Positions 1-64,000 of a stretch of DNA of 64,000 bases are shown here, one piece after another. Under the pieces are notes generated by a model that worked only from the letters and a program-made list of their open reading frames with translations, was not told the origin of the DNA and ran no database searches. The first letter of the stretch is position 1. Each line of letters begins with the position of its first letter. The DNA lies in assembly GCF_036971445.1 (NCBI RefSeq), contig NC_091481.1:10540001-10604000 (forward strand), read 5' to 3'. Position numbers and translations under genes: made by a program. The DNA is from Narcine bancroftii. Taxonomy: Eukaryota.

Positions 1-127
1 AAAATGCTGGAGGATCTCAGCAAATCAGTGTACTTTATACCGCAAAGATAAAGATAAATAACATCAGTTATGTATATGAAGTACACTATTTAACCAGCTG
101 AGTTTCTCCAGCATTGTGTTTTTACTT
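1..127. mobile_element. Penelope-derived terminal hairpin repeat (partial)
   Basis: Inverted arms aatgctggaggatctcagc ... gctgagtttctccagcatt; the same family recurs at about 2.1, 22.0, 28.7, 30.5, 47.9, 54.3 and 60.5 kb. Confidence 0.6.
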
Positions 128-777
128 GATTGGTATGACTGTTCTCCAAATACTAGTTATTGGTTTCATTATAAAATAAGACTAACTTTGTTTATTATAA
201 TGACAATATTGTTAAATATAAATGTTAGTAGTCTACTTCTAGATCCGTATTCCTAATGGTCCTGAATTCTACTTAACACATAGTCCTATTTTTGTTTATT
301 TCTCCTCATTTAACCATACAATGTTTCATTACTTGCTTTTCAATTAATTGCTTTCAACTCACACCATAAAAATGCATCTTCCTTTTGCACTGATTTTTCA
401 ATCAACCACGATATTTCACTTCTTAATTTGTAACTCTGTTCCATCATCATTATTTATTAAATTGAATGTTTCTGAAGATTTAGATATAGAATATCATTTG
501 AGAGTTCCTATGTTAGTTCTGTGATCCAAAATGTCATGACCACACAATTTGTCCATAAAGAGACAGAAATTGAGAGCAGGAGTTTGTGGAGGAGCTAGTG
601 GAGTTGTTCAAATGAACCGGTACTGACTTGAAGGGCCGACATGGCCTGTTTCCGTGCTGTAAACGGTTATATGGTTAACATTTCTCAACTAAACCCAAAG
701 GCATGTGTAAAAATATGGATGATCATTCAAAGCTAAATAGGCAGTTAGCCACTATTCTAGAACAAACAATAACTTAC

Positions 778-977
778 CAGCTCCTCATAGTCCTTTGGAT
801 GAGCTGAGGTATAACCATAAGGAATTAGTAAGAGCTGGGAATAGCTATGAATATCAATGAAAACTTTGAAATTTCCATGGTTTGTGACAAAGTCAACAAT
901 GGCTTTGACTTCTTTCTCAGAATTGACAAAAGGTCCGTGGTACGTTGCTGAGCAAGAACTGGAACTGGCTCCAGGCC
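778..977 (-). CDS. CPA1: Procarboxypeptidase A gene A, exon 9 ([67 protein letters not shown]); exons 10-11 lie outside the window
   Basis: 200-nt exon with ag/gtaagt boundaries and the His196 HSYSQ motif; paralog assignment (A1 vs A2) is uncertain. Confidence 0.93.
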
Positions 978-1115
978 CTGTTAATTAAAATGAACGTGTA
1001 AGGTTTACTAAAAACAAAAACTGCAGACGCTTGAAATTTGAAATAAAAATTTTTAAATGTGCAAACACACAACAAGTCACCCAGTATCCATGGAGAGAGA
1101 AATAACATTTCAGAT

Positions 1116-1300
1116 GGCAGAGTTGGCGTAGCAGTTAGCGTAATGCCTTTCCAGTGCCAGCGATCAGGACCAGGGCTCAAATACCATGCTGTCTGCAAGG
1201 AGTTTGTACGTTCTCCTCGTGTCTGTGTGGGTTTTCCCTGGGGGCTCCAGTTTCCTCCCACTATTTGAAACGTACTGGGGGTTGTAGGTTAATTGTATGT
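1116..1300 (+). mobile_element. tRNA-derived SINE (HE1/V-SINE-like)
   Basis: A/B-box-like head plus V-domain-like core ggagtttgtacgttctcctcgtgtctgtgtgggttttcc. Confidence 0.75.
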
Positions 1301-1782
1301 ATATAAAATAAGCTGTTTAGTCTGGTCTTCCCTTAAATCCTTTGTTCATTCATTGTCCATTTAAACACTCAATAATATTCAAGCCGTATCTGACCCCCAG
1401 TTAGCAATAAGTTACAAACAAACCATCCAAACCTATTTCAGCCTGTCAATTATTTTGCTGTTTGTATTTGAAAAATAAGCTTTCATTTGCCTTATCTTTG
1501 TAAAAGAGCGTATCTGCTTTTTTTTCTCTCCATGGGATCCAGATTGCACTGGAAATGGATCTTTATATTCCTTGATCTATATATTGTGAATTAATTTCAA
1601 ATGAGGCTAAGCAGACTGATTGTTACACATTACACAGTTTCCCCATAATTCTTCCGACACTCTCAGTAAAATACTGGAAGTAATATAAATGCAAGGAAAT
1701 GTAAATACTTCATATCTGGATTATCCTGAATTTGCAGTTTTAGAATCCAAAGTTTATATCAGGGTACACAGTGTAGTCTTAC

Positions 1783-1873
1783 CTCCAAAATTAGCATCAA
1801 AATTCCTGTTTGGGTCAACTCCATGACAATTCATGCCAGAATACTTTGACCTGGTCTTGCGCCACAAACGGTT
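1783..1873 (-). CDS. CPA1: CPA gene A exon 8 ([30 protein letters not shown])
   Basis: 91 nt, ag/gtaag; Arg127, Asn144 and Arg145 present. Confidence 0.95.
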
Positions 1874-2079
1874 CTGTTAAAAAATTATTATTTGTACCTA
1901 TTGAACCAGCTTCTAAAATGGAAATTAATCCCATCTTCCATTATCTATTAAATTTCAGAAACTATTACAATCTTTTCTCCCTATTCAATCTTCAGGGCTA
2001 AGGCTAATGCCTGATTCAGTTAATTTCTCAGTGAATTCTGTCTTTCAGACCACTCTACATGCTATGCATCTGGTGAAAC

Positions 2080-2215
2080 ATGGAAGTCTGCAGACGTTGC
2101 GATTGTAGTCAAAACACAAAAATAATGGAGGCACTCAGCCGGTCTTGCAGCATCCATAGGAAGTAAAGATACCTTATCAATGTTTCGGACCTGAGCCCTG
2201 CCTTAAGGTATGAGT
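2080..2215 (-). mobile_element. Penelope-derived terminal repeat with degenerate hammerhead motif
   Basis: Minus strand ctcataccttaaggcagggctcaggtccgaaacattg followed by the family hairpin arm. Confidence 0.55.
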
Positions 2216-3214
2216 GAGTTTAACTGTTTAAACCATATTAGTCTCAACAGAGGCCATACGTCCCACCCCACACAACCCCCCCTCCCAACCTGAGGGATAC
2301 AGCATTGTTTAAGGGGGACTAACATCCTTAAGTGGGGCCCAAGGTGTATAGGAGGCATGGAAACTGAATGGATTAAACATTTTCGCAGAAGGAAAGGACT
2401 CTATTGCAAGGCTTTGCTGTTTAATTGCCATGTAACGTGAGATGTTTTCAAGGTTGGAGACAGCCTAGAATGACAGAAAATTAACAATGTTTCAGAGCGC
2501 TTCTTGCTTTGACTTGATTGTGTTTGACTGACATAGCTTTGACTTTAAATTGCCTTCCACATAGTTTTCCTCATTTGTTCAATTCCAGGATATAAGCATG
2601 CAGCCCAAAATGTTTTGTTCCATATTTCTTGCATCCACAAATGCCCTCATGTTGCTTTGAGTTTTCATGATGGGTAAGTGAACACCTCCTACCTTTTATT
2701 GAAGAAGGTATGTACTGTTCATTTATTTTCCATAAATACTTTTGTAATAGTTAATTTTTGTTACTTTCTGAAATAATTTTACCCATGAATTTCTGGGGAT
2801 AAGGAACTAATGGAGGCCCAAATTATTAGGTGAACCACATTTGGTTTCTAATATTTTACTTATCTGGAAAGGCTAGAAATGGGAGCTTCGGAGTTGTTGG
2901 GTTTGGAGGTGCCCAAGGGATGAAAATAGTTCAGTGATAGAAGGAAAGTCTGAAGCAGATATGTTAAAGAAATGAATGTATGTATTCTTGATGATGGTTA
3001 GAAGAGGTTTTGAAGCTCTGCAATACATTGAATGCAAGACGACAGTAATTTTATTCAGGCTGACAAAGCAACCAAGCTGGTAGAAACAAGGTAAAAAGAA
3101 ATCAAAATGTTCTGCCACTGAGTTCTAACATCATTGCCTTCATCGTTCCATTATTTTGTTTTTATTACTTATTTCTAACATCTGCAGTATTTTGCTTGTG
3201 TTTATTGTACTTAC

Positions 3215-3325
3215 ATAAGTGTGGGTAAAATAGAAACCATCAGGGTTTGTAACAATCTCAAGGTAGAAATCCATTGTTTTCAGGAGTGAAGTTAAAGAAC
3301 TATCACTGCCATACTCACTGGCAAC
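3215..3325 (-). CDS. CPA1: CPA gene A exon 7 (VASEYGSDSSLTSLLKTMDFYLEIVTNPDGFYFTHTY)
   Basis: 111 nt, ag/gtaagt, NPDG motif. Confidence 0.95.
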
Positions 3326-3889
3326 CTTGGTAAGAGACAAAAAAAATTGATTATTTTAGAGCTATTATACAGCAGTGGGACATTGCTCTCTCTAAATTCA
3401 CCCCATAGCTCCTTATTGTTCTGTTGCATTTATCATCTCTGTATCTGAACTTAAATTGTGAGTGTCAGGAGGTTATTTGGCTGTGGAGATGAATGACAGC
3501 CAATCCTCTTCCTGCCCTCATTTGATTTCCACCAAGCATTTTCCAGTAGACTTTCACCAGCCAGTAAACAGCACTACCTACTGCATCTTTTTTTAGGCTC
3601 CATAAGGTTACCCTCAAAAGTGTACACTCTGTTGGAAGTACTCATCTGAAGTTAGGCAGCAGCTACGTTGTGCTTGGGTTACCAATGCTGATTTGATGGG
3701 AATTATGGTGATGTCAAAGGAGAATTCATACCATTTTCCTTCTATCATTACTTTACTTTCATCCCCTCCTTGATTGATTTTGATGGGGCTTACTTGTACA
3801 GAAGAAAGTAATAGGAAAGAGAGTTTTGTAAGATTATACAAAATGAGATCTTGCCATTATTCTTATAAATACATTTGTCTCTACCATAC

Positions 3890-3991
3890 CTTGTTGGCAA
3901 ACCAGAGGGCTGTAGCTGGACTAATCCATTCTCGGGCATGGATTCCAGAATTGATCCAGATAGCAGGTCGGTTGATCCCACCAGTGCTGAA
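3890..3991 (-). CDS. CPA1: CPA gene A exon 6 ([34 protein letters not shown])
   Basis: 102 nt, ag/gtatgg, Zn-binding HxxE (His69/Glu72). Confidence 0.95.
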
Positions 3992-4409
3992 CTGTGGAAA
4001 GACAGGTGAGTGGCATTGTCACAAAGAGTTGGCTAATGGTGAATTGTTTCCTTTAAAATTATTAGGTACTTGTCCTGCATATGTATTATTTGTCTGTATA
4101 TGTCTGGTTGTGTGTCTGTGCGTTTTGTACCGAGAACACTGTTTCATCAGGTTGTACTTGTACAATTAGTTGACAATAAACTTGACTTGATTTTAGGTAA
4201 TTATTTATAGCCAGGGTATCAAATTGGGTGAGATTGTTAGAAGGTGGGTGTATGTAACAAGGCTTTTTTGGAATGTGGACAAGATGAAAGAGTGGCCAAG
4301 TACAGAGGTGGAATATCATGTGGAATGATGAGAAGTTACTCACTTTACAGAAAAACACAGAAAAGCAGAGCACGCTTTTAAAAAGGTTGAATGATTGAGA
4401 ACTGTTGAT

Positions 4410-4658
4410 TTTTAAAAATTTTTTAGACATGCAGCACAGTAACAGGCCCTTTCAGCCCATGAGCCTATGTTGCCCAATTACAACCAATTGACCTACATCC
4501 CAGAATGTTTTTGATAAGTTGGAGGAAACCAGAGCACCCGAGGGAAACCCATGCAGAAATGGGGAGAACGTTCAAACTCTTTATAGACAGCATTGGATTT
4601 GAACCTCGTTTGCTGGCATTGTAACAGCGTTGTGCTAACTGCTACACTAATCATGCCA
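4410..4658 (-). mobile_element. tRNA-derived SINE (HE1/V-SINE-like)
   Basis: Reverse complement of the 1116-1300 family. Confidence 0.7.
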
Positions 4659-5099
4659 CCTTGAAAGGGATCTGGGCACAATACACAAATTCCTGAGAAT
4701 GAGTATGCAGGTGAAACAAGCAATTAGATGGCAAATAGTATGCACTCCTTTTATTTGAATAGAGGAATAAAAATAACATTGCAGTTATATACAATATGAC
4801 CATAGTGAGTAATTGGTACTGTTCTGATCTTGCACACACCTACCATAGTAGAAGTACAATGAAGATTTTTGAGACTGGTTTCAAGGATAGCTAGTTTGCT
4901 GTATGAGGAAAAATTGAACAGACTATGCCTCTATTCTCTCACATTTAGAAGCAGGGAGGAAGTTTCCCCAAGCTCAGAAGTCTACAAATACAGATCTTAA
5001 TCTCAGAAAAGGGGAAATGCAGTTTAGGATTGAAATTAAAAACATTTCTTCATGCAGGGTAGAGTAAACTTTTGGAATTCTCTCCATTATTGCCTCTCA

Positions 5100-6438
5100 T
5101 TGCTGCAGTCAGAGTTTCCACCTGCTTCAAAAGGGCATCAATCATCCTGGAACCCAAGAAGAATAATATGAGCTGCCTCAACAACTACCACCCAGTAGCA
5201 CTCACTTCTACAGTGATGAAATACTTTGAGAAGCGAGTCATGGCCAGAATTAACACATATCTAAGCAAAGATCTGGACACACTGCAATTTGCCAATCATC
5301 AAGATTGCTCAACAGAAGATGCAATATCACTGGCTCTTCACTCAGCTCTAGATCACCTCGAAAAAGGCAATTCATACATGTGGCTGCTCTTCATTGACAA
5401 CAGCTCAGCCTTCAATACCATTATTCCCTCGAGAAGCTACAAACTTTAGGCCTCTGTACCCCCCACTGCAACTGGATCCTTGACTTTCTCATCGGAAGAC
5501 CATAGTCAGTACAAATTGGAAACAATGTCTCCTCTTCACTGATTATCCACATAGATGCACCCCAAGGATGTGGGCTTAGCCCACTGCTCTACTCGTTATA
5601 CACCCATGACTGTGTGGACAGACACAATTTCAATGCCATCTACAAGTTTGTTGATGACACCACAGTTGTCGGCAGAATCACAAGCAGCAATGAGGAGGGA
5701 GAGAGGTCAGCTCGTTGAATGGTGTAACGACAACAACCTTGCGGTCAACATCAGCAAAAACAAGGAGATGATTGTGGACTTCAGGAGGGAGTCATGGGAA
5801 CATGACCCAGTCCTCATTGAGGGCTCATTAATGGAGAGGGTTGAGAAATTCCAATTCCTGGATATCAACATCTCCGAGGATCAGTCCTGAAATCACAAAG
5901 AAGGCTTGCAAGCAGCTATATTTTGTGAGGTTTCTGAGGAGATTTGGAATGTCACCGAAGACTCTCGTAAACTTCTATAGGTGTACTGTGGAGAGCATTC
6001 TGGTTGGTTGCATCACTGCCTGGTATGGAGACGACAACTCTCAGGTCAAGAATAAACTCCAGAGGGTTGTTAACTTGACCTGCGACATCACAGGCACCAG
6101 ACTTCACTCCATCGAGGACATCTACATGAGGCGGTATCTTAGAAAAGCAGCCTCTATCCTCAAAGACCCCCACTTCCCAGGCCATGTCCTCTTTACTCTA
6201 ACACCATCAGGGAAAAGGTGCAGGAGCCTAAAGACGAGCACTCAATGGCACAAGGACAGCTTCTTCTCCGCTGCCATCAGATTCCTGACTAAGACTCTGC
6301 CTTACTTTTCGTGCACTATTATTTTTATATTTTTTATAATAATGTTGTAAGATGGTTATAATGTGAATGTTTGCACTATGATCCTGCTGCAAAACACCAA
6401 ATTTCATGACTTGTTCATAACAATAAATTCTGATTCAG
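5100..6438 (+). mobile_element. Rex1/Babar-type LINE, 5'-truncated and decayed RT
   Basis: Fragmented ORFs CLNNYHPVALTS..LQFA..STEDAI..SSAFNTI and NFYRCTVESIL..ASILKDPH; AATAAA plus microsatellite-like tail. Confidence 0.85.
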
Positions 6439-7266
6439 GTTCAAAGAGCTGCAGTGTCTACCATTAAGTTCCACTGAGATTGGTAAATTTGTAGATATTA
6501 GAAGGATGCAGACAAGTTGCAGGAAATGACAATCAAGTAGATTATGTTTCTTCGAATATGGTAATATCAGTGGTTTGCCATGGTAATAGTGTACATTACT
6601 CCCTTTGGAAAACTTTGGAACATGTGTCATTTCCAATACCTTCTCAATTTAAGATGAAGATATCATGTTTATATCATTACTTTACTCGAAAAGTAAATAA
6701 ACTGCATTATCACCTCTTGTAGCACCAATATCATCATGTCTGGCTATTATAGTGATATTTAGAGGTCTGATTTCATACACTTAGGGGTCAAAAACAAACC
6801 CAAACTTTGTACTATGGTCTCTCCAACATTGGACAGACCTTTGGAGGAGCAGTTCTCCCTGCCTCATTTGAGGTTTATTAATAAATCTACACAATTTACA
6901 AGCATCCAAGAAAAGCAGACCTGGTTCCTGTTCCAATAAAACAGCTATTAAAGGCATAATGTCATCATCCTAGGATGTTGAAATGTTGTTTCATCTGAAA
7001 TCATTTTGAATACTTTGGAGCTTAGTACTCGCTCTCAATGTAAGCTTTTGTTGAAAATGTTCTTTTTTTAAAAAAAAAAGGTCCAATTCCTATGGTGCGG
7101 CACTCTTAGCAAGATATCAAGAAACTCTGAGGACACACTGTGGGGTCTTTATTTTAATCACAGCAGCAAGTTTGTGCCAATTTGTTTGTCAGTTGATGCT
7201 ACATTGTGGGAATTCTGTTCAGATAACACAGGATTCAATGGTAAATCATCACCAGTTTATACCAAC

Positions 7267-7368
7267 CCTGAGGATGTAGATTGGCCGATTTTCAAACGTG
7301 GTACCAATCTGTACCTTGCTGACCAGGTCTGAGTTTGAAGCCACAAATTTGTCCATCCAAGCATAGAT
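7267..7368 (-). CDS. CPA1: CPA gene A exon 5 (IYAWMDKFVASNSDLVSKVQIGTTFENRPIYILR)
   Basis: 102 nt, ag/gttggt. Confidence 0.93.
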
Positions 7369-7972
7369 CTAGGGATGAGATGATGGAAATGAGTCAATTT
7401 GGTTTGTTTTTACCAGTAAGATGACCTTGTATTGTCTCCCTGAATTGTATTTTCTTAGCCAAGAGTACGGGTGATGTCTTTGCATCACTAGGAGGCTGAA
7501 TGGTTTCTAGAAATGGCCTTTCATTTTGGTTTGGAGGTCATTTCCAATCTCCACCTTATAAATTTGGAATTTGACCGCAGTGGTTTTCAAAGTAAGGCAG
7601 AAATCTGCTTGCAACCAATTGCAGCACAGTGAATCTCCAGTAGAATTTGTCACTTGGCCATTCATTGAAACCAAGTTTAAATGATATGAGCATGTGATTT
7701 AAGGATAAAGAAGTCACCAAGAAATCCATCAAAGTCTAATGTCTCTTCATTATTCATGATTGACCAATGGAATGGAGATGGAATATTGAGGATGTCAGCA
7801 TTTGGAGGTGGGGTGAAGTTGATCAGGCATGCAAAACTGAAAACAAAGTCTTTCCTTGAGGTATTATGTTCACATGTCTTGTTTTTCTATCCTACCAGCA
7901 GTGAAATAATTTTTAAAAATCATAACCATTTTATAATTGAAATATTTTTTGGTATTCATTGTTTGACTTTAC

Positions 7973-8071
7973 CTCCTCCAATGTGTGATAAGCAGCATAG
8001 TTGAATGTCTGGGTGCTGCGCTCCTTACGCTGAGACAACAGCATTTCCTTCTGCTCATCGTCCAACAATGC
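7973..8071 (-). CDS. CPA1: CPA gene A exon 4 ([33 protein letters not shown]), activation junction
   Basis: 99 nt, ag/gtaaag; RSTxTFNYxxYH as at the N-terminus of mature CPA1. Confidence 0.93.
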
Positions 8072-8189
8072 CTGAAAGGTCAACAGCAGATCATTGACAC
8101 CCTGATAGTAATATTAACTGTCAATAGAAGAACCAGTGTCAGTTCAGAACAATAAGTATGAAGCATAATGACCAGATGAAAGACTGTAC

Positions 8190-8324
8190 CTGGAGATCTT
8201 CAACCATTATAGAGTAACTAATGCCATGGAACTCCAGGAAAGCTTTCACTGATTGGCTATGTTCACTCGTGACATGGATGTCAATAGGCACCAATGGGCT
8301 GTTGGATTCTTTCCAGATATCTAA
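8190..8324 (-). CDS. CPA1: CPA gene A exon 3 (LDIWKESNSPLVPIDIHVTSEHSQSVKAFLEFHGISYSIMVEDLQ)
   Basis: 135 nt, ag/gtacag; propeptide LDxW..D..V..EDLQ pattern. Confidence 0.93.
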
Positions 8325-9549
8325 CTAATGAAGAGAAATTTATAGTTACTAGCAAGGCTGTAGGCTCTGGCAGAAACAGAAAATTTATCAAACAATGGAA
8401 TGTTTGTTTTGTGCCTTGAGCATTGAACATACAAAAAAGTGCATGTTAAACTAAATATGCACAAGGCATTTTGTGATGCAGCCTGGCAGATCCTTTGGAG
8501 TGCTAGGGGAATGCCTCATTGTTGGAAGTGTTCTTTGAATAGGAATCTGAGGCTACATCTCCCTCAGGTGACTGAGACCACATCTTCCTCTCAGGTGGGC
8601 ATAAATAATTCTTTGCAAATATTTATGCCTCAATGAACTTTGCTAAACCGACCTTGTGATCATTATCAGATTCTGTTTATGGAAGTTTGCTGCATGCAGA
8701 TTGCCACAATAGAGTAAGATAGTTCATTTGGTGTAAAGCATCTTCAGAAGCCCTGATGTTGGGAACAAAGCTAAATAATTCCTGGTTTCATCTTCGTTTG
8801 TCTGGCTGCTGTTCAATATTATGCAGTTTGAGGAATTAATTACAGGAGGTGCAATCACGGTAATGGGAAATGTCCCATGTAGGTCTATGGTTGTACCAAA
8901 GCTGAGGGGTTAAAGTTATGAAGGGAGACTTGAAACACAAGGATTATTTTTTGACTTAGAGTGGTAAAAGTGATAGTGTAAGTTGAAAAGTCGAGATTTT
9001 GAGTGTCTAGGACAAAATGAATAAGAGATTATTTCCAATGGGTGGAGGGTCATTATTGTAGAACTCCCAGAATACTACCCAAAATCTGAAAGTTTCCATT
9101 AATCCTTCTTCGCCATAGTTCAACTGAATCACCTGGATTCCAGTCTTTAGTGTTAAGAGTGTAGAAGGTCTGAACCAGAGCCAAGACTGCACAGGTCCAA
9201 CTTATTTTTTGTATTTATTTACTGTAATGGAAGATTGCCTGAACTATGAAGTGTTTTACTTTAGCGTATAAAACATCAAAGACCTCAGGACAGGTCATCA
9301 GCGGGGTTGAAAAAAAATGGAGAAAAGTTAGTGAAAATCAGAGCATATAGGTATAAAAACACAAACATCTGGAATGATTCAGCTGATCAGGCAGCTTTCT
9401 TTGGATAGAGAAAAATAAACCAGGGCAGTGATACAATTTAGTGTCTACCTCCTTGACTATGCAGGAAAACAAAACTTCAGTGTTTTACCATTGAATTTAC
9501 TTTTATTTGTAATGATTCCATTTATTTATACTCACATGTAGCAACTTAC

Positions 9550-9631
9550 ATGCAAATGCTCTTCTTCCTGAAGGGACCTCACTAGGGCGAGCTGTGCCTC
9601 ATTGTTGACAGTGATCCGTAGAACCTGGTCA
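9550..9631 (-). CDS. CPA1: CPA gene A exon 2 (DQVLRITVNNEAQLALVRSLQEEEHLH)
   Basis: 82 nt, ag/gtaagt, DQVLR motif. Confidence 0.93.
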
Positions 9632-10468
9632 CTGTGTAAGAAAATGAATTGAATCTTTCACACTGATCATTGCCCCACATAAGAGGTCATTCTTCACCAG
9701 CAGCTGAATGTGCAGCATTATGTGCTGAGTATTGGTAGCATCAAGTGACTCATAGCTTTGAGGTCTATGTTCATATGCAGTGAATTGGACATCAGCAGGT
9801 AAACAATTACCTCCAGTTTCACGTTCTTCTTTATATATTGAAAGTAAAGTGTCTAGTCCGGCATAATATATTTTCCCAACTCCATGCCCAATTTCTTCAC
9901 CAAATTCTCCAAGTTTTGGTGAAGCAAGGACGAGATGTAAAATAACACTACCACCATTAATCCATTGATGAGTATATCTGGTATAAACTTTAGAGTACAA
10001 ATTGAAGTCACGTGCTATTCCAAAGCACTGCAAAGGAAAGACTGGAACTACATTTGTAAATGGCCCAGAGTTCTTGTTCCCTTTCTCCAGTTAATCTATG
10101 CTCAGTTCTAAGTCCAGTATGAGTTCAGAGCACACTGAGGTTTGGTGGTGGGATAGGGTGGGGGCAGAGCTCAGGTGAAATTAGTCAGAGAGGTTTGCTG
10201 TGAATCGCCAGCTTATTTTTGAATGGAAGCAATTCTCTGGAGAAGAAACAAGGTTTTTGTGTAAATGACTCCATTCTCTTTGTAGCCATTAATTCAACCT
10301 CACGTGTTTGGGATGTAAATCACCAACCAGTACCATGAAACTGTCAGTAAAAGGGTGTAACGCTGCAGCAAGTGAGTGAACAATAATTCGACACAAGGCA
10401 AGCAAATTCCAGATTCATTGCTTTACCATTTGTCTGGATTCTTATGCTCCACAAAAAAAGTTACTCAC

Positions 10469-10533
10469 CCAATGAATGTCTTCTTGCAATAAACAGCCAG
10501 GAGAAAGATACTGAGGATCAACAGGGCTCTCAT
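10469..10533 (-). CDS. CPA1: CPA gene A exon 1, signal peptide (MRALLILSIFLLAVYCKKTFIG)
   Basis: ATG at 10533, 65 coding nt, gtgagt donor in phase 2 matching exon 2. Confidence 0.93.
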
Positions 10534-10580
10534 TTTCGAAAGGACAGGCAGGAGCTGAAAACGTAGCCTTTTACTAGCCT

Positions 10581-10780
10581 GCTTATAAATGATTTCTTAC
10601 AATAATCTAATCTAAGAGAATGAATGATTTAAAATAAATTAATTACTCTGTACCCTGTGAGAGTTTTGTCTCCCTGCTGTGAAGTTCCCACAGCATAATA
10701 AACAACACCCACAACCCCAGATTTCACCAGTTGGAGTTGACGGAGACACACCTGGTTAAATAGGTCATTATCCCACATGT
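10581..10780 (-). promoter_or_regulatory. CPA gene A promoter: TATA box and candidate PTF1 site
   Basis: TTTATAAG on the minus strand at about 10582-10589; E-box CACCTG at 10749-10754 with TC-box-like TATCCCAC at 10769-10776. Confidence 0.6.
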
Positions 10781-12669
10781 GTTTTCTTCTATCTATCTAT
10801 TTATTCCCATTCCCTGGAATTCAGATTTTTTTTTTTACTGATAAGATGTTTTACAAGGTCACATTAGTATATTTCAATTTTTTTTAAAATATATGAAGCA
10901 TTCTATTTCACTTGTTAATTACTTTGAGCCATGTCTGAAGCTAGCACTGTGTCTCTACCTCAGATACTCTCAATATAGAATGCAAGTTTTCATTTGATAA
11001 TTCTCTTATCTCTGTCCCTCATTCATCTTCCTTTCTCTGCATTCACTCTATGCTCCACTGTTTCCGTCTTACTCTCATCTTTTTCTCTCACTCTGTCTTC
11101 CTTTCATTGCTATCTTTGTTTCTCACAAGCTTTCATCTTTACTCTGTCTTTCGCCCAGTATCTACTGCTTCCGTGGTTTCTTCAGCTTTACCATCATCCC
11201 TTCCACAGCAAACATTTCTTATGGTTTCACCTCTATCACCTGAATCTTACCTTCTTCCAGTTCTAGCTGACTGTCAGTTCACCCCTCTCCTTTCTGTTCT
11301 CATTCTATTTCACACTACATCTCAAACTCCAACTATTCAGAGAAAATTGCAACAAATACCTTTTTTAAAAAAATAATACCCTTCAGTGCTTCTGTTGAGG
11401 GACTGTTTGGAATGTTTGGTTAACATTCACATTTGGAATACAAAATCTGAAAAGAACTTGTCAGTGAAAGGTGATTGAAGAAACTTGCTGAATGTCAGCT
11501 TGTAGTTTCTGCCAGTTCAAAAGCAAATAATTATCTTTCAACTGCAATAGCTTTGTAGGATCACGAAGAAACCAGGTACCTCAATCTGACAAGAACCTAG
11601 GAAAGAACCCTTCGCTGTTCGAATAAGATCCCCAGCATGGAGGAGCAGCTAGATCTTTACATTCCAGCAACCTGTATCCAATCCTGACCTCAGCTACTGC
11701 CTGCACAGATTTATTGTCAGAGTACAAACGTGACATCATACAACCTTGAGATTTATTTTTCCTGCGGGTGTGACCGAATCGTGCAAAAGTAAACTATACA
11801 GAGCATATTTCCTCCCACAACCCCAAATTATGTGGCTTGGTAGGTTAATTGACAACTGTAAAATTGGCCCCTGAAAAGCCTACATCCAAGCTATTTCTCT
11901 CTGTGATTCTCTATGACGTAGTGAGATCCTATCTGGCTTTTTGCCTCTATGAATTTGATTCCACAACTTCCTATTGCATCATCCATCCATCCATCCATCG
12001 TTGCATCATCACTGACACATGTGGCTGCTTAAGTGGTACAATTGTCCTTAAACATGGCTCGTTCTGCAAGAAACTTGCATTTGAACTGGTGTGGATTCAA
12101 ACCTGTTCTTTGCTCAGATGATGTTGGTCAAGGCAGCAGTGTGGGTTCCCATTCTGATTCATTATACACAAGTTTTTCTCAAAACTATAATTGTATGTTA
12201 GCTTCATACTAAATATAAACTGCTTGATCAATTTGCTTACGAGCAGGAAAATGAGGTGGTACGACCCAGCTTGGTCAAGACGATATAACATCACTGTCTT
12301 GGAATTTTTCCCTTTGTGCTTTGTACAAATCCACAGATATTGGTTGCCTCAGGTAACATACTAAATGGTCTTTTCTTGTGTTATAATAGTTGATTGACCA
12401 CTCATTTCCTCTATATCAGCACTTTCCCCTTGATATCATTACCTAGAAGAAGATATCAGCTTTAATCCAGAAAATAGCAACTATCTCCCAGATAATTGAG
12501 GGGTGGAGAATATTCAACATTCCAAAATCTTTTAGTGAGCAGAGGGGAAAGCATTATGGTATTGATACTTGTATCAGTAATGTTAAATCAGTTAAAGAAG
12601 TGGTATATAAAATTTCATAAATCTGTAATCTCTTTCTGAGGTCCAACTAATGTTGATTTATCAGAACGT

Positions 12670-14020
12670 ATAAGGAAAGCTAATGCCTCGTATACCAGGC
12701 TGTTTTTCATTGACTTCAGCTCAGCATTCAACACAATTGTACCTCGGAGGCTGGTGGATAAACTGTCATCGCTAGGACTCAACACCCCTCTCTGCAACTG
12801 GATTCTGGAATTCTTGACTGAAAGGCTACAATCAGTCCGGGTTGGTGGCAAAACCTCAAGTTCCATCAAGCTGAGCACTAGCACACCTTGGGGCTGAGTG
12901 CTCAGTCCACTACTGTTCACACTGCTGGCTCACAGCTGCACTGCCAGATTCAGTTTTAATAGAATCAAGTTTGTAGATGATACAACAGTAGTTAGTCTCT
13001 TCGAACAATGATGAGTAGATTTACAGAGAGGAGGTTGGGCAGATCAAAAAGTGGAGTGAGAACAACAACCTGATTCTCAGTATGGACCAGACAAAGGAGA
13101 TGATTGTGGACTTCAGGAGGATGAAGGTCAGCCATTCTATTAACATCAATGATTCCATCATGGAGAGAGTAGAGAGCACAAAGTTCCCCGGTGTGCCTCT
13201 AACACCTCCTCATTAGACAGGAAGGTACAGCAGCATATACACTTCCTAAGGAGGTTGAGGAGGGCAAGACAGCTGGCCCCCACCTTGACAACTTTGTACA
13301 GGAGAACAATTCATCGTGACCTGTCTGGCTGCATCAGTGCATGGTATTGTAGCTCAGAGCACCAAACCAGAAGCCAATACAGAGGATCTTCAAAACAGCC
13401 AAAATGATCAGATTTCAGATTTATTGTCAGAGTACATACATGACATCACATACAACCCTGAGATTTCTTTTTCCTGCAGAATTACCACTAATTGGTAGTG
13501 CAAAAGCTAAACTGTACACAGTGGAAACATGCAAGCAAATAAAAGAACTGTAAACAGATAACGAATGTAAACAAACTGACCATGCAATACAGACAGACCA
13601 CAAAAAAAAAATCAATAAAGGGCACAAATAAGAATCAATAAAGTGAACAAGTAAGAATCAATCACTGGAGTCTCCCTTTCCTCTATTGATGACATTTACC
13701 AGGAGCTTTGCTGAAATATGGTTCAAAGAATTATAGACCTTTCCATCCAGCACACAGCATCTTTGACTCACTGCCATTAAGGAGGAGAAACAGGTGCATC
13801 AAAATCAGGACTGTCAGGCTGGGAAATAGCTTCTTCCCGCAGACAGTGAGATTGATTGATGAACAGTGTCCTGTAACAGAGTACATTATTCCAAATATAA
13901 TTTTTAAAAATTGTATCTTTATCTATATGATTGTTATGTACAGTGCATTGTGTGTACGTACATGCACCATGATCTGGAGAAATACTGTTACAGTCAGATG
14001 AGAATAAACTTGAATTTGAA
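12670..14020 (+). mobile_element. Rex1-type LINE remnant, interrupted at about 13410-13660 by an antisense LINE 3' tail
   Basis: [16 protein letters not shown] and LCNWILEFL in plus frames; inserted tail cagatttcagatttattgtcagagtac also occurs at about 11706 and 59829. Confidence 0.75.
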
Positions 14021-14249
14021 CTATATTTTAATTTTGTAGCTGGGGTGGTTAGTGTTAGTAGGAAATATGTAAACATATATTGTGTGCAGGAGCATCATGA
14101 ATTCTAGAAATTTCTATGCAATGAGTGCTGAGGAATTCTGACAGATGTGAAGATCTTCAATCATTGGAAATATCCAGTAATCTTTGGGCAACTATTGATA
14201 TAAAAATACCCAACACTAATGTGTAGCATTGGCAGATTTTGAGGAAATG

Positions 14250-14762
14250 GTATGGGGATACCAATACCTCTGAGCAGAAGTCTTGCAAAAGGTAGTGGAC
14301 ACAGCCAAGTTCATCTCAAGCAGAATCCTCTCCACCATTGAGAAAATATCCATGGAATGCTATCGTTGGAGAGCAGCAGCAGTCATCAAGGATCCACACT
14401 ACCCACCACATGCTCTGTTCTCACTGCTACCATCAGGAGAGAGATGTAGATGCCACAAGACTGGTACCACCAGGTTTAGGAACAGTTGCTACCCATCCAC
14501 CATCAGAGTGCTAAACAGCAAACTCAATCAGAGACTCATTGATGGACTCTTACTTTACACATTATTTGTAATTGAATATTTTCTGTATTGCGCAATCAGT
14601 TTGTTTGCACTTCCTTTGTTTACATTTCTCTCTTTTGCATACATATCTTTTCTTGGGTACAGTTTTTTTTTTGCACTATTGATAAGTAGAAATTCTGCCC
14701 GGTTTGCAGAAAAAAGAATCTTGGGGCTGTTATGTCCTTTGACAATAAATCTGAATTGAATT
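14250..14762 (+). mobile_element. Rex1-type LINE 3' fragment
   Basis: ORF QKVVDTA..IKDPHYPPHALFSLLPSG..RFRNSCYP; tail aataaatctgaattgaa. Confidence 0.8.
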
Positions 14763-15871
14763 TTTCATGGCTAGTAATTAAGAAATAGAAACTTGAATAT
14801 TTCCATTCATAACCCCAACATCACTCATGGAGTGAAACAGGCCCTTTGGCCTACCACATCTATACTAATCTTTTTATCCATATGCACTAATCCTCATTTG
14901 CACACATTCAAAATTCAAGATTCAATTTATTATCACAGTAATAGAACAGTGTCATATTACATGAAATTTATTTTTGCCTGGTGGAAGGCAGACACTGGCA
15001 GGAATTGCCTAAGTGCCTCTTACAGTTCTTACAGTCAGAGACAGATACAAAAGAGAGTCCGCCCAGAGTCATTGAGTGTCCATAGATTCGCCCCCAGCAC
15101 TTCTGCAGACCCCGCAGCCACACAGAGTTGAGCCCAAACCATTGGCGACCCGAGTTCCAAATCCGAACCTCCGACACAGTCAGGATCCCTTCAGCGACAT
15201 TGGCACCTCCTTGCATCCAGGTTCAGATATCTGGTACCCCTCCAGCCAATTCGAGCCAGTCTCCAGCAGTCCACAGCCCAGCGTGAGTCTTGATAGCAGT
15301 CTCTAGCAGCCCACAGCTTCCTCGGGTTCCTCATCTCAAATCTCCAGCACACCCCTGCATGCACTAGTCCCTCGTCCGCAGAGCCCCCTCATCGTTCTGT
15401 CACCATGGTCATCGTCTCCACAGGTCATCTCCTCTGCTTCTCCTCATATGGTTGTGTGATCTTCTCATTCTTTGGTGCCCTGCTCCAGTCCTCCACTTCC
15501 CGAGTTTTCAGCCCCTTGTGGCTGCTGCCGATTAATAGCTTCCGCCATCTCAGGCACAGACCGCGCTTGTGGGATTTCAAACCTCAACGGGCCGTTCAAA
15601 TCCTGTTCGGAGTCGATGGCACTTGACTGGGCAGCTGGACCCTGCGGGAGCACTGAATCTCCACTCCCCGTGGGTCTGCACCAGTGGCAGTGCTGCCACT
15701 ACAGTGGCTCCATCAGCACCATCATCTTTACATTATTACTTCCTTTTCACTTCCATGCCTTGCTTTGTTAAGTGCCACCTCAGTGCAGTAATAATATCTG
15801 ATTGCACCACCTCATCTGGCAGCACATTACAGATATCAACCACCTTCTGTGTAAAAGAACTTGACTCAAAT

Positions 15872-16047
15872 TGTAGCACGAATAAAAGCTCTCACAACTG
15901 GAGGGAGAACAAACCTTTTTATTAGCTTCTAACTATGGGTAGGATTTTACAGTAGTCTTCGGAAGGGTTCTGGGTTTAGCCCAAGGTTATTTGTGAGCAG
16001 ATGGGGACAGAACCAGCCATCAGCACAACACACTGCAAGTGACTGCA
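15872..16047 (-). mobile_element. Solo LTR of the same Gypsy family as 40426-41542
   Basis: Starts TGTAG; shares caactggagggagaac...ttttattagctt...gggttctgggtttag with the 40426 LTR. Confidence 0.65.
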
Positions 16048-17120
16048 CAGTTTCCCTTAAATCCCCAGAGATCACCTTAAACATGTGTTTTGGTGCTGAG
16101 ATGCTTATCAGAAAGAACAGAAAAGGGTTCTTTAATTGGCACTTACCTGATTGAGGTAAGTGGTTTTTGAGAAAATATTTTTTGACTATGTACCCAATCT
16201 ATGCTTCTCAAATCTATCAAAGATTTGTTGTCTTTGACTAAATTATTAATGCCTGAAAATAGTCTCTGCATCACTGCATGTGCGGTTACTACAGCTCGCT
16301 GCTCATACAATAAACATTTTTGGTGAGAAAATAACAAGCCGTTGTGTTCACTGTTGTCACATGTTTTGTAGGATCTCCTTCAGCCAGCTGTTTTGTGCTT
16401 CCTGAACAGTTCTCAAAGACAGCAGATGGTTCTTCCTTGATGCAAGAACTCTTTTCCATTTTTTTCTTCTTCAGTTATGAATTATTTTAGTTTGGTGTTC
16501 AGTAAGAAATCAATAGTAAATATGCATGGTGGGCTATGTTGATCTAGAGATCATTTTTAGGGGATCCATCTCTCCCGCCCAGTGCAAAAGGGAACTGGCC
16601 GCTCTGTATTGAGCCGATTAATTGCGGCAACAGTTTATGCTCCTTGATTGTCAAGTTTGTTCTTAATTCTTGACCAAATCTGGGCACTGTGCCCAAACAA
16701 AGATTTAGGTGAAAGTGTAACTGAAATTCACAAAGACATTGATGTCTGAGGATTCAACTGCTAAATTATGAAGTTGCACATTGTGTGTGTGTGCACTTTT
16801 TTGTATTACACTACTAACTCTCTCCATGTCTGATCATTCTCCTGACACACTTTCTTTCTCAGGGCCCATGTTTGTTGGTGAAAGTGGTATCAGAAGTTAC
16901 TTGTGTATGAGTGGAGCCTGGATAGTCTTTCTTCCACATCACGGTAAACATCCACAATTCAGCTTCCTGAATCTCTGGATTATCAAAGCAACAAGCCCAT
17001 TTAGCAGATGCTGTAATGCTTTGCACAATGTATCAGTACATTCAAAATTATGCCTGCACCTAAAATCTAAATTTCCATTCCCTGTCACTAATCTCTGACC
17101 TCATACATTGTTTACTTACA

Positions 17121-17906
17121 CAGGTTGAATACCCTTTATCCAAATACCTGAAATCCAAAACGATCCAAAAACTGAATTTTTTTTCATCCATCGTCCAAGG
17201 TAATACGTAATAAATTAGAGAGTGTGACGTAGCAGACATAAGAAGTGTAGATTTTTCAATATATGTCTACTTCTGTTAATTCGTGCATATGTAAATATTT
17301 GTACAGGTACACTATCCTTTATCCGGACATCTAAAATCCGGAAAGCTCCAAAATCCGGCAAGTGGGGAAGGAGACCGGTAGAGCGAGTGGGAGGCCGAGA
17401 GAGACCAGTAGAGTGAGTCAGGCAGGCGAGGGGGCGAGACCGGCAGCGTGAGTCAGACGGGCGAGAGACCAGCAGCGCAAGTCAAGCAGCTGGGGAGGGG
17501 GAGACTAGCAGCACGAGTCGGGCGGGCGAGGGACTGGCAGCGTGAGTCAGGCGGGCGAGGGACTGGCAGCGCGAGTCGGGTGGGCGAGGGACTGGCAGCG
17601 TGAGTTGGGTGGGTGAGGGGGGTGGGGGGAGACAGCAGGGCGACTGGAAGGGGGTGGGGGTGGATACGGCAGCACAATTTGGGTGGGTTTATATCTGGCT
17701 TTCCAAATTTCAGAAAAATCCAAAATTCGGAACACATTATCTCCTAAGGGTTCCAAATAAAGGATCGTGTATCTGTATTGTAATAAGTATGCATGTACCT
17801 TTAAGTCTGAGTGAATGAGTGCATTTTTTAAATGGTGTTCCAAAATCCAAAAAAATCCAAAATCCGAAATACTTCTGGTCCCAGGCATTTTGGATAATTC
17901 AACCTG
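17121..17906. mobile_element. Tc1/Tigger-like MITE with a second MITE nested at 17304-17775
   Basis: Outer TIR CAGGTTGAAT...ATTCAACCTG; inner TA|CAGGTACAC...GTGTATCTG|TA. Confidence 0.75.
17375..17665 (+). repeat. GC-rich tandem repeat of about 24-28 bp (ggcagcgtgagtcgggcgggcgagggact) inside the inner MITE
   Basis: About 8-9 visible diverged units. Confidence 0.75.
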
Positions 17907-19082
17907 TAGTGATTTTCTAATGGGATTGTACAAAATTCTGCTCTTTGCTTGCCTGAAAAAAAAAACCCCAGATCTTCTACATCCTCCCTACAATGTAGCA
18001 ATCAGATCTGCACATTATACTCCAAATGTAGCCCAATTAGGATTAGACAGCTGAAACATGACTTCCCAACTACTAAACTCAATGCCTTGACCAATGAAGG
18101 AAAGCAGAGTGCAAGCCTCTTGTGCTTCCACTTTAAGGAACTTGAACCATATGACTGATCATCAATGCAACAAAGGGCATGTCATTTACTATGCACTTTC
18201 TTTTTACGTTTGACAAGTGCAATGCCTCACACTTTTCCAGATTAAGTTGCATCTGCCATTTCTCTACCTACATTTCCAAATGGCCTATTTTCCGCTGAAA
18301 TCTTTGACAATCTTCGCCACTCTCCATAACTCCACCAATTTTTCCATCAGCAAACTTGCTAATCAGCCCACTTACATTTTCATCCAAATCATTAATATAC
18401 ATCATAGGCAACAAAGGTTTCAGCACAGATCCCTGCAGAGAACCACTGGTCCAAGATGTCTAGTTGGAATAACACCATTTGTGCTATGAGCGTGGAGAAA
18501 AGGACAATCCAAATCATTCAAGGAAAAAGGTTAACAAACATTTCTCCAATGCAAGGGTTTGTAGAAATATAACTCACTAACAAAACATGCCAGTTCAATT
18601 AGTGTTTGGAAGTAATAGTTGGTAGATTTTTGCTGGACAAACGTATTAAAGAATGTACAGTTGAGTGAGGTGGAAAGGGTTCCGATACAGATTAGACTAA
18701 TTTTACTGAATAAGATAAGTCTTGAATTTTTGGGCAAAAAAAAACAATCAGCTGGAGGAACTCAGCAGGTCTGACCTGAAACAACTTCTACTGATACCGA
18801 GTTCCTTCAGCAGATTGAACATAATTTGTACCCGATCTGCAGCTGAACTGTGAACTCTGATGTGGTGTGTACAACAAATGAATTTCTTGCTCAACAGGGA
18901 AGGTAGGATGCCAATGGATAATTAACATACTTCTACATTATCACCAGCAAATGCCACCTCCTGCCTTGGAGTTCATTTTGCATTATGTCTCATTAGTTCC
19001 CTCCTTGTTCCTTTTTTAGGACTTTGATGAAGTCTCATTTGAACTGAGAGCATAACAGAAGAACAATAACAAGCTTGCAAAG

Positions 19083-20218
19083 ATGGGCAACACAACACAT
19101 ATTCCACAAGTACATTAATTCAATGGCAAGCCATGGTGCTTTCTGAAATTGCTTCTCATTTTAGCCCTTTCACTGTTTACCCTATGCACACTTTGGCCTA
19201 TGCTCTATTACAAAGAAAGTTAAAAGTCAATCTTATTTGGGAGGAATACTTTCAATCAGATTAAAAATATGACCACCATGGAGAATACCAATGATGTTTC
19301 AAAATGTGTCCCAGAATGAAGACTATGAATTATTCAAGGCCATTAGATCGTCCAAAGGCTTATGGACAATTTCCCCAGTTGGGAGGCTTGGTAATCAGAT
19401 GGGACAATATGCAACTTTATTTGCTTTGGCCAGATTAAACTCAAAGCAAGCCTACATTTTCCCAGCAATGGCAAATTACCTGTCTCAGAACTTCAAGATT
19501 ACACTTTCTACTCTCCATCAAGAGGTTAAAGACAAGATTCCTTGGAAAAACTATCATCTTTCTGACTGGATGGAAGAAAAGTATAAACATATCTCAGGAG
19601 ATTATATTAAATTCTCAGGATATCCATCTTCTTGGACTTTCTATCACCACATCTGGGAAGAAATCCTTTGTGAATTTTCTTTTCATGAGTTCACCACAAA
19701 GGAAGTCACCTTGTATTTACAGAAGATTACAGCACGACGTCAAAATATTACATACATTGGCATCCATGTTTGGAGAGGAGATTACTTGCATGTTATGCCC
19801 CAGAAGTGGAAAGGTGTGATTGGAGATTTTAAAAAACTACTTGGCACAGGCCATGTCCTACTTCAGGAATAAATACAAGGATGCTTTCTTCATAGTGGTA
19901 AGCAATGGAATTGACAGGTGTAGTGAGAATATAGATGCCTCCAAAGGGGATGTCTACTTCTCAGGAGATGGGAATGAATCAAAGCCACATAGAGACTTTG
20001 CCATTCTTGCTCACTGCAACCACATCATAATGACCATTGGCACATTCGGATTCTGGGCTGCTTACCTAGCTGGTGGGAAGGCTGTCTACCTTTCAAACTT
20101 CACTTTGCCCAGCTCACCCTTCTTAAATGTGTTTAAATATGAGGCTACTTACCGGCCAGAATGGATTGGAATTGATGCCAATCTTTCACCTCTTCTAGTC
20201 AAGACACTTAAAATTTGA
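19083..20218 (+). pseudogene. Galactoside alpha-1,2-fucosyltransferase (GT11, FUT1/FUT2/Sec1-like) pseudogene, single coding exon
   Basis: Type II TM LKLLLILALSLFTLCTLW; motifs GRLGNQMGQYA, HV(W)RGD and [11 protein letters not shown]; in-frame TAA at 19116 and 19221; frameshifts near 19300 and 19830; acceptor cttttttag at 19019; AATAAA at 20274. Confidence 0.88.
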
Positions 20219-21071
20219 AAAACGGCATTTTGGATGGACTCTGTTGTTTCATCTAAAGAACAGACAAGTTTAAAATAAAACTCAATGAAATTTATGCCTC
20301 CCCTCTCCTGTTCACCTATTATGGCATTTTTGAGTTTACCAGTCAATCTGATATGTTATACCAAATATTTACCATTTTGCATTCTTGGTGCATTTTTAAT
20401 CTACGGTAAATATATTACTTACTTTCTCTGTTTAGGTCACCTGATCGTAATTTCTCATTTAGCTCTGAAGCTATAATTTTCCTCTGTCATGTAATACTTC
20501 GATGACATCTTGCGGTGACCTCTTTGTTGCTGGTGATTTAGGATCACAGAATCGTTGACCAATCAGCCATCTATATCAGTACCAATTCTTTAAGTGGCTT
20601 TCCAATTACTCCCACATTCCTGCTCCTTCCTAATAGCCTAAAAATTGATTCCATAAGTATTTATCCAAATCCCCATTTAAGAATGTCTTCAGTCACTTAT
20701 TCAAATGGTGCATTCCAGTTTCTAACAATTTGGTGAATTAAAATATACCCCACTCTAAGTCTGGTCTCCTTTGCAGATCCATATCCTTTGGTTAATAACT
20801 CTCCCTAGAATTTCTCTCTATCAAAATCATATTATAATATTGAGCATCTCTATTCAATCAATCCTCAATTTCTTATGCTTTAAGAATAACTCAGCTTTGG
20901 CAGTCTCATCCCTGGTACTAATCTGTTAAATTTCATTGGGACTCTCACCAAACCCTTGGCATCATTCCTAAAATGTCAACTCCAAAACTGAAACTAATTC
21001 ATCAGCTGACCAGTAATTTTTTTCTCATGATTAGACTTAGTTCTGTTCCCCTCCCCAACTCACCAAAACCT

Positions 21072-21354
21072 GTATGAGTGACCCCTGCGTTATAGCTGTT
21101 CACATTACAAAAATGCACCATTACTTAATTCACTACTCAAAAACTTGAGATGCATAACAAAGCTCACACTTACATAATTTATGTGGGGGGGAAAAAAGGC
21201 AAATAAACACAAATTTTTATTTATGGTTCATGCACCAATGACATGGTTTCATGTCATAGAAAATGGAGTGTTTTCTAACAACTGCAATGTTCCCAAATCA
21301 CAGCAACTCCACCCCCCCCCCCCCCCACCACCATTTTAACAGGGGTCACATGTA
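21072..21354. mobile_element. Tc1/Tigger-like MITE (decayed)
   Basis: Imperfect TIR gtgacccctgcgtta ... taacaggggtcac. Confidence 0.5.
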
Positions 21355-21996
21355 TGGCTATTTTCTGAGGTTGAAAACTATCTAGTTCTTTTCAGTCCCA
21401 ACCTTAAAAGCAGAATTGACTAAATATGTAGCCACAGCAGGTAAACTAATTTTTTGCTCAAAGTAATACATGCATTTTTTTTCTTCTTTGTTATTGTGCA
21501 GGCAAATGTTTTAGTTATTCCATGCATTGTAAAGTATCCCATTGTGCTGCACAGTTGAATTCATAAAAAGAGCAATCTGCATGTACAAGGTGGAAATGCA
21601 AGGGTGTTACATGAATAACTAGGTGCTGTTAGCAACATTGGCTGAGAACTTGATTGAATGGATGAATTTTGAGTCCTTTCTTAAAACTGGAGAGAGACAT
21701 CAATAGATAGTAAAGAAACTAGTCTTGGGAAATACATCAATCAACTATTTAGGATGTTGTTGAATTTTAATTTCACCATCAATATCTGCCTTTATCGAGA
21801 GATTGAAAAGAATACTTGAAGATCAGGACCTCAGACCTGATGCTAAACTCATGGTGTACCTCACAGCAATGATTCCTGCCCTGCTACATTTTCCAAGATC
21901 TAGACTACATCTCCAGGCAGTGAAAGAAATATCACCAACAATATCTCTGCAAAGTCTTCCAAATTTAGTGAAAGGATAGAAGTAAAACATGAAGGT

Positions 21997-22115
21997 AATA
22001 CCTTGATGAAGGGCTCAAGCCCAAAATATTAGTTATTTTTCTTTATCTTTACTATATAAAGTTATAAAGTATACTGTTTGACCTGATGAGTTTCTCCAGC
22101 ATTGTAGTTTTACTT
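21997..22115 (+). mobile_element. Penelope-derived terminal repeat with hammerhead-like core
   Basis: atacc TTGATGA AGGGCTCAAGCCC aaaat followed by the family hairpin arm. Confidence 0.6.
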
Positions 22116-23784
22116 TTTAGTGAAAGGATAAGTCAACTATTGTCAATGTTAATTCTCGGGTTAACATCCTGATTATTAAGCCCAAATTACATTCAGTCAG
22201 CTACATTGGGGAAGCTATATTGCTCACCAAATATACCTGACTACTGAAATGGATGCTTTATTCCAAGCTCATATTACCAGATGAACACAGGAAAACCAAT
22301 GGGGATCAGAGTAAAATTTTGGTTTAAGGTAGTGACAGAATTTACTTCCAGGGCTATTGTTATTATTACCTTTATAGTTATTATTATTTTCTTGGTTAAG
22401 AGGAATAACTTTTTTCAGTTGAACATATAGGGCCACTGGAAAGACAGCACTAATTGTACATGAATTAAGAAGGTGATGGTGGGCCTGTGCCAATGGAGGA
22501 ACTTTCATTACAAAGAGCAAAATTAACTTAAAGATTGATTTGTAATTTACTTTGTTGACTTTCAACTAATACATGTTATCAATTCAAGCCTGACTTTGTG
22601 AATCAAATCTTCATTTTGAAAACCAAAAGATTCATAATATTTAATACACAAAAGCAAGGAGATCTCAACCCATGCTCTTGGGTCATATTATCTTAAAATA
22701 TTCTGAACAGTATTGGCAAATGCCAGATAATACATAATTTTAATCAAACTTTTTTTCTGTTTAGAATAGATGGTCTTTGGGCAGAGGAATAAGTGAGAAG
22801 ACTTCCTCCATGTATTCATTCTCGGGTTGTGGGCATCATTGTCAACACCAACATTCATTGTCCATTCTTGAATTGAGGGGACAATAAAGAGTTAATCCAA
22901 TTGGTAGGGTTTAGCCCATATTTAAACTAGACTAAGTAAATGTGGCAGATTTCCTTTCAATTTCATGGTCTATTTTTTTCCAGATTTATTTAATTATTGA
23001 TCTGAGTTTAATTTCTCCAGCTGTCTTGGTGTAATTTGAACGCCTATTGCAAGATCATGTCTCTTGGTACAAGAGCAGTAACAAGAACATCACTGATGAC
23101 GCTAAGATTTCTCATACAGTGCCAGCTAAATTGGAGAAGCGAACATCCATAGCATCCAAGATAGTGTAATGGTATTTTTGTGGCTGCATACTTAACACAA
23201 TTGCTTCCAACAGGATTAATACAAGATTCCCTGTTTTTTGTGGTCACAAATGAAAAGAATATGAAGATTAATGAATGCAATGCAGCAATTGGTCTTTTTT
23301 TTACACTATTTTGTGTCCTTAACATTCAGAAATTACAGAGTATGGGTGAAGACATGGGAATGTTTAGTGACAGAAGGAATCCATTATAATCACCAACAAA
23401 GAGATGATGATTCAGGGTTCCCAAAGGGCCTCGGGTATTAACAGCTTCATTGGGAACTAGGAGCAAGCAACTCAAGTTCACCACTGGAACAAACATGATG
23501 TCGTCCAGCTCAGGAGGTTATGAAAGTGCAGAAGACAGTGGCATCAGAGGAGGCAGGATCCAGACACACTCGATGTCTCTGAAGGGACTCTTTTTTTCTT
23601 TCTCTTCACGCTTGGGGGACCAGAGTAGTGATGTCTCTTTATTTGCATTTACAGGCAAACAAAACATATTTTGTGTATTGTTTACAATGATCTGACATGA
23701 TTTTTTTATGATGGTTTGAATTGGTACTGTACTTAGAATTTTGGCTGGGCGAGGCTATGATGTTCAGTGTCTCCCGAAAGCATT

Positions 23785-24050
23785 GTCAGTCCCCACACTG
23801 ATCCCACTGCCCTGCTATCTTCCCACAGGCCTGTGTCAGTCCCCACACTGATCCCACTCTCTCCCGACAGCCCCATGTCAGTCCCCACACTGATCCCACT
23901 CCCCTGCTCTCTACCCACAGCCCCATGTCAGTCCCCACATTGATCCCTCTGCCCCACTCTCTCCCAACACCCCCATGTCGGCCCCCACACTGATCCACTG
24001 TCCCGCTCTCTCCCACGACCCCGTGTCGGTCCCCACACTGATCCTACTGC
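23785..24050 (+). repeat. Tandem repeat of about 42-50 bp (gtcagtccccacactgatcccact...) inside a Tigger-like MITE remnant ending at about 24129
   Basis: Six visible units; right terminus aagttgaggactacctgta. Confidence 0.8.
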
Positions 24051-24491
24051 CCTTTTTCGACATTGTTTGTTCTACTTATGATGAGAGTGCTGGAACATAA
24101 CCCCATCATAAGTTGAGGACTACCTGTATATGACAATAAAGGAACCTTGAACTTGATATATATCATGTACATAATCAAAGATACTATCAAGCATTACCTA
24201 ATCCATCAATAACTTGATCATAATAACATTGATGTTGTGCTGATCTATATATTCCTATCTTGAAAAAAACTAAACCCTTCCTACCTCGTAACCCTCTATT
24301 TTTTCATCCATGTTCCTGTCCAAGAGTCTTTTAAATGTCCCTAATGTTTCAGCTTCCAACACCACTCCTGACAAGGCATTTCAGGCTCCCACAACTCACT
24401 GTGTAATAAACTTACCCCTAATGGTTTCCCTAAACTTTCCTCCATTCAATTTGTATAGATGTCCTCTGGTGTTTGCTACTCCTGCCCTAAC

Positions 24492-25243
24492 TCTTTCTTT
24501 GGCTTGGCTTCGCGGACGAAGATTTATGGAGGGGGTAAAAAAAGTCCACGTCAGCTGCAGGCTCGTTTGTGGCTGACCAGTCCGATGCGGGACAGGCAGA
24601 CACGATTGCAGCGGTTGCAAGGGAAAATTGGTTGGTTGGGGTTGGGTGTTGGGTTTTTCCTCCTTTGCCTTTTGTCAGTGAGGTGGGCTCTGCGGTCTTC
24701 TTCAAAGGAGGCTGCTGCCCGCCAAACTGTGAGGCGCCAAGATGCACGGTTTGAGGCGTTATCAGCCCACTGGCGGTGGTCAATGTGGCAGGCACCAAGA
24801 GATTTCTTTAGGCAGTCCTTGTACCTTTTCTTTGGTGCACCTCTGTCACGGTGGCCAGTGGAGAGCTCGCCATATAATACGATCTTGGGAAGGCGATGGT
24901 CCTCCATTCTGGAGACGTGACCCATCCAGCGCAGCTGGATCTTCAGCAGCGTGGACTCGATGCTGTCGACCTCTGCCATCTCGAGTACCTCGACGTTAGG
25001 GGTGTGAGCGCTCCAATGGATGTTGAGGATGGAGCAGAGACAACGCTGGTGGAAGCGTTCTAGGAGCCGTAGGTGGTGCCGGTAGAGGACCAATGATTCG
25101 GAGCCGAACAGGAGTGTGGGTATGACAACGGCTCTGTATACGCTTATCTTTGTGAGGTTTTTCAGTTGGTTGTTTTTCCAGACTCTTTTGTGTAGTCTTC
25201 CAAAGGCGCTATTTGCCTTGGCGAGTCTGTTGTCTATCTCATT
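24492..25243 (-). mobile_element. RTE-clade LINE, 5'-truncated and well preserved
   Basis: EIDNRLAKANSAFGRL..LRWMGHVSRMEDHRLPKIVLYGEL..CNRCNRVCLSRIGLVSH; 3' end cgcgaagccaagccaaagaaaga. Confidence 0.9.
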
Positions 25244-26339
25244 TATTTGAGTTTGATAAGGACCTCCTGGTTGCAGGTCAGTTCACAGGTTTGGTCCGCA
25301 TAGACCTTAGAAATTAATTCTAGAGGTGAGATGAAAGTGACAGCCCTCAATATGCAGACATCATTCAACTAATTATGGCATCAAGGAGCCATGGTAAAAA
25401 TGAAGTAAGTGGGCATCTATAGAAACTTCAAAATAGTTACAGGTAAAAAAGAATATTTGAGAGAGATTTATCAGTACCATTTGTTAGTTATATGAAAAAT
25501 TCACAAATAAATAATAAGAATTTCTCAAAATGCTGCTACCTCCTTGGAACATCAAACAATAAATGGTTAATTGAACATGAAATTTAGTGTAGATCTAGAA
25601 TAGAAGAAAGAGTGCCTGTCAAAACTACCTTACATCCCACCAATCTCATCCCACCCAATCAAAAAGTCCTTCTGTTTCTTTCTCTGTCATCTATTTCATG
25701 TTTTCCCTTAAATGCTTCATTTGCTCCCACTGGTGCTGGATTTTGGGGCTGGTTCAATTAGGTCAGAGCTTCAGCACATCGCACCCTTCAACATGAGAAA
25801 ATAGAAAGAGAAAAATCCATTTGAACATAAGTTGTAAAATTCATCCTAATGTTTACATTGCTCCCTTAATTACACAACTTGTAAAAGTTCCAAACCCCAA
25901 GTATAATACAAATAAACTCCAGAATTCTGGGCTAGACTCACTTGTATGCCTTCACTGCCAGGAATTATCTGCCTTCACTCAACAGTTCAGATACCACTGA
26001 CCTCTAGCATATAACTGAGTAATCCAGTATGAGCCTTTCTCTAATACTTGTCAAGCCATCACCAACTGGATATTCACCAAAGGACTCATTCATCCCAGCC
26101 ACAACAGCTTTGCCCTTCTCCCTCAGGAGATACCATGGATCAGAAAGTAAACAAACCTATTTCCTTTAGGTTTTTCTGCTCTTCTTCTTGCTGGGACCGT
26201 CATGATAGTGATTCTATCAGAAAACTGCTCCCATTTCAACCCAAACCAAGTGCTCAAGCTTCACCCATATGCAAGGGAAAGTGGAATCAGTTTTTAAACA
26301 ACGAAACAACATGAGATACCCTCCAATCCTCCACCACCT

Positions 26340-28430
26340 CACCCTTAAAATATTTCTGCCAGGGCCCCTGCAATTTCCACACTAGACTCCCTCAAGGTCT
26401 GAGAGACTATCATATCAGACTCTAGGGGTTTATCTACCTTTATTCACTGTAAGTCAGAAAGAACCTCCTCTTTTTTAAATCTCTATATGTTGCATGCCAC
26501 TACTGCTTGTTTACCCTCCTTCCTTGTACACTATGCCAGTTTCCTGAGTAAATACTGATCCAAAAAAAAAAAAACTGTTTAAGATCTCCCCTATCTCGTT
26601 AGGCTCCACACATAGATGACCACTCTGATCTTCTAGAGGACCATTTTGTCCCTTACTATCCTTTTACTCTTAACATTCTTGCAGAAAACCTTCGGGTTTA
26701 CCTTCACATTATCTGCCAAAGCAACCTCATGTCTTCTTTTTGCCTTCCTAGTTTCCTTCTTGAGTATTTTAGTACATTTTCTATTCTCTTCTAGTACCTC
26801 ATTTGCTCATTGCCTATGCCTGCTATACACCACTTCTCTTTCTTTTAACCAGATTGCTGATAACCCTTGAAAATCATGGTTCCCCATGCCTGTTAACTTT
26901 GCCTTTAATCCTGACAGGAGCATGAAAACTTTGCACTCTCAAAATTTTGCCTTTGAAGGCCTTCCACTTACTGAATACATCTTTGCCTAAAAACCACATC
27001 CAAATCCACTCTTTGTAGATCCTTTCTCATTTCCACCAAATTGACCTTTTTCCAAATTAGAATCTTACCTCAAGGACCATACATAATTAACGAAACTAAT
27101 GACATTATGGACCCAAAATTTGCCTACACATTAGGGAACCAGATAGATCAGGTACTGCATCCTCCTTTGTTTGTACCTCTGCATATTGATTAAGAAAACT
27201 TTCCTGAACACTTTTGACAAACTCCAAACCATCCAGCCCTTTTACAGTATGGGAGTCCCAGTCAATATGTGGAAAGTTAAAATCTCTACTATCACAACTT
27301 TCTGTTTTTTTACATCAGTTTGCTATTTCTCTATGGTTTTATAAAACAAGCCTTTCAGTGTGGTCACACCATTCCTATTCCTCAGCTCCACCCATATGGC
27401 CTCTGTAGATGAGCCCTCTGGGCCGTCCTGACTAAACACATCTGTGATTTTTTCCTGACTAGCAATGCCACTCCTCCCCCTTTCATCCCTCTCCTCGATC
27501 ACATCTGAAACCATGGAACCCTGGAACATTGAGGTGCCAGTCCTACTCCTCCTACAACCAAGTCTCACTAATAGCAATAACGTCATAATCCCACATGCCA
27601 ATCCATGATCTAAGCTTGTCTGCCTTTCCAACAATACTCCTTGCATTGTCCCAACGTGCAGCCTTCGCATGACCTTCATCCTCCTCCACCTCACTATCTA
27701 CTCTAACATTCTGGTTCCCATCCCCCTGCCAATCTAGTTTAAACTCCCCCTCCCCTCCCCTCAATTCTGGTTCCCATCCCCCTGCCAATCTAGTTTAAAC
27801 TCCACCCCCTCCCCTCCCCTCCAGTTCAGGTGCAAACCTTCTAATCAGAACAGGTTTCACCTTCCCTGAAACAGAGCCCAAATGTCCAGAAACATGAAGC
27901 CCTCCCACCTGCACCATCTCTTTAGCCACATATTGAGCTGCATTAACTTCCTATTTCTAGCCTCTCTAACACGTGGCACAGGTAGCACTCCTGAGATTGC
28001 AACTGGAGGTCAAGTCCTTCAACTTTTCCCCCCAACTCCCTAAACTCTCTTTGCAGGACCTCCTCATCCTTCCTACCCACATCATTGGTCCCTACAAGGA
28101 CCACAACATCTGACTGTTCACCCTCCCTCCTGAGAATAACGAGAACTTGATCAGAGCTATCGCAGACCCTGGCACCAGGGAGGCAACAGACCATCCGGGA
28201 TTCTTGATCTCTCCCACAGAACCTCTTACCTGTCTCCCTAACTGCTTTCCCCTTGTCTCTCCTTCCTTTCTAGGGTGAGGGTCCAGTATTTGGTAGGTCA
28301 TCCCCACCAAATGTATCCAAAATGGTATACTTATTGTTTATGGTGATGTCCACAGGGGTGCTCTGCTCTCTATGTCTATTCCCCTTCCCTCTCCTGACAG
28401 TCACCCAGCTACCTGCCTCCTGACTTTTGG
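26340..28430 (-). mobile_element. CR1-type LINE remnant (ORF1 esterase and ORF2 endonuclease)
   Basis: VCCLPGARV..VVLVGTNDVG (SGNH esterase) and NARSIVGKADKL..YDVIAISETWL (APE); local tandem duplication at about 27709-27825. Confidence 0.85.
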
Positions 28431-28494
28431 AGGGGGGGGGTGCGTCTCCCTGAAATTATCACCCTCTCTGCCTCTCAAATGATCCAGAGTCCAA

Positions 28495-28770
28495 AAGAGC
28501 ATAACTACTGGAGCTCACAGGTTACACTGCCATTCATCCTCCCCTTGCTTGCTCCTGTGCCCTCTCTCCCATATTATCTCCTGTTTTTGGGAACCTGCTC
28601 CAACCCATACCCCTCTTCACCACCCCCCCCCCTTTACTGGTTTGTAGTCTGCCTCCATTTTTACATACCTTGATGAAGGGCTCAAGCCTGAAATGTTGGT
28701 TATGTATCTTTATCTTTGCTATATAAAGTACACTGTTAGACTGAGTTTTTCCAGCACTGTTTTTCACACT
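28495..28770 (+). mobile_element. Penelope-derived terminal repeat with the best-preserved minimal hammerhead motif (28663-28705)
   Basis: ACATACC TTGATGA A GGGCT CA AGCCT GAAAT GTT GGTTATGT. Confidence 0.65.
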
Positions 28771-29689
28771 GCCCACTGTTCTGTTGGAATGGAGAATTTC
28801 TTAAAGGTTTCTAACAATATCTCCAAAAACTCAATTCATGCTACTGAGTAGTCTTTTACACATAATAAATACAGTTGCTTATTTTTCAGTTACTGTGTTA
28901 TTTTTTCACCCAATTCTGAGCCAAAGATGACAGGGTCATGGTCTGTTTGCCTTCTTAGAGGATTTGACTTCAGAGCAACATTTTCTTGTTCCAAATACAT
29001 TCAATGTTGGTGAGTCCACATCCAGAAAATAGTGCAGATGCCTGGTCTTCCTATCTGAGAAAGAATTTGCTCGTGATTCAAGGGAGTGCATTGAAGATTC
29101 CCACAGGGTTTTTGTTTTTCCGAAATAAGATGAAGTAGGCTTGGCATATCTTCTCATGAGTTCAGACAAATGACTGGTGATCTCATTGGGACTTGTAACA
29201 TCCTCCTGGGGCTTGACAGAGGAAATGCAAGTGAGATAGATGACCATTGCCAAACAAATCCCTTAGCTGGGATCAAGGGCTCACCGCCCCAAAATAAATA
29301 GACATTTTAGTATTGAAATGGGAACAAACCCAGAGAGTAATTATCTTGGGATTCCTTGTGAAGTCGACAACGTCTGTTCACTCGATCAATCTATAGACAA
29401 GTACGAAATAATCAACGAATAGGGCATGAGAGGAGGAAGGGCAGCCATGGTCAATGGCGGGAAGATGAGGGGCTGAACGGCCCCTACTTTTGAAATGTCT
29501 TCTGGATGTTCCTGCTTTCAAAGATCACCCAAGTCAAATTTACGAGGACTTGTTTTTGTCTGTCCCAGCAACAAACATGCTCGAACGCCGTGCAGGTTGA
29601 AGAGAACGACGCTTAATCTGGCAGCCGAAGGAGAAATGGTTCCAGAATTTTCGAAAGCCTCATAAATCAGATGCCACACCCTGGGGGCT

Positions 29690-29960
29690 GAGGACTTTGC
29701 GCCGAGTTAACTGCGAGCTCGACAGGCGTCCGGCTCTCGTGCTCCCTTGCACAAGGTTGTGTGGGGGAGCAGGAAGGCGGCAAGTTTGCCCCCCACTCCC
29801 CGGGCCAGCACCGACCTTGAGCGCGGCCCCGGCCCCGACAGCACGCGGGAACTGACCTTGGTTGACGGCACGCGCGCTCCTGCCGCCGACTGCGGCCGCT
29901 CCTCGCTGCCCCGGGCTGCCCACGGAGTCCGGAGGCGCCACGGGGCTGAGGTGAGTGCAT
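29690..29960 (+). promoter_or_regulatory. CpG island promoter and probable non-coding first exon of CPA gene B (donor GAG|gtgagt at 29950/29951)
   Basis: Dense CpG, consensus donor, and a matching orphan acceptor ttcttag|ACAATG 3 nt before the gene B ATG. Confidence 0.65.
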
Positions 29961-31444
29961 TCGGGGTTTCTGTTTATTATGGTGGATGGAGCGGGCTGTT
30001 GGTTGGTTTCGTGAGGCCATGTGCCCTGCTTGGCCCGTTCACCTTCAGCGATTTGCCCTGCAGAGGTGACTGGGGTGGGGGGGGAGAAAGAGAGAGCTTG
30101 GATCAACAGGACCTAGAGTTGGGTAAAGATGGAGATGCTTGTGGTGGGTCATGATCACCAAATTGTTGTCACCATCACTGGCAGTGCCAGCATTTATTGC
30201 CCATCCCTCACCTCCCCCTGCTGTCCTCTCACACTGCTGTTGGGAGGCAGTTCCAGGACATGGACTCCGTGTGAGTGGAGAACCTGATTTCCAAATCAGG
30301 GTGATGGGCAACTTGAAAGGATCGGGTGTGCCCTTGTTCTTCTTGGGAAAGGGGCTGGTTTAGGAGGTGCTGTCAGGAAAGTTTAGGTAACTGTGATGCC
30401 CGTTAAAGAGAGGTGGTGCAGGCAATGAATGCTTCAGGTGGTAGTAAAAACACAATGTTGGAGAAACTCAGCAGGTCAATCAGTGCATTGTATCTGATAC
30501 ATAAAGAATGTTTCGGGCTTCAGCCCTTCATCCACAGTGTCTGCAGACTTTTGTTTTGCTTCGGGTGATGGATTGGGTACCCAGGGTGTATAGTCCAGTT
30601 GTAATTGCCTAGTCAAGTGGAGATGATTCTATCACACTTAGTTTGTGCATTAGAGATGGTGATAATACCTTGAGGTGTCAGGAGCTGTGTCACTTGCCCA
30701 GGATATTGGCAATATTGAAGTGCCTAGTCAAGTTATGTTCTGGTCAATATTAACCCTCAGGATGTTCATAGTTGAGGGAAGGCCTTGGTAATGCCATTGA
30801 ATATCAAGGGTGGGCAGTTAGATGACCATTGTCAAACATATCTTGCCTAAAGTCCATACTTGAATGCTGGCTTGATTTTGCGAAGTGAACTCATAGAATG
30901 CTTTATTTGCTGAGGAGTAAAAATGGAATTAAATATTGTGTGATCAAACATATATGTACAGATTCTTGTGTTTTGTCATACTGATCGAAGCAAACAGGGG
31001 GTTAAAGTGAAGCACAAATCTGCTCCCAGCTGCATTTCAGTTCCAGATTAATCAACTCCATACTCCATGGTTCTGTCTTTAAAGAAACAGCAGGGGATAG
31101 AAAATTCACTTGATCTATGGTCAGATCTAGATCTAATCCATGCTCCAGAGACTTGAAGCGATGCCAACAACTTTGAATGTTCTGTAGCCAGGAGATAATA
31201 AAAGTTTCTCCCACATCCAAACCCCACATCAAAAATTAAAGAACTGAAATTTTAGATGTTCAGTATTCTCTTTTTGCTCATGTTTACATGACTGATTAAT
31301 GCCAGCAAATCACATATGGAACAGCATCAAGATGTGCTCTTCATAGGGCAGCTAGTTATTACTGGGATCTTCTAAACAAAAGCTGGAATGCTTGCTAGCA
31401 TTGGTTAATTGACTCTTACTGCATTTTTTAACTGCAACATGCAT

Positions 31445-31845
31445 CAGAGTGTTGAATCAGAATTTATTGTTATGAACGTGTCACGAAATTCATTGTTTTG
31501 CAGCAACAGTCCATACATTTATATAAACCACCTTACACAATAAATAAAAAATAGTGTAAAAAAAAGACAGATCAAGGCAGTGTCTCTAGTTCATTGTTCA
31601 TTCAGGAATCTGATGGCAGAGGGGAAGAAACTGTCCTTGTGCCACTGAGTGTTCATCTTCAGGCTCCTGTACCTTTTTTCCAATGATATCAGAGTGAAGC
31701 AGGCATGGCCTGGGTGGTGGGGGTCCTTAAGGATAGAAGCTGCTTTCTTAAAACACTTCATCTTGTAGATGTCCTTGATGGAGTGAAAGCTGTTACTCAT
31801 GGTGTCGCTGGTCAAGTTAACAACCTTGTGGAGTTTTTTCGTTCT
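31445..31845 (-). mobile_element. Rex1-type LINE 3' fragment
   Basis: ORF KKAASILKDPHHPGHA..HKDSFFPSAIRFLNEQ. Confidence 0.8.
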
Positions 31846-32568
31846 TGACAGGCAAAATTTAACCAAATAGTAAGATGACTGACAATATCAAAATGTTTAA
31901 TTTTAGTTTGGAGAAGAGCGATGTGGAAGGTTTGTTTCTTGGGGGAATTCCAGAGCTTGGCTGCAAACTAAAAATGGGTCTGCCTCAGAGAGCAGAAATG
32001 GGAGGGGTAGGGCACAAAGATCTTAAATGGTTGAAGAAATTATGATTTCAGAGAGAAGATGAGTTCGTGGAGGTACAAATTAAAGGAGAGAATTTTCATA
32101 TTGCTGTATTGATGGTTAGAAGCTTTTGGTGGTCACCATTGTCAGGTGGGAGGTGTGCAGGGGGATAGGGTTTGACAAAATTAGGTCATGGACAGCAGTT
32201 TTAGTTGAGCACCAAATGAGAAAGGTGAGAGACTGGTTTGGAGAATAGTCGAGTCAGAGGTTAAAATATGCTTCAGCGGCAGGTGATAGGCAGCAGCAGA
32301 AAGCAATAGTTGTTTGGCAGGGAATTCACTGAGCTGGTGATAGGAAGGATGTGGGGCTAGAGGCTTAGCTCAAAATGAAGCAGGAACTTTTAGCATTAAT
32401 TCCTCAGGAATGCACTGATCCAGGGTCAGATTGGTCTTGAAAATGTCAAAAACCCATTGGAGACTCCATTTAATGGAAACTATGGTAATGAAAATAGTGT
32501 TTAAATTACCAAATACGTTTGTGTGACGTTAAGTGACACTGCTTTCATGTTCTTAAACTTCTTAGACA

Positions 32569-32636
32569 ATGAAGACATCCTGGCTCTTCCTCAACATTGT
32601 TCTTGTGGCTGCTCACAGACAGGTAACTTACAATGG
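32569..32636 (+). CDS. Procarboxypeptidase A-like gene B, coding exon 1 (MKTSWLFLNIVLVAAHRQVTYNG)
   Basis: ATG in ACAATGA, signal-peptide-like, gtaagt donor in phase 2. Confidence 0.85.
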
Positions 32637-33471
32637 GTAAGTATTTTCCTTTGGTCATCAAGTTTTCCTGTGCCATGATTGTTGATGGACAAGTCATTCA
32701 GTGTACTTCCTTTTTCTTGTTGCATCTGCAAGCAGGTTTTACCTCCCAGTTCTCCCACCAAGACCCTTTTTAAGAAATCAGTTGGTTAGCTGAGGCTTCC
32801 TCGTGGAAATCCAATGAGGGCATTTCGCAAGCCGTTAAACATTAATGATATCGTGAGAAAAAGCAAAGAATTAGTACTTTTTGCAAGTGTATGTTTTGTA
32901 AGATCCTCAATTTCAGATTGTATATGACTTGGCTATCATAGCCTGAATAAATGAACTCTTTAGACAGATTAACAATGGAAGATAGATTGAATAGAAAAGA
33001 AAACTTGGTGTAACATACTTCATTTTGATAAGAGATTAAGATGGTGATTCATGGATTCTTTTATTTAAATTTTTTCTTCAAAGAAAAAATGGTTAAATAC
33101 CTAATAAAAGTAGGGTAGTATCCTGCATGAATATCAAAGCTAAGAGATGTAATCTTGCTACCCATGTTGCCTGGATTAGAAAATATGAGTTAGAAAAGAT
33201 TGCATAAACTTGAATTGTTTTCTCTGAAGTATCAGAGGCCAAAGGGTGACCTGATAGAAGTATATCAGGACCAGGTTCCATTTAAATTGACATTATTGTC
33301 AGCACAAGGATCGTGGGCTTAATAAACCTCTGCTTATGTTGAAGGGCGAATCAAGGCTAAGTCTAAACCAATCATAGGTTAGCAGACTAATAAAGGCTAA
33401 AGGAATAAAAGAAAAAAGAAAAAAACTTTGAACTATAAAAGCACACCACCTGCACCATGTCCCACTTTCTC

Positions 33472-34130
33472 TTTTTTTTTTGATTATTTTATTTATATTT
33501 TCAAGTCAACATGAAATTCATCAATTACATAAAAGAAACGTAATTTTATCATTCAATGTTGATCTTGAGTAAGAAAGAAACAAAAAAAGAAGCCCTAATC
33601 CTACCTCCTCCCATCCACCCAGGGGGGAAAAAGAGAAATATTCAATAGAATTGAAGAGAGAAAAGAAAAAGACGAAAAAAAAAGGATTCATTGGATTCAC
33701 CAATCTCCTGTCAAGGGGCAAATATCCTGACTTACCCAGAATCCCAGGTGGTTTCTGGATTGCAGGATGCCAAGAGCCAGGAGAGTGGGGGTGGGGGTGC
33801 GTCATTAAGAATCTACACCTACATGTTGAAGATATGGACTTCAAATTTTTTTTAAAAACATTGTATTTTTTCCTAAAATTGTAAGTAATTTTCTCCAGGG
33901 GAATACAAGCATATATTTCTGCTTTCCATCGGGTCATATCTAGATGGGAATCAGATTTCCAGATAACTGCTGTACACTTCCTGGCCATTGCCAATTTGAT
34001 CTTTACAAATTCTAATTGGTGTTTTGACAGCCTCATTTTAGGTCTTGCATCTGCTATATTTCCCAATATCAACAATTCCAGTATCCGTATAAATCAAATC
34101 TTAGTGATGTTTTTCTAGAAGATTACTTTC
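33472..34130 (-). mobile_element. L1/Tx1-like LINE 3' end
   Basis: ARKCTAVIWKS..W...IPLEKITY, typical of fish L1 ORF2 C-termini; poly(A)-like tail. Confidence 0.75.
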
Positions 34131-34702
34131 TTGGTTATTTTTGATTCCCTGCTATGACGGATTGTTATCATACCCCTATTTTGAAGGGTGGGGAGGGTGA
34201 GAACCAATCAATCTGTGTGCCGACGTACGTCAAGTAAGGTTGCTACACATCAGCAGGGAGGAAGTCCAAGTGCGAATGGAAAAAATGAATTGTCAATGTC
34301 ATGTTACACTTTATGGTTTTGTATGCTTGAAGTCGATTTAAAATGTGGCAGAAAATCACAAGAATAGATTGTATCTAAAAACTGTTCGTAATAGGAAAGT
34401 TTTCAAGTGACATTGTGATCAGCTGTCCAAAATAAATAAAATACATCCAAAAGTGTTCAGGAAGCTAAATCTTCCTTGTCCAGTGTTAGCTTTGAATTTG
34501 CCACCTTTGAGCATAGGTTGCATCTCTGGTTATCCGCTTTTCCGTGAAAATTGTGATTAAGAGCTAAGCCCTTGATTTTGAAAACTGAGTAGGTTTGATG
34601 GGGTTATTACTTTCTTCACTCTTCTACATTTAGACATCTTTGTATTTGTAATTTGATTTTAATAATCTATAAATTTATCTTGATGAAAATCCTACCTCTC
34701 AG

Positions 34703-34784
34703 TGACCAGGTGCTCCGGATCACTGCCAGCAATCAGAAGCAGCTCAATCTGGTGAAGTCCTTGGAACAATTGGAGCATCTGAAG
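34703..34784 (+). CDS. CPA gene B exon 2 (DQVLRITASNQKQLNLVKSLEQLEHLK)
   Basis: 82 nt, ag/gtaatt. Confidence 0.93.
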
Positions 34785-35019
34785 GTAATTGACCTTGTAT
34801 TTTGTGTCAGTGCTTGTTTGTGAATTTTGGAGAATCTATAGCTTAATTGCAGAAATGAATATTAACCAATACATGAAGCTAATGCAATCACATTTTTAGG
34901 ACTCTATTTTGCCCAATCTTTTCATTTCCTACCACTTTTGACAACTCTTGCTTAAGTTAGAATGGGAAGTTAGCTCTTTTACCGACAGCAATGTATTGCA
35001 GCAAGCAAAAGCGGCTTTC

Positions 35020-35359
35020 TGTGATCCATGATCAGGCAGCTTAGAATAAAAGACATGAGCTGTCAAGGTTTGATGTGGAAGAGCATGGGCATGGTGATAA
35101 CTACTACATTGGCTGCACTCCTACCAGCCTACTGCAGGGGACAACCACTGTACCCGCTGGTAGGCAACCAGGAAGGCTGGCCCCACCTGCCGGCTGTCAT
35201 TCACCGACTATATAAAGACTCGAGCCAGCTCCTTCAGGGGACAGTCAGACGTGGAGCCAGTGAAGATACTAAGACTGGTGTACAAAGTTTAAGCTAATTA
35301 AAGCCTGTTGTGCAGTCTGTGGACTTTGGGTCAGAATTATTTGCTCAGCAGTGCTCACA
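35020..35359 (+). mobile_element. Probable solo LTR
   Basis: TGTGA...TCACA termini, internal TATATAAA and ATTAAA; no TSD seen. Confidence 0.45.
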
Positions 35360-36289
35360 ATGGAATTCTCAGTTGGAGAACTAGAGGTAAAGAGACTTGC
35401 ATTTATATGCACCTTACATAATTTTAAGATACCCCAAGACCCATACACCACAAGTTTTCTGATTGTTGTAGGAAATACAGTAGCCAATTTAAACACAGTA
35501 AAATAGTATCATGGAGGATCTTTTGTTTACACCTGTGTCTGATCTGAAAATTAAGCTTCTCGGAGTGCAGTACTACAACTTTGATTGTCCTAAGTCTTTG
35601 CTCAGTACCCAGCCTCCTGAGTTTTCCCCTCATCTACTAATTAAATCACTGTTACCATGGTCAAACATCCTGCAGGAAATCGCTATTGACATGCTTTCAC
35701 AGATGGGAAAGCCAGGGTCTCAATATGAATTGGCTTCAAAGAGGCTGAATGTTTGTAAGTGCTTGTGCCATTTACAAGCATTCAAAAATGTTCAAAATCT
35801 ATTGAAAATTAAACATTCTATTAAAAAATTTGTGAAGATTAAAAATGTACTGGAAATAGATAAATGTGTGTATTTTAATTTCACTAAATAATTGTAAGTT
35901 AGCTTTCACTTAACCTTCTGTTATTTCCCTCCCTAAACCAAATGGGTTCCCTGTTCTTGATGTGGGATCGGCAGTTACATTTCCAGTGTATATTCACATG
36001 AAATTGCCAGAATTTCTAAAGATTTGGACCATTATGCTCTCAAAACTCTGGAGAGCACCTAAGTCTATCATTTTCTGATTCAGAGGCAAATCACCTGAGA
36101 GTAGAGTTGACAGGAATGTGTAGAGAATAGAAATTTGGATGTGTCTAACTAGGTGCTCGATGGTTATTGTGGACTCTGCAGGCCTGGTTCTGTGCTCTAT
36201 GATTGGGACAAATGCTCTCTCAGACACATTTCTACAGCATTTTATGTAATATAGATATTATGAAACCTCCCTTTCTACTGCCCTTGCAG

Positions 36290-36424
36290 TTGGATTTCTG
36301 GAAAGAACCTGAGAGGAGCTCCCTCCCCATTGACCTACGGGTTCCTGCGAAGCATGTCAACAGAATCAAAAGATATCTGAAGTCTAAAGACATTACATAC
36401 TCTATCATGATCAAGAACCTACAG
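36290..36424 (+). CDS. CPA gene B exon 3 (LDFWKEPERSSLPIDLRVPAKHVNRIKRYLKSKDITYSIMIKNLQ)
   Basis: 135 nt, ag/gtaatc. Confidence 0.93.
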
Positions 36425-36737
36425 GTAATCTGGAAACACATCAGACTCCTTGTCCGTCCAGTGCCAGTTGTCAGGAAATAGATGCAGCAAATGAACCTAA
36501 TGATGCAGAATTGTTTGGTGGGTCCCAATCTCATGACAAAAAAAAGGTACTAACACAACCAAGTAGTCTGGGCTACTTGGTTCAAGAAACCTTGGAGTGC
36601 AGGTAGGTAAGGGGAAACTTTGATAGAGGTGTATAAAATCGTGAGGGGCATAGGTAAAATACATTGTCATAGCCTTTTCATCAGGATAGGGCAATCTTAA
36701 ATTATACAGTGAGAGGGAAAGATTTAAAAGGGTCTAA

Positions 36738-37735
36738 GAACCATAGAATTTATAGAAAACTGACCATCAGCCCTTCTAGTCTGTGCCGACCACCACTCCA
36801 CTAGTCCCATTGACCTGCTCCCATTCCATATCCTCCAGACCACTCACATCCATGTATTTATCCAATCTATTCTTAAAAAAGATCGAGCTTGCATTCACCA
36901 CATCAGATGGCCATTCCACACTCCCACCACTCTCTGAGTGAAGAACTTTCCACTAATGTTCCCCCTAAACTTTCCCCTATCAGCTTAAAGCTATGACCTC
37001 TCCTATTTATCTCCTCCAATTTGTGGGGAAAAAAGCCTACTTGCATCCACTCTGTTTATACCTCTCATAATCTTGTAAACCTCTATCAAATCTCCCCTCA
37101 TTTTTCTTCGCTCCAAGAAATAAACTCCTAACCTGTTTAATCTTCCCCTGCAATTCAACTCCTGAAGACCCAGCAGCATCCTAGTAAATCTTCTCTGCAT
37201 TCTTTCAGTCTTATTGATATCCTTCCTGTAGTTAGGTGACCAGAACTGCATATAATATTCCAAATTTGGCCTCATCTATATCTTAAACAACTTCAACATA
37301 GCATCCCAACTCCTATACTCGATGCTAAGATGCCAAAAGCTTACTTTACAACCATGTCCACCTGCAACACCTCCTTCAGTGAACAATGTTTCTGTATTCC
37401 CACATTTCTCTGCTCCTCTGCACTCCTCAGTGCCCTATCATTTACTGTGTATGTCCTACCTTGGTTTGCCCTTCTAACATCCAATACTTCACACTTGTCT
37501 GCATTAAACTCCATCTGCCATTTTTTGGCCCATTCTCCCAGTTGATCCAGATCCCTCTGCAAGCTTTGAAAATCTTCATCGCTGTCCACAACGCCTCCTA
37601 TCTTTGTGTCGTCAGCAAACTTGCTGATCCAATTTCCCACATTATCATCCAGATCATTGGATGATCATTGGATAAACAACAAAGAAGAGAGGTCCCAACA
37701 CAGATCCCTGAGGCACACCATTAGTCACAGGCCTC
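36738..37735 (-). mobile_element. CR1 LINE RT 3' end, inserted into an older plus-strand CR1 fragment
   Basis: ISKFADDTKIGG..WQMEFNADKC and RPNLEYYMQFWSP..RGDLIEVYKIM. Confidence 0.9.
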
Positions 37736-38624
37736 CAGGGGCACTTGAGGGGTACTTTCTTCTTACATAGAGGAGTGATGTATGGAACAAGCTGCCATAG
37801 GAGGTGGTAGAATCAGGGACGTTTATTACATTCAAAAATACATTTGGGCAGGTGCATGGACAGGAAAGGTTTAGAAGGATATAGGTTGAACTTGTTTTAC
37901 ACTTTGATTTCACACCCAGGCAAGGGTTGCATGAAGTGACCATTTAAAAATGGATATGATAGAACTGCCTTCTTTTGACAAAGTGACAGTGAAGTGACTC
38001 TTTCTCTTCAAAATCACTGATTCTGTGTACCTCCCATGACAAAGAGAGTACAGCACAACAGCACCTCTCTCACTGAAGGCTACTGCATTTCTGACTTTAG
38101 TTGATGGCTGGTGCAATATTAAAGATGCCTTCTTGGAGGTGTAATCACATGACACCACTCCTGGTTCTGTTTGAAGTCTCATCTCTTCCAAAGGTAGTGG
38201 ATGGTTTCAATTTGTCTGCTCAGGTCACAAGCAGATGTTTTGTGTGTACACAGATCATTTGAAGCAAAAGCCAGCTTGCTTGGACAGATGCTATCTCTCA
38301 CCATTGTCTTTAGTTTCAATGAAGAATCACATGTGACTTTTACCGTTTATACAACTTCAACTGAACAATGAATTAGCAGATGTTTGTCTCTCATATTGGT
38401 TTCTTAACAGCCTCTGCTATTTACAAGATTTCAAAAATGTCTTCTGTGTCTCTTTCCCTGTGTCTAGCTCACAGTCCTTTTACTATAAAAAAACCATAAT
38501 TTTATAACTAATGATTAATAAAAGCACAATTCTGTCTTGGTCTTGCATGTTCTCTCTTGCACTTGCGTGCTCTCACTCTATCTATCTCTCACCCTTCCCC
38601 CGCTCCCTCTTATTTCATTCTTTT

Positions 38625-40410
38625 TTAATTGGTTTTTATAATAAATACAGCACAATGAGGAAAAGGAAATGAAACTGAAAATGCAATATCACATTCCCCC
38701 CTCCACTGCACTTGGTGAAACAGAAAAGACATTAAATATATATATGTATAAAATTTTTTTAAAAACCTGAATAGCTTATCCTGAGGGTTACATATATTTT
38801 GTAGCTTTTGGTTCGTACCATGAATCAAAAAAACAAAGGTGAGACTGTTTCATCTGGAAGTACATCTACTCACATTAAAAACATCAAATGAAATTAAGAC
38901 ATAAAAGGTAGCCATGTACTTTCAAGTTTCACTGATGAATCAAATAAATGATTTTTTTCCTGAACTTTAAACAGGACATAATATGAGAGAACCTTTAAAA
39001 CACTGTTAGAAGTTCAGAGTGTTCCCATTTAAATAAGATGCCTCTACTAGCCAACAATGTAGTGATTCCCAAAGTGGTGCTGTTGCCCCTGTGGGTGGTG
39101 GAAAGATCCAAGGGGACGGTGAGGAAAAATGGGGTGTTCCAAACCTTCCATCTTGTTATTATTCAATTTGCTGCAAAGTTAAATGAAGACATCAGGGCAG
39201 TAATTTTCTGGCCAGACTCTTGTTGGCAGTAGTGAGAAAAATAAACAGCAACAAGGCGTTCTTGCAAGAGTTGGACAGATGCCCTCTCAGCCACTACCCT
39301 GTTCAGTGGCGCCGCTAACCCCCCCTCCCCCAGATGCTGCTCAGCACTGCCGCTAACCCCCCCAGATGCCACTCAGCTCTGGCACTAACCCCCCAATGCC
39401 GCTCAGCGCCACTGCTACCCCCCCCGCCCAGACGCCACTCAGCACTGCCGCTAATCCCCCCCTCCCCCCCCATCCCAGCACCATTGTATAGTGGGGGGGC
39501 GCCTGTAGGCCAAGGAGGCAGCAGCCCAAAAAGGTTTGGGAACCACTAATGTACAGAAAGCCACAATCCTTTGCACAGGTACAGAAAACTCAGTGTCTAG
39601 TTCAATAACACTAAAAGGAGCATTATTGGATTGGGTTATAGCTCCACCTGAAATACAGTGGAAAAGATCATAAAATTATCTTTCCACAAGTGTCAATTTA
39701 GCAATATCAGATTTAGCATCTGTCACAAGTAGGATTGATTTTGAAAAGATGCAAGTCAACTTATATTTGGACATGTGAACACAATGCACCACTTTGAATT
39801 GGATTAATGAATGTTGGGCACATGTTGAGGATGTATTCACCAGTTCAAGAATCTTGTCCCATAGATCCTCCAATAAGAGTCTTGCAAGTTCCAATTCCCA
39901 AGCCTGTTTAATCTTATCATGAAGTACTGAATGTAATTTCAATAATATATATATAATTCTAATTAATCCTTTCTGAGAAGGATTAAATTGAAAAATGTTA
40001 TCAAGTAGATCTGGTGGCTATACAAATAAAAAGTCCGGTACTATGGTATTTAAAAAATTTATAATCTATAAATATTTTTAAAAAATGAATATCTGGTAAA
40101 TCATATTTACTTGTCATCTGTTCAAAAGTTATTAAATAACCTTCCTTAAATTGCAAAAGAAATAATACCTTTGATTTTCCATATAGAAAAAGATAGATCA
40201 ATATTGATGCTCAAAAAAAAATTGAGAAATAAAACAGTTTTTTTTTAATTAAAGAATTACCTAAATTGGAACCAGATTTACAATTTATGTTTGACTATTG
40301 GATTAGATGTATCCTTATTGATCTTATAAAAGCTAAATGGAAGAGAGGCCCCCAATAAAGAGCCCACTGAATACTGATATATAGATTTCAATCCTAAATC
40401 TGTCCATAAT
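38625..40410 (-). mobile_element. L1/Tx1-like LINE remnant, interrupted by a MITE
   Basis: WELEL..VNTSSTCAQHSLIQFKVVH, resembling the L1 ORF2 zf-RVT region. Confidence 0.7.
39060..39548. mobile_element. hAT-like MITE with internal tandem repeats of about 30 bp
   Basis: TIR tagtgattcccaaa ... tttgggaaccacta; repeats gatgccgctcagcgccgccgctaaccccc. Confidence 0.65.
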
Positions 40411-40425
40411 GTTTGCTTACCCCCC

Positions 40426-41542
40426 TGTAGCGTAGATAAAAGCTCACACTCAACTGGAGGGAGAACTGACACTTTTATTAGCTTACAACACAGGTAGGAT
40501 TCATGAACGGGCTTCAGCGGGGTTCTGGGTTTAGGCGGGAAACCAGGTTATATACGGGCCTTTGGGGGCCAGTCATTAGTACAGCACACTTCTAGTGAAT
40601 CCCAGCATACCTAGCGAATTCCAGTTCACTCATTCACCCCTTCCTTTCAAATTAAGTCTGTGGATGAAGAGAACGAGGATCAGAAGCCGGTAATAGACAC
40701 AGAAGAGAAATATTTACAATACTATTTACAGATTCAGGCAGACTGGTGGAGATCCTGGTGGAGCGCTTTAGCACCAGGGGGTCTTGGGCTCGTTGAGTCC
40801 CCTGGTCCACCTGTAATGAAAGAGTAGTGGGCTGGAGCTCCGGTTCGACGATAGAGGGGGATTCACTCTCCTCCTGAACCAGGTCTCAGGAGCCCCTGGG
40901 TGGGGATGGGGAAAAAAGAGCTCAGTAGTTCGTGGGGCACTTGAGGCAACGGATCCTCGGTTCCGGCGGGTGCCAGGTCCCTGCTGAAGACGGTGTCCTC
41001 CCTGGTATCTGGGTACTCCACATGGGGTTGTCATGGAGAAATTTCACCCTTTCCATTAGGGGGTCAGTCTTGCTTCTTGAGAAGGACCGGACCAGGACTA
41101 ATGAGCCAGGCTGGGAATGTAGTCCCTGATGCTGACCTTCTGTCAAATGTAAACATGAGTTCACAAGGAGTAACATTGGTCATGACAGAGCAGTGACCGA
41201 ATTGAATGGAGAGCGATGGGGAGGACATCTTGCCAGCGTGAGTCTGGAAGGCCTTTTTGCTTCAGGGCAAGTTTGACAACCTTCCAGATTGTGGCATTCT
41301 CTTTTTCAACCTGCCTGTTACCCCGTGGGTTGTAACTGGTGGTCCTGCTGAATGCAATGCCCCTCACCAGCAGGTACTTATGCAGCTCGTTGCTCATGAA
41401 AGCTTACAACACAGTTAGGGTTCATGAACAGGCTTCAGAGGGGTTCTGGGTTTAGTCGGGAAACCAGGGTATATACGGGCCCCTGGGGGAAGAGCCGGGA
41501 GGTGGGATCAATCACACTTCTAGTGAATCCCACTTTACTACA
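40426..41542 (-). mobile_element. Internally deleted Gypsy LTR retrotransposon (3' LTR 40426-40632, PPT, integrase C-half, partial 5' LTR 41401-41542)
   Basis: TG..CA termini, PPT aaggggtgaa, integrase TTSYNPRGNRQVEKEN..WQDVLPIALHSIR, flanks ccccc/ctccc. Confidence 0.85.
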
Positions 41543-42352
41543 CTCCCTCCCCCTGACCTAGTGCTGGCAGAGCAGTTCCAGCAGTGTGGGAGACTATGGT
41601 TAGGGAAGATAGCCATTGCTCCTGCTCTCCCGCATTAAGCCATTGCCACGAACCAGAGCGATGTTAGCGACAACAGCACATCGTGGCAGCAACCACTCTA
41701 TTCTTCACCACCATCTTCCCCCGTTTGTGCCACCAACCACTCTCCCCCCGATCATGCCCCCTCCCCCACTTCAGCCAGGGGTCTCCCTGTGACACATGCA
41801 CTCAAGCGCTGAGTAACTGAGTCAGCCCTTTCAAACCACCATAGCAGGACGCCCAGATAAGTTTTACGGGGTTCCTTGACCACCTCTGAGGTTGGGTTCT
41901 GATCAGGCTGTAGTTGGACTCTTTCAAATTGCCATGTATCTCAGTCAGTAACTGTGCTAATTTCCCAGTTAACCCTATTTTACTTGACAGTTTAGAAGGG
42001 CCAACAGAGTTGTGTAGTCCCTTGTAGTAATGTCACCTTATTCAAGAATCCCCCTGATGAAAACAGGAAGAAACTGTTTCCACTGGCAAGAGGATCATTA
42101 AACTTCTGGATCCTTGGGTGGGGGGTGGGGGGATTGGTCTGGCCAATCAATACAATTTAATATAAATATCTCACTGAGAAATGCCAGAATATAGTTGCTA
42201 CAGAAAGATGTCGTAATTTAATACACAACATCAACAACCAGGCTTCAGCAAACAATTTGTCAAGTAAATGTATGCCTCGTAAATATGATGTTCAGATTAA
42301 TCTGATCTTTCTCGAACATGTTTTTGGGAAATTGTCCAACTTTATTTTTCAG

Positions 42353-42451
42353 TCATTATTGGATAAAGAGCGCACAAGCACATTGATTTCTGAACTGAGA
42401 TCAAATGGAACCTACAGCTTCAACTATAGGACCTATCACTCATTGAAAGAG
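42353..42451 (+). CDS. CPA gene B exon 4 (SLLDKERTSTLISELRSNGTYSFNYRTYHSLKE)
   Basis: 99 nt, ag/gtgaga, FNYxxYH motif. Confidence 0.93.
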
Positions 42452-43883
42452 GTGAGAAGTTGTCAGTGTTGGTAGGCCTGCTGTCAGCAAGCCATGTATC
42501 TTCCAGGATCCTATTATACTGCTAGACCTGTTTTGATGACTGTTCACAGGTTCGATGCCAGTCTGTTGTTACAAAGTAAAATGTGCCACAGGGTCTCTAT
42601 AACATAATAATGGAATATTTGGGTATTGAGCCCCAAATGGGGGTAATTTTAAGAGAAGTATTTGAAGAGGAGAGAGAATGTAGGAATTCAGATGGGAAAT
42701 TGCAGTGAAAATTTTAGAGATGATCAAAGGGAAGACCTTGCAGAATTGATGGAGAAGAGAGACCAGAGAAATATCTGAACACAAGGCTATGAACCAATAT
42801 ACATCACCAGGTGCAGGGGAATGGGTGAGAAGGACTTGGTGTTCATTCGAATGTGTTCAGCTGAGCTTTATAATATTTAGCAGTCTGTTCAGGATAGCAT
42901 TGGATCATTGTGTCTAAAGGTTACAAAGACACGAGCAGACCTGGAGAATATCACAAAGACTAAAAGATTCAACCTTGTTGATGTGTAAAATATGGGGCAA
43001 GAAGCTCTGCTTGGGATCAAAGTGGTTATCAAGACTACCCTTAGAGAATGATCAAGGAGGTAATTGGTCGGTTGGTGAAGAATAGACTTCATGGTACATC
43101 GTGGTCCTATCCATGCATTTGATTAATCTGGGTTCCTTTAGATGTCTCATTTGAAGAGGACACAGGTAGAAATGTCAGGGTGATTATATCTCATCCTCTG
43201 ACTTCATTCTGAAGCCTCCTCTCTCCTGAACAAGGAAGAGAACAAGGAAGTTACTTAGTTTAGAAAAATGCACTGTCCTCTGATGCTCATTTTCCCATCA
43301 CTGTGTCTGGTTGCACACACAGTGTGACCAGCAGGGCACATAATAGCAGATAAATGACTCTCACATCATGTACAGGTAGTCCCTGACTTATGACCGTAAT
43401 GGGGATCAAAGAATTGGCCATATCTCAGAATGGATGCAAGTTGGAATTGTGCCTGTAAATACCAAAGTCTTAAAGCAAACTTTTTAATTAAATCTTTTTT
43501 TCATTGTAGATTTGACGATAACTACTTAAAGTTTCCTGAATTTGTCAATCAACCTTAGCAAATCTTTTCACATTCTGGTCCATGGTTACCTCGTTGGTCA
43601 GTGTTTTGGGGTCCCAAGGCTGTGTACGACCATCTTGATTCCTGTGCGCATGCATGAGTCTTTGGTGTGCGCATGCACGAGCCTTTGGTGGGTTCCTGTA
43701 TTGGAGTTCAATAGTGCTTGCTCGAGTGCATACGCCAACCAAAGACTCGCACATGAATCAAGATGGCCGCGCCCAACCCTAGGGCCTCGGAATGCTAATA
43801 GGGTGAATGCACACATCTTGGCTCTTACATGCCCTGTATCCCTATCATTGATAGTGAAATACAACATAAACTGTGTACATTTT

Positions 43884-44114
43884 TGTAGAGCGTGTCGAAA
43901 GAACCAAAGACTTGTTGATCCAAACCAAGGCTTTTATTAACTAAAAGACTGGAGCATATCACATGTAGGTCGACCAATGCAGAATGACCTGGTCTGGCTA
44001 GGAGCAATACTTTAAGACCTGCCAGTAGGTGTGGCTACACTCTCAGCCAATCACAGTCATCCTACACTACAATCTGTACATATACACATTGGTGATAGAA
44101 TCTGTACTATTACA
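43884..44114 (-). mobile_element. Solo LTR (231 bp) inside a Tigger-like MITE that starts at about 43371
   Basis: TGTA...TACA termini with an exact 5-bp TSD ATTTT; AATAAA on the minus strand. Confidence 0.85.
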
Positions 44115-44155
44115 ATTTTATTTATCTATCTAGAGATAAATCTCTCTAGAGAGAG

Positions 44156-44156
<1 letters not shown>

Positions 44157-44200
<44 letters not shown>
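44157..44200. repeat. (CT)n microsatellite
   Basis: Visible run of about 22 units. Confidence 0.95.
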
Positions 44201-44204
<4 letters not shown>

Positions 44205-44304
44205 ATGTAAGTCATAAGTATATTTATCTTCAGGTTGAAGTCACATGAATGCAAGTAGTTGCCATTCAAAATCTCCATTTCCAGAATGGACTGCAGAACC
44301 AAAA

Positions 44305-45075
44305 CTTTCAGAGTGTTCTGGACCAGCTGAAAAATGTCAGATGGAATTTAATGCAGACAAGCTTGAGGTCTTGCAATTTGAAGGACAAACCAAAAGAGGA
44401 CAGACATGACAAATGGTAGGGCCCTGAGGAGTGTAGTAGAACAGAGGGATCTGAGAATAAAGATATACAATTCTCTATAAGTGGTGTCACATGTTGTAAG
44501 AGGCATATTGATCTTAATAAATCGAACTATTGAGAATAGGAGTTTGGATGTTACGGTAAAGTTGTATAAGACATTGATGAGGCCAAATTTGGAATATTGT
44601 GTGCAGATTTGGTCACCTAACTACAGGAAAGATATCAATAAGATTGAAAGAGAGAAAATTCACTAGAATATTGCCTGGACTTCAGGAACTGAGTTACAGG
44701 GAAAAGTTAAACAAATTAGGACTTTATTCCCTGGAGTGTAAAAGAAGAGGAGATTTAAAAATATGAAGGGTATAGTCAGAGTAAATATAGGTAGGCTCTT
44801 TCCACTGAGGGTAGGTGAGATACAAACTAGAGGAGATAGATTAAGGGTGAAAGGGAAAAAGTTTAGGGGGAATATTAGGGGGAACTTCTTTACACAGTGG
44901 TGGGAGTGGTGAATGCAAGCTCAACTTTAACATTTTTAGAAGAATTTGGACAGGTATGTGGATGGGTGGGTAAGGAGGGCTATGAACTGATGCAGGACAG
45001 TGGGGGTAAGCAGAATAATAGTCTGCTACAGAATAAAAGGGTCACAGGGCCCTGTGCTGTACTGCTCTATGGATC
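44305..45075 (+). mobile_element. CR1 LINE RT 3' end
   Basis: LYKTLMRPNLEYCVQIWSPNYRKDI. Confidence 0.85.
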
Positions 45076-45200
45076 TGACCTTGCCTCAGCTGTAGGGTTC
45101 ATATTTCAACCTGACAACCATTTTTTTTAAATATGGTGCTGCATTACTATGTTATAAATGAGTGTTTGTTGTGATTTACATATTCCCTCTTCTTTCACAG

Positions 45201-45302
45201 ATTTACAAGTGGATAAAGAATCTTGCTGCTGAAAACCCACATTTGGTCAGAAGAATGAGAATTGGTAGAAGTTCCCAAGGTCGGGCACTTCATGTCCTTA
45301 AG
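45201..45302 (+). CDS. CPA gene B exon 5 (IYKWIKNLAAENPHLVRRMRIGRSSQGRALHVLK)
   Basis: 102 nt, ag/gttagt. Confidence 0.93.
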
Positions 45303-45716
45303 GTTAGTTAAATATGGAGACAGTGTACACTCCTGGAAGTATTTCCTACTCAGTAGTTGAAGGAAGTCCAATTGTGAAGACTCAAGATATCTCGTACTTC
45401 CATTGTAAAACGTTAATTTTTGAATGTCTTGTGGCTTCTGCTGGTCTTCCCAATATTTGTGGTTTCTTGTACTTTGCATCTGCACCTGCCTAAACATTTT
45501 CTGACCATGAGGTCTGTTCATAATCCATTTATTGTTCATAATCAAATATAGGTTTGAAAAGACTGAAACATTTAAAATGTCTGTATAATTGTATTAATTA
45601 ATTCAAGTTAATAAGTTAGTGAAACACAAAGCCCCCCATACAATACATACAAGGAATAGGTATCAAACCCCCCCCCCCCCACAAACAAATGAAAGACTCA
45701 TTTAGGGGGTTACTAC

Positions 45717-45927
45717 CTTTGAAGAAGACCGCAGAGCCCACCTCACTGACAAAAGACAAAGGAGGAAAAACCCAACACCCAACCCCCAACCCACCAATTT
45801 TCCCTTGCAACCGCTGCAACCGTGCCTGCCTGTCCCGCATCGGACTTGTCAGTCACCAACGAGCCTGCAGCAGACATGGACATACCCCTCCATAAATCTT
45901 CGTCCGCGAAGCCAAGCCAAAGAAGAA
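45717..45927 (+). mobile_element. RTE-clade LINE short 3' fragment
   Basis: Near-identical to the 3' end of the 24492-25243 copy. Confidence 0.9.
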
Positions 45928-46287
45928 TTTTACCTAGACTACTTGCATAAGCCTGTAGATTATAAGATTGGAAGTCTTTGGTCCTTCCGATTTGCTACAA
46001 TTTTTATTAATTGCTTACTCAGAGAAATAAGGATAACTTAGTTGGCACAATTTGTTGTACGTTACTGGTGTGTTATGCTCACTAGAATTTGCCTCATGTG
46101 TTCCATAATCCTCTCAGTCTGTTGGAACTTTTATGGAATGAGTACCAATGTGTGGATTGTTTTCTTGCCATTCTAATTGTTCTGTCTGAATTTAACCATT
46201 ACCCCTTCTTTCATAGCACTTGTACACAATTAAACATGCACTGAAGTATACTCAATCTATATTGTTCTGTTTGTCTCATTGGGACAG

Positions 46288-46386
46288 TTCAGCACGGGTC
46301 GCAGGCGTCCTGCTGTGTGGATTGATGCTGGTATTCATGGCCGTGAGTGGATAGCACCTGCTGTGGCAATATGGATGGCAAAGAAG
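46288..46386 (+). CDS. CPA gene B exon 6 ([33 protein letters not shown])
   Basis: 99 nt, HxxE Zn motif; ends at a GC donor AAG|gcaagt. Confidence 0.92.
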
Positions 46387-46625
46387 GCAAGTGGATTTCT
46401 GCAGCCCTTTCATTCACCAGATCATCCTGTCACATGCCTTAAGGTTTAACTCACTCCAATTCCTGCTGGTAAATGCAAGTAAAATACTCCAGTCTTAAAT
46501 GAAAGGCCTTCTGTTAACTCTGCTTGTGCTAGCCGTTTGGCAAAGTTAGCCCCTCACCCAATTTTTACCCATAACCTTGTTAATCAGTTCCTCTTAAATA
46601 TGGTTAATGGTTAGCATAGCAGTTC

Positions 46626-46790
46626 GCTTAGCATGGATAGTGTAGCGGTTACAGCACAAATTTTCAGGACTGGTGTTCGAATCTGGCACTGTCTGTAAGG
46701 AGTTTGTACGTTCTCCCCATGTCTGCTTGGGTTTTCCCGGGGGGTCTAGTCTCCACCCACCCTTCAAACCACAAGGGGTAATGGTTAAAT
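46626..46790 (+). mobile_element. tRNA-derived SINE (HE1/V-SINE-like)
   Basis: B-box gttcgaatc and V-domain-like core. Confidence 0.7.
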
Positions 46791-46944
46791 TCAGACAGAA
46801 ACAATTAGGAGTTGTAGGAACAATTGGGATGGCACGGCGTCATGCACAGGCAGAAGCAGAGAACCTGTAAGTGAACCAAACTGTATAAACATGTGAGAAT
46901 CCTCAGGCATCTGAATGCTGTACTTCCTGCTTTTACATCCCTAG

Positions 46945-47055
46945 ATTACCACTAACTATGGCAGTGACCCCTCCATCACATCACTGCTGAATAAAATGGA
47001 TATCTTCATGGTGATCTTGGCAAACCCTGATGGTTATGTATATAGTCAAACTAAG
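46945..47055 (+). CDS. CPA gene B exon 7 (ITTNYGSDPSITSLLNKMDIFMVILANPDGYVYSQTK)
   Basis: 111 nt, ag/gtatgt, NPDG motif. Confidence 0.95.
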
Positions 47056-47870
47056 GTATGTGAACCAAAGTTTCAGACCTTGCTATTTCATAGAATTGTA
47101 GAGCACAGAAATGGGCCCTTTTGGCCCACACAACTATGATGCTAATCTGCTAATCCTATTTGACCATGTTAGGCCCATATCCTTTATTCCTTACCTGTTC
47201 AAGTACCTGCCCAAATGCTTTTTAAACATAATAATTATATTTGCCTCCAACACCACTTCTAGAAGTTCATTCCAGATATTCACCACCCTGTTGAATGAAA
47301 AACGTACTCCTCAGATTTCTTTTAAATTTCTCCTCTCTAACCTTCAATCTGTGACTTCTCTATCTAGACTCTCATTCCTAGGAAAAAGATTCTCACACTT
47401 ATCCTTTTCTACTCTCATAATGTTATAATCCTTTATAAGACCACCTCTCCAATCTATCTAATCTTTCCTTATAAATGCAGCACTCCATTCTGAACAACAT
47501 CCTGTTGAATCTCTTCCTGCACTTTTTATTTGCTACCAAATCCTTCTTTTAGTGTGCAATTCTGGCAACCATAATTGTACATGACACTCTTAAGTGTGAT
47601 CTAATCAATGCTATATCATGGTTTTGGACTGTTAAAGACTGAGGTATTGAGGTATAAAGGCAAGCAGACCAAATGCCCTTTTCACTAGCTCTAATGCACA
47701 TATGTGCCACTTTCATGGAGCTATAGTCTTCCATCACAAGGTTTTAGTGTACATCACTGTGTCTCCAATGTCTGCCATTTTTGCATTTCTATACATCCTA
47801 TCAGAATTTGACTAAATTTGATTCCATTTCATACTGATCTTTGCTCTTTCCTTCCTCAAATCAACAAAGA

Positions 47871-48365
47871 CAACTGCAATATGCAAAAGTGCTAGATAAC
47901 CTAGGAAGCAAAGGGATATGACCAATGTTTTGGGCTTGAACCCTCATCCACTCATCTCTTCCCACTAATAGCCCCCTTGGCATCTACCCTCATGACTGCA
48001 GTAAATGCTACATTTGCACTTCACTTCCTTCCTCGCCACCATTCGTGGCCCCAAACAGTCCTTACAAGTGAAACAACATTTCATTTGTGAATCTGCAGGG
48101 GTTACCTACTGCATCTAGTGCTCCCTCCCTCCTTTATCCATATAACTTATTGCCAGTTAGTCTCTGCTCCTCCCCCTTACCTCCAACCCTCACTGATTTA
48201 CACAGGAACCTGCTTGCTTTTTGCTCCATACCTTGTTTAAGGGCTCAGGCACAAAACATTGGTTAGGTCCCTTTGCTTCCTATAGACACTGCATGATTTG
48301 CTGAGGTCCTCCAACACTTTTGTATATTGCACTGCAATCACAGTGTCTGCAGTCTTTCCTGTATT
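47871..48365 (+). mobile_element. Penelope-like element remnant: GIY-YIG fragment between inverted terminal repeats
   Basis: TIRGPKQSLQVKQHFICESAGVTYCI*CS at about 48035-48125; termini in opposite orientation. Confidence 0.75.
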
Positions 48366-48633
48366 ACAACAAAAACAACTGATTTTTGAGCACTGTTGGG
48401 TCAAATGCCTTGGTTCTGTGCATTATGGTTTCAGTAAAATAATTGTTGAATGGAATAAATGGAAACCTTCAATTAGGAAGAAAAACTACCAGTATATTAA
48501 CATTTCAATAGAGGCAGTTTATTGACCTTTTATTGGCACTTTGAGCTGTAGATTAATCATCTCACTCTCAGAATACTGATGGAATGTGCATTTCCTGTAA
48601 TATATGAATTAATAACAACATTTTGTAATCCAG

Positions 48634-48724
48634 AACCGCATGTGGCGGAAAACAATGTCCAAAACTCATGGAACTCATTGTTTTGGAGCTGATCCAAACC
48701 GGAATTTCAATGCAAACTTTGGAG
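48634..48724 (+). CDS. CPA gene B exon 8 ([30 protein letters not shown])
   Basis: 91 nt, ag/gtgggt; Arg127, Asn144 and Arg145 present. Confidence 0.95.
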
Positions 48725-48907
48725 GTGGGTAATTGCTTCTGATATTCTAAATTTTCAATTATTATTTGCATAATATCCCATGACTTCTGAACTCGGTCAA
48801 ATTAGCCCGCTTTCAGGTTGTTCAATTCAAGAAAGTAAATAGCTTTGTACTGACTTCAGCTGATGCTTGGACTTAAATCTTCAACATCATATACATGAAA
48901 TGATAAA

Positions 48908-50045
48908 GAGTCTGACACAGAGCCTGAAGAATGATGCAGAGCCTGATACAAAGCCCGAAGAAAGATACGAAGCCTGGTACAGAGCCCGAAGAAAGATACG
49001 GAGCCTGGTACAGAGCCCGAAGAACGATACGGAGCCTGGTACAGAGCCTGAAGAATGATACGGAGCCTGGTACAGAGCCCGAAGAACGATACGGAGCCTG
49101 GAACGGAGCCCGAAGAATGATACGGAGCCTGGTACGGAGCCCGAAGAACGATACGGAGCCCGAAGAACGATACGGAGCCCGAAGAACGATACGGAGCCCG
49201 AAGAACGATACGGAGCCCGAAGAACGATACGGAGCCCGAAGAACGATACGGAGCCCGAAGAACGATACGGAGCCCGAAGAACGATACGGAGCCCGAAGAA
49301 CGATACGGAGCCCGGTACGGAGCCCGAAGAACGATACGGAGCCCGGTACGGAGCCCGAAGAACGATACGGAGCCCGGTACGGAGCCCGGAGAACGATACG
49401 GAGCCCGGAGAACGGTACGGAGCCCGGAGAACGATACGGAGCCCGGAGAACGATACGGAGCCCGGAGAACGATACGGAGCCCGGAGAACGATACGGAGCC
49501 CGGAGAACGATACGGAGCCCGGAGAACGATACGGAGCCCGGAGAACGATACGGAGCCCGGAGAACGATACGGAGCCCGGAGAACGATACGGAGCCCGGAG
49601 AACGATACGGAGCCCGGAGAACGATACGGAGCCCGGAGAACGATACGGAGCCCGGAGAACGATACGGAGCCCGGAGAACGATACGGAGCCCGGAGAACGA
49701 TACGGAGCCCGGAGAACGATACGGAGCCCGGAGAACGATACGGAGCCCGGAGAACGATACGGAGCCCGGAGAACGATACGGAGCCCGGAGAACGATACGG
49801 AGCCCGGAGAACGATACGGAGCCCGGAGAACGATACGGAGCCCGGAGAACGATACGGAGCCCGGAGAACGATACGGAGCCCGGAGAACGATACGGAGCCC
49901 GGAGAACGATACGGAGCCCGGAGAACGATACGGAGCCCGGAGAACGATACGGAGCCCGGAGAACGATACGGAGCCCGAAGAACGATACGGAGCCTGATCC
50001 AGAGCCCGATCAATGATCCAAAGCCTGATACAGAGTCTGAAGAAT
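48908..50045. repeat. 19-bp minisatellite (GGAGCCCGGAGAACGATAC)n with 30-bp older units at the left edge
   Basis: Directly visible; about 30 near-identical core units at about 49381-49970. Confidence 0.97.
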
Positions 50046-51333
50046 GCCCACGTGATGATTGAAATTTCTGAAATTAGGAACAAATGATGGACAGGCTGTT
50101 TGACTTAAACTTACTAGTGCTTGTGTTTATGTTTAGCTCAGAGTTCAGGAGAGGATTTAAATAGGATTAGCCTTGAATTTGTTTTTGGTTTTGGTTAATA
50201 ATTTGCCATGAGGACCTGCCTCATGACCTCTGAAACGCTATAATTAGAATCAAGAAAGGAGTTAAATGTGATTGCGACAGCTGTAGAGAGGTCTTTCTGC
50301 AGTCTGCCACAGGGGAGGACTTTGTCGGGTTACTCCTGAATCATGTTCTCCCAATGGCCCTGGAGCTGTTTCTCATATTGCATTATGGGCTTTGTTCATA
50401 TCAGGGTTCACTGAGCATGAGTGGCACTGTACAATAATTCCAAACTACCAATGGATGTGGCCTTATTTGATGTTAAAAGCCTTTGACTCTGTCAATTGAG
50501 AGGGAACGTGACTACTCAACAATTTTTCTGAGTCCACTTTCAGTTCTATTCTGTTGGACAAATTGTGACTATAACCAATTAGTCTATAATAGTCTCAATT
50601 TCAAAGCTCTAATTACTTTCAGTTGGCTTTGGTTGCACAGGCCCTAACCAGACTACAGTATCAAATTGATGTTTTTCTGAGTCCATTACAGGAGGATGTT
50701 ACTAGGAACAAAGGAAACAATTCAAGGATGTGCTGAAAACATCTTGAGGAAAGAAAGCATCCCCACCAACTCCTGGCACATGACCACTCAAAATGGAAAA
50801 AGAGCATTTGGGATGGCGCTAAGAAACTTGGATTGTTTGTCAGGAGCACATAGAAGGCCATCAAAAATTATGGAAGGAGCGAACCTCCTTTAATTTGTTG
50901 CTCAGATCCCACAGAACTGGAGCTGAAGCTCCAGTCATTCTTGGTTCTCTGTGATTAATTAAAAAGGAAGAGGATTTGGATAAGTATTTAGATTTTGGAC
51001 TGGGTTGTGTGCAAAAAGGTGAGTGTTCTCTCTTCTGTTCATGTTCCTATTTTCTGAATTTCTTTTTTCACTGGTTCACAACTTGTTTGCTTTGTTCACT
51101 ATGCCTTAACATCTTCCCTTTGCACTTGTCATCATCCCTTATTTAGAAGTTTCTTTGTTCTTGACGGAAGTTTGAGTTGGGTTCGAGTTTAAGGGCATCA
51201 TGCCCTCTTCTTGTGGGAAATCTTATAAATGGAGTGTTAAATATCAATCCAGTCTTTGGAATTCTTGTAAGCATCCCACTACAACAGAATCAATAGCCTA
51301 TTTGGCAGTCACATGGAATCAGATGGCTGGCAA

Positions 51334-52385
51334 ATCAGAATTTATTGCCATGAACATGTCACGAAATTCATTGTTTTGCCACAGCATCACAGTGCAAACA
51401 TTGATATAAACCACCTTACAAAATAAATAATAGATAATGTGAGAAAAAGTCAAAGAAAGGTGGTGTCTTTGGTTCATTGTTTATTCAGAAATTTAATGGT
51501 AGAGGGTAAGAAGCTGTCCCTTCTCCACTGAGTGCTTGTCTTCAGGCTCCTTTACCTTTTTCCTCAATGGTAGCAGAATGAAGGGGGCATGGTGGTGAGG
51601 CCTTTGAGGATAGAGGCTGCTTTCTTCAGTCACCACCTTTTGTCGATGGCCTCGATGGAAAGAAGACTGGTGTCTGATGTCGCAGGCCGAGTTAACAATC
51701 CTCTGGAGTTTTTTATTTTCCTGTCCTAAATATTGGCACTTCATTACCAGACAGTGATGCAACCAGCCAGAACACTCTTCACGGTGCACCTACAGAAATT
51801 TTCAAGAGCCTTCAGTGACATACTGAATCTCCTCAAAGTCCTCAAAAAGTATAGCCACTGGTGAGCCAATGGAAACTCCAAGGCAGATCCTCGGAGATGT
51901 TGACACCCAGTATTTTGAAGTTCTTGACCCTCTCCACTGCTGAGCCCTCAATGAGGACTGGTTAGTGTTCTGACTTCCTCCTGATGTCCACAATCATCTC
52001 CTTGGTTTTGCTAATGTTGAGTGCAAGATTGTTGGTGAGACGACCCCCCTCCCCTCAACTAGCTGATCTATCTCCCTCCTGTATGTTTCCTCATTGCCCT
52101 CTGTGATTTTCCCGACAGCCATGGTGTCAACGGCAAATTTGTAAATAGCATTTGAATTCTCCCTAGCCACACAATTATGGCTGTACAGTGAATAGAACAT
52201 GCATCCTTAAGGTGCACTATTGTTGATTGTCAGTGAGGAGGAAACATCGTTTCCAATTCATATTGACTGTGGTCTTCAACGAGGAATTCAAGGATCCAGT
52301 TACAGAGCGGGGTGCAGAGGCCCAAGGTTTGGATCCACCACAGAGGGAATAATGGTGTTGAAGGCTGAGCTGCAGTCAATGAATT
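51334..52385 (-). mobile_element. Rex1-type LINE remnant
   Basis: NAIYKFAVDT..YRREIDQLVE fragments; tail aataaattctgat on the minus strand. Confidence 0.8.
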
Positions 52386-52465
52386 GCTGTATAGTTAAAT
52401 ATGAAAGGGATAAATTGGTTCAATAACCCCAGTGCAAAATGATAAAGGTTGTTTTTAATTGGCAG

Positions 52466-52665
52466 GAAGTGGAAGCAGCAGAGTTCCATGCTCAGAAAGT
52501 TATTGTGGACCATATGCACATTCTGAACCTGAGGTCAAAGCTATTGTCAATTTCATAAAGAAACATGGTCATTTCAGAGTTTTCATCACACTCCACAGCT
52601 ACTACCAGCGTTTAATGTATCCATATGGATATACCCGGAAAACTCCTGAAAATGTCAAAGAACTG
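52466..52665 (+). CDS. CPA gene B exon 9 (GSGSSRVPCSESYCGPYAHSEPEVKAIVNFIKKHGHFRVFITLHSYYQRLMYPYGYTRKTPENVKEL)
   Basis: 200 nt, ag/gtatga, His196. Confidence 0.95.
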
Positions 52666-53598
52666 GTATGATTCTCTTTTTTTCATTAGTTCAGGGAAAT
52701 TGTGTCACTTTGAAACTCGCTTTTTTAAAGCATTAATCAGAATGTAACAGGATTGGTTCACAAAACACTTAGTTTCATATGGGTTTGTGCTACAGTTCAC
52801 CATAATCAATGGGAGTTTCAAGATGTGTCTCAGACAGTTCAAATACCAAGAAGTTCAGAAATCTAAAGGAAATCAGTTGTCCCAAACTTGCTGTCTGAAC
52901 TTATATGTAAGATTGCTGAATTCCCAAGGGTATGCTGGGAAATCTCCCCATTAACCTTCAACAAATTAAACCTGAACAGAATCTTTGGTACGATCTGCTT
53001 AACAAAACGAGACTAAATTCTATTGCTAAAGCATGGATGATATTGTGGAATTTATTGACAGTCACAGTGGGGCAGACCATTTTGGTTGTTGCAAATATGA
53101 CTATCAATTCTAGAATTCCCATTTTGATCTTGGATCTTTTATAATCCAGTCCTTACTTTTCTGGGAAGAAAAAGTACATAAAAATAAAAGCTTGCATGAC
53201 TTTCTGATCTCCAAAGCACCTCAAAGCCAACAACGTGCTTTTGAGCTATTGGGATGTAGCAAACAGCCAATTTGTGTATCAGTAAAAGGTAATAATTTGA
53301 TTTGATTTTGAACAATATTAATAATATGTATCAGCCACAGTATCTGGAAGAACTTTACTGTTCTTGCAGCAGTTTTTATATCCACCTGATAAATCAGTTA
53401 GAAACTTGCTTTAATCTATCTAAAAGAAAGCATCTCCAGCAACTCCATCAGTCTTAGAAGTGGTGCTTGAATCAACAATATTCTACCATCTTAGCTATAG
53501 CTAACAATTCACTAACTTTCTGAAGATATTGTTTATTCTGGAAATAAAACCAAGTCATTTCCGATACTGATGGTTTCTGTAACATCTCCCTGGTGCAG

Positions 53599-53683
53599 GA
53601 TATGTTGGCTCGTGAGGCTACTGAAGCTCTCATCTCGCTGTATGGCACTCGATATACCTATGGAAGCATCATACAAATTATAA
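53599..53683 (+). CDS. CPA gene B exon 10 (DMLAREATEALISLYGTRYTYGSIIQII)
   Basis: 85 nt, ag/gtaagt. Confidence 0.93.
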
Positions 53684-54357
53684 GTAAGTTGTGCATCAAG
53701 AACAATGATGGGCTTTACTTCATTTAAAAATTTGGAAAGTCTAGCTGCAACTGTAAGTTGGGTTCATGTAGTTCTTTTTATTTTAAAAAAAATGAAATTC
53801 TGGGCATGCTATTATCACAATTTCTTTCTGGGGTTCTGTAATGAACTTGGAAAATTTACCCTGACTTTGAGAATGGAATATAATATAGGGAAAGGAACAC
53901 TTGCTTTCTCATGTTGGGTTTTGTCTTTCTCTAATAGCAAGAAACTAAAATTCTTTTTAAATCTGTAAACCCACCAAAGGACAAGTAGTTCTGACCTGTG
54001 GTTATACCCACTTATGGGAGTTGGCTTTAAATGACCTGGCCTTCTTGGATCAAACTCTAACCTGTTAATGCTGCATTATGTGTCGTGAGACACTCTATGA
54101 TTATGCAAATAATGTCATTTTTACAAATTTATTTCCAATACAATTATAGTTACAAAAAATTTTCAGCATTTAGTTGGCTATTTCAGTCTTACACAAGTTT
54201 GATAGATATTAGATAGTTGAACTCCATGGTCATCACATTTGCTAATTTTCTTGATTAAAAACAGAAGGCTGGAGAAACTCAGCAGGTCAAACACTGTACT
54301 TTATATTAGCAAAGATAAAAATATATAACTAAGCACTATTTTTCTTCCCAACTTCAG

Positions 54358-54545
54358 ATGAGACAAGTGGGAACAGCATTGACTGGAGCTATAACCAAGG
54401 GATTAAGTACTCGTATGCCTTTGAGCTGCGTGATGAAGGTCAATATGGCTTCGTGCTTCCACGGAGTCAGATTGTTCCAACAGCTGAAGAGACATGGTTG
54501 GCTGTAAAGATAATAATGGAGCATGCTTGCAATCACTTGCCTTGA
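54358..54545 (+). CDS. CPA gene B exon 11 ([62 protein letters not shown])
   Basis: 188 nt to TGA; Ile255 (A-type) and Glu270; exon lengths sum to 1260 nt = 419 aa plus stop. Confidence 0.95.
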
Positions 54546-55256
54546 TATTTAGTATATTGCTCTGTTGATTTACAGTTGTGTAACTGTACTGTTCTTAAAG
54601 CCCTCTGCTTTATGGTTATATTTTTGTTATATTTACACCAAAGGGACTGCAAAAGATTTTTGACACCTTTGCCTTTAACATTTGCTATCAGTTTATAGGG
54701 GAAACCCCCCTTAGAATTTATAATGTGGTCCAATTTCAGTTTATTGGCTAGTTTAGGCTAAGAATTGATCCCTGTGCCAACATGCAACAGTCTCTACATT
54801 GCTCAGAGCTGACAGATTTATTCAAATTTTGGAGTGTTTGGTGATTTGGAGTGGTCTCTGTGAACCTTAAGTGATGAATAACTGAACCTTCAAGTCAGGT
54901 ATTACTATGACCCAACCAGGTTAGTCCAATCCCTAAATTAGGGATTCCACAGATTGTTGAGTTTACTCTGATTCACAGATCTGGGTTTGCTCCACTTTCT
55001 GTGTGAGGGATTCCTCTAATCCTTGTGCAATGTTTTACTCTGACCACTGAATAATTTAACTCCTCAAAAGATTGATCCTCAACTGTTTGCCCAGAGAATG
55101 ATCTTTGAGATAGGACACTTTCATTTTGTACATTGTGAGTAGTGGAGTTAATTCAGTTGTCCAAGAGTCAATATTATCCAGATTAAACTGACAGTATATT
55201 TAATCTTCTAGATTTAAACTGATAACAATTTTAGGTTCCGAATCTACCTCAGTCGC

Positions 55257-55262
55257 AATAAA
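55257..55262 (+). terminator. Candidate polyadenylation signal of CPA gene B
   Basis: AATAAA about 710 nt after the stop codon. Confidence 0.45.
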
Positions 55263-55579
55263 GTAAACATTTAATCAAGAGTCACTTTACACCAAAGCAA
55301 AATTTATTCCAATCTCATCCTTGAAAGCTATGTGTTAATCTTAATGAAAGATTGCTCAAAAACGTTGTTTAGAGTTCAACATTAGTTAAAGGATTTATTT
55401 TATTATCAGGTTAAAAAATCTCTGTATTAGAGACAAAGCGCATTCACTGAGTTCACAGTGAATGTCTTCCGGATCAGATTATGAATTGAACTGGTGAATT
55501 TGTATTAAATTGTAGTCATTCAGGATGTAAACAGACCCATCCAAAGTACCACATCTGAGATGGCCAATTATCTATTTAA

Positions 55580-56274
55580 CATATATTTCGGTGTATAAGT
55601 CAACTTGCAGATAAGATGGGTTCCCATTTTCAGCCTCATTTTTATTGTTTTATCATATATCTGGCATATAAGTTGACCCCTCAATTTTGTTTACAAGAAA
55701 CATGCTGGAGACTGGTGTCCAGGCCTCCCAGCATCAGCGCAAACTTTGTTACAACACTGCAAACTTTGTTACAACACCCCAATTGCCAAATTAAAAAAAT
55801 CTGTAAATTAAGAAAGTAAGTAAAAATAACAGGTTTAAAAAAAAAAACACCTTTGCTTCTGTCTGGAAAGATGCCAAATGGAGCTGGGTCCAAGTGGCTG
55901 CAGCCAGCAACAGCGACTCCATTCTGAACATTTGGTGCAGTGCCGTCCGCATTGAAGAAATTGCCTCGCTGCCAAGTGTGCTCGGTGCAGGAACCACGGC
56001 TATGTGTCATCTCCCAAGCAGGAGCAAGGACCTCAGACTCTACAATTGTAAAATGTCTGGGTGGGTTATGGCAGCATCCAGCGGCAGCGGGGAGGTGATT
56101 CAGGTAGTCTTATACACCGGATCTACACTAAATCGACTGCAAAAGATTTTTGACACCTTTTTTGTTTTAGTTGAATTTAAGAATTAATTTTTGTATCTGG
56201 TATTTAAGTTGACCCCTAATTTTAAAGTGCTCTTTGAGGTTTTCAAGACTCAACATATGCCGAAATATATGGTA
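55580..56274. mobile_element. Tc1/mariner-like MITE
   Basis: TIR catatatttcggtgtata ... catatgccgaaatatatggta. Confidence 0.7.
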
Positions 56275-58814
56275 TATAAATCCCATTTCCCCCTTCTATG
56301 TCACAGCGTTTTCAAAGACATCCAAAAACTTAAATTTTGCTAGATTACTTGGCTGTAGCACCCTTTCATGCATTGTACTAGGTTGCTCAAATCCCCTACT
56401 CCTTGTCTTAAACCCAACTCCCTAATCATGCACATTTCTGCCAAGGGGAATTGTTCCTCCATATGCATGCTCCTCATAATTTTGTACATCTGTCAGGTTC
56501 ACAACCCCTGCTCCAAGGAAAACAAACCGAGGCCATCCAGTGTCTCCTTGTAGTTGAAATGTTCCACACGAAACAGTATTTTGGTGAATCTCCTGTACGG
56601 TCTCGCCGGTATAATCATATCCTTCCTGTGGCAATCAGGATTCCATGTGCTGCTTCAACTATGACATAATTAATATTTTATATTTTGGTGCCATAACCTC
56701 CTTGATATTATAGTTTACTTGTATCTAAGGAATGGTATTTTTATTCTAATTTCATTCTTTAATTAATTAATGATCACCCCTTAAACATGGCTGAAATTTT
56801 CAAATCACAATATCATCCAAGACTCAAGTGTTCAAGAGAATCTTCAAACTCAATCTAAGAATCTTTTGCAATCTGAGCTATTGAAAATACTGTTATTGTC
56901 AACTGTATATTCATAATGTTTATTAAATATAGTACCATTTATTCAGGATATGACCTTAATTTGGGACCTCTAGTTTCTGACTGAATAATTCCATCTTTTT
57001 GCCAGCCTGTTATGAGCTTTATAAGTTTTTGTATATTTGCAGCTTGGGAGACTAGTCAGCATTCAGTTTCTTCCTCTCTGGTAATTTCAGATTTAATTTG
57101 TTTTTCATTTGCCACAAATTTTTTTTTAATCAAGTGCTGGTAATCCAAGATAAAAACAAAAAATGTTTTAAATCCCTTAGCAGGTTGGGTTTCTTCCACA
57201 GAAAGAGAAACTGAGTTAACGTTTCAGGCCAAAACAGGTTTTTTTAAAATCCGCAATGTCTCCCTACCCTGCTGAACTTTTTCCAGCAATTTTTGTCTGG
57301 ACTAGGAGTTGTGGATACAGACCTGTGCCCAGGCTTTTTACTTAAGCTACATGGAACTCGACATCTCTACAAAAAAAAGGAATCTGATTTAGTGAAAAAA
57401 CAACTCAATTCTTCAGCATTAAAACTCTTTTCATCCTACTGTGGCTGATGGAAATTTCACGATACCATCCTGAAATTACACAAGAGAAAGGTGATATCAA
57501 CAGTTAGTGTTTTTTCAATGAAGTTCAGAAAGCTCTGGCAAAAAAACAAGTTGCTGGAGGATATCAGCAGGTTAGGTGGTGATGGTGGGATATGGAAAGT
57601 TGATGTTTTAGGTTGGGATCTTTCATCAAGACTGAATTGGAAAAGGAAGACAGCTGGTCAAGAGGAGGAGGTATGAGATAGAGGTCAGTAGGTGGACCAA
57701 GGAATGAATGATATAAGGCATGGTGGGGGTAGAGGAGGGTGGAGTTTGAAGATGGATGCAGGTGAGGTAATGGTGACAAATAAAAAGGGCAGATAAAGTC
57801 AATTTAGAAGGGGAGAAGGGAAGATATAGCTAACACAATGGCTACTAGTCCTGAATAAGGATGATACAGGTACAGGAAACTTGAGCAAAGATCAGGCTGG
57901 ATAATGGTTCCCAATCTAAAACATTGACTGTCCATTTCTCTCCATGGATGATGTCTGACCTGCTGAGTCACTCCAGCCATCTTTGTTTTCAGTAATAATG
58001 GGGACCATTAGGAAGAGGCAAAGAACAGATAGAATCAGATAGGAAATTGGATAGTAGGAGGGGGATGAAAATGATTAATGGGGGCTGAGGGGTGGGTGTG
58101 AGAAAGAGGCATGATGGAAAGATAGAGGTGGATCAGAAGAGGAAAGAAATGTGAATGCAGGAAGTAAGGGATATCCAAAATTGGTAAATTCAGTGTTCAT
58201 GCCATTGAATTATTGACTGCCCAGTAGAAATACAAGATGGTGATCCCAATGTGCCAGCAGAAAGCCCTGGTTGGGTCAGGAATAAAATAAACAAAATATA
58301 AGTGACAGAAATGTTCAAAATATACTGGGTGTATAGGTTAATTAGGTGTAAAGTCTCATGGGCTAAAATGGCCTGTTACTGTGCTGTATCTCTAAATTTA
58401 AATAATTTAGAAATCTTTGAAAAAAAATGTTGGAATACTCAGCAAGTCGGCCAGAATCTGTGGAAATAAAAACAGTTAATGTTTGAAGTGAGAGGCTGCT
58501 CATCAGAATTGGCATGTAAAATGAGTAGGATATGGTAAATGTAGTCAAAAATCTGAAAATTGAAATTTAAAGAAAAAGAGAAAATGCTCGAAACAGTCTA
58601 GCAGGCCGAAGAGTGGCTGTGGAAAGAAACAGAATTTCAGGTGAAGATCCAGTTCTAATTAAGAGTGGAACATTAGAAAAATACAAAGTCTGCAGATACT
58701 GGAATCTGGAACAAATCATTGCTGGAGGAATTCAATAGGCTCAACATTATCTATGGTTAGGTGAAATTAATCAGAACTGAGAATATGGAGAGAGGGGAAC
58801 TAGCTATCTTTTTC

Positions 58815-59820
58815 ACATCCACAATTTTGAGAGGCAGGTGTTGAAGCATATCAGCTCCTGTCTGAGACACAACATGGATCCATTCCAATTTCCCAATCGC
58901 GGAAATAGGAGCCATCACACTGGCTCTTCACTAAACTCTGGAACACATAGTCAGCAAAGATTAAGATGCTCTTTATTGGCTACAGTTCGGCATTCAACAC
59001 ATCCTTTAAAACTGATGACCAAACTGGGCCTCAGTACCCCATTGTGTTGTTAAATCCTGGATTTCCTTGCCTCCAGTCCACAACCAGTGTGGATCTCCAC
59101 AATCTCCATCAGCACCGGTGCACCATAGGCCTGTGCTCTACTCGTTTTACACCTATGAAATGTGGCTCGGTTTGACAATGCCATTTACAAATTTGCTGAG
59201 TCATCTGTGGAAACAGGTGATGAGTCAGCATATTGGAAGAAGATTGAAAACTTGGCTGAATGGTGTACTAACAACAACCTCTCATTCAATGTCACCAAAA
59301 CTAAGGAGCTGATTTTAGATTTTCAGGAAAGAAAAACCAGAGGTGTACGATCCTGTTATGATTGGAGAATCTTGGGAGTCATTATCTCAGAGGACCTATC
59401 TTAGATAAAAACATATCACCACTTCCTCGGGAGTTTGCGGAGATTCAATATGATATTGGAGATCTCTATAGATATGTAGTGGAAAATGTGCTGACTGGCT
59501 GAATCACGGCCTGTTATGGGTCTGCCAATACATCTGAGTGGAAAGCCCTGCAAAAGGTAGGGCTTTCCACTACAGGCAAAACACTCCCCACCATCAAGGT
59601 GGTGCCCATCAAGGTGCTCATTACAGGCAAAACACTCCCCATCATCAAGAACATCTATGTGGAACACTGCTGACAGAGAGTAGCAGCAATCTTCAAGAAT
59701 CCACACCATCCATCAGGAAAGAGATAAAATGCCACAAGACTCATACCAGCAGGTTCAGGAACAGCTGCTACCCCTCCATTGTGAGATTCCTCAACGACAC
59801 ACAATCAGAGACTTATTTAA
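58815..59820 (+). mobile_element. Rex1-type LINE remnant (decayed)
   Basis: LFIGYSSAFNT, NAIYKFA..EWCTNNNLSFNVTKTKELILDF. Confidence 0.8.
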
Positions 59821-60192
59821 GGACTCCTCAGATTTATTGTCAGAGTACATACAAGACATCACATACAATCCTGACATTCTTTTTTCTACGAGCCAAGCAG
59901 AATTACCATTTACTGGTCATGCAAAATAAATGCACACTATGTAAAACATACATACACATATAAACAAATGTAAATAATTGACTGCAATATGGAGAGGAAT
60001 CCAATTATTTACATTTGGTCCATCAAGTTTTCTCTGCCACTCCTCCATTCTCACCTCTCGTTCCAAATTCTGGCTTTTTTCCCATATCCCTTGATCCCTG
60101 TGATCAGGCCTCTTCAGCAGTATGTAGCAATGAATTCCACAAATCCACGACCCTCTGACTAAAGAAATTTCTCATCTGTGTTTTAAATGGTC

Positions 60193-60430
60193 TGCACGGT
60201 TTGCATAGCGGTTAGTGCAGCGCTGTTACAGCGCCAGCGCCCAGGATTGGGGATAGAATCCCGCACTGTCTGTAAGGAATTTGTACATTCGCCCCGTGTC
60301 TGTGTGAGTTTTACCCAGGGGTGCCAGTTTCTTCCCACCCTTCAAAATGTACCGGGGGGGGTTTAGGTCATTTGGGTGCAATTGTGCAGCACGGGGCTTG
60401 ACACCCAAAAGGGCCTGTTGCCTCACTGTA
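60193..60430 (+). mobile_element. tRNA-derived SINE (HE1/V-SINE-like)
   Basis: Same head and core as 1116-1300. Confidence 0.7.
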
Positions 60431-60829
60431 GGTTGACATTTAATGTTTAAAAATTGATGAGAATGCAAGTCATCGTGGTTGAAGTAAAAACACAAGGCTG
60501 GAGAAACTCAGGTGGTCCAACTATATAAAGATACTTTATATAGCTTCATGAAGATATGAAAAATTGTCGACAGGTGCCTGTTTTAACCATTTGGCGGGGG
60601 TGGGGGGGGGGTTTGAGTGCCTGCAGACAATTCTCCTCATCTTAATGAAAGAAAGGCTCAAGCCCCAAAAGGTTGGGTTATGTACAGGTATGTCTTTGCT
60701 ATATAAAGTACACTGTGTTTTGACATGGATGACATGAGAGGTGTAAAAAAAGTTTTGAACGGTTTTCTTTTGTAAATAATAAAGCATATTTTTGGATAAT
60801 TTAAAAAATAAGGACAACTGCACTGAGTG

Positions 60830-60915
60830 AGCACAGGGCGGAACTGGTGCACGTGAGCGTCCTGGGCAAGGAGACGACGTCACCAGCACCGCCGCCGCGC
60901 GCAACGTTCGGCCTG

Positions 60916-60948
<33 letters not shown>

Positions 60949-61330
60949 AGGAGGGGCGGGACAGTATCTGGCAGCGCAGACACACAGAGACCGAGTTCCA
61001 GGCCTTCGGCGCAGCCGCTCTAAGGTTAGTGCGCACCGCGCATTCTCCAAATTTCGGCCCTGGCGCAGTCGCAAATCGGCTCCCAAAAGCCGCCCGGTCG
61101 CACAAAGGGGTGTTTTACTTCATAAAAGGACGAGAAGGAGCCCCCCCAAAAGTGGCCTTTGCACGGCGGGGAAGGGCTGAAGCTGCAGCGGCAAGAGGGT
61201 GGAGGCCGCAGTGGGCCTGCCTGTTTGCCGGGCTGGATTTTGGCGGGACGAAGCCGGGCGGGGGGTGGGGGGGTCGGGTGGAATAAACTCTTGAGCATAG
61301 GGCCGGGAGCAAGGTTCCTGCGGTGTGGGC
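60830..61330 (+). promoter_or_regulatory. CpG island promoter and probable first exon (donor AAG|gttagt at 61024/61025) of an unidentified downstream gene
   Basis: GC boxes, CACGTG at 60850, CRE-like GACGTCA at 60876, (GA)13 tract at 60915-60940, high CpG density. Confidence 0.6.
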
Positions 61331-61640
61331 TCTGGGGTCCAAATTTCTGTGGAGGCATTTCCTGAAATGGTTAATGTTTCAGAATTCATTCTTGCAGCAT
61401 CTCAGCTGTTAAATATTTCTCATCAAAATGGGTCCCAGGGTGGAATTCTTAAACAGTCCTGTATTTCAAGATTTGCTGAGTAATAATTCAACTGTTGTGT
61501 GTTTAAAGATCAATAACAAATCGTACAGATGGGCCTGCAATTTAACAGAATTGAAAAAAAATCAAGATTTATTGTGATTGATTATATGTGGCATAACTAG
61601 GCCGGGTGGGGGGGGGGGGCTCAATTTTGCTTTTAGTTCA

Positions 61641-62445
61641 TGTTTTAACCCCTAGATTCCAACAGTGTCACCAAATTGTTGGACTCTGGCTTTAACTTAC
61701 TCTTAATTTAGTCTATGTGTAGTCTGAGTCCAGCGCGTTCTTTGAATGAAGTGATAGGAGAAGGTATTCGGTTCAACAGTCAATTTATTACACAGCACAA
61801 GAATAAAACTTAACAGAGCTCTGGGTCAGTCTGTTAGTTCATAGGTCACCTGCCAGTGAGCTACTCCCCGAGACTGACCCCTATTGTCCAGTTGGCACAG
61901 TTTATATAGGTCAATCTTATCACACAGAACAAAAGTTGTTTTCCCTGCTAGATCTTTTTGCATAAGGGTTATCACAAGTCATCTCCTGTTTTGCAGATTT
62001 CTGGGGTGTAGCCTTCCCATGTTAATCCTCCAGGCCAGACTATCCTGTTGTTTAGATCTGAAATTAATTCATCCCCAGATATTTCTAATCACCATACGGT
62101 CCCTGTCTGGCCAATTTCTGCTGTTCTCTTTAACACCTCCTCGTGCCTTAATCTTCCTCCTAGACTGGTTTTCCATTCCCTTTGATTCTTGCGGGCCATT
62201 CTTTGCTCTGATCTGGCCTGTGTCTCCTGTGCTACTTCCCACCTCCTTCAGTTGAGCATTCCTCCTAAATCGTTTTATGCATATCCTCTCCCTGTATCTT
62301 GGGAGCAGCCAATTTTGCTCAGCCAACTTTGCTCCATGCTGTGATTGCCACTTAATCACATTCCTTTTTCCCTGAACCATGCAGTAAATATACACTTATT
62401 AATTAATCATTTATTTCATACTGTTTTTACCCCTAGATTCCAACA
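61641..62445 (-). mobile_element. ERV-like LTR (61677-62445) plus PBS stub and 24 nt of a second LTR start
   Basis: TGTTGGA...TCCAACA termini, minus-strand TATATAAA (about 61905) and AATAAA (about 61786), 4-bp TSD TTCA. Confidence 0.75.
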
Positions 62446-62924
62446 TTCATTAGGGTAGAGTTGCAGGCTTTTACCATTATTCATTTTTAAAGTTTCATCT
62501 TTGTTAAAGCATTGTTATGCTTTTAAAGTGGTTGCAAAGAGTGGCATTTTTTTATCTGTGTTTTATTATTGTACTGGGTAATTTGAGACCATTTAAAAAA
62601 AAAAATCATCTGAGGAGTCCATGTGCTTTTGGGTTTTTTTTTGTCTATTGTTGGAGGAGTGGGGAAGGGTCTCAATAGAAGAAAATGCAAAGCTTTTCAT
62701 CCAGTGTAGTGACCTCGCTCTCCTTCATCTGAAATTTGGAGATCTAATTTTTCTTGTGATGTGGACAGTCAATTTCTTCGATATAAAACTTGGATCTTGG
62801 AAGAATAGCACTGAAACAAGATAATAGAGAAGTAATAAGTGATGTGGAGGGTGTTTGGAAGCTAGTGACTGATAGAAAAGAATGTTTAAATAGGTACAGT
62901 TAAAGAAATGGTGGATCAACTAGG

Positions 62925-63585
62925 CCAAGCCCCAGGGAAAATCATCGGTAAAGAATTCCCGCAGAACCCTGAGTTGTTCCTGTTTGGAAACTGCACATAA
63001 GACAGAAGACTTACAATGAAGCTGTCCAAATTCAATTTGTGATGATCACGTTGGCAGTGGCCAGGAAGTGCATAGCAGTTACTTGGAAATCCGACTCCTA
63101 CCTGAGCATCACACACTGGAATATGGTGTGTTCCCTTGGATAAAATCACTTATAATTTCAGGAATTACCTTCAAAAAAATTTGGCAGCCCTGTTTGAATT
63201 TCGTGGGAGCTATAAATAGACCATCGTGTCCTGCCTTGTCTGCCCACCCCTCCACCGCTTGGGAGGGTGGGGGGGGGTGGGGGTCCAACGTCCTGACCAG
63301 TCAAGAAACTGAAACAGCCTGTGCTCTGGCTGCTGTGCCGTGACAAACCCACCAAATCATCCCCTGTGTTTCTTCCCTTTGTTGTATATGTTTTTAAGTG
63401 TCCCGTGTATGTGTAGTTGCTAATACATTCAGTGTTAAATGGGGAGGAGTTGGATGGAAAGGAAATAGAAGATGCTTGAACTCTACAGAAACTATTATGA
63501 TTACTGTAAATTGTCAGTGCTGACTATGTTAACATTGATGTTGATAACTGTTGGACTGGAAAATCATAAATAAAATATTTTTTAA
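62925..63585 (+). mobile_element. L1/Tx1-like LINE 3' end (same family as the 33.5-kb copy)
   Basis: LAVARKCIAVTWKSDS..PLDKITY in plus frames; AATAAA and A-rich tail. Confidence 0.7.
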
Positions 63586-64000
63586 AAATGGTGGATCCAC
63601 TAAAAATCTTTTTATAAATGGGGTTAAACAGATTCCAGCAATTTAAATGCTGTTTAAGCAATAATTGTAACAATACCAGAAAAACTGTACTTATGAACTA
63701 TATTAAAAATGTTGATGGAGTTCATGCATATCCAGGCTTGGTTTGCAGAACACCAAGTGCATGTACTGAAAACTTTTGAAAGTAACTATTTCAAGTTTTT
63801 ATTGAGGAATTGTATTGTTCATTAAGTTTATTAAACATCTACATCTGGCATCTACATTATCTTCAATTTTACAAGTCTCTCAATGTGCTCATCAAAATAA
63901 ACAATTGTAGGCCTTTAGTATACTGAACCATAACCTTAGTTGAAGTAGTTGAACATACATAGGCAGGAGAAAAAAAAAGTGGTGGTATTTAAGATGGGAA

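Follow-up and report, generated by a model that had tools for sequence, protein, structure and literature searches.

What becomes of a carboxypeptidase A (CPA) that gives up the tyrosine lid of its active site, Tyr248, and keeps its catalytic residues? A gene of Narcine bancroftii raises this question within the window that we analyzed, a stretch of 64,000 nucleotides (contig NC_091481.1, positions 10,540,001 to 10,604,000) in which codon 248 reads as asparagine and opens an N-glycosylation sequon. An earlier note on this DNA had offered three options for the gene: a selected pseudo-enzyme, a glycan-gated enzyme, or an enzyme with new specificity. We call the gene paralog X; it is a third CPA paralog of sharks and rays, alongside paralogs A and B. 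Its features and the adjacent paralog A are as follows, in window coordinates.

29501..30000, plus strand: CpG island (GC 0.60), likely promoter of the lidless CPA gene, with its first non-coding exon region
32566..32636, plus strand: coding exon 1, with ATG at 32569 and a signal-peptide-like segment; splice acceptor just before
34703..34784, plus strand: coding exon 2, pro-domain
36290..36424, plus strand: coding exon 3, pro-domain, D-F-W motif retained
42353..42451, plus strand: coding exon 4, activation junction, Arg116 followed by the sequon N118-G-T (42404-42412)
45201..45302, plus strand: coding exon 5
46288..46386, plus strand: coding exon 6, with His69, Gly70 (clade-fixed), Arg71, and Glu72; GC donor
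46945..47055, plus strand: coding exon 7
48634..48724, plus strand: coding exon 8, with Arg127, Met130 (Arg130 lost clade-wide), Asn144, and Arg145
52466..52665, plus strand: coding exon 9, with Ser154, His196, Tyr198, Tyr199, and Arg201
53599..53683, plus strand: coding exon 10, whose last base, A, opens codon 248
54358..54545, plus strand: coding exon 11, with the rest of Asn248, then Glu249, Thr250, Asn253, Ile255, and Asp256
54358..54545, plus strand: coding exon 11, continued, with Ala268, Glu270, Glu274, Gln276, and the stop
778..10533, minus strand: paralog A, a canonical CPA with Tyr248 kept, head to head with paralog X; ATG at 10533

The 11 coding exons, from 32566 to 54545, equal the RefSeq protein P0003 ('carboxypeptidase A1-like', Narcine bancroftii) residue for residue, and no stops or frameshifts were found across the 11 exons mapped to it. 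Mature numbering was set by aligning P0003 to human CPA1 (5om9_A), which places N363 at human Tyr358 (mature Tyr248), M245 at Arg240 (Arg130), Y314 at Ser199, and R316 at Leu201. The available portion of PMC9779553 names Tyr358 of CPA1 among the S1' residues. Exon 10 (53599-53683) encodes DMLAREATEALISLYGTRYTYGSIIQII plus one base, A, ahead of a GTAAGT donor; its end (...ATT ATA A, then gtaagt) and the start of exon 11 (...ttcag, then AT GAG ACA) together spell codon 248 as A/AT, asparagine. Spliced contigs from 4/4 runs, which belong to one study and whose kind is recorded as a guess ('RNA?'), join 53683 to 54358 and skip 53684-54357 as a GT..AG intron, with the exons covered continuously. 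No letter other than A was listed at base 53683 in these contigs, which rule out an assembly or splice artifact there. The 3' UTR was covered to at least 55600, and the exon 6 splice donor is a GC (window 46386-46387).

Genomic letters and spliced contigs agree with the earlier note on base 53683 and on the split codon. Its statement that all 11 exons are intact, along with His69, Glu72, His196, Arg127, Asn144, Arg145, and Glu270, also stood, and these seven residues recur in 22/22 orthologous species. The further differences that it listed are real, but T268A and N253 are not unusual, occurring in 62/203 and 7/203 ordinary CPAs, respectively. S199Y was seen in Narcine bancroftii alone.

A CpG promoter had likewise been proposed, and the island at 29501..30000 can be linked to an annotated 5' exon. 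CpG observed/expected is 0.88 in the island versus 0.31 for the whole window; RefSeq isoform P0122 has its leader at 30129-30143, with a GT donor after it, and isoform P0003 has an upstream mini-exon at 32473-32484. Paralog X has a CpG-island 5' end and upstream exons; in paralogs A and B the first exon carries the ATG and is preceded at a short distance by a TATA-like element. Intron 8 holds a CpG-rich tandem array (window 48899-50044, periods 19 and 31) that is open in several frames and mimics a CpG island. In Hemitrygon, Hypanus, and Mobula, the RefSeq isoforms P0126, P0131, P0155, P0256, and P0258 have exon 11 replaced by other ends and therefore lose the C-terminal part holding Glu270.

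Exon 11 has eight matches in the genome, three of them on this contig (paralogs X, A, and B). Exons 10-11 of paralog A fall immediately before the window start, and paralog B lies ~400 kb downstream of paralog X. Paralogs A and B both encode Tyr248, because exon 10 ends in T in each. Orthologs of paralog X occur in 22 species (9 batoids and 13 sharks, not counting unnamed transcript contigs and extra isoforms) and form one clade with full support. The residues at 248 in these species are N (10 species), D (5), G (3), S (2), H (1), and K (1); tyrosine occurs in 0/22. Tyr248 is present in 20/20 readable paralog A proteins, in 7/7 paralog B proteins, and in 200/203 other vertebrate CPA sequences, the three exceptions resembling faulty exon-10 models. 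A change private to this species is ruled out, and Asn248 is not a product of chance or assembly error, since all 22 orthologous species lack Tyr248. Judged from these sequences, paralog X is an old gene under purifying selection. Its automatic naming as 'CPA1-like' conceals a distinct paralog.

The age of this lineage was assessed relative to the chimaera split. No chimaera ortholog of paralog X was found among the matches listed, and the available supplement of PMC9925722 holds two elephant-shark CPA genes, one A-like and one B-like, both with Tyr248. An AU test rejected the view that paralog X arose from elasmobranch paralog A once the chimaeras had branched off (p 0.005); it did not reject a grouping of X with B (p 0.35), and a grouping of X with A has no more than 89/95 support. 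Given this rejection, paralog X may be older than the chimaera split and later lost, or left unannotated, in chimaeras. The protein P0400 was ruled out as a chimaera ortholog, as it groups with ray-finned fish CPAs; it is CPA-like with His69, Arg127, His196, and Tyr248 all replaced, and is likely an independent pseudo-enzyme. Paralog A also occurs in Callorhinchus. Asp194 is characteristic of it and, like Cys268, is found throughout, and Glu163 is replaced (mostly by Ser) in 19/21 copies, unlike in paralog X, where Glu163 is present in 22/22.

Other loci surround these genes. Between the two CPA genes, an intronless alpha-1,2-fucosyltransferase-like gene (Pfam GT11) lies at window 19273-20218 on the plus strand; it is split over two frames near 19830, with more stops upstream, and is probably a pseudogene, an assembly indel being possible. 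Another CpG island spans window 60751-61500, with NRF1 exons (Pfam Nrf1_DNA-bind) downstream at L014-L017. Beyond paralog B lies a DUF3402 (STRIP-like) exon (L023). These NRF1 and DUF3402 surroundings resemble the human CPA-cluster neighborhood in a different order, and paralog X lies near an apparent inversion breakpoint.

By domain content, fold, and the seven catalytic residues, paralog X is a member of the M14A family. Both the pro-domain (PF02244, E 1.5e-21) and the M14 domain (PF00246, E 8.5e-103) are present, and a structure model of pLDDT 86.6, whose input alignment consisted mostly of canonical CPAs, reaches a TM of 0.91 to procarboxypeptidase A (1pca); an initial model built on 16 sequences reached only pLDDT 63. 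The zinc ligands His69, Glu72, and His196 occur in 22/22 species, as do Glu270, Arg127, Asn144, and Arg145. Because Tyr248 occurs in 0/22, we file X as an M14A variant and not as a canonical CPA1. The Y248A mutation reportedly brings a roughly 100-fold loss. Activity is judged by seven residues in the accessible text of PMC9925722, and Tyr248 is not among them. In the sections available of PMC3940198, Tyr248 is a binding aid whose mutation leaves kcat and raises Km on small substrates, and Ala250 and Gly253 shape S1'; Cho et al. 2001 is cited there as giving Tyr248 a catalytic role, with which the citing authors disagree.

Paralog X resembles several known systems without coinciding with any of them. 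It shares with pancreatic CPA1/A2 (PDB 5om9, 1pca, 1aye) the pro-domain and M14 domain, 52-54% identity, a TM of ~0.9, the seven catalytic residues, and Ile255, but differs in lacking Tyr248 and Arg130, in having Gly70, Asn253, Glu274, and Gln276 fixed, and in its 2-5 sequons per protein and CpG-island 5' end. The elasmobranch paralogs A and B share its contig, the same split codon 248, and a similar overall rate, whereas they keep Tyr248, have a nearly invariant lid loop, and carry few sequons. Engineered Tyr248 mutants (Gardell 1985, Cho 2001, as described in the available part of PMC3940198) likewise keep the catalytic centre, have had the hydroxyl of the lid removed, and are active with raised Km; X, in contrast, is natural and old, has no aromatic ring at 248, and has further fixed changes. 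The M14 pseudopeptidases covered by the accessible text of PMC11266112 (AEBP1, CPXM1, CPXM2, CPD-III, and Ecm14) are similarly conserved with an altered active site, but in them a zinc ligand, Arg127, Arg145, or Glu270 has gone, and X loses none of these. Duplicated vertebrate CPA/CPO genes, as surveyed in the portion available of PMC9925722, provide a precedent in M14A for duplicates that take on a new function while under purifying selection; that survey centers on residue 255, and its 'shark' rows are two elephant-shark genes, both with Tyr248.

We also compared paralog X with distant M14A proteins, for which 148 representatives (two listed clade members set aside) gave 200 domain alignments, 147 of them with all key columns filled. 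The seven residues are kept by 136/147 domains, and 15 of these 136 lack Tyr248, three having Phe instead. Because about one in ten distant M14A domains thus lacks Tyr248 with the catalytic set intact, the state of paralog X is less surprising than it would otherwise be. These domains are uncharacterized, show ~35-40% identity, and do not belong to the vertebrate CPA clade, and some resemble poor gene models. One of them, P0430, resembles X in keeping the seven residues, in lacking Tyr248 and Arg130, and in having Gly70 and Gln276.

Constraint is distributed unevenly over the protein. The seven catalytic residues together with Arg71, Asp142, Tyr198, Asp256, and Phe279 have 0 changes in 22 species. 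Besides the seven, 110 sites are invariant in A and B, and 69 of these are retained in X, which gives a chance of ~0.04 that all seven would be retained, or 0.155 when the zinc ligands are treated as structural and only the four non-zinc catalytic residues count. Over 300 mature columns in 19 matched species, parsimony assigned 333 changes to X and 299 to A, and the pro-domain had 122 changes in each (18 species). Since its overall rate is close to that of A, paralog X is not decaying. The picture differs at the rim, which we represented by 39 non-catalytic inhibitor-interface sites taken from Table 2 as available in PMC13388685, partly from CPB complexes. Rim sites have 81 changes in X versus 31 in A and the other 254 sites 252 versus 268 (Fisher p 4e-6, with sites that are not independent and a site set applied after the fast sites had been seen), which amounts to ~2x the changes per site at the rim relative to the rest in X and no such excess in A. 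The lid loop, residues 245-250, has 26 changes in X and 2 in A.

Some positions have instead settled on residues of their own. Gly70, Met/Leu130, Ser156, Asn253, Glu274, and Gln276 are fixed in X, and Arg201 mostly so. Arg130 is found in 201/203 ordinary vertebrate CPAs, and the literature searched yielded no data on variants at R240 of human CPA1. Ile255 occurs in 22/22 X species and makes an A-type floor of the pocket (hydrophobic, A-type specificity), whose wall holds Asn253 and Ser, Thr, Asn, or Arg at 250. A cationic surface, to which the earlier note had drawn attention, was rejected as a clade trait: mature pI ranges from 6.7 to 9.5 across the X clade, and Narcine bancroftii is highest.

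Does a glycan take the place of the lost lid? On this proposal, an N-glycan attached to Asn248 would stand in for the tyrosine and regulate entry to the active site. The sequon is real, spliced, and found as N248-x-S/T in 8/22 species spread over rays and sharks; that of Narcine bancroftii is N-E-T, and Thr sequons are usually better occupied. Against this, the sequon is absent from 14/22 species and differs within the close pairs Hypanus/Hemitrygon, Carcharodon/Cetorhinus, and S. canicula/S. torazame. To explain its distribution, the species tree needs at least 7 events of gain or loss, or 9 losses by parsimony if it was gained once. With 8 changes, site 248 is the 5th fastest of 300 (246 is 2nd and 199 is 6th), and 6/8 of the sequons are N-E-S, which are poorly occupied. 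The earlier note had Y248N and A250T jointly creating N-E-T, but only the sequon itself is upheld, not the need for two changes: Y to N alone suffices, because Ser/Thr250 is present in 19/20 readable copies of the Tyr248-bearing paralog A. We accordingly rejected sequon 248 as a selected feature, and its presence in 8/22 species at the 5th fastest of 300 sites leaves a gate at 248 unsupported and, in our estimation, very unlikely. N248-x-T is not common to the orthologs; the conserved trait, as far as the aligned proteins indicate, is the missing Tyr248 and not a glycan site at 248. The sequon would have arisen incidentally, from Asn occupying an exposed site released from constraint ahead of an existing Ser/Thr250.

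Other sequons are kept far more widely. A junction sequon, N118-G/D-T, is present in 21/22 X proteins, 2/21 A proteins (one residue further on), and 0/7 B proteins. It sits 1-2 residues past the Arg found at the human activation site in the alignment (Arg116, aligned with human Arg110, in Narcine bancroftii); the connecting segment has no Lys or Arg in 3/22 species. A rim sequon, N154-G-S, occurs in 18/22 X orthologs and is missing from Narcine bancroftii (Ser154), and 21/22 species carry at least one of the two sequons at 154 and 248. Each X protein has 2-5 sequons overall and paralogs A and B have few. The skate orthologs P0132, P0133, and P0134 have an N197-Y-S sequon directly after the zinc ligand His196, occupancy of which seems unlikely. 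In the Mobula birostris model P0254, 15 residues at the activation junction are duplicated, which doubles the N-G-T sequon.

How, then, should the conserved loss of Tyr248 be understood? A decaying duplicate, or an error of assembly or annotation, might be suspected from the several aberrant RefSeq isoforms; the base and junction in 4/4 runs, the intact orthologs of 22 species in one fully supported clade, and an overall rate close to that of A refute it and leave it a negligible probability. A pseudo-enzyme or permanently locked zymogen, one that binds C-termini or a partner, is rarely or never activated, and turns over no substrate, is a more serious contender, albeit fairly unlikely. Such a protein could have lost both Tyr248 and Arg130 and freed its lid and rim, it could tolerate a sequon flanking the activation site (21/22 species) or the absence of a basic residue there (3/22), and it would accord with isoforms lacking exon 11 in three ray genera. 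Yet the M14 pseudopeptidases tabulated in PMC11266112 (Table 2, as far as available) have all lost at least one of His69, Glu72, His196, Arg127, Arg145, and Glu270, and none of these is lost in X in 22 species; moreover, a pure binder would have little use for Glu270 and Arg127.

The fast rim raises a further possibility, namely an enzyme that evades inhibitors. Here the rim would be driven, with the loss of Tyr248, the changes at 11, 14, 199, and 246, and the rim glycans at N154 and N248 all serving escape, and the agents evaded would be protein inhibitors of parasites, prey, or host; an insect CPB that resists inhibitors (PDB 2c1c) offers a parallel. Five of the six fastest sites (11, 246, 14, 248, and 199) are listed inhibitor-interface positions, Tyr248 is a contact in 5/5 simulated complexes in the available part of PMC13388685, the rim excess is confined to X in the comparison with A, and the 154 or the 248 sequon is present in 21/22 species. 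However, protein-level counts fit relaxation and positive selection alike, and exposed sites are fast anyway. The complementarity of 154 and 248 is also weak, as one species has neither sequon versus ~2.5 expected by chance. We regard this inhibitor-evading enzyme as unlikely.

The reading that we favor, and hold to be somewhat probable, is that paralog X is a specialized, probably active, lidless glycoprotein carboxypeptidase that is probably not a pancreatic digestive enzyme; its activity, specificity, glycans, and tissue we infer from sequence. The putative product would be a secreted, N-glycosylated zymogen that binds zinc, anchors the C-terminal carboxylate with Arg127, Asn144, and Arg145, and cuts with Glu270. 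It would have lost both its Tyr248 lid and the constraint that acted on the funnel rim, and fixed pocket and rim residues of its own. As a general peptidase, such an enzyme would be weak and show a high Km on the standard substrates of CPA; its own substrate may be narrow or small, ending in a hydrophobic residue at the C-terminus. The enzyme would probably act outside the pancreas, a role suggested by the CpG-island 5' end with upstream exons and by the several sequons. Activation by trypsin may be slowed by a glycan on the junction sequon, which lies just past the activation Arg. Among the three options of the earlier note, new specificity is thus the best, because an old gene evolving under purifying selection has lost Tyr248 clade-wide and kept its catalytic residues; the glycan gate falls away, and the pseudo-enzyme does not agree with published residue criteria. 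Several considerations count against an active enzyme: joint loss of Arg130 (201/203 elsewhere) and Tyr248 could cripple catalysis, keeping the four non-zinc catalytic residues by chance is not a small probability (0.155), three species lack Lys and Arg in the connecting segment, and Cho et al. 2001 are cited as assigning Tyr248 a catalytic role. It is also conceivable, if rather improbable, that this is an old lidless lineage under junction-glycan control, perhaps working as an uncleaved zymogen on small substrates, with its rim driven by inhibitor escape.

We found no description of paralog X in the literature searched, which was mostly non-subscription; a comparative CPA3 paper by Akula and colleagues could mention it. 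A catshark pancreas paper (PMC4362833) lists CPA1 and CPA2 only in its available text, and two of its supplement files have no mention of CPA. Whether Tyr248 serves catalysis or binding only has been argued from point mutants since 1985, according to the accessible sections of PMC3940198. Among sharks and rays, paralog X is a natural vertebrate CPA without Tyr248, its position 248 being taken by six different residues, and the Tyr248-bearing sister enzyme in the same animals is its control. This makes the Tyr248 question directly testable, and paralog X may yield an inhibitor-resistant or narrow-specificity carboxypeptidase.
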